This document shows positions 1 through 49,315 of a DNA stretch of 49,315 nucleotides, piece by piece. Position 1 is the first letter of the stretch. Every line of letters starts with the position of its first letter. The stretch spans positions 1-49,315 of the IMG/VR virus record IMGVR_UViG_3300022927_000033; one strand, given 5' to 3'. The DNA comes from a virus (Duplodnaviria > Caudoviricetes). Under the pieces are notes generated by a model that did not search any database, was not told the DNA's origin, and worked only from the letters and a program-made list of their open reading frames with translations. Position numbers and translations under genes: made by a program.

Positions 1-1
1 C

Positions 2-1093
2 CCAACAACAGGGAAACAAACTTTTGCACTATCCAAAAGCGACGAGGGGTTCTTAGCCCTTTGCGAACACGAAAACCCATTCATACAAGACCTCTGTGCT
101 GTTCGACTCGGCACTAAATCTACCATCGAAGAATCTCGCATTGAACGGTTCATCCAAATAGCAGAAAGAAACAATGGGTATCTACCTATACCACTCAAGT
201 ATTATGGGGCGCATACAGGGCGATGGGCAGGCGTAGACAAAGTTAACTTCCAAAACTTACCTAGTCGTGACGTCAAAAAGAAAGCTTTGAAACAAGCAAT
301 CATCGCGCCTGAAGAGCATGTCGTTATAAACGTAGACTCATCTCAGATTGAAGCAAGGGTATTGGTATGGTTAGCAGGACAGCATGACGTGTTGCAACAA
401 TTTGCTAACGGCGAGGATGTGTATGTGAACTTTGCAAGACGCGTTTATAACCGTAATGATATTACTAAAGCAGAACGAGCCGTGGGTAAAACTTGTATAT
501 TAGGATTAGGCTATGGCACAGGGTGGCGTAAACTACAAAACGTATTGAAACTCAATGCGGGACAAGATATGTCAGACCAAGAATCCGAACGGCTAGTGAG
601 ACTTTATCGAGAAGTCAACCACGAGGTCGTAAAACTTTGGCAAGAATGTGATCGAGCATTATCAGACATGGCATCATGGCCTGCCGACAAACTTCCTTAT
701 TATTTAGATGACCGCAAAGCTATCTTAGTTACGCCGGAAGGTCTCAAACTACCCAACAATCTATACATACATTACCCTAATTTAAAATTAAATGATGGAG
801 ACTACACATACAATTCCAGACGAGGAACAATAAAAATCTGGGGTGGGGCAGTCGTTGAGAATATTGTCCAAGCTTTAGCGCGTATTGTTATTGGAGATCA
901 AATGTGTGACATTGCGCGAAGCTATGCACCTGTATTAACTGTGCATGACGCCCTTGTCTATGTTGTGCCTGAAAAGGACGCAGATACAGCTTTAGATTTT
1001 ATTAAAAACGAAATGAGCACGGCGCCGGAGTGGGCTAAAGGATTGCCAGTGACATGTGAGGGGGACTATGCAAGTAACTACGGAGACTGTTAA
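2..1093 (+). CDS. polA: Family A DNA polymerase, C-terminal part (5' end lies outside the window)
   Basis: The frame is open from position 2 (PTTGKQTF...HTGRWAG...NFQNLP). Motif A is DSSQIEARV, motif B is RAVGKTCILGLGYG and motif C is TVHDAL. Confidence 0.95.
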   Translation, partial: PTTGKQTFALSKSDEGFLALCEHENPFIQDLCAVRLGTKSTIEESRIERFIQIAERNNGYLPIPLKYYGAHTGRWAGVDKVNFQNLPSRDVKKKALKQAIIAPEEHVVINVDSSQIEARVLVWLAGQHDVLQQFANGEDVYVNFARRVYNRNDITKAERAVGKTCILGLGYGTGWRKLQNVLKLNAGQDMSDQESERLVRLYREVNHEVVKLWQECDRALSDMASWPADKLPYYLDDRKAILVTPEGLKLPNNLYIHYPNLKLNDGDYTYNSRRGTIKIWGGAVVENIVQALARIVIGDQMCDIARSYAPVLTVHDALVYVVPEKDADTALDFIKNEMSTAPEWAKGLPVTCEGDYASNYGDC

Positions 1094-1634
1094 ATCATCA
1101 GATTGTTATTTTGAACTTCCCTATCAATCAGAGTTTACTACAAAACTTTATCTTGCTTGCCAAATGGCAAAGGATATTGACTGGGTGAAATACTATAACT
1201 TTGAGTTGCTATATATTGAACAAGAGGTTTTGCGTAAAGTCGATCCATTCTTACGTCAGCTCTACAAAGCTCACAGATTTGAGGCAGGGGTAGTTAGGAT
1301 GCAACCGAATACTTTTTATGATTGGCATGTTGATGATAACCGAGGCGTCTGTGTTAACATGTTAATTAATCATGCGCAGAGTCATTGTATATTTAGAGAC
1401 CCTAAAAAAGAGGGTGCAATCACAGGAAAGTTTCATGAACTTAACTATGAACGCGGGGTTTACTATTTTTTCAACAATCAAGTAGAGCACTCGATATATA
1501 ACTTTGAGGGCACACGATATTTGTTAACCTTGCAATTTGCAGAAGATAAGACTAAACTAGATTTTCATTCATTAGTAAAGGAGTGGCGCGATGGGCGATG
1601 GCGGAAAAGGAAGCCGACAAAGGCCAACAAATGA
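1068..1634 (+). CDS. Cupin / 2OG-Fe(II) oxygenase-like protein
   Basis: HxD motif (YDWHVDD), a distal His (VEHSIYN) and a later Arg (TRYLL) fit a double-stranded beta-helix fold. ATG at 1068 follows GAGGGGG. Confidence 0.55.
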   Translation: MQVTTETVKSSDCYFELPYQSEFTTKLYLACQMAKDIDWVKYYNFELLYIEQEVLRKVDPFLRQLYKAHRFEAGVVRMQPNTFYDWHVDDNRGVCVNMLINHAQSHCIFRDPKKEGAITGKFHELNYERGVYYFFNNQVEHSIYNFEGTRYLLTLQFAEDKTKLDFHSLVKEWRDGRWRKRKPTKANK

Positions 1635-1755
1635 AGAGTTGTATAGCGATGGATATGATCGGATATTCGGTATGCGCTGTAAAGATTGCGATTATAAACA
1701 GCGAAGAACAGAAGGACAGCCTGTGCTGTGTGAGACTTGTGGGAAAGAATTATGA
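1591..1755 (+). CDS. Small Zn-ribbon phage protein, 54 aa (not in ORF track)
   Basis: Manual translation MGDGGKGSRQRPTNEELYSDGYDRIFGMRCKDC...CETCGKEL has two CxxC pairs. AAGGAG lies upstream and the stop overlaps the next ATG (ATGA). Confidence 0.7.
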   Translation: MGDGGKGSRQRPTNEELYSDGYDRIFGMRCKDCDYKQRRTEGQPVLCETCGKEL

Positions 1756-1949
1756 TTGAGTTTGTCTTAATTGTTAGTTTAATGGGCGACTTCGGCCCCG
1801 AACAAAAATATGTAGGTAGTTTTGGAAATTGCCAGCTTGCAGAAATATACTATGATAGTAATTATAGAGGCAAAGAAACTTATAATGGATACAGGTGTAT
1901 AAGAAAGGATTTATTAGGTGAAATAGAAAAACTTAAACTAGGAGTATAA
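1752..1949 (+). CDS. Hypothetical protein (paralog of next gene)
   Basis: MIEFVLIV...QKYVGSFGNC aligns with MIDYILAI...PQYIGTFINC of the next ORF. Confidence 0.7.
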   Translation: MIEFVLIVSLMGDFGPEQKYVGSFGNCQLAEIYYDSNYRGKETYNGYRCIRKDLLGEIEKLKLGV

Positions 1950-1952
1950 GCT

Positions 1953-2168
1953 ATGATAGATTATATATTAGCTATTTATATAAATAATGAGCCTCAGTAT
2001 ATAGGCACGTTTATAAATTGCCATGATGCAGAGGCTTATGTTAGAACTTATTACCCCGAGCATGATAGTATTTGTCAACATAGAGACTATATTCATTTAC
2101 CGACTGATTTAAAAGAAAAATTTTTTGTGCCCTATCCAAACGGCACGTGGGAGACGGTGACACATTAA
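1953..2168 (+). CDS. Hypothetical protein (paralog of previous gene)
   Basis: AGGAG RBS upstream; similar to 1752-1949. Confidence 0.75.
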   Translation: MIDYILAIYINNEPQYIGTFINCHDAEAYVRTYYPEHDSICQHRDYIHLPTDLKEKFFVPYPNGTWETVTH

Positions 2169-2308
2169 TGGCAAAAGTAAAACAGACTGAGAGAGCACGC
2201 GAACCAATACACAAACGGACATGTCAGGGTGGCCGTAAAGCGAAGACAAGTACAATGAGCAAAGACCAAAAACGCTCATTTAAAAAATATAGAGGACAAG
2301 GTAGATAA
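2168..2308 (+). CDS. Small basic phage protein ending KKYRGQGR, 46 aa (not in ORF track)
   Basis: Manual translation MAKVKQTERAREPIHKRTCQGGRKAKTSTMSKDQKRSFKKYRGQGR, with TAATG coupling at both ends. Confidence 0.75.
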   Translation: MAKVKQTERAREPIHKRTCQGGRKAKTSTMSKDQKRSFKKYRGQGR

Positions 2309-2970
2309 TGGTAGACTTTACGTGGAGTTACTCCTCCCTAAAAGAGTATGAGAATTGCCCAAAAAAGTACCACGAAATAAGAGTATTACAGAACTACGAA
2401 TTTACTGATACTCCTCAAACCATTTATGGTAAAGAAGTGCATGAAGCTTTAGAACTGTATGTAAGAGACAATAAACCCCTAGCCAAAAATTATCAGCGCT
2501 TTCAAAAAGTAGTAGATACTTTGATTGCCATACCGGGCGAAAAACTCCCCGAATATAAGATGGCACTAGACAAAAACTTTAAACCTTGTGACTTTGATTC
2601 AGATGATAGATGGGTTCGAGGCATTGCGGATTTAGTTATTATTGACGGAGAGAACGCCTACGTCGTAGACTACAAGACCGGAAGCAATAAGTATCCTGAT
2701 CCTAAACAGTTACGACTCATGGCCTTGATGTTGTTCGCACATTTTCCTAACGTCAACAATATTAAAGCAGGTTTACTCTTTATATTAAAAAATAGTTTTG
2801 TTCAGGAGTCGTATACTAGGCAAACAATTCATCAGTCATGGAAGAAGTTTGAACAGGCATTAGATAGATTATCGCTATCATTTAAAGATGATGTGTGGAC
2901 GCCTAACCCCACGCCTCTGTGTGGATGGTGTCCTGTTGATACTTGTGAGTTTTATAAACCGAGGAAATAA
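2308..2970 (+). CDS. PD-(D/E)XK (RecB/Cas4-like) exonuclease
   Basis: WSYSSL..YENCP, RGIADLV, VVDYKTG, QLRLMA and a C-terminal LCGWCPVDTC Cys cluster. Confidence 0.9.
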   Translation: MVDFTWSYSSLKEYENCPKKYHEIRVLQNYEFTDTPQTIYGKEVHEALELYVRDNKPLAKNYQRFQKVVDTLIAIPGEKLPEYKMALDKNFKPCDFDSDDRWVRGIADLVIIDGENAYVVDYKTGSNKYPDPKQLRLMALMLFAHFPNVNNIKAGLLFILKNSFVQESYTRQTIHQSWKKFEQALDRLSLSFKDDVWTPNPTPLCGWCPVDTCEFYKPRK

Positions 2971-3410
2971 TGTATCAAAGAGTTTGTGTGATATGTAATA
3001 CACCCTTTAAGACTCGTCAGCCGAATCATATTAATTGCTCTCCTGAATGTAATAGTATTCACAGAGTGAACCAAAGATATGAAAGGGACAATCACAATTG
3101 GGGAAAATACTACAAACATTTACTATCAACTAAGAAAGAACACAGCTTAACAGTTGCCGAATTAATAGGCAAGACAGCAGAACAAGATTATAAGTGTGCG
3201 TTGTCAGGAGTAGAGCTGACGTGCTATCATAAGCGAGGAGAAATCATTCTTACTAACGCTAGTATCGATAGAATTAACGCAGGAAAAGAGTATAATTATG
3301 ATAATATACAGATTGTCTGTAGGGCGATTAATTCGTTCAGAGGCAATATGAAGATTAACGAATTTATATTTTGGTGTAGCGAGGTAGCAAAAAATGCCCT
3401 ATGTAAATAA
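2970..3410 (+). CDS. HNH-like (His-Me finger) endonuclease with N-terminal Zn finger, putative homing endonuclease
   Basis: N-terminal CVIC...CSPEC; C-terminal KCALSG...SIDRINAGKEY...NIQIVC...N. Confidence 0.65.
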   Translation: MYQRVCVICNTPFKTRQPNHINCSPECNSIHRVNQRYERDNHNWGKYYKHLLSTKKEHSLTVAELIGKTAEQDYKCALSGVELTCYHKRGEIILTNASIDRINAGKEYNYDNIQIVCRAINSFRGNMKINEFIFWCSEVAKNALCK

Positions 3411-3714
3411 ACCTAGACCCCACAAGAAAGAATACCAACAACAGAAAGCTAGAGGTGAACATGCCAAGCGCATGGAGCGCCAGCGTGCTCGTCGTGCATT
3501 AGATAAAAAATTGCCTGATAAAAACGGTAATGGTAAAGCAGATGCGCGGGAAGGAAAAGATGTAGCACACCGCAAAGCTTTTTCTAAAGGTGGTAGCAAC
3601 AAGCACGGCGTGACTATCCAGTCTAAATCTAAAAACCGTTCATTCAAACGTTCATCAAGTGGTAAGCTTGTATCAGAAACAAGTAAACGTGAACGAAAGA
3701 AATCTAAGAAATAA
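3394..3714 (+). CDS. Basic HNH-like protein
   Basis: GKDVAHRKAFSKGGSN...SKNRS resembles the HNH core; very K/R-rich. Confidence 0.6.
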   Translation: MPYVNKPRPHKKEYQQQKARGEHAKRMERQRARRALDKKLPDKNGNGKADAREGKDVAHRKAFSKGGSNKHGVTIQSKSKNRSFKRSSSGKLVSETSKRERKKSKK

Positions 3715-3726
3715 ATCAAATAACAC

Positions 3727-3755
3727 TTGACTAATTAAAAGTCTTAAAGTAAACT
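3727..3755 (+). promoter_or_regulatory. Sigma70-like promoter upstream of the helicase operon
   Basis: TTGACT-N17-TAAACT in the intergenic gap, followed by AGGAGAGG and ATG at 3776. Confidence 0.65.
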
Positions 3756-3775
3756 TTAATCTTTATAGGAGAGGT

Positions 3776-5347
3776 ATGAAGATTATTGATAACCATGCGT
3801 TGCAAATAAGCGTGTTACCTGCTAACGCTAAAAAAATTACAGAAGAAATAAAAAAATCTAAAATTATTTCTAGTCAAGAGGGAGCATCAGAAGTTCTTAT
3901 ACATTGGGGACTTGATGAAGTGACCAAACTTAACTCATTGATTCGATTCAAGAAACCGGTGCCCTCACCTATTTCCCGCGACTATAAATGGACAGGACGT
4001 TTTACCCCGTACGCCCATCAAAAAGAAACCTCTGAGTTTTTATCGATCCGCCCTCGAGCTTTTTGTTTCAACGAGGCAGGCACGGGCAAGACTTCATCAG
4101 TGTTATGGGCTTCTGATTACTTGATGAATGAGGGTAAAATCAAGCGAGTATTGATTATATGTCCACTTTCAATCATGACATCGGCCTGGAAAAACGATAT
4201 TTACAATACATGTATTCATAGAATACCAGGAGTTGCTTATGGTAGACCTGATGATCGGAGAGTCGTTATTAGTAATCCTCAATATGAGTTTGTTATTATT
4301 AACTATGATGGTGTTGCTATTGTCAAAGATGATATTAAAAAAGCTAAGTTTGATTTGATTGTTGTTGATGAGGCTAATGCATACAAGTCTGTTTCGACAA
4401 CCCGATGGAAAACACTTAATAGTATTTTAGAACCTACAACAAGATTGTGGATGTTGACAGGGACACCGGCATCACAATCACCAGTAGATGCTTATGGTCT
4501 TGCACGTTTAGTCTGTCCACATCGAGTGCCTAAATTTTCAACTGCGTGGCGCGATATGGTTATGTTTCAACTCACACGATTCAAGTGGCTACCTAAGCCA
4601 GATAGCAAATCTAAAGTCTTTCAAGTATTACAACCGGCGATTCGGTTTGCTAAAAACGATTGTCTGGATTTACCTGAAGTTGTGTATCAGACACGAGAGG
4701 TTCCACTATCAAAACAAGTAGAGAAGTTTTATAAAGAATTGAAGAAAGAGTTCTTGATTGAAGCCGCAGGTCAAGAGATTACGTCGGTGAACGCGGCAGC
4801 TAACATGAGTAAACTCCTACAAATCTCGGGTGGCGCAGTCTACACTGACGATAAAAAAGTTGTAGACTTTGATATTGCCCCACGACTCAAAGCACTACAA
4901 GAAGTAATAGATCAAACAGAACACAAGATATTAATCTTTGTACCCTTTAGACACACGATAAATATTGTCGCTAACCACTTAGATAAACAGGGTATTTCAA
5001 ACGCTATTATTAATGGTAGTGTAAGTGCTACTAATCGCACGCGTATTATTAAAGAGTTTCAAACGGCTGATGACCCGAGGGTTCTTGTTATACAACCTCA
5101 GTCAGCATCACATGGTGTAACTTTAACTAGGGCAGACACGGTTGTCTTTTGGTCGCCTGTTTTAAGTGTTGAAGTTTATTTACAATGTATTGCTCGTATT
5201 GATCGCGTAGGGCAAAAGAACAAAATGACAGTAGTTCACCTGCAAGGTTCAGACGTTGAAAGAAGGCTGTATGCCATGCTACAGGGTAAGGTAGATGCGC
5301 ATACTCAATTAGTTGATTTATATAGAGAGGTGATTGAAGATGAGTGA
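3776..5347 (+). CDS. SNF2-family (SF2) helicase
   Basis: Walker A EAGTGKT, Walker B VVDEAN, LTGTP, HGVTLT and QCIARIDRVGQ. Confidence 0.92.
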   Translation: MKIIDNHALQISVLPANAKKITEEIKKSKIISSQEGASEVLIHWGLDEVTKLNSLIRFKKPVPSPISRDYKWTGRFTPYAHQKETSEFLSIRPRAFCFNEAGTGKTSSVLWASDYLMNEGKIKRVLIICPLSIMTSAWKNDIYNTCIHRIPGVAYGRPDDRRVVISNPQYEFVIINYDGVAIVKDDIKKAKFDLIVVDEANAYKSVSTTRWKTLNSILEPTTRLWMLTGTPASQSPVDAYGLARLVCPHRVPKFSTAWRDMVMFQLTRFKWLPKPDSKSKVFQVLQPAIRFAKNDCLDLPEVVYQTREVPLSKQVEKFYKELKKEFLIEAAGQEITSVNAAANMSKLLQISGGAVYTDDKKVVDFDIAPRLKALQEVIDQTEHKILIFVPFRHTINIVANHLDKQGISNAIINGSVSATNRTRIIKEFQTADDPRVLVIQPQSASHGVTLTRADTVVFWSPVLSVEVYLQCIARIDRVGQKNKMTVVHLQGSDVERRLYAMLQGKVDAHTQLVDLYREVIEDE

Positions 5348-5744
5348 TATTAAAGCAGATTCTCTAGTCAAAGCCTATCTCGCATTAAGATTACAACGAG
5401 AGAAGCTGGCTAGAAAATATGAGCAAGAAGACAGTGTTTTCAAAGAGCAGATGAATCGCTTAGAGGAAGCTATGTTAAATACTTGTAATGACATTGGTGC
5501 TGAAACACTACGCACTGATAGTGGTACGATTATTAAAACTTTAAAAGAAAACTACGTATGCGGTGATTGGGATAACTTTAAGAAGTTTATTCTTGAGAAC
5601 CAAGCTCTTGAGTTATTACAGCAACGCATAAGTCAGACTAACTTTAAAGAGTATGTCGGAACCCGCAAAGAAGAGGGACTCCCTCCAGGCATCAGCACTA
5701 TGAGAGAGTTCAAAATAACTGTAAGAAAACCAACCGCTAAATAA
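5340..5744 (+). CDS. Conserved phage hypothetical protein (coiled coil)
   Basis: GAGGTG RBS before ATG at 5340; lies between the helicase and SSB genes. Confidence 0.8.
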   Translation: MSDIKADSLVKAYLALRLQREKLARKYEQEDSVFKEQMNRLEEAMLNTCNDIGAETLRTDSGTIIKTLKENYVCGDWDNFKKFILENQALELLQQRISQTNFKEYVGTRKEEGLPPGISTMREFKITVRKPTAK

Positions 5745-5755
5745 GGAGAAATTAT

Positions 5756-6445
5756 ATGGCGCAAACAAATGTAGCATTTACGACACCGAAAGGTATCGCA
5801 CAATATCCTTGGTTATCTAAACCGGATACGAAATTTTCTGAGGAGGGAGATTACAAAGTTAATCTGATTTTATCAAAAGAAGAAGCTTTGCCAATCCTGA
5901 AACAAATCAATGAAGTGTATGCAGAAAACATTTCAAAGGAAACAAAGAAAGCTAAAGGTAACGAAATTAAAAAGGCCCCACCACCTTGGCTTGAAGAGAA
6001 AGACGACGCGGGCCAACTAACAGGCAATATCATCCTTAAGTTTAAATCAAAAGCCGCATATAAACCGGCTATCTTTGATGCAAAAGGAATGCCTATGGTC
6101 AACAGTAGCATTTGGGGTGGGTCTGAAATAAAAGTAGCAGGCACGATTGCCCCCTACTATACAAGTTTAATTGGTGCCGGTGTAGCATTGCGTCTACGCG
6201 CAGTGCAAGTTATTCAGTATGTAGATGGTACACAAGGGGCAAGCCGATTCGGGTTTGAAGAAACTGCAGGGTATGTACACGAAGATAAACCTGATGCATC
6301 TTTTGAGGAAGCTTTGGTGGAAACATTTGAAGCTCCAGTAGAAGCTTCAGCTCCGAAAGAACCCGAGTTAAGAGCAGATGTTAAACCACCTGTTCAAGCC
6401 GCAGATGACCTGTCTGACATCATTAATCAATGGTCACAAGGATAA
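5756..6445 (+). CDS. Single-stranded DNA-binding protein, T7 gp2.5-like
   Basis: FTTPKGIAQYPWLSKPDTKF...YKVNL, IWGGSEIKV and GVALRLRAVQVI are gp2.5-like; acidic C-terminal region. Confidence 0.8.
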   Translation: MAQTNVAFTTPKGIAQYPWLSKPDTKFSEEGDYKVNLILSKEEALPILKQINEVYAENISKETKKAKGNEIKKAPPPWLEEKDDAGQLTGNIILKFKSKAAYKPAIFDAKGMPMVNSSIWGGSEIKVAGTIAPYYTSLIGAGVALRLRAVQVIQYVDGTQGASRFGFEETAGYVHEDKPDASFEEALVETFEAPVEASAPKEPELRADVKPPVQAADDLSDIINQWSQG

Positions 6446-6448
6446 GCC

Positions 6449-6781
6449 ATGCCTAAAAAATATAGCCAGTCCTTTCTCATTGAATTAGGGAAAGCAGACA
6501 ACGAAAGATTAGGGGTTAAATTAGCTAAAGCATGTGTCCGTGCCGACCTACCTATTATAGAGGTGGCTAAGGTATTTGGGGTATCTCGTATGACAATTCA
6601 TACGTGGTTCAGAGGGGGAGCCATACGAGATAAAAACGCAACCAAAATTACAAGTTTTTTGAAAGCGTTGAACGACGCGTGGATAGAAGAGTTTGAAAAT
6701 AAAACTTCGGCTCTACCTATCGCGCACCCAAAACATGCTAAGGCGTTTTTAGAGGATAGAATTGTCCCTAAAATTAGTTGA
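6449..6781 (+). CDS. Helix-turn-helix DNA-binding protein
   Basis: IIEVAKVFGVSRMTIHTWFRG HTH signature. Confidence 0.8.
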   Translation: MPKKYSQSFLIELGKADNERLGVKLAKACVRADLPIIEVAKVFGVSRMTIHTWFRGGAIRDKNATKITSFLKALNDAWIEEFENKTSALPIAHPKHAKAFLEDRIVPKIS

Positions 6782-6805
6782 TCCATTAACCAAAACGTGT
6801 ACAAT
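6778..6805 (+). promoter_or_regulatory. Putative sigma70-like promoter for the primase gene
   Basis: TTGATC-N16-TACAAT directly before a long hairpin. Confidence 0.45.
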
Positions 6806-6811
6806 AGAGAG

Positions 6812-6864
6812 TGCCCCCAAGGTTTTTATAGTCTATACTTATAGAGACCTAGGGGCATTTTCTT
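6812..6864 (+). terminator. Long imperfect hairpin with T-tract (terminator/attenuator-like)
   Basis: TGCCCC..AGGTTTTTATA pairs with TATAGAGACCT.GGGGCA, followed by TTTTCTT. Confidence 0.5.
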
Positions 6865-6893
6865 ACACCTTAAGAGAGAAAGACATATAGATA

Positions 6894-9749
6894 ATGCTTA
6901 AAGAATTTTATCAAAAAGCCCTCCCAAATGAAGGTTATTTTTGTGTTGCTTATAACGTTCCAAATTCAAAGCCTTTTCCTCATGACTATGTCACAACCCT
7001 AGATGAAGCGCTTGATCTCATAGATAAATATAAAGAGAAAGGATTCAATGTATTTATTGCAATGAGTACTTTCAATATTGAAAAGCGAGAAGCCTCTGAA
7101 TCTAGGTACATTAAATCTTTTTATGTTGACTTAGATGTAGGCGAGAATAAAGAATACCAATCGCAAAAAGAAGCACTAACCGCTTTGATGGAGTTTATTA
7201 CTGAATGCAAATTACCTGTACCTGCTATCGTTAATAGTGGTGTAGGTATACATGCATATTGGTTCTTATCACAACAAATTACAAGAGAAGTATGGAAGCC
7301 ATTTGCAGAGCAGTTAAAAAAGCTATGCCTAACAAAAGGTTTAAAAATAGACCCTGCAATTACAGCAGACTCTGCTCGACTGCTACGTTGTCCTAACACT
7401 AAGAACTATAAACAGACACCTCCACGACCTACACTGATTATTAAAGACGCTCCAGTTTATGAGTTAGAAAAAATTAAAGGTGCGCTCGACCATGTAGAAA
7501 TTTCACTAGAAGATATTATGGCAAAAGTTCCTATGTCTTCTGATGATAAAGAGGCTAAGTTTGCAAACTTTGAGAATCGTTTTAAACCCTTACTTATAGA
7601 AAGTACAAAGGGGGGAGAACGCGGTTGCGCTCAAGTTAAATACTATATAGATAACGTTAAGAATTGTCCCGAGCCTATATGGTGGCGCGTGTTGTCATTA
7701 GCACAAAACTGTGCCGATCGGGATGAAGTTATTCATACAATATCTAAACCTTATAGTAAGTATGACTATAATGAAACAGAACAAAAAGCGTTAAGCACCG
7801 CAGGCAAACCACATACCTGTAAAGACTTTAACGAGCATAATCCTAATGTTTGTACAGACTGTCCGCATTGGGAAAGAATTACTACCCCCATTCAACTACA
7901 TAGATTTCCTATCAAAGCTCCCACATCTGATGATGACGAGTACGAAGTAAAATCAGTAGAGGGAGAGGTTATAGAAAAATCTACTAAAGTGGTTCACGGA
8001 CTACCTGCTTCGCTTGAAAAGCAGGGGTACTGGGTTGGAGGCAAAAACGGAGGCACGTTTAGGACTGTAACCATGACAGACAAAGGCGGGGCTACATTTA
8101 AAGAAGACTTAATCATTTATGAATATACATTAAAAGTAGTTCGGCATGTGCGTAGTTCAGCAGAGGGTAACTGTATTGTTGTAAAGGCTTGGCATCCTCA
8201 TGACGGCATGCAAGAATTTATATTGCCTATGACTACAGTCTATGAAAAATCGGATTTGAGAAAGGCTCTTACAAGCGAGGGCATTTACTATGAATCTGTA
8301 AAACAAGAGGAATTAATTATGAGATACTTTATTGACTACGCAAAAGATATGCAGAAGAGAAGTAAGTATGACGTTATGTATGACCAAATGGGTTGGAATT
8401 TAGATAAGTCTTCTTTTGTTGTAGGCACTACAGAAATTACAAAAGATGGGAAAGAGAAGCCTACTCCTATTTCGTCGATTGCTCAAGCCGTTGCACCTTT
8501 CTTGACTAAGAGTGGTACCTTTGAAGACTGGAAGATTGCGGCACAGAAACTCAATCAGCACGGCCTTGAAATGCACATGTTTACATTGTTGTGTGGCTTC
8601 GGGTCTATCTTGATGGATTACTCATCAACGACAGGCGTAGCTATCTCCTTGACTGGGGAATCCGGTGCAGCTAAGACAGGGGCATTGTACGGCGCTTTAA
8701 GTGTATGGGGCAAACCAAAAGATTTATCTGTTATGAATGCCACATCTAACGCGCTACAAGGTCGTTTCTTAACACTACACAATCTACCCTTTGGCTTTGA
8801 TGAAGTAGGTAATAAGAACCCATATTTATTGTCAGACTTTATTTTAGCTGTCTCACAAGGTAAAGCAAAACTTAAAATGCAGGCATCAACAAATGCCGAA
8901 CGCGATTATGAGGCGCCTTCATCTTTGATTGCTATCATGACATCAAATCATAGTATCTATGACAAACTTAAAACAATCCGTTCTAACCCTAATGGTGAAG
9001 CCGCTAGATTGATTGAGTTCCCTGTGCGTAAGCCTAAAGCATTTATGGACGACGCGAGACTAGGTAAAGAAATCTTTGATGAGTTCAACAGTCATTACGG
9101 TTGGGCAGGCCCTGAGTTTGTAAAAGCCGTGTTTAAGTTTGGTAAAGCAACTGAGATTAAAGAAAACCTAGCTAAGTGGGAAACACGTTTTGTTCAAGAC
9201 TTTGGTAATGATACAGCCTATCGATTCTATGAAAATCTTATGGCAGTGACTATGACTGCAGGCGAGATTGTAAACAACGCAGGCATCCTAAAGATTGATT
9301 TAGATCGCATCTATAAATTTATTATAGGCGAAATGATTACAATTAGAGACGAAGTTGTGAAGGTCAACGATGTAGATTACGAGTCAGTTCTACAAGATTA
9401 CCTTGATGCTAACTATGATAAGATTCTTGCCTTTAAAGATGAGAAGATTTTTTTAGAACCCTTCAGACAAATCAGCGTGCGTGTAGATCACGACAAAGAC
9501 GCCATGTTTATATCTAAAAAAGAGTTTGATGCATACTTAAGTGAACTACCTATCAGTACAAAAGAGTTTGTCTATCAAATGCAACAACAAGGAGTTGATA
9601 TCAAAGCCGGTAGTGGTGTTAAACAACGCATGAATGCAGGGTGGAAAGATGTGACTAAATCTGCAACCTCAGTTTATGCAATTAAACTCAGCACGCTAGG
9701 CGTGAAACTAAACACTCCAACGACGAATGAAATTGCACAAGGAAATTGA
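6894..9749 (+). CDS. Primase-helicase fusion (AEP/RepB-like primase, Cys-rich domain, DUF927-type helicase)
   Basis: FYVDLDVG and NSGVGIHAYW primase motifs; HTC...VCTDCPHW; Walker A GESGAAKT and Walker B FGFDEVG. Confidence 0.85.
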   Translation: MLKEFYQKALPNEGYFCVAYNVPNSKPFPHDYVTTLDEALDLIDKYKEKGFNVFIAMSTFNIEKREASESRYIKSFYVDLDVGENKEYQSQKEALTALMEFITECKLPVPAIVNSGVGIHAYWFLSQQITREVWKPFAEQLKKLCLTKGLKIDPAITADSARLLRCPNTKNYKQTPPRPTLIIKDAPVYELEKIKGALDHVEISLEDIMAKVPMSSDDKEAKFANFENRFKPLLIESTKGGERGCAQVKYYIDNVKNCPEPIWWRVLSLAQNCADRDEVIHTISKPYSKYDYNETEQKALSTAGKPHTCKDFNEHNPNVCTDCPHWERITTPIQLHRFPIKAPTSDDDEYEVKSVEGEVIEKSTKVVHGLPASLEKQGYWVGGKNGGTFRTVTMTDKGGATFKEDLIIYEYTLKVVRHVRSSAEGNCIVVKAWHPHDGMQEFILPMTTVYEKSDLRKALTSEGIYYESVKQEELIMRYFIDYAKDMQKRSKYDVMYDQMGWNLDKSSFVVGTTEITKDGKEKPTPISSIAQAVAPFLTKSGTFEDWKIAAQKLNQHGLEMHMFTLLCGFGSILMDYSSTTGVAISLTGESGAAKTGALYGALSVWGKPKDLSVMNATSNALQGRFLTLHNLPFGFDEVGNKNPYLLSDFILAVSQGKAKLKMQASTNAERDYEAPSSLIAIMTSNHSIYDKLKTIRSNPNGEAARLIEFPVRKPKAFMDDARLGKEIFDEFNSHYGWAGPEFVKAVFKFGKATEIKENLAKWETRFVQDFGNDTAYRFYENLMAVTMTAGEIVNNAGILKIDLDRIYKFIIGEMITIRDEVVKVNDVDYESVLQDYLDANYDKILAFKDEKIFLEPFRQISVRVDHDKDAMFISKKEFDAYLSELPISTKEFVYQMQQQGVDIKAGSGVKQRMNAGWKDVTKSATSVYAIKLSTLGVKLNTPTTNEIAQGN

Positions 9750-9927
9750 GTGGTTGTTCCCGTTTGATTCAATGCAAGTAGGGGACAGCTTTTTCATTCC
9801 GTCTATACAGACAGGCCCGTTAATATTTTCTCTCGAACGTGGGGCTAAGAAGGCAGGCGTTCGAGTTAAAACACAAGTAGTCGTAGAAGATAAATTGATG
9901 GGCGTTAGAACGTGGCGTGTGGATTAA
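9727..9927 (+). CDS. Small phage protein, putative DNA-binding
   Basis: FPFDSMQVGDSFFIP...GVRTWRV is a pattern common in phage small proteins. Confidence 0.7.
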   Translation: MKLHKEIEWLFPFDSMQVGDSFFIPSIQTGPLIFSLERGAKKAGVRVKTQVVVEDKLMGVRTWRVD

Positions 9928-12900
9928 CTACCGTATTCTCTCTTAATAACATCAGCGGTACGCTTAGATAAAGTGATACCGTTGGTGCTTTCTTCAATAG
10001 ACCGTAGACGTTCTCTAAATGAACGAGTTAATGTATCACTTGTAATTGGATTAGACCTACCTAATGTGCTTTTATTAAAGTCAGCTATTTTACCGTCAAT
10101 TTCTCGAAGCATCTCCATATCACCATTATTTCTAGCTAAGAAATGAGATGTGAGCAATCCTGAACGGCGTGCATTAAATGACCTCTCTGCCGCTTTCATG
10201 GATTGATTGCGTGCATACTGTAATGATAAGTCTTCATTGGTAAAGCCGAATACTTGTAGGAAAGCATCGAGTCCATTAAGTTCTGTCAGCTCTGCGCCTT
10301 TTCTTGTAAGTGCTCCCTCTGTGCCATAACGAAAGGCTTTCATAGGATTACGTAGGAACGCAGGCATCATTTGTTCTAGACCGCGATACATGTTGCCGTT
10401 GCTCATATCACCTAGACCTCGGTTAACACTTAAGAAGTATGAGAATGATGGACCTAATGTTTGTTCTGCAGCGTATTGTAATACACCTACTTCAGATACA
10501 CGACGTGGGTCTTCACGCCATATTAAGTTAGCAAAGCCGGTTCTAGACGCAATGTCTAGGTTAAGTAGTTTATTAAGTGGACCACGATATCCTATATCAC
10601 CGAAGATTTCTCGAGTAGATTCTTCAAAGTCAAAGGGCTCATCATCATCTCCTAGTAAAGCATAGAGTGATTCTGCTACAACTTGTGTGGCACCATATAA
10701 AGGCACGCCTTGCAGCCCTGAAAATGTAAATGCAGCACCATAGATACCTAGTATTTGTTTACGAGCCATGTTACGTACTTCTTTAGTTTCACCTTTATAA
10801 GCATCATACATACCTTTAATTAGTAGATGCATCATAGCGTGGCCGTAGCGTTTAAAGGTAAACATCACTTTACCAAAACCTGTTTGGAAATATCTAGGGC
10901 CTACTTCGGGTAGCGCAGTACCATGAGAGCGTCGAGTTAGGTCTCGCGCATAAGCTTCCGCATTTACAAAACTGTCCCCTTTTTCTTTAGCAGCTAGGTA
11001 GCCTGCTAAGTAAGTTACTTCACGGTTCATACGTTCTGTATTCTGGAACATCCAACCCATCAACGCGTCAAACTTAGCTTTCATACCTATAAAGTCTTTA
11101 GCGTTTGTTTTACGCATTTCAGTTAATTCATAACCTACGCCACGTCTAAATACAGTATTGCGTATACCTTGTTCATAGAGTTGTTTAATATCGGCTGGTA
11201 GAGCCTCATTAAGTCTGCCGTTCTTCATACCAAAAGAATGGTCGGGTAAGAAGCCTCGGTTACTATCTTTACCCCCGCCAAAGTAATACCTAAATGCTTC
11301 GCCTATAGCTTTGTTTGCAGAAGTAAATCCGTATTTAGCAACAAGAGCAGGATAAACAACAATAGCTAACTGCGATGCGTTAACAACGGCTGAAGACACG
11401 TTACCAGCAATGGTTGTCATGTAGCTTAAATAAGCGAAGCGTGATGATATAGGTCCTGCTACAGGGTTATGGAAAAAGCTTCGAGCCGCAGGCCCTGAGA
11501 TTTCTTCTACTGCATAAGCAAGCGATTCATCTAGCCTGGTCTTCTTCTCAACAGTCATTGTAGTGTCAGCTAAAGTAGCTTCTCTAGCAACTTTGCGTTC
11601 CGCTTTAATGTCATTGATGGTTTCGTCAATTTGTGGAATATAATCTAAGTTAGCAATCTGTGTAGCCATCCTAGCACCTAAATCAATGAAGCCTCCTACA
11701 AGGTCTTGAATCTCACCTTTAGTACCTATTCTTTTACGAGTCTGTTGTTTAATAGATTGAGCAGGCAATAAATCTAAGAATATCTGTCTAACTTGTTCAA
11801 CTGTTTTAGGGTCAACTTTTTGCTCGTTGGTTGTAGCATCTTTTTTACTTAACACTGCAAGTACTTTATCCATTACTTGAACAGCACCTACAGTCATATC
11901 ACCGCGCTGAGATACGGGGTCTACACCGCCAGTCAAGAACTCTAAAGTATCATTAGCTTCTAACTCTCGTAGGGCGCGTAGATATTCATTTTTAGTTTCA
12001 AAACGTTTAACTGTTTTTAATTGGTTGAAAGCACGTTCAGCTTCAGCTAATGCTTTTTCGTCTGTCAGATTTTCAACTTCCGCTTCAAAGTTTTGTAAGT
12101 CCGCTTTTGAAATATACTCAAGACGATAATCACCTTGTCGTCTAAATGGGTGATAAAATTTGAGGCGGTTATTTTGAAACTCTTGGATAACAATGTTGGA
12201 CTGTGCTTGTGCGGCAGGGTCAGTTCCTACGTTTTTAACGAATGCTTTAATAAGGTTATCACCATACTGTTCATATTTTGTAGTGTACGCAATAGCTAAA
12301 CCTTGTAGTTCTGCAGGCAAGCGCCTAAATTGCTCAACAAGAGGCTCGGCTTGATTTACATCGCTTAGATTTCGAGGGTCAATGTTTTGTCTTGATAGTT
12401 CATAGACGACTGTTTCCCAATCTTGTAATTGCTTATCAGTGTATTTAACTTTAGTAGTCTGGTCATTCATAGCAACACTACCGTCTTTATTTAGAGCAAG
12501 CTTCACTTCTTTTGCATTATATTTCAAAAGCTTACGTTCTTTGCCTTGAATGATGTCCATACCTAAATTACCAAGTACATCGACTTCAGCACGTGTGGTT
12601 TCAACACTAGCCGCACGCTGTTCAAGCACATCAATTAGTTTTTGAATACTAGGTAAGTACTTACCATATAAGTCTGCCATTGCCTGTAGACCTAGTACAC
12701 CCATCCATGTTTCTCTTACTTTTGTGGGTAACTGTAAGATTTTATCCCACACGCCTTGAATATAATCTTTAGTAGGCAGAGGCATTTTTTTAATGGTGTC
12801 ATCAGCAAAGCCAAAGTTCTTAGAGTATTGTGTAGGTTGATATCCGCCCGGAGGATTATTTTTAGAGAACTGAAGGTCAGTATTTTTAGTCATTGTTTCA

Positions 12901-15833
12901 AGTAAAAGTCTATTGTTTCTACTTGTTGGAACCATTGTACTGCTGTGTAGAATAACTACTTCGTTATCCCCCTGTCCTTCCATTAAAATACTATCTATGA
13001 CAGGGCGCACTAATTTATTATCATTACTTTTAATAACTACAGGTATTTCTTCAATGCCTGCATTGATAGCCATAACAGCACGATGACGCCCTTCATGAGA
13101 TCTAACGGTTACTGTCCTAGGCACAAAGTCTACAACTTTTGCATAGCCTGTCATAAAACGTTTTTCTACGTTATCTTCGGGTGTAGGAGGGCGCGTATCA
13201 AAATCAGTTACTAAAAGTTCAGATACTTCCATATATTTTGGATCAAACTTACCTTCAGACTCTAATGGTTCGACTGATCCTACACCTTGAGCTACTTGTT
13301 TTTTCAAAGCTTTTATGTGATCCAAACTAGCAGTTAATTTTAAAAAGTCTTCTGGGGCCATGTAAGTTAGCCATCCTGAACTTAAATTGTAATCTGCGCT
13401 GTTTCCATAATCAGCAAGAATCTTATCTAAAGTTTCGTCTTTAATGCCAAGCTTGGTGTTTATTTCTCGCCTGCTTTGTTTGACATCAGCTGATACCTGT
13501 TCTCTGCCTGTGGTCTCTTTGAGAGAAGCACGTAGAGAGTTTAGAATCATGTCTTGAATATCTATATCACTAAATCTATTGACGTCGTAAAGACCGAGTC
13601 TACGCAAGAAGTTTTTGACCGCACCAATGAGTCGACGCATAATTGTATTGTTAGGAGCCTGCTCACCTAGTTTAGCTACGACTTCTTGTAGGAAGGGTTT
13701 GCTTCCAGGTGTAAGTTCAGGATACAACGCCTCTACTTCATCATAGATTTCTTTGACTTGTTTGTTAGTATTCTTAAGTGACTTGGCTCTGTTAAGAAGG
13801 GCCTTGTAGTCTTTGCCTACCATCTTCTCTAGACCATAGTGCTCTCCTACTTCATGGAGTAAGACACGTCTAGCTTGACCTTCAGGAACACGATTAGCTA
13901 CAATGTATGAGGTCTGTGTACTAGGGTCAAAAGCACCATTAGCAGTCTCTGACATCTTGACAGTATCGGGTAGTTCTTCAACGCTGTTTACAATTTGTAA
14001 GCGTCCTCGCTCTTGCATTCTACCTACGTTAGGTCCAAATTCTTGTGTAAGTTCATTACTCACCGATTCACTTGTATTGCCCGTATCGACGGGGGCTACA
14101 CGAGCCTCTTGTGTGCCTAGAGACGCACCGGTAGTTTCAATGCCTTCAGCGTCTTTGTATTTTTCTGACATCTTGTCAGCAATTTTATTTTTAGCATGAG
14201 TAGCCTCGACCTGATCAACAACCTCTTGGTTAAGCATGTTTGCTTCTTTAGCCATGCTCACAATGTCTTTGGATGCTGTATTTAAGTCTTTGAAGGGTAT
14301 GTCAGACATAGCCGCCCATGTCTCTTCTGCAGTTTCTTCAAGAGCAACAGGGGCTTGTTCTTTGGGTTCTTTTTTAGCTAGTGCTTCAAGTTGTTGTGGG
14401 AGTTCTTTATCTTGTTTAATTAATCCCTTAATTTTTTTAATGGAGTCTTTACCTGCTTCAGTGCTAGGATCAAGTAAGTCTTGTTCCGCCGCTATGTCAA
14501 CAACATCTTTAGTAGTCCCAGATAAAGTATCGTAGGGTGTGTCGGTCTTAAGGTTATCCCATAATTGTTGAGCAGTTAGTGGAGCAGGGCTAACTCCCTC
14601 TCCTCCTGTAGGTTCTGGTACATCAACAGTATCAGGTCCCAATCGTTCTCCGACAGGTTCTCTAACTCCTTCGGTAGTGTCGTCGATGGGCTCGACAGGT
14701 ACTGGAGTGCTAACTCTAGGAGCCTCGACTCCGACAGCCTCTTGATCGCTTTTGGGTTTGGTAACATCAAGTTCTCCTTGTGGTTGAGTTTCTAGTTCTT
14801 CTACTATATCATCAGTAGCAGGTGGAGGTGTAGTTGTTTCTTCTTGAGGAGGCTCTGCAGGTTTTTCAACACTAGGTCGAGTAAATGGTGCAGCAGCACC
14901 ACCAAGGAAGCCGCCTGCAATAGCACCTCGAACAGATGATTCCATGATACGATCCCAATCTTCACTCTGGAAGATTTGTGGATTATTGCCAACAAAGTTT
15001 TCTGCACTAATACTAATTGCTTCTTGCGCACCTTCTGTCAAACCTTCTGCGCCTACAGCTTTGAGTCCTTCTTTAAATACAACGTTTGCAAGACCAGGAC
15101 GCATACCTGATTGTTTTACAACGGCTTTACCAATCGCTGCTTTTTGAGTAGGTGTGATTTTTTTTAATACTGCCGCAGGTAAAATAGCATCAAGTGAAGC
15201 GGCAGCCGCACCAAAGATAAGTGCCGCCCCTGTAGCTAGTTCGCCGGTTTCTTGGTAAACATTTTGAAATACTTCTGGAGCATTAAGAGAGTATGAGCCT
15301 AAATAAACACCAATACCTTGACCTACGGCTTGGCGATTAGCGAGTGCTGACGCCGCTATTTTTCCAGCGCCTACCTTTGCAAGTTGTCCCCCTACGCCAC
15401 CGGGCACAAGTGTTGTTGCAATGTTTGGAATTTGTTCAGCAACGGTCTCTGTCGCAAATTTAAGGGCTTCAATAGGACCGCTGACTTCTTTAAATGATTC
15501 AAACTGCGGTCTATATTTTTCTCGAATGATTTGTTCTGAGGTTTCAGCTTCTTTGAGTTGCTCTTCAGCATATTCATCAAAGCCTAAAGAACTTGCAATC
15601 ATAGCGGGGATAACGTCCCCAAAAGTAGAAGCTACTCGTTTTTTACCACGACTAAAGGCTTTGCTTGCAGTTTCGCCAAACCCATAATCAGGTCTAGTTT
15701 CTTCAGGAACAGGACGTGCAGATTGTGCCGCAATTTGTTCTACGGCTTGAGCAAGTTCTTCAGCAGTAGCCCCTTCTGGTCCAACGAGTCTTACCGTCTG
15801 ACCATCGGGTAAAGGTACGTTATAAATAGGCAT
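9924..15833 (-). CDS. Large polyvalent internal virion / DNA-ejection protein, 1969 aa
   Basis: Last and largest late gene. Contains an HExxH-like metallopeptidase motif (LLHEVGEHYG), a ParB-like SHEGRHRA motif and a long helical C-terminus. Confidence 0.7.
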   Translation of the reverse strand: MPIYNVPLPDGQTVRLVGPEGATAEELAQAVEQIAAQSARPVPEETRPDYGFGETASKAFSRGKKRVASTFGDVIPAMIASSLGFDEYAEEQLKEAETSEQIIREKYRPQFESFKEVSGPIEALKFATETVAEQIPNIATTLVPGGVGGQLAKVGAGKIAASALANRQAVGQGIGVYLGSYSLNAPEVFQNVYQETGELATGAALIFGAAAASLDAILPAAVLKKITPTQKAAIGKAVVKQSGMRPGLANVVFKEGLKAVGAEGLTEGAQEAISISAENFVGNNPQIFQSEDWDRIMESSVRGAIAGGFLGGAAAPFTRPSVEKPAEPPQEETTTPPPATDDIVEELETQPQGELDVTKPKSDQEAVGVEAPRVSTPVPVEPIDDTTEGVREPVGERLGPDTVDVPEPTGGEGVSPAPLTAQQLWDNLKTDTPYDTLSGTTKDVVDIAAEQDLLDPSTEAGKDSIKKIKGLIKQDKELPQQLEALAKKEPKEQAPVALEETAEETWAAMSDIPFKDLNTASKDIVSMAKEANMLNQEVVDQVEATHAKNKIADKMSEKYKDAEGIETTGASLGTQEARVAPVDTGNTSESVSNELTQEFGPNVGRMQERGRLQIVNSVEELPDTVKMSETANGAFDPSTQTSYIVANRVPEGQARRVLLHEVGEHYGLEKMVGKDYKALLNRAKSLKNTNKQVKEIYDEVEALYPELTPGSKPFLQEVVAKLGEQAPNNTIMRRLIGAVKNFLRRLGLYDVNRFSDIDIQDMILNSLRASLKETTGREQVSADVKQSRREINTKLGIKDETLDKILADYGNSADYNLSSGWLTYMAPEDFLKLTASLDHIKALKKQVAQGVGSVEPLESEGKFDPKYMEVSELLVTDFDTRPPTPEDNVEKRFMTGYAKVVDFVPRTVTVRSHEGRHRAVMAINAGIEEIPVVIKSNDNKLVRPVIDSILMEGQGDNEVVILHSSTMVPTSRNNRLLLETMTKNTDLQFSKNNPPGGYQPTQYSKNFGFADDTIKKMPLPTKDYIQGVWDKILQLPTKVRETWMGVLGLQAMADLYGKYLPSIQKLIDVLEQRAASVETTRAEVDVLGNLGMDIIQGKERKLLKYNAKEVKLALNKDGSVAMNDQTTKVKYTDKQLQDWETVVYELSRQNIDPRNLSDVNQAEPLVEQFRRLPAELQGLAIAYTTKYEQYGDNLIKAFVKNVGTDPAAQAQSNIVIQEFQNNRLKFYHPFRRQGDYRLEYISKADLQNFEAEVENLTDEKALAEAERAFNQLKTVKRFETKNEYLRALRELEANDTLEFLTGGVDPVSQRGDMTVGAVQVMDKVLAVLSKKDATTNEQKVDPKTVEQVRQIFLDLLPAQSIKQQTRKRIGTKGEIQDLVGGFIDLGARMATQIANLDYIPQIDETINDIKAERKVAREATLADTTMTVEKKTRLDESLAYAVEEISGPAARSFFHNPVAGPISSRFAYLSYMTTIAGNVSSAVVNASQLAIVVYPALVAKYGFTSANKAIGEAFRYYFGGGKDSNRGFLPDHSFGMKNGRLNEALPADIKQLYEQGIRNTVFRRGVGYELTEMRKTNAKDFIGMKAKFDALMGWMFQNTERMNREVTYLAGYLAAKEKGDSFVNAEAYARDLTRRSHGTALPEVGPRYFQTGFGKVMFTFKRYGHAMMHLLIKGMYDAYKGETKEVRNMARKQILGIYGAAFTFSGLQGVPLYGATQVVAESLYALLGDDDEPFDFEESTREIFGDIGYRGPLNKLLNLDIASRTGFANLIWREDPRRVSEVGVLQYAAEQTLGPSFSYFLSVNRGLGDMSNGNMYRGLEQMMPAFLRNPMKAFRYGTEGALTRKGAELTELNGLDAFLQVFGFTNEDLSLQYARNQSMKAAERSFNARRSGLLTSHFLARNNGDMEMLREIDGKIADFNKSTLGRSNPITSDTLTRSFRERLRSIEESTNGITLSKRTADVIKREYGS

Positions 15834-15842
15834 CGTTCGCCC

Positions 15843-17327
15843 CTATATTTGAGTAAATTGTCTATTACCTACAGTTGCTGAGTTGCTAAGAGGCGCGACA
15901 AGGACTCTAGTAATATATTCGTTAAGTGTTTTGTCCATCTCTTCTTGACTCATATCTTCATCATCAACTTTTATTTGAAGGTCTCGTTTGAGATCTTGAT
16001 AGTCCTGAGAATCTAATAGATCAATTATCTGTTTACGATATTCATCTTGAGCGTCTTGGGCCATTTTGAGATATTCAAAGTCAAGGTCTGCGCCTGCTTT
16101 AGAAAGTTCAGCTTCTCTGTCAGCTCTTGCAATATCAAATGCGCTCATCGTAGACACACCAGTCTCTAAACCTGCACCAACATTTTGTAATCCATAAGGT
16201 GATTCGCCTTGCATTGTTTTAGCGCCACCAAGAGCTAAGGCTAGGAACAACTCTTTTTGTTTTTGTTTGTCTTTTTTAGCTTGAAGGTCGTCAAGATAAG
16301 CTTGTTGTTTAGCAATATATTCTTTTCGTTCTCTATCTGCTCTAGCCTGTTCAAGTTCTGCTTTAGTTGTTTTTTCAAGGTCCTGTCGTGCTCTTTCTGC
16401 CGCAGCTTCTTGAGCTGAGTTATACATTGCAAGGCCGCCTATACCTACAAGACCTGTGGTTAATGGGTTAGCTCCAGCGCCTCTATATAATGCTCCTGCG
16501 CCTTTGCCACCATATTTTATACCTGCAGCCAATCCGGAAGTTAGAAGGTCATCAATCTTACCTTGGCTTGGAGCTACGGGCTGTTGTTTTTTAGGGCGTC
16601 CGGGTCCTTTTTTAGGTGCAGCTTTAGGTTGTTTTTTAAAACTCTGTAAGATTTGTGGTATTCTTGCAACTTTTTTAGCGCCTGGAATTTTTCCTAAAAT
16701 AGACTTAATACCTTGCTGTCCTTTTTTAGTTGATGCAGTCGCGCCAACAACACCTGCACCTAATAAAGCTTTATCCTCATTAGATAAACCCTCTTCCTCG
16801 TTTGCAGCTGCTTGTTCTGCTATTATAGTCGCGAACTCTTCGTCGTCATACAATTCTGCCGCGCCTGCCTCGTTAGGAGTAAGAGCTAAACCAGGAATTC
16901 CAAATGCTTTTAGTAGTAAACCTTCGAGGGCAAGGTCTCCCCCTATGTCTGCAATATCACTTTGCTGGCCTTGGACAGGTCCACCGCCCTCAGCAAAAGA
17001 CACAATACCACCACCTGCGTAGTTTTGTCCTACATTAGGTGCAGGCAGATTAGCCACACCCGATTGTTCAGGAGGTACAGGCATAGGCGCCATAGCTTGA
17101 GGAGCCATTTGACCTAACGCTTGTTGAGGTGACGACTCTTGTACTAACTGTTCAGTGACAGTATTATTAGGCATTTGAGCCGCAGCTTCAGCTTCCATCT
17201 TTTGCCGACGGCCAAGTTCACCTGCTAATAAGTATGTTGGGACAGCGCCTGTAGGGTTCTGGAGGTTTTGAACAATAACCTCAGTAGGCATTCCTTTAAG
17301 TCGATCTTGAAGTTGTATAATATTCAT
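15843..17327 (-). CDS. Putative internal virion / ejection protein
   Basis: A/G/Q-rich with coiled coils and YAGGG/FAEGG motifs; position in the ejection-protein cluster. Confidence 0.6.
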   Translation of the reverse strand: MNIIQLQDRLKGMPTEVIVQNLQNPTGAVPTYLLAGELGRRQKMEAEAAAQMPNNTVTEQLVQESSPQQALGQMAPQAMAPMPVPPEQSGVANLPAPNVGQNYAGGGIVSFAEGGGPVQGQQSDIADIGGDLALEGLLLKAFGIPGLALTPNEAGAAELYDDEEFATIIAEQAAANEEEGLSNEDKALLGAGVVGATASTKKGQQGIKSILGKIPGAKKVARIPQILQSFKKQPKAAPKKGPGRPKKQQPVAPSQGKIDDLLTSGLAAGIKYGGKGAGALYRGAGANPLTTGLVGIGGLAMYNSAQEAAAERARQDLEKTTKAELEQARADRERKEYIAKQQAYLDDLQAKKDKQKQKELFLALALGGAKTMQGESPYGLQNVGAGLETGVSTMSAFDIARADREAELSKAGADLDFEYLKMAQDAQDEYRKQIIDLLDSQDYQDLKRDLQIKVDDEDMSQEEMDKTLNEYITRVLVAPLSNSATVGNRQFTQI

Positions 17328-17330
17328 ATG

Positions 17331-18425
17331 TTAACTCAACGCTCCATAGAGGCCTGCTAATCCAGCAACACCACCACCGATCTGTGATGCTAAACTTGGA
17401 GCCGGTGCGTATGTTACTTGAGTAGAACCTAATGCACCTGCAGTACCACGTAGTATGTTTGATTGATATTCGAGCAATTTTTTCTGATAGTCTTGCTGTT
17501 CCATGAACTCTTGATATTTAACATTATCAATTTGTTGCTGTAGAAGTTGTTTCTCAGCCCCTGATTGAGCTTGCGCTTTTAGTCTTTCTAAGTTAGAAAT
17601 TTGTTCTTGTGCGCCTATTGCAGCAGTTGATTTACCTACGTCAAGCCCTGTTTGTAACCCTGTAATACCTAAGTCACGACCAAGTTGGGCTTGATACTGT
17701 CGCCCTTTTTCACCAAATTCAGCTCCAGCTAGTTTAGCTGCAACGTCTGCTTGTTGAGCTTGTAAGCCTCGACCTTCGTCTGCTTGGAACGCCGCGAGTG
17801 CTTGTTCATAGGCACGTTGGCCACCTTTAGCTTGAATGTCTGCTAATAATTGTTGAGTGTTTCTATCAGCTTCAGATTGCATTAATGCTTGTCTAGCACC
17901 GCCAAAAGTACCTCGATCGATAGCGCCCATACTGCCTGCAGCTTTTTGTATATCAGCTTGTCTTTGGGCTTCACGTTTTTCTACATCAACAACACTCTGC
18001 ATATAAGGGTCCATATATTGTGCTGCTGTGCCGGGATCAGTAAATCGTCCTGTAGATATATCCGCTGGTGTAAATGAACCTGGAGTGTATCCAAATGCTT
18101 GTCCAAGACCTTTGGCTGTTGCCATACCAGCTTGCCCGCCTACTGCGCCTATCGTGCTTTGTGCAGTACCGAAACTGCCAGGCGTTGTCATACCAGCGAT
18201 CTCGGTTTGAACCGCTTTTTGTTCTGGGGTAAAACCTGCTAATCGTTCACCTGTATAACCTACATAAGGTTTAACGCCCGTAACTCTACCTGAAGAGTCT
18301 GTTTCATAAACCTGTTTACCAGATTGTTTTAACAGCTCTTCGTAAAACGGTTGTGCATACTCAGGTAGATTACTTGAGTATGTAGTAGATTCTTGCTTAC
18401 CTCCGCCGCCGCCACCACCGCTCAT
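17331..18425 (-). CDS. Putative DNA transfer / pilot protein
   Basis: Likely start MSGGGGGGG at 18425 (GGAG upstream); Q/A/G-rich; GTFGGARQAL motif; hydrophobic Gly-rich C-terminus. Confidence 0.65.
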   Translation of the reverse strand: MSGGGGGGGKQESTTYSSNLPEYAQPFYEELLKQSGKQVYETDSSGRVTGVKPYVGYTGERLAGFTPEQKAVQTEIAGMTTPGSFGTAQSTIGAVGGQAGMATAKGLGQAFGYTPGSFTPADISTGRFTDPGTAAQYMDPYMQSVVDVEKREAQRQADIQKAAGSMGAIDRGTFGGARQALMQSEADRNTQQLLADIQAKGGQRAYEQALAAFQADEGRGLQAQQADVAAKLAGAEFGEKGRQYQAQLGRDLGITGLQTGLDVGKSTAAIGAQEQISNLERLKAQAQSGAEKQLLQQQIDNVKYQEFMEQQDYQKKLLEYQSNILRGTAGALGSTQVTYAPAPSLASQIGGGVAGLAGLYGALS

Positions 18426-18832
18426 AATTTTTTCTCCATTACATATCGCATTGTCGTAAATCCTGCTTTTTGTTGATATAACCTTGCTTGCGCTTCTTTT
18501 GCCCAAGCAGCCGATTTTGTTGCCCCTTGCAGTTTAGCCCATGTTTCTACTTGACTAAATGTTTCATCATTAACTATGCCCCTACCGCCTAATGCAGTAA
18601 TGAACATAACCCGTTCATTAGGGTAGTTTACAAATTCTACGGCCATTGCACCTACTATTGTATCATCTTCTATGCCAACTAAAAGTGTTTGTTTACCTTG
18701 TACTAATAGCACTTTCAATTGATCTATTGTGCAATCACCAGTATTCGTTTCTATTGAGGCTTTTAAATAGCCTTCTACGTCTTTCCAAGTTTGATAGACT
18801 TTATCAGAGCCTACCGTGTGTACCTGTATCAT
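18422..18832 (-). CDS. GNAT-like acetyltransferase-fold protein
   Basis: IVGAMAVEF...FITALGG...RLYQQKAGF; typical position ahead of podovirus ejection genes. Confidence 0.55.
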   Translation of the reverse strand: MIQVHTVGSDKVYQTWKDVEGYLKASIETNTGDCTIDQLKVLLVQGKQTLLVGIEDDTIVGAMAVEFVNYPNERVMFITALGGRGIVNDETFSQVETWAKLQGATKSAAWAKEAQARLYQQKAGFTTMRYVMEKKL

Positions 18833-20886
18833 CTGGGCATATACTTTCTAGGGTCGATTTGACGCCCTTGTTGTTCAGTTCCTGTTCTAGCTTTTCTTAC
18901 TCTATCCATCATACTGTATAAGCGTTGAGCTCCTGCATCTGATGAGCCATTACCTAAATGACTAACGACATCAGCTGGAATTACGAACTCACCTTCTGAT
19001 AATCTAGCTTGTTGTTGACCATCTATATTAGCACGAACACTGTCTGACATACCATCACCAATATGACCGCCGTCTAAATAGCCTCCTTGCGCTAGTAATC
19101 GTAGACCACTATCACGTTTGAGCGCTTCAGCAATGCCTGTATCCATGCTTAAATCAAGTTGACTTGTAGGGTCATATCGATCTTTTTCTCTAGCATCATC
19201 AAGATAATCTGTACTCGGCATCAAATCACTTTCTTCAATACCACCCATCAACGCACCGGCAACAGGAGAGCCTAATTTCATACCGACTTGAAGAGGACTT
19301 GCGGGAGTAATTTTTCCTGTCGGGGCCATAAATTTTCCGTCTATCATCTGATAGTCTTTAGGGAGGTTACTCAAATCTGTAAGCGTTCTCATTTCCTGCG
19401 TTCCTAGATTTGTGGCTATCTTATCGTACGTACTTGCGCCAGGATTCATATTTGAAAAAGCTGGGCCTTGAGTCATTTGAGGCGCACTTTTTAATGCTGG
19501 GCTATAAGTGCCTGCTGGAGCGGAAAGGGGGGCTGTTGCTTGAGCTGTTTCCGTAGCGGGTGAAGAAAAAGGATTAAACCCTCCACCAGAACCCATCAAA
19601 GCTTGATTAAGCCCTGCACCAGAAACACCTCCCATACCACCTGAAACTGTTCCCATAATAGGGTCTTGGCCAGTGGCTGCAGCCAGAGCACCTCCAGATA
19701 ATGCACCAGCCAACAAAGCGTTGCCAGTAGCGCTAGTTACACCCATACCTCCAAATAAAGGAGTACTCGCTCCTCCAGTAAAGTATCCTGCAGCTATAGG
19801 AACCGCAGCTCTAAAAACACCACCTAAGTTAAATGCTTCAGGCATACCTGTGTAAGGGTTTTTTGTTAAAGAAGTTCCACTTTGTTCGGCAAGTCTTTGT
19901 AATCCTGCAACTTCTTGGGGTTGCATGTGAACAAGCATTGAGTCACCACCCCGACCAAGCGATGCTAATCCTTGCGCATCATCGACCATACCGCCTTCTG
20001 CAAAGCCCATCATACGTTGAGCCTGCATACCCATAGGAGCCGCCGTGCTATATGCACTTCTTGCATCAGGTTTTTCAGCAAGGCGCCTAGCATAGTCGTA
20101 GTCTTCCATTCGGTCTTGTTCATTACCTAGCATCATGCTTCGCCTTGCCATTTCTTGTAAACGGTCATAAGGAAGTCTATCCGTTGACACATCAATCATT
20201 GGAGTTGTCGTTTTGTTCACATCGCCACCTTTTTTAAAACCTAAATAGTTTCTAAATTGTTGTATTGCCCCTAAACCTTTGTCATATGCATTTTCTAAAA
20301 AAGAAGGTTCCTGTATAGGTTTCCCATACAACTTTGCGCCCTCCCTTCTTACTGCGTCTGCAACAGCTTCCATTCGTGGAGCTACGCCTGAATTAGATTC
20401 TTTCGCTTTTACATAGTCTTGATTTCTTAAAAATTCATCTGCGGCTTTATTATAATCTTCTGCCGTTTTTGCTTCCGCTAATATTTTTCTAAAATTAGGG
20501 CTCTGACCTAGATCACCTCGATATTCTGCCTGCACTAATTCTTGTCGAAGAGATGGAGAATATTTATCAAACATACCCATGCCTTCTCTAGCTTTTAGTC
20601 TATTTAAATGATCTTGATAAGCTTTGTCAAACCCACTTAATGAGGTTTCTCCTTCAGCATAAGCACCTGTTTGTCCTATACCTCTAGTTAAAACGCCTTT
20701 TGAGTCTTTGTAGTAACCGTCTACAAAACCTTCTAATTCTACAATTCTTTTTTCTTCGGGTGTTAAACGCCTATTTAAACGTTTTTCAACTTCTGAAACA
20801 GCTTTTCCCCCTGCATAATATGCATTTGATTTTTTAAGTTCTTCCAACGATGTATAAGGATTTTCTTTTGTACCTTTTTCAGCCAT
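18829..20886 (-). CDS. Internal virion protein with N-terminal T4-type (GH24) lysozyme domain
   Basis: EGFVDGYYKDSKGVLT gives E-x8-D-x5-T, the spacing of T4 lysozyme E11/D20/T26. Later GRGGDSMLVH...NPYTGMPEAF and GDGMSDS...LSEGEFVIPADVV segments. Confidence 0.75.
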   Translation of the reverse strand: MAEKGTKENPYTSLEELKKSNAYYAGGKAVSEVEKRLNRRLTPEEKRIVELEGFVDGYYKDSKGVLTRGIGQTGAYAEGETSLSGFDKAYQDHLNRLKAREGMGMFDKYSPSLRQELVQAEYRGDLGQSPNFRKILAEAKTAEDYNKAADEFLRNQDYVKAKESNSGVAPRMEAVADAVRREGAKLYGKPIQEPSFLENAYDKGLGAIQQFRNYLGFKKGGDVNKTTTPMIDVSTDRLPYDRLQEMARRSMMLGNEQDRMEDYDYARRLAEKPDARSAYSTAAPMGMQAQRMMGFAEGGMVDDAQGLASLGRGGDSMLVHMQPQEVAGLQRLAEQSGTSLTKNPYTGMPEAFNLGGVFRAAVPIAAGYFTGGASTPLFGGMGVTSATGNALLAGALSGGALAAATGQDPIMGTVSGGMGGVSGAGLNQALMGSGGGFNPFSSPATETAQATAPLSAPAGTYSPALKSAPQMTQGPAFSNMNPGASTYDKIATNLGTQEMRTLTDLSNLPKDYQMIDGKFMAPTGKITPASPLQVGMKLGSPVAGALMGGIEESDLMPSTDYLDDAREKDRYDPTSQLDLSMDTGIAEALKRDSGLRLLAQGGYLDGGHIGDGMSDSVRANIDGQQQARLSEGEFVIPADVVSHLGNGSSDAGAQRLYSMMDRVRKARTGTEQQGRQIDPRKYMPR

Positions 20887-20990
20887 TTTGTTTCACCCTT
20901 GGAGCGTTATATAGGTTAATAGGAGGTAGCTCCAAATTATGCCAGTCTAGATTGTCTAATAATATCATGTAATTGCCTCTTTATAAACCT

Positions 20991-21662
20991 TTATTCACGT
21001 CCAATATACTGTATTACCCCATAAGATGAAGGTATCTCAGGGTGTGCATAAGGACTTGTTTGTGCCGCTTCGTACTCTAAATAAACTCCGTCTACTGGCC
21101 CAGTGGTGTTATATGCTTGTTCTGTTGCCCAATACAATGCTACTGATTGTCCTGCAAGGGCTTCCCATGTTACAAACCCTGTTAAAGCAGCGTATGAAGG
21201 TACAACATTACTTTTAGCTGAAGCTATTGTAAATTTAGTTGCACTGTCTGCTAAGTCTGTACCATCAATCTGCATCCAAACAACTGCATCGTGAGCTGAA
21301 GTATTATCTGTATTTATACTTTGTAAGCGATACTCAATCTTATAAGTGCCATCATAGTTTGCCGTAGCAGTATTATCTGCATTTAATGTAAACCCTGCGA
21401 CATCTGGTGCATTGTTCCATAATATTTTAGTTGGCGTGTTATCACCTGTAGCATATTGAGCAGCGTCGTAATAAGCTGCAATATGGGGAAAGTCAATGTT
21501 AGCCCCACCCTGTCCAATTAATATCTGCTCAAAGCTTGAGTCAACTTGGTTAAAATATAGTCGTAACTGATTACGAAACTGCGCCTCATTATTTATTTTA
21601 TAGTCATTTTCAGATATAACTAAGTTAGGGGCTTTAGTAGTCTTAAACGGGGCATGAGACAT
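20991..21662 (-). CDS. Putative tail-associated structural protein
   Basis: N-terminal NQLRLYFNQVD helix followed by a beta-rich domain; follows the tail tubular gene. Confidence 0.55.
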   Translation of the reverse strand: MSHAPFKTTKAPNLVISENDYKINNEAQFRNQLRLYFNQVDSSFEQILIGQGGANIDFPHIAAYYDAAQYATGDNTPTKILWNNAPDVAGFTLNADNTATANYDGTYKIEYRLQSINTDNTSAHDAVVWMQIDGTDLADSATKFTIASAKSNVVPSYAALTGFVTWEALAGQSVALYWATEQAYNTTGPVDGVYLEYEAAQTSPYAHPEIPSSYGVIQYIGRE

Positions 21663-23593
21663 TAGCGTTTACCGTCCTCACGACCATCAACCCTTGGATA
21701 ACCTAACTGCCATTGAGTACCAATACCATCTGACTGAACTTTAAAGTTCATTTGGCGTCCACGCGCTCTTAAGAATACTTGGTTTGTATATTGGTCAATA
21801 GTTGCTGAAGTAACTACAGGTTTAGTATTCGAGTTACCACTAACATCAGATGTTGCAGGGATAGCACCTGGGAAGTTACGTACCCCTACAGTAATATCAA
21901 CTTCTGGAGTTAGTGCAGCACCCGTTACAGAATTAACGGTGTCCGAATCAGTAAAGTTAACATCTGGAATCACTCTATTAATTAATATAAATTTATCACC
22001 ATCACCAATGTCCATATCAGCAGACTCAATATAAGAAGTAATTGGTTGAGGTGCAGCCCCTAGTGGTTGTCCATCGTCGTTACCTTTTTCATGTGCATAA
22101 ACCCAACCGTCGTTAGTGGCAATAGGAAAGTCAGTCACCCCTGCATCTAACCATGCTGTTCTGTCTAATGTACCATAATACCAAATCTGTTCTTGGTGAT
22201 TATAGATAACATAACGATCAATATCTTGTGAACCTTCAGATACATAGAACCACACTACCTCATTAAACTCATTGTTAGACCCTGCAAAAAATAGGTCTGA
22301 TTGCTCACGGTTAATATCATCAAAGATATACTGTTTTAATGTACAAGGTAGAGTATCAACACGACCAGAGTATGCATAGAATTTATCTGTCCCCATCCAA
22401 TAGACAACGTTGTTTGCTTCTGCTACAACGTTCGGACCCATAATATTAACGTTAGAAGAGAGTTCTTGTAAGCCAAATACTTCTGCCGTACCTAGAAACT
22501 GTAGGGAACTTAGTGAAAAGTCAGTCCATATCAATGTCTCTTGTCGTGTAGACTTGGCTGTAATAATACGAGAACCTGATTTTAGTCGTAAGAACCCTGC
22601 ACTATTTATTGCAGTAGGTTGCCATTTTTCTGGTTCAGGTCCGACTGTCGCATCTACATTCGACCATCTAATAAGCAAAGGATCATAAGAACCTAAATAG
22701 TCTGGAGATGCTGCACCTGCATCATAGTTAGTACATGCTAAAGCTAATAAATGTCCACTTGGTGTAAACATAATTTTACCCACTTGCTGTGGCACAGCGA
22801 CTGCACCTGCTATAGAACTGAGTAAAACTGCGCGGTTAGTAAAGCCTGTGTTATAAACCCAATAATAGATATCAGCGTCTCTAATATTAAAGATTAAGTC
22901 ATTATTAAATTTATCTTGGAACTGAAGTCGAGGTATAAAGTAGAAAGGTACAGTAGAACCAGAACCCCAAGTACCTCGTGACCAAGTATCTGTACCCCAG
23001 CCATAACCTGCTGTAGCAGTAGCAAGACCTACACTAATTTGAAATGCTGCTGTTATCCCTGTACCACCACCAGATGCCACTGTTGAAGTCGCTGCCGTTG
23101 ATACTGTAAAAGTAAAAGTGTTTGAATCAACAACTGTAATCTCATGTTCAGTATTTAATTCAGCAGCTGGTACTCCACCTACATCTGTAGAACCACTAAA
23201 AGTAACATAGTCTCCTGTTAATGCACCATGTCCTGAAATAGTTACTGTAACCGTTGTCGACGTATCTGTTGTCGCAAAACAGTTGTCTGTATTAGGGGTA
23301 GAAATAGTTGTTCTAATAGGAGTAATGTCATACAGTGTTGTACCCGCATTGACATACATTTTCTCATTAGTGCCGATAGTAATAAGAATAGACCCGTCGA
23401 GAGTCACATAACTAAATAAACTACGTGCTTGGCCGGAGTATTGGTCAAAAGTCTCTACTTCCCATCCACCAATCTTTTCAGGGAAGCCTTGTCTAAACCT
23501 AATTTTGTCGGACGCCCACCATCCACCCTCTTGTGAATAGTTGGTTCTATCTCGGTTAACTCCTGGTTTAAATCCTAATTTAATTAATGCCAT
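21662..23593 (-). CDS. Tail tubular / packaged-DNA stabilization protein (P22 gp10 or T7 gp12-like)
   Basis: 643 aa, beta-propeller-like (IRWSN, VYWMG, EVVWFY, WYYGTLDRTAW), C-terminal RARGRQ...DGKR. Confidence 0.7.
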   Translation of the reverse strand: MALIKLGFKPGVNRDRTNYSQEGGWWASDKIRFRQGFPEKIGGWEVETFDQYSGQARSLFSYVTLDGSILITIGTNEKMYVNAGTTLYDITPIRTTISTPNTDNCFATTDTSTTVTVTISGHGALTGDYVTFSGSTDVGGVPAAELNTEHEITVVDSNTFTFTVSTAATSTVASGGGTGITAAFQISVGLATATAGYGWGTDTWSRGTWGSGSTVPFYFIPRLQFQDKFNNDLIFNIRDADIYYWVYNTGFTNRAVLLSSIAGAVAVPQQVGKIMFTPSGHLLALACTNYDAGAASPDYLGSYDPLLIRWSNVDATVGPEPEKWQPTAINSAGFLRLKSGSRIITAKSTRQETLIWTDFSLSSLQFLGTAEVFGLQELSSNVNIMGPNVVAEANNVVYWMGTDKFYAYSGRVDTLPCTLKQYIFDDINREQSDLFFAGSNNEFNEVVWFYVSEGSQDIDRYVIYNHQEQIWYYGTLDRTAWLDAGVTDFPIATNDGWVYAHEKGNDDGQPLGAAPQPITSYIESADMDIGDGDKFILINRVIPDVNFTDSDTVNSVTGAALTPEVDITVGVRNFPGAIPATSDVSGNSNTKPVVTSATIDQYTNQVFLRARGRQMNFKVQSDGIGTQWQLGYPRVDGREDGKR

Positions 23594-24024
23594 TATCGAC
23601 CCTTGGCTAATTGGCCACCAAAATAAAATTCAACAATCATTGTGCACCACTGAAAGATTTCATCAAATTTAAAAAGCCCTTTAACTGTTTGAAATTGTGT
23701 ATTGCCGCCCCATTCAAATAAACCAAAGAAAAATGAAGATGGCTCTTCTTTGACCTCAATCACAGTGTCTATTCCAATCAATCCAGCAAGAGGATAAACA
23801 GCAACTAACGCTAAGATAATGAACATAAGAATTCGTCTGTTCCAAGCTGCCATTGGAGACTCATCTTTTGAAAATTCTCGAGCTTTGTCTATTTGTTCGG
23901 ACTTAGCCGCTAGTGCTTGAAGCATCAACTGTTGTTGATCGTGTGCTTGTTGAGACTTGATTGCTAAAAGTTTAGCAAAAAATCCTAAACCGATTGGGAT
24001 AATATGCTGTAAAAGTGTTAACAT
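23593..24024 (-). CDS. Membrane protein, putative holin
   Basis: Hydrophobic segments IIPIGLGFFAKLLAI and ILMFIILALVAVYPLAGLIGI; C-terminal IVEFYFGG. Confidence 0.5.
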   Translation of the reverse strand: MLTLLQHIIPIGLGFFAKLLAIKSQQAHDQQQLMLQALAAKSEQIDKAREFSKDESPMAAWNRRILMFIILALVAVYPLAGLIGIDTVIEVKEEPSSFFFGLFEWGGNTQFQTVKGLFKFDEIFQWCTMIVEFYFGGQLAKGR

Positions 24025-24041
24025 AATTTGTCCTTATTTAA

Positions 24042-25061
24042 TTAGCTAGGGTTTTCCAGTGCTTGTATTCTTGTTTCTAAATCTTCTATCTTGGTAATAG
24101 CTTCTTGTAGTGCTGCTGTTAATAATGGTACAAGTTTAGATTGGTCTATGCCTTGATAGTCAGGCACTTCTTTTGTTCTCATAACGGCTCTAGTTACTAC
24201 ATTACCATCATCATCTAATACTTCTGGAGTAACTTCATACTCCTCTGTACGCATAGCATCTTTAGTTCCTGTTACTGCTTCAGGAATAACTGTTTGTGCT
24301 TCGTGTGCTATAAAACCTTCACCATGAGAACCATCTTGTCTCCATGTCCAAGTACTAGGTTTAAGTTTTTTTAATCTGTCTATGCTACCAGACATTAGTG
24401 CAACATTTTCTTTTAATCGGTAATCAGATGAGGTGTTGTAAGCCACATTTGTTCCGCCAACACGAGTAATTGAACCAACCTGAGAACCATTCCAAAACTG
24501 GATGTAATCAGCACCATTGCCGACACTATTCATAGTTGCACAAAAGTTAGAATTATTCGCTGCAACAAATTTACCTGAACCAACTGCAGAAGATGTATTA
24601 ACTAATACATTACCACCAACAGGATTCAAACCAATAGATTTTAAGCTGTTGTCAGAGTTTTGAGCTTGTAACCAAACAACATTTCCACTTTCAATGCCTT
24701 GATATAATTTTGTTCCAGTAGCAGCCGAAGATAAACTAAACAAAGCATTAGATTTTGTTGTCGTTTCTGTTGCAGTTGCAGCACCTATTCCACCCTGAAC
24801 ATTCAATTCTGTGTGTGGACTACTCGTACCAATACCTACATTATTATTAGTAGCATCTACATAGAGTGTGCCTGAATCAAAGTTAACATCGCCTGATACC
24901 CCTCCATCAAAAGTAATAGCTCCAGTAGACGAAACCGTACCCGACACGCTTAGATTATTTGTGACTGTGACGTTGTTGCTTGAGTCGACCGTTAAGACAT
25001 CGCTACCATTTTGTTGGATTTTAGATGTGGTACTGGTTGGGCTTTTAATGCTGATTGTCAT
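24042..25061 (-). CDS. Tail fibre/spike with C-terminal intramolecular chaperone (peptidase S74)
   Basis: NVGIGTSSP fibre motif; YNTSSDYRLKENV autocleavage motif; GFIAHEAQ..IPEAV; C-terminal coiled coil. Confidence 0.85.
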   Translation of the reverse strand: MTISIKSPTSTTSKIQQNGSDVLTVDSSNNVTVTNNLSVSGTVSSTGAITFDGGVSGDVNFDSGTLYVDATNNNVGIGTSSPHTELNVQGGIGAATATETTTKSNALFSLSSAATGTKLYQGIESGNVVWLQAQNSDNSLKSIGLNPVGGNVLVNTSSAVGSGKFVAANNSNFCATMNSVGNGADYIQFWNGSQVGSITRVGGTNVAYNTSSDYRLKENVALMSGSIDRLKKLKPSTWTWRQDGSHGEGFIAHEAQTVIPEAVTGTKDAMRTEEYEVTPEVLDDDGNVVTRAVMRTKEVPDYQGIDQSKLVPLLTAALQEAITKIEDLETRIQALENPS

Positions 25062-25237
25062 TACTGAACTCCGTCTAATCGTTCCTGTGTAGGTTTAGCT
25101 AATGTTGGGTGATTCCAAGATTTTATGTAGTCACCTCTGCCATCGCTGTCATTCTGAAGCACGATTGTACCTTCAGGGGTAAAGTCTTCATTAGTTAAAT
25201 TTGGGTAAAGCGTTGTTATTTTTTCGTAAAGTGTCAT
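25061..25237 (-). CDS. XkdW-like small tail-fibre-associated protein, 58 aa (not in ORF track)
   Basis: MTLYEKITTLYPNLTNEDFTPEGTIVLQNDSDGRGDYIKSWNHPTLAKPTQERLDGVQ; AAGGA RBS; TAATG coupling. Confidence 0.75.
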   Translation of the reverse strand: MTLYEKITTLYPNLTNEDFTPEGTIVLQNDSDGRGDYIKSWNHPTLAKPTQERLDGVQ

Positions 25238-25246
25238 GTTTTATCC

Positions 25247-26005
25247 TTAAGCTTGTTGTATTAAATGTGCTTGTATTAGTGTTCTAACCTTAGTCCCACC
25301 TAAAACTGTTGGAGTGCTTGCACTTTGCTGATAGGCATATAATTCTATATAATCTGTAGTTCCATTTAAATATACAATACATGAACCACTTAATCTCCAA
25401 TCATTAAGTTGAGCAGATGAGAATCTATTTCCAGCAAGAAATAAATAAGTACTACCATTTCTATATATAGCAATATATTGATATGCACTTGGAGGAGAAT
25501 CAAAATTTACAATAGCTTTCACATCATAATACCCAGCAACTGATGGAGTATATCTATAATTTGTTGCATCTAAATCACCAGTAGTATCAAATGTTGATGA
25601 ATTAATTTGGATTTTTGTCCATGTTGCTTGGGACATTGATTGACTTCCACTCATCCATGCCCAAAGTATTGGAATACTATTTGCTGCTGGTTTATATCCA
25701 TTAGCATTGAACTGACCTACCTCTGTAGGGCTATCTGCATTACCGACACCAATCCTTAGTGTTCCATCAGGTGTTGCTGGCTGATAGATGGTAAAGTTAT
25801 TAGAGGAAGTAGCATCTGTTCCTATTTGAATATTATTTGCAGCATACCCGTTCGCGTCAAATCTGCCTACCTCTGTTGGGCTATCTGCATTGCCATTACC
25901 GATCCTTACTGTGCCATCGGGGGTGCCTGGGGTGTAAATGGTAAAGTTGTTGGACGCCGTTGAATCGGTACCAACTTGGACTTTCTTTGTTTTTATTGTA
26001 CTCAT
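25247..26005 (-). CDS. Tail fibre protein with duplicated N-terminal module and C1q-like head
   Basis: Two copies of Q(V/I)GTD..SNNFTIY.P.TPDGT.RIG.GNADSPTEVG.F.ANGY; RYTPSVAGYY and YLNGTTDYIELY. Confidence 0.7.
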   Translation of the reverse strand: MSTIKTKKVQVGTDSTASNNFTIYTPGTPDGTVRIGNGNADSPTEVGRFDANGYAANNIQIGTDATSSNNFTIYQPATPDGTLRIGVGNADSPTEVGQFNANGYKPAANSIPILWAWMSGSQSMSQATWTKIQINSSTFDTTGDLDATNYRYTPSVAGYYDVKAIVNFDSPPSAYQYIAIYRNGSTYLFLAGNRFSSAQLNDWRLSGSCIVYLNGTTDYIELYAYQQSASTPTVLGGTKVRTLIQAHLIQQA

Positions 26006-26154
26006 TCGGCTTCCTCTGCTACATTCATTGGACTTGCTTTAGTCCATTTAAAATATTCTTGATAGTCTGTGTTTGCATTATCAGCAGGAATTATTGCTCC
26101 ATCTGACCTAACAACACCTAAGTTATCTTGCATTAATTTATATGTGTATTCCAT
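26002..26154 (-). CDS. Small tail-fibre chaperone-like protein, 50 aa (not in ORF track)
   Basis: MEYTYKLMQDNLGVVRSDGAIIPADNANTDYQEYFKWTKASPMNVAEEAE; paralog of 27474-27647 and 30544-30714. Confidence 0.75.
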   Translation of the reverse strand: MEYTYKLMQDNLGVVRSDGAIIPADNANTDYQEYFKWTKASPMNVAEEAE

Positions 26155-27294
26155 CTATAACTCCGCACTAAAAACAAAAGTTGACCTAAATCCTACACCT
26201 GATGTAGCTGCCCAACTTGCTGGACTAGTAGCAAATAAACTTACAAAAGATTTATCTGTTAAAGCAGTAGCAGCAACAGTTAAATCAAATGTCCCACCTG
26301 TATCAATTCTATAAACTCTGTTAGCTGTTCCAGAATAACTAAATGTCAATGTTGGTGTAGCTCTCATAGCAGTATTGAAAGGAAATCCTATAATTCCTGT
26401 AGGTGAATAAGCATTAACTCCTGCATCTATAACTTGATAATACCTCTGAGACCTATTTAACTGTACATCATAAGGTAAGTTCTCGAAGTCACTAGCACCT
26501 TCACCGACTTCTAATTGCACGGCTGTGATGTTCATATAGTTAGAAGTAGCATCGGCTAAATTAGATACTCCAACAGCTCTATTTGCAGCTACAGCTGCTC
26601 CCCATGATGTTTGTAATGTTCCTGATGTGTAAGTAGAGCCAGCACCCAACCAGAAATATAAGTATAAAGCACCACTATTATTATTAGCTAATGTTCCAGT
26701 AGTATCACCTGCATAAGTAATGGTTTTCTTTTCCCAAGTATCGGACGAGTTTACTGTAAAAGATTTATTAATATGTCTTGCATTAGTTCCATCAAACAAT
26801 TCAGCAATGTATGTACCTGTTTTGTTTGATTTTACCCAAAACGATAGAGTAACTGATTCAGCATTAGCTGTACCTTTTTTAAGTTGTTGTAAATTTTGAC
26901 CTTCAATACCTTGTGATAATAATAAAAAATCACCTGCAGCTGGACTTGCATCTGCTGTGGTACATAACATTTTTACGCTACTTGCAAAACCTTGTCCACT
27001 AGGCACATCTGTATCTTGACTCATTGTCCAAGTGCCCATAGTGTTAGGTGACCAAGCAAATCTATCAACACTATAATAACCACCAGAAGTAATAGAAGCA
27101 GTTGATGTACCTCTTTGTGCTATCTGCATATCTCCGTTGATAATGAGGTTACGATAAGGCCCACTAAAAACGTTAACACCGCCGACAGTCAGACTACCTG
27201 ATACTGTAGCGTCACCTGAGAATGCTGGGTTAGTAATGACTGCACCCGCTTCTACCTTGTCTACCCCGGTGGTTCCTTTTACTTTTGTAGGCAT
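26155..27294 (-). CDS. Tail fibre / receptor-binding protein, carbohydrate-binding-like domain (paralog 1)
   Basis: RNLIINGDMQIAQRGT...TLSFWVKSNKTGTY...VQLEVG...QRYY shared with two other ORFs. Confidence 0.75.
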   Translation of the reverse strand: MPTKVKGTTGVDKVEAGAVITNPAFSGDATVSGSLTVGGVNVFSGPYRNLIINGDMQIAQRGTSTASITSGGYYSVDRFAWSPNTMGTWTMSQDTDVPSGQGFASSVKMLCTTADASPAAGDFLLLSQGIEGQNLQQLKKGTANAESVTLSFWVKSNKTGTYIAELFDGTNARHINKSFTVNSSDTWEKKTITYAGDTTGTLANNNSGALYLYFWLGAGSTYTSGTLQTSWGAAVAANRAVGVSNLADATSNYMNITAVQLEVGEGASDFENLPYDVQLNRSQRYYQVIDAGVNAYSPTGIIGFPFNTAMRATPTLTFSYSGTANRVYRIDTGGTFDLTVAATALTDKSFVSLFATSPASWAATSGVGFRSTFVFSAEL

Positions 27295-27295
27295 A

Positions 27296-27463
27296 TTATA
27301 CGACCGTCCATGTTGAGCCGTCTCCGACTGTTACTGTTATTCCATCATCTATAGTGATTGGCCCTGCAGTGATCGCGTTTCTGTTGTCCGATAAAGTATA
27401 GTCAGTATCTATGGTAATACTGTTTTCTACAAAGCCAATTCCGTTAATAGTTACACTGCCCAT
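27296..27463 (-). CDS. Stand-alone small adaptor-like domain, 55 aa (not in ORF track)
   Basis: MGSVTINGIGFVENSITIDTDYTLSDNRNAITAGPITIDDGITVTVGDGSTWTVV; AAGGAG RBS; matches the C-termini of 30275-30544 and 34446-34961. Confidence 0.75.
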   Translation of the reverse strand: MGSVTINGIGFVENSITIDTDYTLSDNRNAITAGPITIDDGITVTVGDGSTWTVV

Positions 27464-27473
27464 ATTATACTCC

Positions 27474-27647
27474 TTATTCGTCCGCCGGTTCTGGTTCGTT
27501 ACCTTCTGCTACCCATTCTAGGTATTCTTGGTAGTCTGTGTTAGCTTTGTCAAATGGTATAAGCGTATATGTATCATCGCTAATTATTTTTTTAACTTGA
27601 TTTACTGTTTGTAATGCTTCATTTCTTACTAATTTATATATAGCCAT
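27474..27647 (-). CDS. Small tail-fibre chaperone-like protein, 57 aa (not in ORF track)
   Basis: MAIYKLVRNE...IPFDKANTDYQEYLEWVAEGNEPEPADE; GGAG upstream. Confidence 0.75.
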   Translation of the reverse strand: MAIYKLVRNEALQTVNQVKKIISDDTYTLIPFDKANTDYQEYLEWVAEGNEPEPADE

Positions 27648-27649
27648 AA

Positions 27650-28762
27650 TTATAACTCCGAGATAAATGCTAATTTACAAGCTACATCAGTTGTGTCTAT
27701 AAAACAAGCTTGACCTTGAACTCTAGATAATCCTGATAAAGATATATACTCGTTTGTTGTACCACCTTGACTCCAAATTGATACACTTGTTGCATTGGAT
27801 GTACCATTACCCGCAAAGACTCTAAAATTAGTTGCTGAAGCAACTTCAATACTTGGGTCCGTTCTCATATTCACTGGAAATTTGATGTTTGCATAAGCTA
27901 CTGCTGCTGTATACATAGCACCATTTGCTACTGCCCTTGCATTTCCTTCACAATGTAAATAGTAATACCTCTGACATCTTGCTAACTGCATATCGTATGG
28001 CATAACTTCAAATGGTGTAGCTGTGTCACCTACTTCTAGTTGAACGCCTGTGATGTTAATGTAATTATTTACAGCATCCCCTAGGTTAACTTGCCCAACA
28101 AATCTATCTGTTGCTACAGCACTTCCCCAAGATGTTTGTAATGTTCCTGATGTTTCAAAAGTTCCAACCGCTAAAGCAAGGAAAAGCAGCATACTTTGAT
28201 TATTATCATTATCTAATACTCCTGTTGTATCACCAGCAAAAGTAATTATTTTCTTTTCCCATGTATCTGCTGTGTTAATGGTGTATGCTTTACTTATATA
28301 CCTAGTATTGTCTGAATCATATAAGTTTGCAATATATGTTCCAGTCTTATTAGACTTTACCCAAAATGATAAAGTTAATGATTCAGCATTGGCAGTACCT
28401 TTTTTAAGGTGTTGTAACATTTGTCCTTCAAATCTTTGTCCTACCATTAATCTTTCATTTGTTCCAACAGCAGAAGCAGTAGTACATTGCATTTTTAAAC
28501 TATTGCTAAATCCTTGTCCTGTTGGAACATCTGTTGATTGTGTTTGTGTCCATGTAGCAGATGAATTAGCATAGCTTGTACTCCATCTATCAGCAGTACA
28601 ATATCCTCCACTAGTAATCCCTGTTACACTCGTCCCCCTCTGTGCTATTTGCATGTTGCCATTAATTATGAGGTTCTTCGTTCCAATAGGAGACGCGGCG
28701 GCCGGTTGGTTTGATCCGTCGTTGTAGGTTACTCCAGCTGTTCCGTTAAGTTGTAGTGCCAT
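27650..28762 (-). CDS. Tail fibre / receptor-binding protein (paralog 2)
   Basis: KNLIINGNMQIAQRGT...LSFWVKSNKTGTY...CQRYY. Confidence 0.75.
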   Translation of the reverse strand: MALQLNGTAGVTYNDGSNQPAAASPIGTKNLIINGNMQIAQRGTSVTGITSGGYCTADRWSTSYANSSATWTQTQSTDVPTGQGFSNSLKMQCTTASAVGTNERLMVGQRFEGQMLQHLKKGTANAESLTLSFWVKSNKTGTYIANLYDSDNTRYISKAYTINTADTWEKKIITFAGDTTGVLDNDNNQSMLLFLALAVGTFETSGTLQTSWGSAVATDRFVGQVNLGDAVNNYINITGVQLEVGDTATPFEVMPYDMQLARCQRYYYLHCEGNARAVANGAMYTAAVAYANIKFPVNMRTDPSIEVASATNFRVFAGNGTSNATSVSIWSQGGTTNEYISLSGLSRVQGQACFIDTTDVACKLAFISEL

Positions 28763-29031
28763 TATTCATCTCCACTCATTTGAGCTTCTCGCTCCGCTAA
28801 AAATGTAGCGTATGCGTCTTTTACTTCTTGTTTGTGAAACTGTTGACACATAGCTTGTACATCTGCGTGTTCGTTGCTGTAGTTTTGACCTGGTGCTATT
28901 ACCCATCTGTGATATGTTGACGATATAACTTTACCATCTTCTACAATGTCAGTTCTTTCACGCACTTGAATATGTTTGTAGTCACCGACTACTTCTATTT
29001 TATCTATTGTTTTTGTTTTAGTTATTGCCAT
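28762..29031 (-). CDS. Small tail-fibre-associated protein
   Basis: IDKIEVVG...IQVR...EDGKVISSTYHRWV; AAGGA RBS; follows a fibre gene. Confidence 0.7.
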   Translation of the reverse strand: MAITKTKTIDKIEVVGDYKHIQVRERTDIVEDGKVISSTYHRWVIAPGQNYSNEHADVQAMCQQFHKQEVKDAYATFLAEREAQMSGDE

Positions 29032-29049
29032 ATTTATTCCTTAAACTTT

Positions 29050-29574
29050 TTATACTTGAGAGCGATATGTAAATACGCATCTGCACGCTCCTACTGCAGC
29101 CGCAGTTTCTCCATCTGAAGTAGAATACAAAGTCGTTGCATTTTTGGATATTCTCCAAAATCTATTAGTAGTATATTTTGCATAACCTGTTGTTCCATAA
29201 TTGCCATAACTTTTAACTAGAAATGGAAGACCACCAATATAATAGTCTGTAAAAGAAGTTGCAACATTAAATTGAAACATCACAGTAACCATTTGACCAA
29301 CTTTTACATATACACCATTAGGATTAGTAAATGCTCCTGTAGCATCTCCATTTGTTGTTGGTGTCCATGTTCCTTCTTCATAATCATCTAATAAGTTAGC
29401 AGATGCTGTACCACCAAGATAGATACCGCCTGTAGGGCTTAAATTACCACTTCCATCATCCGTTACTATATTCCCAGTCCCAGTCGGTAAAGTCAGCGTG
29501 GTTGAGCCTGCGACGTCGGGTGCGGCGATTTCAACTTGACCTGATGTGTTTCCTTTGATTACTATGCTAGACAT
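29050..29574 (-). CDS. Short tail fibre protein
   Basis: ANLLDDYEEGTWTP...YVKVGQMVTV...GGLPF fibre motifs; N-terminus shared with 30275-30544. Confidence 0.7.
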   Translation of the reverse strand: MSSIVIKGNTSGQVEIAAPDVAGSTTLTLPTGTGNIVTDDGSGNLSPTGGIYLGGTASANLLDDYEEGTWTPTTNGDATGAFTNPNGVYVKVGQMVTVMFQFNVATSFTDYYIGGLPFLVKSYGNYGTTGYAKYTTNRFWRISKNATTLYSTSDGETAAAVGACRCVFTYRSQV

Positions 29575-29660
29575 TATCTAGTTCCTCTTGTGTTGGCTTG
29601 GTAAGGGTTGGATGATTCCATTCTTTGATATAGTGTTATTATCTTTTCATATAATGTCAT
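29567..29660 (-). pseudogene. Internally deleted, frameshifted XkdW-like paralog
   Basis: MTLYEKIITLY is joined through ACTATAT to YIKEWNHPTLTKPTQEELDNV in another frame. The middle of the intact paralog (25061-25237) is missing. Confidence 0.75.
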
Positions 29661-29663
29661 AAT

Positions 29664-30254
29664 CTACCCTATCAATTTAAATCCTGAAAGCTCTGTATAA
29701 TCTACGGAAAAATTAATAAAAGGGCTTCCAGAAGTTACTCTATCGCATTGTCCGTATAACTCTAATTCATCTCCAGCTGACAAATTAATAATACTTGCCC
29801 TAGTCATATGAAATGCTCTTCCGTAATTTGCCGCAGGAGCAAAATAAACTCTATTATATCTAACTCCATTAATATATAGATATGCAAGAGTAATGTTTGC
29901 TTGTGTATTTGCACCAGCATCTATTCTTAATGAATAATTAATTTGATAAAGACCCTCGTGTCCAGAAGGAATAACAATTTTAGAATTTGCTGTATCAATA
30001 GCACTATTTGTATCTGTAATTACAGTATCAAGTAACACCTTTGTAACTACATTGTCACCTATAGTTTGATTTGAACCAGAGTTAGTCATTGCAAATACTG
30101 GTCTATTAGATATTACTACGTTATCTTGGTTAATTAGTCCATCAGAAGTTACTTGTGCTTTTGTAATTCCATTAGCCTGTATCTGAACTTCGCCGGACGA
30201 GTCGGAAACTAGCTGTAAGCCGTTTGAACTATCTGCATTTATTCGTGATGCCAT
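29664..30254 (-). CDS. Tail fibre protein with C1q-like head
   Basis: RPVFAM...KIVIPSGHEGLYQINY...NLSAGDELELY...SGFKLIG; N-terminus resembles 30716-31936. Confidence 0.65.
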   Translation of the reverse strand: MASRINADSSNGLQLVSDSSGEVQIQANGITKAQVTSDGLINQDNVVISNRPVFAMTNSGSNQTIGDNVVTKVLLDTVITDTNSAIDTANSKIVIPSGHEGLYQINYSLRIDAGANTQANITLAYLYINGVRYNRVYFAPAANYGRAFHMTRASIINLSAGDELELYGQCDRVTSGSPFINFSVDYTELSGFKLIG

Positions 30255-30274
30255 CGTTATCCTTTTTCTCTAAA

Positions 30275-30544
30275 TTATAGCACGACCCAACGTTGTCCCG
30301 TCGGTATAGTCACCGTTACACTCGGGTCTATTGTTATTGGCCCAACACTCATTGCGTTTTGCCCAGTTGATAAAGTGTAGTCTGCACTGATCGTTGTTGT
30401 GTTTTCGTATAAGACCCCGCCTGCTTTTGCTACGACTAAGTTCCCACTGGTTGAGGGTAAGTTGATTGTAGTAGACCCTGCCTCGTCAGGTGCAGATAAG
30501 GTTACGGTTCCGCTGGTATTACCAGCAACAATAATATCAGCCAT
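30275..30544 (-). CDS. Small two-module fibre adaptor protein
   Basis: N-half matches the N-terminus of 29050-29574; C-half is the EN...DYT...GPITI...W.V(L/V) module. Confidence 0.7.
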   Translation of the reverse strand: MADIIVAGNTSGTVTLSAPDEAGSTTINLPSTSGNLVVAKAGGVLYENTTTISADYTLSTGQNAMSVGPITIDPSVTVTIPTGQRWVVL

Positions 30545-30714
30545 TAATCAGCCTCCTCTGCTACATTCATTGGACTTGCTTTAGTCCATTCTACATATGT
30601 TTGGTTAGTATTATCTACTGGAAAAGATGTAAAACTACCATCACCATTATCTATAATAATATGTTGTTGAGTTACACCATTTACACTTTCTGTAATAATT
30701 GTTTTATATGTCAT
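30544..30714 (-). CDS. Small tail-fibre chaperone-like protein, 56 aa (not in ORF track)
   Basis: MTYKTIITESVNG...FPVDNTNQTYVEWTKASPMNVAEEAD; TAATG coupling to the next gene. Confidence 0.75.
   Translation of the reverse strand: MTYKTIITESVNGVTQQHIIIDNGDGSFTSFPVDNTNQTYVEWTKASPMNVAEEAD
30554..30590. repeat. 37-bp exact direct repeat (second copy at 26012-26048)
   Basis: TCCTCTGCTACATTCATTGGACTTGCTTTAGTCCATT occurs at both positions and encodes the WTKASPMNVAE end of two chaperone-like genes. Confidence 0.9.
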
Positions 30715-30715
30715 A

Positions 30716-31936
30716 TTATAGCTCCGAATTAAATGCTATATAATTAGTGCTACCATTGGGAAGAACTGCATACATTTTTTGTGCTGTTAGTCCTGTAGAT
30801 GTAAAATTCATAGTACAAGAATCTGTGCCAGATTCAGCAATACCAACTGCTGAAAAAGCTGTAACTGCACCACCTAGCCACCATCCCATTCCTTGATAAT
30901 CAATAGAACTAGGATTATTTCTCATAGTCGTTGGAAATGGCACATGACCATACATATTAGTAGTATTTGCTGCCATTGCCCAAGCAACCCAATTGTTAGA
31001 TGAAGAAGTGTTCCATTTGTAATAATACCTCTGACATCTTGCTAACTCTACATCATAAGGTAAGTTCTCGAAGTCTGTCGCGGTTGAGCCTGCTTCTAAC
31101 TGAACGCCTGTGATGTTAATGTAATTAGAAGTGGAGTCTGCTAAATTTGTTTGTCCTACTGCACGATTAGCTGCTGTTAATGATGCCCATGATGTTGCCA
31201 AAGTTCCAGATGTATAATTACTTCCAGCAGCTAACCATGTGATAAATTCAAAACTTCTTGCATTGTCGTTATCAAATGCACCCGTGGTATCACCAGCAAA
31301 TGTTATTGTTTTCTTTTCCCATGTATTAGCACTAGAAATTGTATATGCAGAACAAATATGTCTTATATTATCTGCATCATATAGTTCACAGATATATGTT
31401 CCAGTTTTATTTGATTTAACCCAGAATGATGCGGTTAATGATTCTGCATTAGCTGTACCTTTTTTTAGCTGTTGTAAGTTTTGACCTTCCATTGAAGAGA
31501 TAGATAAAAACAATGCTGCATCTGCTGACAATGATGCTTGTGCTGTTGTATTATCTACTTTGTATGAATTAGCAAACCCTTGACCACTAGGAACATCTGT
31601 ATCTTGACTAGCTGTAAAAGCATAAGTGCCACTACCTAGTCCAACCCATTTTACTCTGTCTGGAGCATTTGCATATTTTACTGTAACACCTAGACCAGTC
31701 TCACTCGTTCCCCTCTGTGCTATCCTCATATCTCCGTTGATGATAAGGTTACGGAAACTTGGTTGGGTTGAGTAGACTGCGCCGTTTTGAGAGAAAGACC
31801 CGGTGACAGCAACGCCACTTGAAGTGACGCTCATTACAGTAGAGCCACCAGACTGAATATTAATATTCCCGGTATTATCGGCTGTGGTCTCTAGTCCACC
31901 AACTCCACTTGTTTTTGCATTAATGTTAATTGCCAT
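30716..31936 (-). CDS. Tail fibre / receptor-binding protein (paralog 3)
   Basis: RNLIINGDMRIAQRGT...ASFWVKSNKTGTY...CQRYY. Confidence 0.75.
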   Translation of the reverse strand: MAININAKTSGVGGLETTADNTGNINIQSGGSTVMSVTSSGVAVTGSFSQNGAVYSTQPSFRNLIINGDMRIAQRGTSETGLGVTVKYANAPDRVKWVGLGSGTYAFTASQDTDVPSGQGFANSYKVDNTTAQASLSADAALFLSISSMEGQNLQQLKKGTANAESLTASFWVKSNKTGTYICELYDADNIRHICSAYTISSANTWEKKTITFAGDTTGAFDNDNARSFEFITWLAAGSNYTSGTLATSWASLTAANRAVGQTNLADSTSNYINITGVQLEAGSTATDFENLPYDVELARCQRYYYKWNTSSSNNWVAWAMAANTTNMYGHVPFPTTMRNNPSSIDYQGMGWWLGGAVTAFSAVGIAESGTDSCTMNFTSTGLTAQKMYAVLPNGSTNYIAFNSEL

Positions 31937-31943
31937 ATTATCC

Positions 31944-33185
31944 CTATGATATTCTTACTATGAGATGCATAAAGTAGTAGGTAGTAAAAATGGTGGTCGA
32001 AGAACTGTAGTTAAACTTACCCATAACTCGCCAAGTCCCAGTATAAGGTAATACAGCACTACCAGAAATCGTACTATTAAGAGCATATCCTCCATTAGAA
32101 CTCTGGGATGATGAGGTGACTATTCCATATGTACCTACACCATTATAAGTAGTAGACGCTCCTGTACCTGGAGGCGTTGCCCAAGTAAATGTACCATCAC
32201 CGTCAGCACGTAAATATTGAGATGTATTACCGTTACCCGAAACATTTAACTCCGAAGCACCTACTGCATTAGCAGCAATCTCACTAGCACCAACGGCATC
32301 GGCTGCAATCTTATCAGCAGTGACAGAGTTAGATCCTAATTTTGCATTAGTGACTGCACTATTAGCTATTTCGGTTGTACCTACTGCATTAGCTACAATT
32401 TGTGCATTAGAAGCAGTACCGCTTAAATCACCGCCCATTGTCGGGTCAGAACTAAGAGTAGTCCATGTAGGAGTGCCTGAGCCAGCAGATGTTAATACTT
32501 GCCCGTTTGATCCAGCAGCACCATCAACTTGGAAGTTACCAGTAACATTTAGTGTGCCGGATGAAGTAGCTGTACCTGTTAAAGATGTCGTTCCTGTTAA
32601 TGTAGCCGTACCAGACGTATTAATAATTGTAGTACCCCCGACAGTTCCGCCTGATACATTAATTGCTGTAGCGTTTTGTGTAGCCATTGAACCAAGACCA
32701 AGATTAGTTCTTGCAGTAGCTGAATCAGAAGCTCCAGTACCACCATCAGCAACAGCTAGGTCTGTAGCAAGTGTTAAGGAAGAAAGATGAGTAATAGCAT
32801 CAACCACATTAGTACTATCATTATATAAGTACATGGTTTTACCGGCAGGAATAGAAATACCGGTACCTGTAGAGTTTTTAACTGTAACTGCGTCGGCTAG
32901 GCCATTATTAACAATATAGACTTTTTCAATTGCTGGGACTACTAAGTTACGAGCTCCGCCTGATACCCCTGTTAGGTTAAGCCTTAAATTACGAGCAGCT
33001 TGTGTTGTGTTAGTATCAGTAAGAGTTAAAGTAACATCAGCACTAGAAAAACTAACATCTTCAGAGCCTGTAATAGCTTCTTCAAGAGCTGTGCCTAAGT
33101 TAGTATTAGTTGTTGTGCCCCATGTACCGGATTGTTCACCTGTACCAATGAGTTCTATTTTTAAATCTGAATACGTACTTGCCAT
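31944..33185 (-). CDS. Tail fibre proximal / structural protein
   Basis: MASTYS.LKIELIGTGEQSGTWGTTTNTN; LAVADGGTGAS...ARTNLGLG; (I/L)xxNAVG 10-aa repeats. Confidence 0.7.
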   Translation of the reverse strand: MASTYSDLKIELIGTGEQSGTWGTTTNTNLGTALEEAITGSEDVSFSSADVTLTLTDTNTTQAARNLRLNLTGVSGGARNLVVPAIEKVYIVNNGLADAVTVKNSTGTGISIPAGKTMYLYNDSTNVVDAITHLSSLTLATDLAVADGGTGASDSATARTNLGLGSMATQNATAINVSGGTVGGTTIINTSGTATLTGTTSLTGTATSSGTLNVTGNFQVDGAAGSNGQVLTSAGSGTPTWTTLSSDPTMGGDLSGTASNAQIVANAVGTTEIANSAVTNAKLGSNSVTADKIAADAVGASEIAANAVGASELNVSGNGNTSQYLRADGDGTFTWATPPGTGASTTYNGVGTYGIVTSSSQSSNGGYALNSTISGSAVLPYTGTWRVMGKFNYSSSTTIFTTYYFMHLIVRIS

Positions 33186-33210
33186 AATAAATCCTTGAAT
33201 TTATGTTATT

Positions 33211-33417
33211 TTAACTTGATTGTCCTTGCATTGGAATACTTGTGACATAAATAGCCGTATGGCGTTTTTCATTCCAAGCTTCTCCGCAATCAGAACAAGT
33301 CCCTGAGTTATATTCTTCTGCATCAACTATCATGCCACAATTAGAACACTCTAATCCTACTTCGTAAGTACATTCTATTTGACCGTCTTCTTTATGTTTT
33401 GCATCTACTTTTATCAT
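33211..33417 (-). CDS. Small Zn-ribbon protein
   Basis: CSNCG...CSDCG. Confidence 0.65.
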   Translation of the reverse strand: MIKVDAKHKEDGQIECTYEVGLECSNCGMIVDAEEYNSGTCSDCGEAWNEKRHTAIYVTSIPMQGQSS

Positions 33418-34445
33418 GCTGCTATCTCCATCCAGTTAGGTGATTGCGCATCATTAACATCTACCCAACCATCAGTTTGTGAATCGTCTATATCTACCCA
33501 GTTTGGAGTTTGGTTATCATCTATTTCACTCCATACTAACACATCGCTTGTAAAGCCTGTAGCAAAGACACCGAGTACTAATACATCTGCATTTGCTGTA
33601 ACTCCTACCGTACCTAGTTCAGTAGTACCTTCTACACCGGTAACATCAACAACTGCGTTCGCTGCTACAGTAACGGTACCCACCGCCATTGTACCAATAA
33701 CACCGGTAACAATTATATTAGCATCACCTGTAACAGTAACGGTACCCACCGCCATTGTACCAATAACACCAGTAACTAAGACATTAGAATCAGCTTCTAC
33801 TGTCGCTGTACCAAGCTGTCCTGTTGCTTCTAACCCAGTCACATCGATATAGTTATTTGTAATAAGTTCTATATCGCCTAGTTGACCTGTTGCTTCTACA
33901 CCTGTGACTACTACATTTGTATCGGCTTCAACTACTGCTGTACCTAGTTGAGTTGTGCCTTCTACACCAGTAACATTTACAACAGCTTTAGCTTCTATGT
34001 CTACAGTGCCTGTTTCGCCTGTAGCCTCGTTACCTATTACATCTACATCAGCATCTGCTTCAACTACTGCAGTGCCTAACTGTGTGGTGCCTAAAACACC
34101 TATTACATCTACAACCGCTCCAGCTTCTACTGTCGCTGTGCCTAACTGTGTAGTACCTTCTAATCCTGTTACACTTACATTAGCATCGGCAGTAACTACT
34201 ACACTGCCTGTTTGTCCTGTTGCTTCTACACCTGTTACATTTACAACTGCTTCTGCTACTACAGTTGCTGTACCTAATTGTCCTTGTGCCTGTACGCCGG
34301 TTACATTTATAACTGCATCAGCTGTTACTACTGCTGTGCCTAACTGAGTATTACCTTGAACCCCAGTAACAGCAACACTTACACTACCTGCTACGCCCTG
34401 TGCTGAAAACGGGGCGCTGGAAAAAGGACTATCAGAAAATAACAT
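33414..34445 (-). CDS. Repetitive V/T/G-rich structural protein (22-aa repeats)
   Basis: About a dozen repeats of VTGV.(A/G)T.QLGTA.V.A.A.V; Trp-spaced C-terminal repeats; 38-bp exact DNA repeat at 33667 and 33733. Confidence 0.75.
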   Translation of the reverse strand: MLFSDSPFSSAPFSAQGVAGSVSVAVTGVQGNTQLGTAVVTADAVINVTGVQAQGQLGTATVVAEAVVNVTGVEATGQTGSVVVTADANVSVTGLEGTTQLGTATVEAGAVVDVIGVLGTTQLGTAVVEADADVDVIGNEATGETGTVDIEAKAVVNVTGVEGTTQLGTAVVEADTNVVVTGVEATGQLGDIELITNNYIDVTGLEATGQLGTATVEADSNVLVTGVIGTMAVGTVTVTGDANIIVTGVIGTMAVGTVTVAANAVVDVTGVEGTTELGTVGVTANADVLVLGVFATGFTSDVLVWSEIDDNQTPNWVDIDDSQTDGWVDVNDAQSPNWMEIAA

Positions 34446-34961
34446 TTAGAGCACCAGCCATCTTGATCCTGATGGAACAGTGAACGCTGTGCCACTGGCT
34501 ACAGTAACAGGTCCGGTGCTCGTTGCGTTATACCCTGAAGGTACCGTGTAATTAATTGAGATAGTTTTATTATTAACAAACACACCATTTGAGGCGACCA
34601 TCTCTTCGCCTGTTATAGTTCCATCAACTGTGACATCGCCTGCTGCATCTTCATAGACAGCTTTACCTGCAGGATAGACTACAAATACATCTTTATCTCC
34701 TGCACTGAAATTAACCAAACTTCCAGAGTTAGAGGATGCTAGAACTGTATCTCGGCTAAGGGTTGTACCTGACGCTGTATAGGTTCCAATACCAACTTCC
34801 CACTCATCTCCTTCAGGCAATGTAATTGTGTAATACGTTGTATTACCATTACCAATAACAGAAAATGCATCGAAGTCAGTAACGGCCCCTGCAAGCGTAA
34901 TAGTACCGGTCCCAGTGGTTACCGAGGTCTCTTTTACTCTGTCTTTTAGAACAAGAGCCAT
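34446..34961 (-). CDS. Tail structural protein with C-terminal adaptor-like module
   Basis: DRVKETS.TTGTGTITL...EWEVGIGTY...LSRDTVLASSN; C-terminal GPVTV...SRWLVL. Confidence 0.7.
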   Translation of the reverse strand: MALVLKDRVKETSVTTGTGTITLAGAVTDFDAFSVIGNGNTTYYTITLPEGDEWEVGIGTYTASGTTLSRDTVLASSNSGSLVNFSAGDKDVFVVYPAGKAVYEDAAGDVTVDGTITGEEMVASNGVFVNNKTISINYTVPSGYNATSTGPVTVASGTAFTVPSGSRWLVL

Positions 34962-34974
34962 TATAGCCTCCTGA

Positions 34975-35424
34975 TTAGGCTATGCGAATAATAGCGTTGG
35001 ATGAATCAGCTGTTGGGAATACAACTGTAAAGTCCCCATTAGTTGATGTCTTATCTCCACCAAATGCTAATACTGCTACAGCCTTATCTGATTGAGTATC
35101 ATTATAAATCAACGCGCCGTTTGCAGTGATTGTTGCAGATGACCATGTTGTGTCTGCAAAGTCTAACCATGCTGTAGTTGAAGTTGAGGTTGGTGTTTGT
35201 GCTACAGTTAGCGTATTACCGCCTGCTGAGTAGCCTGTACCTGAAACTTCGTTTGTTACTGTATATGCTGTAGTCGTTGCATCTAATGTTGCTGATGATG
35301 TATACAATGCAATTTTAAATGTATCCGCATTAGTACTTCCGCGAGTAACAGTTGTACCAAAAGCATGGATACCATTCAGCAAATCTACCTTAAAGCTTGT
35401 TGCCATAGCTTGTGATATTGCCAT
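34975..35424 (-). CDS. Virion structural protein
   Basis: FKIALYTSSATL...GYSAGGNTL...DFADTTW...GALIYN; context among structural genes. Confidence 0.7.
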   Translation of the reverse strand: MAISQAMATSFKVDLLNGIHAFGTTVTRGSTNADTFKIALYTSSATLDATTTAYTVTNEVSGTGYSAGGNTLTVAQTPTSTSTTAWLDFADTTWSSATITANGALIYNDTQSDKAVAVLAFGGDKTSTNGDFTVVFPTADSSNAIIRIA

Positions 35425-35425
35425 A

Positions 35426-35713
35426 TTAATTCTCCAAAATTTTAATTAAATCTGAATGTCCTGCTTCTCGCAATCTATTCGCCAATGTAGTGCGGTCGGA
35501 TTGTACCGCTTGTTTTAAGTAGAACACTAGAGTGTGTCTAATGCTTTCCTTAAATGCTTCTGCTTGATCTCGTATTAATGGGTTAGCTTCTTTACTCACA
35601 TACATAATTTTAGCTAACGCACGATCTGCAATTTCTTCAGGTGTAAAGCCTCGACCCTCCGTCGTTAATACAGCTACATCACCTTCTAATACATTTCCTT
35701 GATTATCAATCAT
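35426..35713 (-). CDS. Conserved phage hypothetical protein
   Basis: RGFTPEEIA...IRDQAEAFK; overlaps the upstream stop. Confidence 0.75.
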   Translation of the reverse strand: MIDNQGNVLEGDVAVLTTEGRGFTPEEIADRALAKIMYVSKEANPLIRDQAEAFKESIRHTLVFYLKQAVQSDRTTLANRLREAGHSDLIKILEN

Positions 35714-36345
35714 TGTACTTCATACCTTGCTTGCCCACTTCGGTAGGCATCTCGTCTATCTTTACCATCACCTAGTTGTTTTAACATAGATAAGGCTTCT
35801 GTATATCGTTGTGTGTAATTTGCAATTACATCAGGTTCTGCTTTAAGATAAGTAGCTGCTTCCAACAAACTTCCATACAATAAAGTAGTATCAAAGTTAT
35901 CACCCAACCAGCTAGTACCAGCAGTAACGATAGAGGTAGGATAATAAAAATAATGCAACTCAACAGTATAGTTAACGTCGGGCGTAGGACCCAAAATGAA
36001 AGTGTTGTCATCAAATATTCCATAGTATTTTGGCTTTCCATAAAATGCTGAATCAGTATCAGGAAAAGACTCCCTAATAAAGTTTACGTCTTTATTTAAT
36101 AAATAAGTATATTCATTGTTATCATCAATAACAGCTAGGCTATACGTTGCTAACCAATCACTAGGAGTCGTTAAATATTTATTGCCTGATGTCGTATTAC
36201 CGACTTGGTTACGTCGTAAGTCGGGCAGTTGAACTGTATTAAATATACGTTGTTCAGCTTGCTCAATAAATGTATTTACATCAGTCGTATTAAAACTATT
36301 TTCGGAATACGAATTTATTGCTGCCACTAATTGTGTGTAATTCAT
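35710..36345 (-). CDS. Head-tail adaptor / tail tubular A-like protein
   Basis: FIEQAEQRI, GKPKYY, LGPTPD..Y.VELHY and LLYGSLLEA. Confidence 0.65.
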   Translation of the reverse strand: MNYTQLVAAINSYSENSFNTTDVNTFIEQAEQRIFNTVQLPDLRRNQVGNTTSGNKYLTTPSDWLATYSLAVIDDNNEYTYLLNKDVNFIRESFPDTDSAFYGKPKYYGIFDDNTFILGPTPDVNYTVELHYFYYPTSIVTAGTSWLGDNFDTTLLYGSLLEAATYLKAEPDVIANYTQRYTEALSMLKQLGDGKDRRDAYRSGQARYEVQ

Positions 36346-36354
36346 TACTTATCC

Positions 36355-36522
36355 TTATGCCATTGGACCGCGAGCTTTTGTACCTTTTGTTGCTGCGCCA
36401 TTACCGCGTGTTACGACACCTTCAGTTTTAACATCCTTTTCAGGATACCCAGCTGTGTTAGGTGTTGCTACCATTTCTGGTTGCTTATAAGTGTGGTTAC
36501 AGCCTTTTCTATCTTTATTCAT
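36355..36522 (-). CDS. Small protein, 55 aa (not in ORF track)
   Basis: MNKDRKG...VKTEGVVTRGNGAATKGTKARGPMA; AAGGAG RBS. Confidence 0.75.
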   Translation of the reverse strand: MNKDRKGCNHTYKQPEMVATPNTAGYPEKDVKTEGVVTRGNGAATKGTKARGPMA

Positions 36523-36532
36523 ATTATACTCC

Positions 36533-37054
36533 TTATCGTTTAAAACTGGTCATTGTTGGACCTGAAGGGCGACGAGGTTTTTTCTTCTCATCTTTATTTC
36601 TAGGTTTAGGTCCAGTACTTGGTGCCTTCATAGAAGTCATTTTTGGGCCTGAAGGTCCTGCTCTTCGAGTAGGTTTAGAGGCTTTGGTTTTTTTAACCGG
36701 CGCAGCTTTAGGTGCTTCTTTTTTAGTAGAACGATTAGCAATAGCTGTGATACCCGCGACAGTAGCTCCTGTTTTTAATGCATCTGCTTTAGTAAAAGTT
36801 TTTCTTGATTTAGCCCCAGCTGGTCTACTTGGCCGGCCTCTTTTTGGCGGAGTCTGCTGTGTAATTTTTTTAGTTGGATTACTTGGTTTAGTCCCGGAGT
36901 TACTAGTGCTGTTTAACTTCTTAACACTGCCTCTATGCCGAGTAGACTGAATATCCTTGCGTGTGGTAGACCCCGCTTTCGTTCGCGTAGGTTTCCCAGT
37001 GCTCCCTTTTTTAATAAGGTCTCTTCCAAATTTTATAGCCCTTACAATTGCCAT
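36533..37054 (-). CDS. Highly basic, low-complexity (histone H1-like) protein
   Basis: K/R/P/T/S-rich with a repeated PSGP.MTS.K; AGGAG RBS. Confidence 0.7.
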   Translation of the reverse strand: MAIVRAIKFGRDLIKKGSTGKPTRTKAGSTTRKDIQSTRHRGSVKKLNSTSNSGTKPSNPTKKITQQTPPKRGRPSRPAGAKSRKTFTKADALKTGATVAGITAIANRSTKKEAPKAAPVKKTKASKPTRRAGPSGPKMTSMKAPSTGPKPRNKDEKKKPRRPSGPTMTSFKR

Positions 37055-37063
37055 TTCTTTCTC

Positions 37064-37417
37064 CTAAGTTGTTGTTATAGTTACAGTTCCTACCTGTCCT
37101 TGCCCTTCCAAATCATCTTCTAAACCTTCTAGTGCTAGTGGATTATTCAGACCGACTGGGTTCCAACCATATTGATACTCCCTTTGCTCTTCCAAGTTAC
37201 TATCAGGTCTAGGATCACGTACTGCTTGTGGGTCTTCGACAGGATACATACCTTGCATGTTTTGTGGGTGGTCAGGCTCCCAGCATTCTTTACATACTTT
37301 GATATTAGTATCTTTTGTTTTTATAAACAGGTCTTTTAATTCTTTCAACTTAAACTGAAAACCACAACGGTCACAGTTAGCTATTGAATGTTTACCCGAT
37401 GTATATCTACGAGCCAT
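37064..37417 (-). CDS. Zn-binding conserved phage protein
   Basis: CDRCGF...VCKECWEPDHPQ...DPQAVRDPRPD. Confidence 0.75.
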   Translation of the reverse strand: MARRYTSGKHSIANCDRCGFQFKLKELKDLFIKTKDTNIKVCKECWEPDHPQNMQGMYPVEDPQAVRDPRPDSNLEEQREYQYGWNPVGLNNPLALEGLEDDLEGQGQVGTVTITTT

Positions 37418-37542
37418 TATCTAACCACCTGTGTTTTCTTTCCTTTTAATGAAAGTTTTAACACTCTCAACCACAGCTTTATATACTTTTTATTTTTATG
37501 TTTTACAGCGGCTGAATATAGCTTTTTAATTAGCTTTTTCAT
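37417..37542 (-). CDS. Cationic amphipathic peptide, 41 aa (not in ORF track)
   Basis: MKKLIKKLYSAAVKHKNKKYIKLWLRVLKLSLKGKKTQVVR; AGGAGG RBS; TAATG coupling. Confidence 0.7.
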   Translation of the reverse strand: MKKLIKKLYSAAVKHKNKKYIKLWLRVLKLSLKGKKTQVVR

Positions 37543-37550
37543 GACGCCTC

Positions 37551-38231
37551 CTATATATGCTGATAACGGGGTGCAAGTCTTAAATCAGCTTTTTCTCTGT
37601 CTTCAGTAGATGCTAACGCCCACTGTTCCTCATATTCTGCTTTTAGCATCTGCATTCTATCTGCTGCACCTGGTATTTTTAAACTTAAATAATACGCTAA
37701 TCCTGCAACTAAACAAGGGTAAAACCTAAATGGTATTTCTTGCGTATTAACGCCGCTACCTGCATCATCTAATCTTTTCATTTTCCAGTATACAAAAGTG
37801 TAGTCGTTATTATCAGGCATGGGCCATACATTAATGGAAGGTTGAGTTACTTGCCTGTTTATCCACACTTGTATAGGTCTGCCTGTACTATTTTTATTAG
37901 GTATTGTTCCCCAAGTAGGAGCAGATATTCTTGATATATTAATATCAGATTGTGTAGTTCCTGTTCCTGTTCTAATAACTTGTTCAATAAGGTCAATAGT
38001 ATCTGTAGGTAAATTATAAGTTTGAGTACCTTCAGTTAGAGCAATAGAACCTTCTTCGATCGTCCAAAGATTAACGCCTCTGTTTGCCCATTCTGCTGTA
38101 AGCAAATTTAAACTGCGTCTTGCAGTTCTTAAATCATACCCAGTTCTAAGTTCAGCGCCACATCTTTCAAATGCTTCTTCTACAATCTCGTTGAGATCTG
38201 GATTAAATGTTGTTGTCCCTGATGTAGTCAT
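37551..38231 (-). CDS. Head-tail connector (P22 gp4-like) protein
   Basis: IVEEAFERCG...ARRSLNLL..EWANRG.NLWT...GLAYYLS. Confidence 0.65.
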   Translation of the reverse strand: MTTSGTTTFNPDLNEIVEEAFERCGAELRTGYDLRTARRSLNLLTAEWANRGVNLWTIEEGSIALTEGTQTYNLPTDTIDLIEQVIRTGTGTTQSDINISRISAPTWGTIPNKNSTGRPIQVWINRQVTQPSINVWPMPDNNDYTFVYWKMKRLDDAGSGVNTQEIPFRFYPCLVAGLAYYLSLKIPGAADRMQMLKAEYEEQWALASTEDREKADLRLAPRYQHI

Positions 38232-38380
38232 TACATTTCCTTTTCAATGTTTCTAATTACAGTGCATTCTTCTGTTATTACATGTGTATGTACTGTTGAC
38301 TCAACTGAGTCCATATAATCCCCGCCAACAAATGCAGTGGCTAAAGCAAGACAACTAATTACTATTTCTTTGAAAGCCAT
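38231..38380 (-). CDS. Small protein with hydrophobic N-terminus, 49 aa (not in ORF track)
   Basis: MAFKEIVISCLALATAFVGG...; fills the gap exactly with TAATG coupling at both ends. Confidence 0.6.
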   Translation of the reverse strand: MAFKEIVISCLALATAFVGGDYMDSVESTVHTHVITEECTVIRNIEKEM

Positions 38381-38670
38381 TATGCTTTCTTCCTTGTTGT
38401 CTTACGTTTTAATGGTGCTACTCTTCTTGGTTTACCTGCTGGCTGTCCAAGACTTTTCTTCTGCGCTACACGTGACTTCTTTTCAGCGGATGTCATCTCT
38501 CCTGATGTTTTAGGAGTTTTGCTAGACACTCTTTTACTAGGTCTGCAATAAGGAGTACCACGAGACTCCCCTTTCTTTCTGCCACATGCTTTACCGGTTC
38601 TAACATCTTTCCAATCCTCTTTGAACCAGCGTTTTAGTGCGGCACCTTTAGCTGTCTTTCTGACCGCCAT
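38380..38670 (-). CDS. Basic conserved phage protein
   Basis: LKRWFKEDWKDV...CGR...PYCRPSKRVSSKTPKT. Confidence 0.75.
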   Translation of the reverse strand: MAVRKTAKGAALKRWFKEDWKDVRTGKACGRKKGESRGTPYCRPSKRVSSKTPKTSGEMTSAEKKSRVAQKKSLGQPAGKPRRVAPLKRKTTRKKA

Positions 38671-38843
38671 TATTTTTTACCTTTATTCTTCCTGCACTTC
38701 GCTATTGCACCTGATGCATATGCACTAGGAAACACTTTATATGATGATTTTACTTTGTGGTAGCAAGCATCTTTCACACTACCGCCTTTTTTAAAAGCAA
38801 TAGGCTTCTTCATAGCCTTGCCCATACCTCTACATTTCATCAT
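38670..38843 (-). CDS. Small basic protein, 57 aa (not in ORF track)
   Basis: MMKCRGMGKAMKKPIAFKKGGSVKDACYHKVKSSYKVFPSAYASGAIAKCRKNKGKK; coupled to both neighbours. Confidence 0.75.
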   Translation of the reverse strand: MMKCRGMGKAMKKPIAFKKGGSVKDACYHKVKSSYKVFPSAYASGAIAKCRKNKGKK

Positions 38844-39139
38844 ATCATGCGACCTTTTGTTTTACCTTTTTTACAAATACCGTCGCGTTTACATTTTTTA
38901 ACCATACCGCCTTTTTTGTAGTTACCGGTTAGCATATCTATCGTGTTTTCATATTCTTCTTTTCGTTTTTTTCGTGAGTCTCTTGTTGTTTTTTTACTTT
39001 CTTTTGGTGGAGTTCTCATTTCTTCGAGCTCTTTTACTCTTTTCTTACCGGCGCGTTTACCCCCAACAATCTTTTTAGGGTCTTTATCCATTATTTTTTT
39101 TAGACGTGTCATTTGTCTAAGAATTGCTCCTGCCGCCAT
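38840..39139 (-). CDS. Basic protein with YKKGG motif
   Basis: C-terminus YKKGGMVKK..RDGICKKGKTKGRMI; AGGAG RBS. Confidence 0.75.
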   Translation of the reverse strand: MAAGAILRQMTRLKKIMDKDPKKIVGGKRAGKKRVKELEEMRTPPKESKKTTRDSRKKRKEEYENTIDMLTGNYKKGGMVKKCKRDGICKKGKTKGRMI

Positions 39140-39141
39140 AA

Positions 39142-39279
39142 TTATTTTCTCCTTTTAATCTTTTTAGTTTTACTAAACTCTTTACCTACTTTAGTAGGCA
39201 CCCCAACTTTTTTAGCAAACTTAGGATTGTTAGCCACAGCTTGCATAAACTTTAATTGCTTTTTACTTTTTGCTGGCAT
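39142..39279 (-). CDS. Small basic protein
   Basis: Likely start MPAKSKKQLKFMQAVANNPKFAKKVGVP at 39279, coupled to the upstream stop. Confidence 0.7.
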   Translation of the reverse strand: MPAKSKKQLKFMQAVANNPKFAKKVGVPTKVGKEFSKTKKIKRRK

Positions 39280-39497
39280 TATTTCATCCAATGGGCTACT
39301 ATATAAGAGATAAACGCGCCAATACCGGCAGCTATCCAAATAATAACTTTCCATCCGCCTCTTATTTCATCCATAGCTTTATCTATCTTATCAATTTTTT
39401 GTTTGACATCTTTCATATCTTTTATTAAATCGTCGATATCTTTTTGCATATGTCCAATAGCTATAGAGTGCTCGCCTAGTTCTCTTTCTGTACTCAT
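39279..39497 (-). CDS. Coiled-coil protein with C-terminal transmembrane helix (holin/XhlA-like)
   Basis: Heptad region followed by GGWKVIIWIAAGIGAFISYIV. Confidence 0.6.
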   Translation of the reverse strand: MSTERELGEHSIAIGHMQKDIDDLIKDMKDVKQKIDKIDKAMDEIRGGWKVIIWIAAGIGAFISYIVAHWMK

Positions 39498-39806
39498 TTA
39501 ACATTTCCACCTTCTACGCGCTTGGCGTAATCTTGAGTTAGGGTCTTTAGCTGCTTTTGGAAAGTCTTTCATTTGCCCTGCTGATCTTGCACAAAATGAC
39601 TTGCGTCGCTTTGCGTCTTTAGAACCAGGTTTAACTTTTCCAGTAACAGCTGTCTTTAATTTAGAGCCTGGGTTAGCTTTACGGTATGCTTTAACACCTT
39701 TCTTAGTCATACCAGCACCCTGCTTGGTCGGGCGAAAGTTACCCGACTTCACAGAAGTTTTGATTCCCATGCCTTTTTTCTTAGTTGTTTTCTTTTTCTC
39801 TGCCAT
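39498..39806 (-). CDS. Basic conserved phage protein
   Basis: GAGMTKKGVKAYRKANPGSKL...RRKSFCARS...RRRWKC; likely start at 39806 after GGAG. Confidence 0.75.
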   Translation of the reverse strand: MAEKKKTTKKKGMGIKTSVKSGNFRPTKQGAGMTKKGVKAYRKANPGSKLKTAVTGKVKPGSKDAKRRKSFCARSAGQMKDFPKAAKDPNSRLRQARRRWKC

Positions 39807-39925
39807 CAGACACAATCTCCGAGTGCTTCGAACCTTCTTCTATTTTCTGAAGTTGTTTTATTCTCGCTCGGTATTTTTTCTGCGAGGTTAGTATCTTCAT
39901 TTTTTGGTTCAGGTTCTTTATCCAT
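39806..39925 (-). CDS. Small hypothetical protein, 39 aa (not in ORF track)
   Basis: MDKEPEPKNED...FEALGDCV fills the gap with TGATG coupling; weak RBS. Confidence 0.4.
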   Translation of the reverse strand: MDKEPEPKNEDTNLAEKIPSENKTTSENRRRFEALGDCV

Positions 39926-39934
39926 TTTAACATT

Positions 39935-40216
39935 TTAACTATGAAATATTGTCACCGCCGTAACGTTTGTCAAAGTGCAGTGAATTTGATTAGTAAATAA
40001 AATGCCTTGGTCAGGAATAATCACGTCAGATTGTCCTACACCTGCTGGAGTTTTTAGCTCTAACAATGTAGCACCTGACGCACCGTCTTTAAATACAATA
40101 GAACCTGCTGTAGCCGAGGAAATATAACTCAAACCTCTTAAACGAGCTCTATGATTAACGACAGTATCAGGAGAATCTGCTGCAACAAAGACTGATGCTT
40201 TTATATCAGATTGCAT
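39935..40216 (-). CDS. Small virion-associated protein
   Basis: RARLRG...IPDQGILF beta-rich protein; AGGAG RBS. Confidence 0.7.
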   Translation of the reverse strand: MQSDIKASVFVAADSPDTVVNHRARLRGLSYISSATAGSIVFKDGASGATLLELKTPAGVGQSDVIIPDQGILFTNQIHCTLTNVTAVTIFHS

Positions 40217-40228
40217 TATATTCTCCTA

Positions 40229-40420
40229 TTATCCGGCTGAAACGTTTAATACACCTGAGTTATTCCATAGTTGACCTGCAACTGATGGATCTGATGTTGG
40301 TAGTCCTGAAAAGATAACTGCGCCTGTTGCGGTTATTGTAACTGCTGTTACATTACCTGTAACTGCGCCTGTAAATCCGTTGTCTGATACAACTGGACCT
40401 GAAAAGGTTGTTGTTGCCAT
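40229..40420 (-). CDS. Small capsid-associated / fibre-like protein
   Basis: MATTTFSGPVVSDNGF...LPTSDPSVAGQLWNNSGVLNVSAG; ATG at 40420 with GGAG 8 nt upstream. Confidence 0.7.
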   Translation of the reverse strand: MATTTFSGPVVSDNGFTGAVTGNVTAVTITATGAVIFSGLPTSDPSVAGQLWNNSGVLNVSAG

Positions 40421-40428
40421 TTGAATTT

Positions 40429-40503
40429 TCTCCATACAAAGTTAAGCTTATCCGTCGTGTATGCGTCTGCTGGGGCAGTCTGATAAGCTGGATGTTCCCA
40501 GAT
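40429..40503 (-). ncRNA. Pseudoknotted structured RNA resembling the Mu-gpT-DE motif
   Basis: Minus-strand pairings AGCUUAUC/GAUAAGCU, CUGC-CCCA-GCAG, CUGGG/CCCAG and CAUACA/UGUAUG. Lies downstream of a Mu gpT-like capsid gene. The family name is from recollection of context, not a covariance-model search. Confidence 0.65.
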
Positions 40504-40509
40504 AGTTAA

Positions 40510-40538
40510 ATCATACTCTATTTATTGTTTAGTTTCAA
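40510..40538 (-). promoter_or_regulatory. Sigma70-like promoter driving the structured RNA and downstream late genes
   Basis: TTGAAA-N17-TATGAT; the predicted start site falls at the 5' edge of the RNA structure. Confidence 0.7.
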
Positions 40539-40539
40539 C

Positions 40540-40562
40540 AAAAAAGGGGCGCTAGGCCCCTT
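40540..40562 (-). terminator. Intrinsic terminator of pqqA
   Basis: Minus strand AAGGGGC-CTAGC-GCCCC followed by TTTTTT. Confidence 0.8.
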
Positions 40563-40580
40563 AATTTAATATGAAATTAA

Positions 40581-40655
40581 TTACTTGTTCATAACGTACA
40601 TAGTTACTTCGAAGCCAAATCTCATTTCAGAAGCTGCAGGTGTTGTCCATGCCAT
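40581..40655 (-). CDS. pqqA: Pyrroloquinoline quinone precursor peptide PqqA, 24 aa (not in ORF track)
   Basis: MAWTTPAASEMRFGFEVTMYVMNK has the PqqA pattern W..P....R.GFEVT.Y with E-x3-Y. RBS TAAGGAG lies 7 nt upstream. Confidence 0.95.
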   Translation of the reverse strand: MAWTTPAASEMRFGFEVTMYVMNK

Positions 40656-40759
40656 GATAGTTCTCCTTATAAGTTAAATTTCAGCATAGCTGATAAAGGT
40701 ATATTACCACGTAAGGTAATCAATACCCTAAGTATAATCATGAGTTGTAGGTAAAAGTG

Positions 40760-40790
40760 AAAAAGCCCAGCGAGAGGGACTGGGCTTTTC
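40760..40790 (-). terminator. Intrinsic (bidirectional-looking) terminator after the major capsid gene
   Basis: AAAAGCCCAG-N9-CTGGGCTTTT. Confidence 0.85.
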
Positions 40791-40809
40791 CGAGGAGGGT
40801 ACTTACAGA

Positions 40810-41718
40810 TTAAGCACCTTGAGAGCCCCACATGCCGAGGGGATCTGACCAACCAAATGAATAACGCTCACGAGCTTTGTAACGTACGTTACCTGTGTCG
40901 AAGTCGCCGTCCATAGATGTAGTTAATGGAGTACGAGTAAAGTGCTTCATACCATTAGGTACATCAGTTGTTAAGAAGTAAGCATCTGTATCAGTTAAGA
41001 AATGATTAATGCTATAACCTTCTGGAATCGCACCATTAGATTTGATTGCGTTGAGGTCGTTATCAGCAGTAGCTACACGTAGCTCTGTTTCTAATAGACG
41101 AGTCGCAACGAATTGCAATGATGGTGGGATAATTAATTTACGTGGTTTAGCAGCAATTAATAAACCTCTTTCATCTGTCCATGCTGCGATTTGAATCACT
41201 GCATTTTCTAATGAAGTTTCGTTTAAGTCGGCAGCAACTGCCTGTGTATTGCTGTTTGTACCACCAGATACTAATGGATGGTCTGTAGCAAATAATGTTT
41301 TACCATCACCGCCTGTAGGACCACCAGAGAAGCCACTGTTAAGAACGTTAGCAGCTTTCACTTGTTTTGTGTTAGCCATTGAACGTGCTAATGCTTTAGT
41401 GTAACGAGCAGATAAAGTGTCGTAGAGGTTATCTTCAACAGCTTCTTCTGTTAGTGAGAAACCTAAAGCGATGGTTTCGTGGTTGTATCTAGCTGTCCAA
41501 GCTTCTTGTGCATTGTCATAAGCGATAGCAGAACCTTCGCCTTTAACAGGTGCATTACCGAAACCTGAAAGTTTTGTTTCTTCTTCAAAACTACGCTCTG
41601 AAGTTTCAGATTCGTAGATTTCTTTGTGCTCTTCACCATAACGCTGATATTCCATACCGAATAAAGCATTAAGGCCAGGAAGCAACTCTTTTAATAACTG
41701 AGCTCTTGAAATTGCCAT
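40810..41718 (-). CDS. Major capsid protein (Mu gpT-like family)
   Basis: MAISRAQLLKELLPGLNALFG...DGKTLFATDHP...KPRKLIIPP...RYKARERYSFGWSDP; strong RBS; terminator downstream; follows portal and scaffold. Confidence 0.85.
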   Translation of the reverse strand: MAISRAQLLKELLPGLNALFGMEYQRYGEEHKEIYESETSERSFEEETKLSGFGNAPVKGEGSAIAYDNAQEAWTARYNHETIALGFSLTEEAVEDNLYDTLSARYTKALARSMANTKQVKAANVLNSGFSGGPTGGDGKTLFATDHPLVSGGTNSNTQAVAADLNETSLENAVIQIAAWTDERGLLIAAKPRKLIIPPSLQFVATRLLETELRVATADNDLNAIKSNGAIPEGYSINHFLTDTDAYFLTTDVPNGMKHFTRTPLTTSMDGDFDTGNVRYKARERYSFGWSDPLGMWGSQGA

Positions 41719-41732
41719 GTTTTATTCTCCTA

Positions 41733-42335
41733 TTAAATACCTGTTGCGTTGTTGTAAGAATGTTGTGTTCCATTGAACTTAACTAAAACGTCAGTCTTAG
41801 CGTCGCCCACTGCTGAACCTGGTGCATTTACAAAGTCTACAATTCTAAATGCAGCTGCTGTTGTTACAACAGTCGCGTCTAGTGCAACATTAGAGTTACC
41901 GGTTACTGTAGAACCTGTTGATGTAGATTGAACTGCAGCTAGAGGGGCATTAGCTCCTAAACCTGTTTGGTCAATCGCACCGTCAGCTTGTACTTGGAAT
42001 ACAACGTCTGGATCGTCCACAACGTAAGCCACAGCGTCTGAAGCTACTGTACCAGCTGGCCAATATTGTGAAAATAGTTTTTGTTTTGTGCTTGGGTCTG
42101 TGTAAGACACGCCAACGAATACTCCAACCGTCCCTGCTGGGAATGGTGAAGCTGCTGTACCAATAGTAGTTACAATCTCGAGTACTCCAGCTGCTACGAT
42201 TGATACAATAGTTCCGTTGTAGATGTTTACATTATACCCAGACGCAATTGGAATTTGACGAGTAGAGCCAGCATAAGGCTGACCACCAATCAAATTTACG
42301 GCTTTTAACCCGTAAGGTGCGGCTGTTGATGCCAT
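41733..42335 (-). CDS. Capsid decoration / minor capsid protein
   Basis: A/G/V/T-rich 200-aa protein directly upstream of the capsid gene. Confidence 0.6.
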   Translation of the reverse strand: MASTAAPYGLKAVNLIGGQPYAGSTRQIPIASGYNVNIYNGTIVSIVAAGVLEIVTTIGTAASPFPAGTVGVFVGVSYTDPSTKQKLFSQYWPAGTVASDAVAYVVDDPDVVFQVQADGAIDQTGLGANAPLAAVQSTSTGSTVTGNSNVALDATVVTTAAAFRIVDFVNAPGSAVGDAKTDVLVKFNGTQHSYNNATGI

Positions 42336-42355
42336 AATATCATCTCCTTAAAGAA

Positions 42356-42796
42356 TTATTTCTTCCCAAAAGAGGTAGTTGATTTTTTATCAGAGAATAG
42401 AGGCATTCTAGGGTCATTCTGTCTCATGAGGTTGTTATCAACCGCTTTTTCTTGAGCTTCAGCTTTTTCTCTAAAATACGTATTTCTTTGATCAACCATC
42501 TCTTGTGGCATTTTACAAAGTAAGAGTCCTCCAATTTCAATAGCATCTGCATATTGAGAATTAGGATTTCTCGGTAAATTTACTTCTGGGTGTTCTGAAT
42601 GTTTTACAGGTTCCCATCCTTCACGCATACGAGAGGACACATTTAAATTATCCGCTTCATTAGCGAGCGATACCCGAACCCACCTATATGCCCAACCCGG
42701 TTGTTGTTTGACTTCCGGTAAAAGGGACGGTGGTGCCCATTGTTTAGTTTCTTTGACTTCTCGTGTATCTATTTCTCTATTTTTGCGGTTATCCAT
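42356..42796 (-). CDS. Conserved head-module protein
   Basis: WAPPSLLP...YRWVR...REGWEPV...GGLLLCKMP. Confidence 0.75.
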   Translation of the reverse strand: MDNRKNREIDTREVKETKQWAPPSLLPEVKQQPGWAYRWVRVSLANEADNLNVSSRMREGWEPVKHSEHPEVNLPRNPNSQYADAIEIGGLLLCKMPQEMVDQRNTYFREKAEAQEKAVDNNLMRQNDPRMPLFSDKKSTTSFGKK

Positions 42797-43823
42797 TTGC
42801 GTTCTCCGTTTTAATTAATTCGCGTGCATATTGCTCTGGAGTTAGCTTGAATTTCTTTGCTAAAGCTAACTGTGTCTTAGTCAATCTAATCTTTTTAGGA
42901 CCAGTTGACCGTGTTGCTGGAGCAACTACAGTAGAAGGTTTGCGTTGAGGCTTCTCCTCAATCGATTCAGATTCCCCGAAATATTCTGGGAAGCGTTTAT
43001 GCATCGTTTCATCTATACGATGGTAGTAGTCGTCAGAAGTAGGATCAACTCCTTGTCTGACAAGATTTTCATGTACGCCTAGAGCTAAACTTGTCATTTC
43101 AGCATCGGTCCCAAACCAAGTATTTTTTTGCTGCCAGTTTTGTGCTTTGGCGTCTGGTTCCGGGTAAGTTGGCTGTACTTGTTCTTTCGGTAACTGTACC
43201 TCATTTTCTTCTTTTTGTAAAGTATATTGAGGCTTAATTAGTTCTGCTTGTGATAATTTAAACTGCGCATCATTCATTTTAGACTGTGCTTCAATGATTT
43301 TATCAGTTTCACCAGAATCATAAGCTTCTCTATATTCTTTTTTAGCTACTGCTAATTCAGAAGTATATTTATCTTTTAATGTTTTAAGATAGTCTTCTTC
43401 ACCTGTTGATAGAGTTGTTTTGAGTTTTTTGTTCTCTTCGATAATCGCTTGAGCGTACCGAACAGCCTCATCACGCTGGCGTTGTTCAGCTTCTTTTGCA
43501 CGTCTTTCGTCATGCCAAGCTTTCTTCAACTGAGCCATACGCTCTTTCACACGAGCAGAGTAGTCTTCTAGTGTGTCGTTTTCTAACTCTTCTTTAACCT
43601 CTTCAGGTAAAGGGTCTCTATTTCGATCTTGCGGAGGTGTGTCATCTTCCTCTTCAATTTCAAAATCTAGGGCTTCCTGTTTTGGTTTTGTTTCTTTTTC
43701 AGGCTCTTCTGCTTTAGCTTTCGCCGCCGCTTCATAATCTTCTTTGTCTTCCTTAAGCTCTACTTCTTGACTTCCGTCGTCGTCCTTAAGCTCGTCAGGA
43801 ACCTCGTTAATAATTTCTGCCAT
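42789..43823 (-). CDS. Putative scaffolding protein
   Basis: Acidic N-terminus, long coiled coil, C-terminal LAKKFKLTPEQYA; between portal and capsid genes. Confidence 0.7.
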   Translation of the reverse strand: MAEIINEVPDELKDDDGSQEVELKEDKEDYEAAAKAKAEEPEKETKPKQEALDFEIEEEDDTPPQDRNRDPLPEEVKEELENDTLEDYSARVKERMAQLKKAWHDERRAKEAEQRQRDEAVRYAQAIIEENKKLKTTLSTGEEDYLKTLKDKYTSELAVAKKEYREAYDSGETDKIIEAQSKMNDAQFKLSQAELIKPQYTLQKEENEVQLPKEQVQPTYPEPDAKAQNWQQKNTWFGTDAEMTSLALGVHENLVRQGVDPTSDDYYHRIDETMHKRFPEYFGESESIEEKPQRKPSTVVAPATRSTGPKKIRLTKTQLALAKKFKLTPEQYARELIKTENANG

Positions 43824-43834
43824 CTCTAATCTCC

Positions 43835-44254
43835 TTATGCGCGTTCGTAGCCGCGGGGGTCATCAACCACTGCTTCTACGGCGTCGTCGTTCAAAATACG
43901 AAACTCTTTACCATGAATCTTGATACGAGTTCCAGAATATGCTCTAGTGATTACGAAGTCGCCTTCCTTACACCAAGGCCCTGTGGGAAATCTGTCTTCG
44001 TCTTTATAAGCCATATCTCCCATTTTTAAAACAAACAATACCACTGTTGAATGTTCTTCTAGTGATTTTGTTTTGTCTGATTTTAATATACCGCTCTGAT
44101 ACTTCTCCTCAACATTAGGCACAGCACATAAAAGTCTGTAACCCTTTACTTCAGGGAATTGAGTCGGTTTTTCTTCTTGTTTTGGCTCTTCTGGTATTAC
44201 TGCTTTACCATTCAAACCTACAACTTTATTGTCGGGTGTTATGATTTCACTCAT
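43835..44254 (-). CDS. groES: Phage-encoded co-chaperonin GroES (Cpn10)
   Basis: KYQSGIL...GPWCKEGDFVI..AYSGTRIKIHGKEFRILNDDAVEAVV; likely start MSEII at 44254. Confidence 0.85.
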   Translation of the reverse strand: MSEIITPDNKVVGLNGKAVIPEEPKQEEKPTQFPEVKGYRLLCAVPNVEEKYQSGILKSDKTKSLEEHSTVVLFVLKMGDMAYKDEDRFPTGPWCKEGDFVITRAYSGTRIKIHGKEFRILNDDAVEAVVDDPRGYERA

Positions 44255-44444
44255 CGTCATCCCCCATTTCTGTTTTTCTTGCAAGCGTAGCGACTAATGA
44301 TTGAGCGATATGAAATCCGCGAATAATGCCACATGCGTGCATATACTGTGCATGTTCCTCGGCTCTCCCCATGCATAAATCGTCTTTAATGCGTTGCTCT
44401 TCCTCGCCTAATTGTTGGGCTAGAAGGTTTAAGACCTCGTCCAT
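44247..44444 (-). CDS. Small hypothetical head-module protein
   Basis: AAGGAG RBS; Y...CGIIRG motif; between portal and groES. Confidence 0.7.
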   Translation of the reverse strand: MDEVLNLLAQQLGEEEQRIKDDLCMGRAEEHAQYMHACGIIRGFHIAQSLVATLARKTEMGDDDE

Positions 44445-46919
44445 TTATTCTCCTTTCGGTTTAAGTTGCGACTGTTGTCGTAGTTGTTTGTCTTGCTGTA
44501 CTGCTTGCGCTCCGAGCTTAGTACCTTCTATAAACTCTTTTGCGTCAAGGTCTTTTTGCTTATTCACTGCATCAGCACCAAGCTTGGCACCGGCGATTCT
44601 TTCTTGTGAATCAAGTTTTAGTTTTTCAAGGTCAAGTTTAGCTTGTTCCAATACAGTATCTGCTTGCATTTTCTGAGCTTTGGCTTGAGCCTCCATTTCC
44701 TTAATCTGTAGTTCTTTTTGTTGCATCTGAATAAGCGGATCTTGTTGTTGCTGTTGCGCTTGTTGTTGAGCTATTTCAGCTCTATTTTTATCCATGAGTT
44801 GTTTAGCAGCACGAGCAGCCAATCTTGAAACGTCCACTTCAATATCTTGCGGTAATGTTTCGTTTGGTGCTGGAAGAGGTACGCCAAGTTGTTCTTCAAT
44901 CTGACGTCTATATTCAAATGCTAAATGTTCTGCTATGTGTGCTTCAATAGCAGCTCCAACTACTTGTGCTTTTGGGCTTTGTCCTACAAGTTGCGCTAGT
45001 TTTGGATCATCTTTAAATGTCATGTGTGCTGTAATGTGTGCTTCATGGTCTTGGTATATAAATGCCTTGACAGGCTTACCATTAATAAGATTCATATTTT
45101 CACTAACAGGGTCTGTAGGCTTAATATCTTCTTTGTTAGGTATAAGCTTGGTGACGTTTTTCACGCCTAATACTTCTAGCATTTGACGATTAAGTTCTGG
45201 TAAGTCATAAATATCTGGATTAGCTTGAGCTAACTGCATAACTGCTTGATATTGCACAACTTTTTGTGACATGGTTGCAGCATTAGGATCAGATACCGGG
45301 ATAACCTCAACCATGTCATAGTCGCTTCGTTTAGCTTCTTTGCTCCCTGTTGCTGGGTCGTATGAGTAGTCTGCAGGCGTGTAGTCTTTTATGATAGTTT
45401 TAAGCAATTTAAATTCTTGCTTCATTGCATAGTGAATGCGACTCTGGACTGCAGACATGACTTTCAGTGTACGCTCGAGAATAGCAAGTGTAGTTCCTAC
45501 AGGTGCTTGAGCGGACATATCTGAAACTTTTAAATCAGCAGCCGACGCGAACCGACGTCCTTCATCAATAATCTGATTCATTAACATATTTAGAACTTGT
45601 GAGGGTTCTTTGTAAGGAAGTGGTAAAATGTTATCTCGTATAGTACCGGAGGGTACGTCAACATCACGGAACTCTGCAGGAGAAATTGGTGTATCATCAC
45701 CTTTGATGCGTAATCCTCTAGATTTGAAACCACCAGGAAGATTAGATAATGTACCCGCGTCTACCAATTGCCTTAATATCATTGTGCCTGATTTTGCAAA
45801 TGCTCCAATCAAATGAATCAAGCCGAAGCAATAAAATCCAAATCCTGGCACATATCCATAATGCACGAAATGCTGGCGCTTTTGCTTCTTCTTATCGTCC
45901 GGATTCCAATTACGTCTAATTGCTAGAATAGTTGATGTTGATTTTTCAATGGTTACAACATAAGGTAATGCAATACCTGTAGGCTCCCCATCTTGCTCAT
46001 CTTCATATCCTTCTAAGTCAAGGTCAACATGCATTTCAAGAAGTTTAAATCTGTCATCAGAGGTAGCACTGAACCCCATCTTCTCTGCAATCTTTTTCTC
46101 AACTTCGTCTAAGTCATAAGTAGGCTCACCTAAATCAACATCTTTATAGAACCCTGCGACTTGTAGTTTGCGTAATTCGTTCTGTGTCTTACGCATGACG
46201 TGTGTAACTCTTTCAGCGGATTCCAAGTCTGAAGCACCGTATGGCACTACGATGTCTTCAGCTGGAATATACATAGAGACTTGTCGCTCTAAACTTGGGT
46301 CGTAATAAACTTTCTTGAACGCATTACCCGCTAACCCTAAACCCCATAACATTCTTTCATGTTCAGGTCTGTATTCCACCATCTTTTCAGTCAACTGAAA
46401 ATTCATGTTTTCTTGTACACGTGCAGAAGCCTCTTTGTTCTCTGTAGTCTCTTTACCAATGATTTGTGTTTTGACGGGGCCCGCTGCAGGGAAAGTTTCA
46501 GTCATTGTTTCTGCTTGGAATTTGACTAGCGTTTCTGTCATGAGTGGATGATACACATTACACGCGCCTTGCCACGGTTCTGAACGGTCTTCTAATTTAA
46601 GACCTAATAACTCTAATCCGTCAACATAAGTATCTAGCCAATCTTTTCTTGAAGTAATATCACCCTCATAATCTTCTATTAAATCACTAGCTAGGTTTTC
46701 TAAAAGTGAGTCTTCCATCTCTTCTGCTAGGTTTTGATTAAACTCATCATCTGCCATCGCGTCAGGGTCGATTACAATTTCCATCCCACCTGCGTTAATA
46801 CTTACCGACTCTGGGTCTTCGATTTCTATTTCTAAATCAGGTTCATCGAGCGCCGCTTCTTCCATCCCCATCGGAGCTGCATACAACCCTTTATCTATAT
46901 TGTTATTATCTTGTGCCAT
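44445..46919 (-). CDS. Portal protein (P22-like)
   Basis: 824 aa directly after terL; GNAFKKVYYD, GFGFYCFGLIH, LRQLVDAGTLSNLP; Q-rich coiled-coil C-terminus. Confidence 0.85.
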   Translation of the reverse strand: MAQDNNNIDKGLYAAPMGMEEAALDEPDLEIEIEDPESVSINAGGMEIVIDPDAMADDEFNQNLAEEMEDSLLENLASDLIEDYEGDITSRKDWLDTYVDGLELLGLKLEDRSEPWQGACNVYHPLMTETLVKFQAETMTETFPAAGPVKTQIIGKETTENKEASARVQENMNFQLTEKMVEYRPEHERMLWGLGLAGNAFKKVYYDPSLERQVSMYIPAEDIVVPYGASDLESAERVTHVMRKTQNELRKLQVAGFYKDVDLGEPTYDLDEVEKKIAEKMGFSATSDDRFKLLEMHVDLDLEGYEDEQDGEPTGIALPYVVTIEKSTSTILAIRRNWNPDDKKKQKRQHFVHYGYVPGFGFYCFGLIHLIGAFAKSGTMILRQLVDAGTLSNLPGGFKSRGLRIKGDDTPISPAEFRDVDVPSGTIRDNILPLPYKEPSQVLNMLMNQIIDEGRRFASAADLKVSDMSAQAPVGTTLAILERTLKVMSAVQSRIHYAMKQEFKLLKTIIKDYTPADYSYDPATGSKEAKRSDYDMVEVIPVSDPNAATMSQKVVQYQAVMQLAQANPDIYDLPELNRQMLEVLGVKNVTKLIPNKEDIKPTDPVSENMNLINGKPVKAFIYQDHEAHITAHMTFKDDPKLAQLVGQSPKAQVVGAAIEAHIAEHLAFEYRRQIEEQLGVPLPAPNETLPQDIEVDVSRLAARAAKQLMDKNRAEIAQQQAQQQQQDPLIQMQQKELQIKEMEAQAKAQKMQADTVLEQAKLDLEKLKLDSQERIAGAKLGADAVNKQKDLDAKEFIEGTKLGAQAVQQDKQLRQQSQLKPKGE

Positions 46920-46928
46920 AATGTTTTC

Positions 46929-48455
46929 CTATATTGCGTACAGCCTTTTCTGGCTTGCACTTTTAAAATAAATAATGTCGTCTTCTTCATCAGAAGGTAA
47001 TCTAATAAAGCCCCCTTGTCTAAACCGCATCAATGCCAAAGTCGTTGCATCAACTAAGTCATCGTTAGCACCAGACGGGAAATCGTTACATTCCTCGATT
47101 ACTTCGTGTGCCCATCTTCTATCAGGCGCCCATACAATACCTGAACTAAATAAGTCCGATACTGCATTTACCCTGCTGATCTTGTCTTGGCCTTTCCCTG
47201 GAGTAAACTCACCCACTGGAATCCCCATACGTCTAAACTCTTGGTAAAGTGCAGCACCGTTTGACTTTTTCTCTACAACAAATGCGTCAGGCTCCCATTC
47301 TTTATACTCTTCAAGACAAAGCTCTTTGAGTTCTGGAAACTCTAAACGTTTTTTAGTTGCATTTAACAGTATTATATTATAATTATCTGTTTCTTCGTTT
47401 AAAAACACGCCCCAAACTAACAATGCATTATAATCAGCTCTATTATTTGCTTCTTGCGCAGCATCAAGCGTCATAATTATAAACTCACAGGGCGGAGGGT
47501 TTTCTTCTTCCCATATGTTCCACCATTCTCTTTTAATTAACGCACCTTCTTCTGATACTGGGTTTTGCATGTACTGCGCATTCCAATACCTTATATCTAA
47601 TGCCGCACGTCTTGCTCTTAATTCTTCTATAGACCAGAACTCAGGCCACAGTGGTACTTCTTCTCCCTTATCTTCTAGTATTGCAGGGAACTCTACTACT
47701 TCCCAGTTATCTACATCATCATTCTTAACCATTTGGTTAACAATCTGTCCAGTGAGGTCTAGCTTAGACCACCGTGTCATTACAACGACAATAGCGCCTC
47801 CGGGCATAAGCCTTTGAAGCGGCCCTGACTGAAACCATTCCCATGCTGGCAAGAATACGTCTGGCTTTCCAAGCTTGGCGTCTTGCTCTGAGTGTGGGTC
47901 GTCGATAATAAATAAATCTGCACCACGGCCGGCGAGAGCACCACCAACCCCAATAGCAAAATACTCACCGTTGTAGTTCGTACCCCACCTAGAAGCCGAC
48001 TTACTATCCGCTTGCAAGCTGACATCAGGGAAGATATCCTTGTACGCGTCGGACCCCACAAGATTTCGCACACGACGACCAAAATTAACTGCGAGGTCAG
48101 CCGTATGGGAAGCCATAATAACTTTCTTAGCTGGGTGCTTACCCAAAAACCAAGCTGGAGCAAGGTACGAAATAAGCTCAGACTTACCATGCCTAGGAGC
48201 GATATTAACAATAACGCGTTTTCTTTTACCTTCTGCAATTTCTTCAAATAATTTTGCCAACCTAGCATGATGCGCACCTACTTTATAGTCTGGATAGACG
48301 TGTTTAATAAATTCTAAGAAGGTCTTCCCTCCTGCTTGCTTCACTAACTCCGCTTTATACTTAGTTAATAGCTCTAAATTCTTTCGCCGCTCACTTTCTG
48401 ACATAGTAGGCAGAGCTTTTTCTAGAATTGCCAGATCTTTTGCACTAATCATCAT
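46929..48455 (-). CDS. terL: Terminase large subunit
   Basis: Walker A IAPRHGKS, Walker B FIIDDP, VMTRW, nuclease TLDAA and NDDLVDA. Confidence 0.95.
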   Translation of the reverse strand: MMISAKDLAILEKALPTMSESERRKNLELLTKYKAELVKQAGGKTFLEFIKHVYPDYKVGAHHARLAKLFEEIAEGKRKRVIVNIAPRHGKSELISYLAPAWFLGKHPAKKVIMASHTADLAVNFGRRVRNLVGSDAYKDIFPDVSLQADSKSASRWGTNYNGEYFAIGVGGALAGRGADLFIIDDPHSEQDAKLGKPDVFLPAWEWFQSGPLQRLMPGGAIVVVMTRWSKLDLTGQIVNQMVKNDDVDNWEVVEFPAILEDKGEEVPLWPEFWSIEELRARRAALDIRYWNAQYMQNPVSEEGALIKREWWNIWEEENPPPCEFIIMTLDAAQEANNRADYNALLVWGVFLNEETDNYNIILLNATKKRLEFPELKELCLEEYKEWEPDAFVVEKKSNGAALYQEFRRMGIPVGEFTPGKGQDKISRVNAVSDLFSSGIVWAPDRRWAHEVIEECNDFPSGANDDLVDATTLALMRFRQGGFIRLPSDEEDDIIYFKSASQKRLYAI

Positions 48456-48456
48456 A

Positions 48457-48534
48457 TTAGAAGATTAAAGTGATTAAAAATATAGCAACTACTGCACACG
48501 ACACTGCCCAAGCGCGTTCGTCTCCTTTATTCAT
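48457..48534 (-). CDS. Tiny transmembrane peptide, 25 aa (not in ORF track)
   Basis: MNKGDERAWAVSCAVVAIFLITLIF; GGAGG upstream; fills the terS-terL gap. Confidence 0.5.
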   Translation of the reverse strand: MNKGDERAWAVSCAVVAIFLITLIF

Positions 48535-49129
48535 CATCATCCTCCACGATTTCACCCTCTATTACTTTGCCTTTTAGCTCTTCTATCGTCTTTTTAAGCT
48601 CATCTTCTAGCTCTTTACCAGTTTTATTAATGTGTGTGACCTCTGTTTTCTTCTTAAATGCATCAACACCATCTATCTCACCTATTTTAGTCCACGCTGA
48701 TATGCGGTCTTTAGGATTTGTTGCGGTTGCCGCTTCTTGTAGTAGTCCGTTAAGTACTGAAAGCTTGATATCAGACAGCTCTTCCGTCACCATATGGCTG
48801 GTTTGAGCAACAAGCCCTGCTAGGTAAGCTATTGTTTCATTAGGATAATTCTTATAATCCACTTTAAGATTGGGATTCTCCATGATTTCCTTCGCAATCT
48901 CTTCAGCATCCTCAATTTCTTCAGTCGTAGGCTCTAATGTGTTGCCATTTAGATCACTAATCTCTTTAATAGTATGGCTGCGAATCTCAAGTTCTTCGCT
49001 CGGGGTGAGCTTAGGTGTAGTGTGCGAGTTTTTTGCAGGTATAGGAATATCGTCATCAATTTTAGGCATCATAACAATGCTATCGAATGACTCGTCAACA
49101 GTATCTAGTAGTCGTTTTTGGTCTGACAT
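48527..49129 (-). CDS. Putative terminase small subunit
   Basis: Upstream of terL; KDRISAWTKIGEIDGVDAF..KTEVTH helical region. Confidence 0.55.
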   Translation of the reverse strand: MSDQKRLLDTVDESFDSIVMMPKIDDDIPIPAKNSHTTPKLTPSEELEIRSHTIKEISDLNGNTLEPTTEEIEDAEEIAKEIMENPNLKVDYKNYPNETIAYLAGLVAQTSHMVTEELSDIKLSVLNGLLQEAATATNPKDRISAWTKIGEIDGVDAFKKKTEVTHINKTGKELEDELKKTIEELKGKVIEGEIVEDDDE

Positions 49130-49178
49130 GTGTCGCTGTTTACACCTTGTGATTAAAATTTGTGCAGCTATGCGACGA

Positions 49179-49207
49179 AGTATATCTTAAATAAAATTAA
49201 GATACAA
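49179..49207 (-). promoter_or_regulatory. Sigma70-like promoter of the packaging operon with overlapping inverted repeat
   Basis: TTGTAT-N17-TATACT; TATCTTAA-N6-TTAAGATA (49183-49204) spans the spacer. Confidence 0.65.
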
Positions 49208-49277
49208 GGTATATGCAAAAAATGCCTAATAATGAGCCAGCAAAAAGACTATATAAAATAATAAGTAGTGTTTCCAT
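49197..49277 (-). CDS. Tiny hydrophobic peptide, 26 aa (not in ORF track)
   Basis: METLLIILYSLFAGSLLGIFCIYLVS; weak RBS. Confidence 0.35.
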   Translation of the reverse strand: METLLIILYSLFAGSLLGIFCIYLVS

Positions 49278-49315
49278 GCCCGTATTGTATCCAGATTTAT
49301 TTTCTCATGTGGTAG

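Follow-up and report, generated by a model that had tools for sequence, protein, structure and literature searches.

The window analyzed here is the whole 49,315-nt stretch of IMG/VR record IMGVR_UViG_3300022927_000033, which carries portal, terminase, major capsid, DNA polymerase A, and helicase genes. Behind the major capsid protein gene (40810-41718, minus strand; phrog_371; PF10124), with 155 nt between the capsid stop and its start, lies a 24-aa pqqA gene on the same strand (40581-40655). The sequence-only reading had proposed such a hidden gene, and profile scores bear it out, the peptide lying well above the cut-offs of both PF08042 (Pfam profile, 40.3 bits versus 21.1; E 2.8e-10) and TIGR02107 (38 bits versus 20). 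The PQQ-forming pair, Glu16 (40610-40608) and Tyr20 (40598-40596), reads in the translation as the E-x3-Y motif near the C-terminus that had been pointed out. A TAAGGAG ribosome-binding site (40663-40669) stands with the ATG 7 nt further on, and the gene is framed by two intrinsic terminators on the minus strand, all three located where they had first been placed. The upstream one, which ends the head operon, is a 13-pair stem plus T-run (40759-40791; hairpin 40791-40759, -19.9 kcal/mol by RNAfold), and the downstream one is that of pqqA itself (40540-40562; hairpin 40562-40544 with the T-run to 40540, -11.7 kcal/mol). A small hairpin, TCAGC-TAT-GCTGA (40681-40693, minus strand), lies at the predicted 5' end of the transcript, where it presumably has a role, and recurs in related capsid-slot cassettes.

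Neither pqqB-E nor integrase families found a match among the 65 window proteins scanned, in line with the earlier claim for pqqB-E; as the linear record is estimated to be 79% complete, the absence of pqqB-E holds for the window and not for the whole genome. A second contig (L215) matches the window at 100% identity over 4,381 nt, covering the ORF start and the upstream region. The window peptide differs from those of hosts in an extra Ala2, which none of 127 host copies examined have, and in a Ser9 for Thr that otherwise occurs only in this twin contig. The extra Ala after Met1 (40650-40652) is also present in phage copies L087, L099, and L207-L242, and may affect Met removal or stability.

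Downstream of the insert, the phage backbone resumes with a sigma-70-type promoter (TTGAAA-17-TATGAT; 40510-40538, minus strand), whose position is occupied by a promoter-like stretch in relatives without pqqA as well, and with a conserved structured RNA leader (40421-40503, minus strand) of the gene at 40420-40229. Compensatory change was seen in 11 of the 14 predicted pairs of this leader across 12 sequences, and no Rfam family matched it at gathering score (chance-level matches only, at E up to 5). A pseudoknot could form between its 5' CTGGG and the loop CCCAG, and a leader-like loose motif follows the capsid gene in 42 of 64 relatives. Elsewhere on the minus strand of the window, a cluster of short Lys/Arg-rich ORFs (38380-39815; DUF5872, DUF6321), possibly encoding DNA-condensing or internal virion proteins, follows the head genes; a GroES-like co-chaperonin (43835-44284; PF00166 above cut-off) sits between the portal and scaffold-like genes; and a 1,969-aa protein (9924-15833) has a C-terminal DarB-like antirestriction match (phrog_10089).

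An optional insert in a capsid-adjacent slot

To place the cassette among its relatives, we used the best 80 of at least 600 capsid relatives (82-90% identity), of which 64 had at least 800 nt downstream of the capsid gene and one more (L028) had a shorter flank. Seven of these 65 carry pqqA (6 of the 64, plus L028), and the nearest of them, L001, is empty, running from the capsid stop through one terminator directly to the next gene's promoter and leader, as expected if pqqA is an insert that close relatives miss. Because L001 shows the empty slot, the insert can be delimited to approximately 40758-40540; its GC content (33.5-40.5% versus about 39%) gives no clear mark of insertion. In the manner of a moron, the cassette thus has its own terminator and a site that is empty in close relatives. 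Carriers cluster on a quick capsid tree, on which 4 changes are needed and at least 3 are forced by strong branches. The number of pqqA gains read from this quick tree is provisional, as 15 of the 80 loci were excluded for flanks that were too short and 26 of 63 inner branches are open.

The slot also takes other genes, and we therefore regard it as an insertion hotspot. In L004 and L006 further cargo genes sit between capsid and pqqA, and in such slots the upstream motif and -10 element described below travel together with pqqA. The cargo between capsid terminator and motif (L004:3255-3596, L006:6015-6365, and L211-L242) consists of predicted membrane proteins. The layout had been described as insulated and capsid-linked. 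Insulation stood insofar as terminators flank the gene on both sides, though it is not phage-specific, as stand-alone host pqqA copies are built alike; the capsid link is real here, but this is one of many slots, accounting for 21 of the 89 viral pqqA loci whose flank reaches 1 kb, a set in which this slot is overrepresented. In the cultured phages examined, pqqA adjoins replication or recombination genes, tRNAs, or hypothetical genes. The capsid itself shares 66% identity with its counterpart in Pelagibacter phage HTVC023P, and its cultured relatives (55-69% identity, none above 69%) infect taxa other than Methylophilaceae.

Distribution and host affinity of the peptide

A C-terminal PqqA pattern matches at least 120 viral and 122 genome loci, and its estimated totals are about 2,000 stretches for viruses and about 1,000 for genomes. 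The Methylophilaceae-like look first ascribed to the peptide is supported by the genome loci, 108 of 122 of which (counted by eye) bear titles that name Methylophilaceae, a genus within it, Methylophilales, or OM43, with 12 of the remainder bearing higher ranks only and 2 labelled Acidovorax caeni. The most frequent peptides are the same in phages and in hosts. Among GenBank phages, 12 records match (9 phages of Methylophilaceae or Methylophilales, 1 uncultured podovirus, and 2 weak Acinetobacter matches), and none of the 12 has pqqA annotated. Based on peptide and upstream motif, the host of the window phage is likely a Methylophilaceae bacterium. In that family pqqB scores above cut-off in 38 of 41 genomes, and pqqBCDE is complete in genome G001.

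A palindromic motif common to phage and host pqqA

Motif discovery in the 150 nt upstream of pqqA, with 113 non-redundant host and 106 phage regions as input, returned one motif in the host regions (log-likelihood 735 versus 71 when shuffled) and one in the phage regions (516 versus 54). This motif, hereafter the PQQ box, is a 17-bp palindrome with the consensus CTMATGA-WWW-TCATKAG (symmetric matrix from 103 host sites). In the window it reads CTCATGATTATACTTAG on the minus strand (40728-40744), a predicted site for a host regulator centered near -42. Using the host-only matrix, this is the best site in the entire 49-kb window at 19.4 bits, with the runner-up at 8.7 bits, and one in 200 shuffled windows reached that score. 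The phage site is as strong as the top sites of hosts (17-23.5 bits), and it matches letter for letter the box before an operon-head pqqA of one host locus (L477). Relaxing the box to an IUPAC pattern cost it its specificity (6 and 8 sites versus 9 and 12 in controls), and that form was dropped.

At a threshold of at least 10 bits, the box was present in 99 of 114 host pqqA upstream regions, which form the training set, and in 54 of 106 phage regions (one being the window's twin), with the other 52 phage regions below it. Controls at that threshold gave 0 of 101 downstream regions and 0 of 106 shuffled regions, and the box is missing from all 58 capsid slots without pqqA. All 27 operon-head pqqA copies found in 30 family pqqB loci have the box, 25 of them outside the training set, although related genomes may overlap. 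Among cultured phages, 4 of the 5 genomes checked carry it before pqqA (P19250A, Melnitz-1, MEP301, and Venkman; MEP401 and three other Melnitz records were left out), and the fifth, MEP402, has no box within 170 nt of pqqA and a 13-bit site some 240 nt upstream.

Promoter geometry differs between phage and host

Reading from the box toward pqqA, a predicted -10 hexamer, TAATAT (40701-40706, minus strand), begins 21 nt past the box. Same-slot relatives have TATAAT at the same 21-nt gap, compared with which the window's hexamer is weaker. At spacers of 16-18 nt the window has no -35 element (1-2 of 6 matches), and a plain sigma-70 scan found no promoter for the cassette. This is common, as 36 of 58 host and 15 of 23 phage promoters have at most 2 of 6 matches to a -35. 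The box-to-hexamer gap itself sets the two groups apart: in hosts it is 44 nt for 58 of 101 regions, with a weak second site at +23 from the strong box, whereas in phages it is 21 nt for 32 of 66 and 44 nt for 6 (background 6.3%). Among the four cultured phages with the box, a -10-like hexamer at exactly 21 nt occurs in MEP301 only.

Positions -42 and -65 are those of class II and class I activators, respectively. Given the usual -12 to -7 placement of the hexamer, transcription of the window's pqqA is predicted to start near 40694, which would put the phage box at -42 and the host strong box at -65, so that the phage strong site would occupy the position of the host weak site. What appears to be new here is this putative host operator, common to phage and host pqqA and repositioned in the phage, to which binding is predicted. 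No description of the PQQ box came up in the literature searched, with subscription papers (e.g., Ge et al. 2015) and supplements falling outside that scope.

What the PQQ box precedes in host genomes

Where pqqB heads the operon, the box lies directly upstream of it in 3 of 3 genomes, G001 among them, at 19.3 bits each; where pqqA comes first, it lies directly before pqqB in 1 of 26 operons (9.3 bits, the others below 8), with one further locus left unparsed. Ca. Methylopumilus universalis has three stand-alone pqqA copies, all of them remote from pqqBCDE and preceded by a box, and the three best sites on its 1.27-Mb chromosome precede pqqA, pqqA, and pqqB. Further intergenic sites there precede the third pqqA, a TIGR03866-like beta-propeller gene, and a PqqU-like receptor gene, the last two products both being below their family cut-offs (487 versus 1200 bits for the receptor). 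No box precedes the two PF01011 dehydrogenase genes of M. universalis (3.1 and 1.2 bits). The one at 3.1 bits was taken as xoxF from its sequence, and because xoxF lacks the box, the PQQ box is not a general methanol-oxidation box.

Many mid-scoring sites on the M. universalis chromosome are intragenic. The genome scan gave 29 sites at 12 bits versus a permuted-matrix mean of 17 (maximum 37), and 4 sites at 18 bits versus a mean of 0.65 (maximum 5). As counts below approximately 14 bits are no better than those of permuted matrices, information can be drawn only from where the top sites fall. Mid-scoring intergenic boxes in G001 (12-16 bits; C1 positions 76590, 443341, 580838, 1058628, and 1202990) stand before genes for the TIGR03866-like beta-propeller, rhodopsin, the PqqU-like receptor, formate dehydrogenase, and cytochrome b561, and those under 14 bits may be chance. 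In Methylotenera mobilis 13, a 19.1-bit box precedes katG (L374:1501-1517) and a 20.3-bit box precedes a gene for a TonB receptor, for which PqqU is the top-scoring family (L376:1501-1517).

Candidate regulators

We enumerated LysR, Fur, and LuxR-type families in two streamlined host genomes, G001 (3, 1, and 3 members, respectively) and G004 (2, 1, and 2). No site of at least 10 bits that would indicate autoregulation occurs in the loci of these genes in either genome, and neighbor clustering of 121 host loci linked no regulator consistently to pqq genes. The consensus Fur box is a 7-3-7 palindrome with an ATGA-WWW-TCAT core and thus resembles the PQQ box, such that the consensus scores 15.7 bits on the PQQ matrix. 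The two differ in that, for most host PQQ boxes, only 10-14 positions agree with the Fur 19-mer (12 for the box in the window). Fur as regulator is not supported, since the best Fur-type sites of the host, which lie before feoB and a TonB receptor gene, reach no more than -0.2 bits with that matrix. OxyR is likewise not supported, as the katG/oxyR gap has no box in loci L259 and L262, though one katG (L374) does have it. An OxyR-like gene adjoins pqqA in 10 host loci and is convergent in the three inspected. The LuxR-type response regulators common to G001 and G004 remain candidates, and in G004 the kinase partnered with one of them carries a LapD/MoxY-type domain.

Traces of selection and expression

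Compared with ten other copies, the window's pqqA differs by 5-11 synonymous and 1-4 non-synonymous codons. The N-terminal codons, which the search pattern left unconstrained, show a modest signal, with divergences of 0.11, 0.13, and 0.27 at positions 1, 2, and 3. A near-identical strain in run X3 has three ORF changes, all at synonymous third positions, and two changes in the promoter spacer, with none in the box or the -10. All seven copies found without use of the pqqA pattern have an intact ORF, and all 19 variable pqqA codons are among the two commonest codons of the head genes.

Our survey of RNA libraries covered 8 of 22 runs (7 RNA and 1 unlabelled), in every case as assembled contigs; most libraries with matches are 2018 salt-marsh libraries and may represent one campaign. 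X1 and X3 have contigs over the whole cassette and X2 has them over part of it, which speaks to presence only, as such contigs give neither strand, start, nor level. Those in X1 and X3 cross the capsid terminator, which is compatible with read-through or with DNA carry-over too. In X4, X6, and X16, capsid contigs are present with no contig on the phage pqqA. Such gaps are uninformative on expression or termination, since X19, the unlabelled run intended as a DNA control, is of low depth and lacks cover at the same place. In X5 the phage pqqA is covered by a single contig, which is of high depth and has a foreign loose end at 40579, and we therefore assign it to another pqqA; over window positions 40579-40630 it shows another organism's pqqA at 90% likeness with a host-like flank.

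Proposed explanation and its alternatives

We favor, at a probability of roughly 0.55, an explanation in which a host activator of PQQ genes binds the palindrome and switches the phage pqqA on, with host enzymes then making PQQ that sustains methanol oxidation. The pqqA gene inserted behind the capsid terminator is intact and brings its own ribosome-binding site and its own terminator. Under this proposal, the host's PQQ-gene activator would likely bind the 17-bp palindrome and turn the gene on; host PqqD, PqqE, PqqB, and PqqC would convert the extra peptide to PQQ; and this PQQ would likely sustain methanol oxidation during infection, the phage copy adding precursor at a cost of about 220 bp. 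As the box would tie the cassette to the host PQQ regulator, the phage peptide would be made when pqqBCDE is on. PqqE and PqqD link Glu and Tyr of PqqA and PQQ is then cut out, as the relevant text of PMC9851590 describes, so that one peptide is spent per PQQ. According to the part of PMC4109929 that treats them, Methylophilaceae carry 3-12 copies of pqqA but a single set of the remaining pqq genes, and together with the one-peptide stoichiometry this suggests that precursor supply limits PQQ output. Several links are read from arrangement: that the box binds a protein is what its conservation would suggest; that this protein is probably an activator follows from where the sites fall, the host strong site at about -65 with a weak one 23 bp nearer and the phage strong site at about -42; and the phage presumably gains from carrying pqqA.

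Read-through of the strong capsid transcript, which the sequence-only reading had entertained, could instead be the main source of pqqA, leaving the box as a leftover of capture. The short distance from the capsid stop, the X1 and X3 contigs that join capsid to pqqA, and the repeated use of the slot (21 of 89 loci; 4 changes on the quick capsid tree) agree with this, but the strong 13-pair terminator stands between the genes, the box and its 21-nt gap are kept where cargo separates capsid from pqqA (L004, L006, L211-L242), and most viral copies lie elsewhere than behind this capsid, yet half have the box. Because that terminator intervenes and the cassette has its own box and a predicted -10 at a fixed gap, we consider a host-activated promoter of its own the likely route and read-through as the main one improbable. 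A comparably improbable alternative is that the extra PQQ serves something other than methanol-dehydrogenase flux, namely closing a PqqU-type surface receptor to competing phages or buffering oxidative stress. Receptor closing is reported for a coliphage in the relevant text of PMC12124388, the PqqU-like receptor of hosts lies behind the same box, and one host katG (L374) has it too. Set against this are the receptor's score below the PqqU cut-off, the katG loci L259 and L262 without a box, the hypothetical nature of such use by Methylophilaceae phages, and methanol oxidation being the known PQQ sink in these hosts.

Somewhat less probable still is that replicated phage DNA titrates the host regulator, such that, if this were a repressor, host pqqBCDE would be de-repressed while the phage supplies peptide. 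A phage site as strong as those of hosts, overlapping the place that a -35 would occupy, is what such titration would call for, whereas a single site per genome, found only before pqqA, a fixed spacing to the -10 that a decoy would not need, and the general lack of a -35 in host and phage promoters, which suits an activator, all argue the other way. We give little credence to a neutral, unused passenger picked up from the host: the cassette is indeed missing from 58 of 65 capsid relatives, the nearest included, but the ORF is intact in 7 of 7 copies found independently of the pattern, changes are mostly synonymous, variable codons follow head-gene usage, the C-terminal pattern is estimated in some 2,000 viral stretches, and the promoter geometry differs consistently from that of hosts. 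Least credible is a decoy peptide that occupies PqqD/PqqE and lowers host PQQ, a notion to which the phage-specific Ala2 and Ser9 lend themselves and from which the unchanged E-x3-Y and core, and the identity of the commonest phage and host peptides, detract.

Returning to the favored host-activator explanation, a more specific version of it is tentative and, in our estimate, rather doubtful: that Methylophilaceae possess an undescribed regulator devoted to making and taking up PQQ, and that many unrelated phages captured pqqA with its operator and rebuilt the two-site switch into one -42 site, which would fire at lower regulator activity and out-draw the host genes. If so, phage infection would directly control how much PQQ is supplied, and how much methanol is oxidized, in coastal and fresh waters. 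Under the favored explanation as a whole, the operator would define a small Methylophilaceae PQQ regulon of pqqA copies, pqqBCDE, and the PqqU-like receptor, and its regulator could be pulled down with a 17-bp bait. For the cultured pairs of P19250A, Venkman, MEP301, and Melnitz, the prediction is that phage pqqA tracks host pqq genes and not late genes. Should this hold, it would be a clear instance of a phage adjusting a promoter captured from its host, and the box could help to assign phages without a cultured host to methylotrophs.

Comparison with known systems

That viral pqqA had already been published, as first noted, is correct: PqqA is reported in Lake Baikal viral population VP_266 in the relevant text of Coutinho et al. 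2020 (PMC7678222), and virus-encoded pqqA is listed for reservoir sediments in that of PMC13188868. The window's pqqA alone is thus a further case of a published, common, and mostly unannotated auxiliary gene. VP_266 resembles our phage in its phage-borne pqqA and in the proposed boost to PQQ and methanol oxidation in Methylophilaceae, and differs in being T4-like and also encoding methanol dehydrogenase, whereas the window phage is HTVC023P-type with pqqA alone behind the capsid gene. The relevant text of PMC7678222 and PMC13188868 contains nothing on the promoter or regulation of viral pqqA, the corresponding parts of PMC11118758 and PMC9564219 contain nothing further on phage pqqA, and the term pqqA appears nowhere in the main text of the Melnitz paper (PMC9004378). 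On the host side, regulation of PQQ synthesis is called unclear in the relevant text of a 2023 paper on PQQ production (PMC9851590).

The phage cassette closely resembles the stand-alone pqqA of hosts: its peptide is almost identical, it too stands by itself with a terminator behind it, and the palindrome in front is shared. It differs in its peptide (Ala2 and Ser9 in the window phage) and in its promoter, as hosts mostly have a strong box 44 nt before the -10 plus the weak site at +23, whereas this and many other phages have one strong box at 21 nt.

The closest regulatory parallel is found in cyanophages, in which Zeng and Chisholm reportedly described in 2012 that pstS and phoA are under host Pho boxes, with the regulator PhoR/PhoB and its signal said to be known and tested. 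In both systems a phage auxiliary gene carries the host's regulon site and would follow host physiology, and here as there that site is found in the phage promoter as well as before the host's cognate genes. The difference is that PhoR/PhoB is known there and the regulator is a predicted one here, and that the cyanophage products are an enzyme or binding protein, whereas PqqA is a cofactor precursor that is itself consumed.
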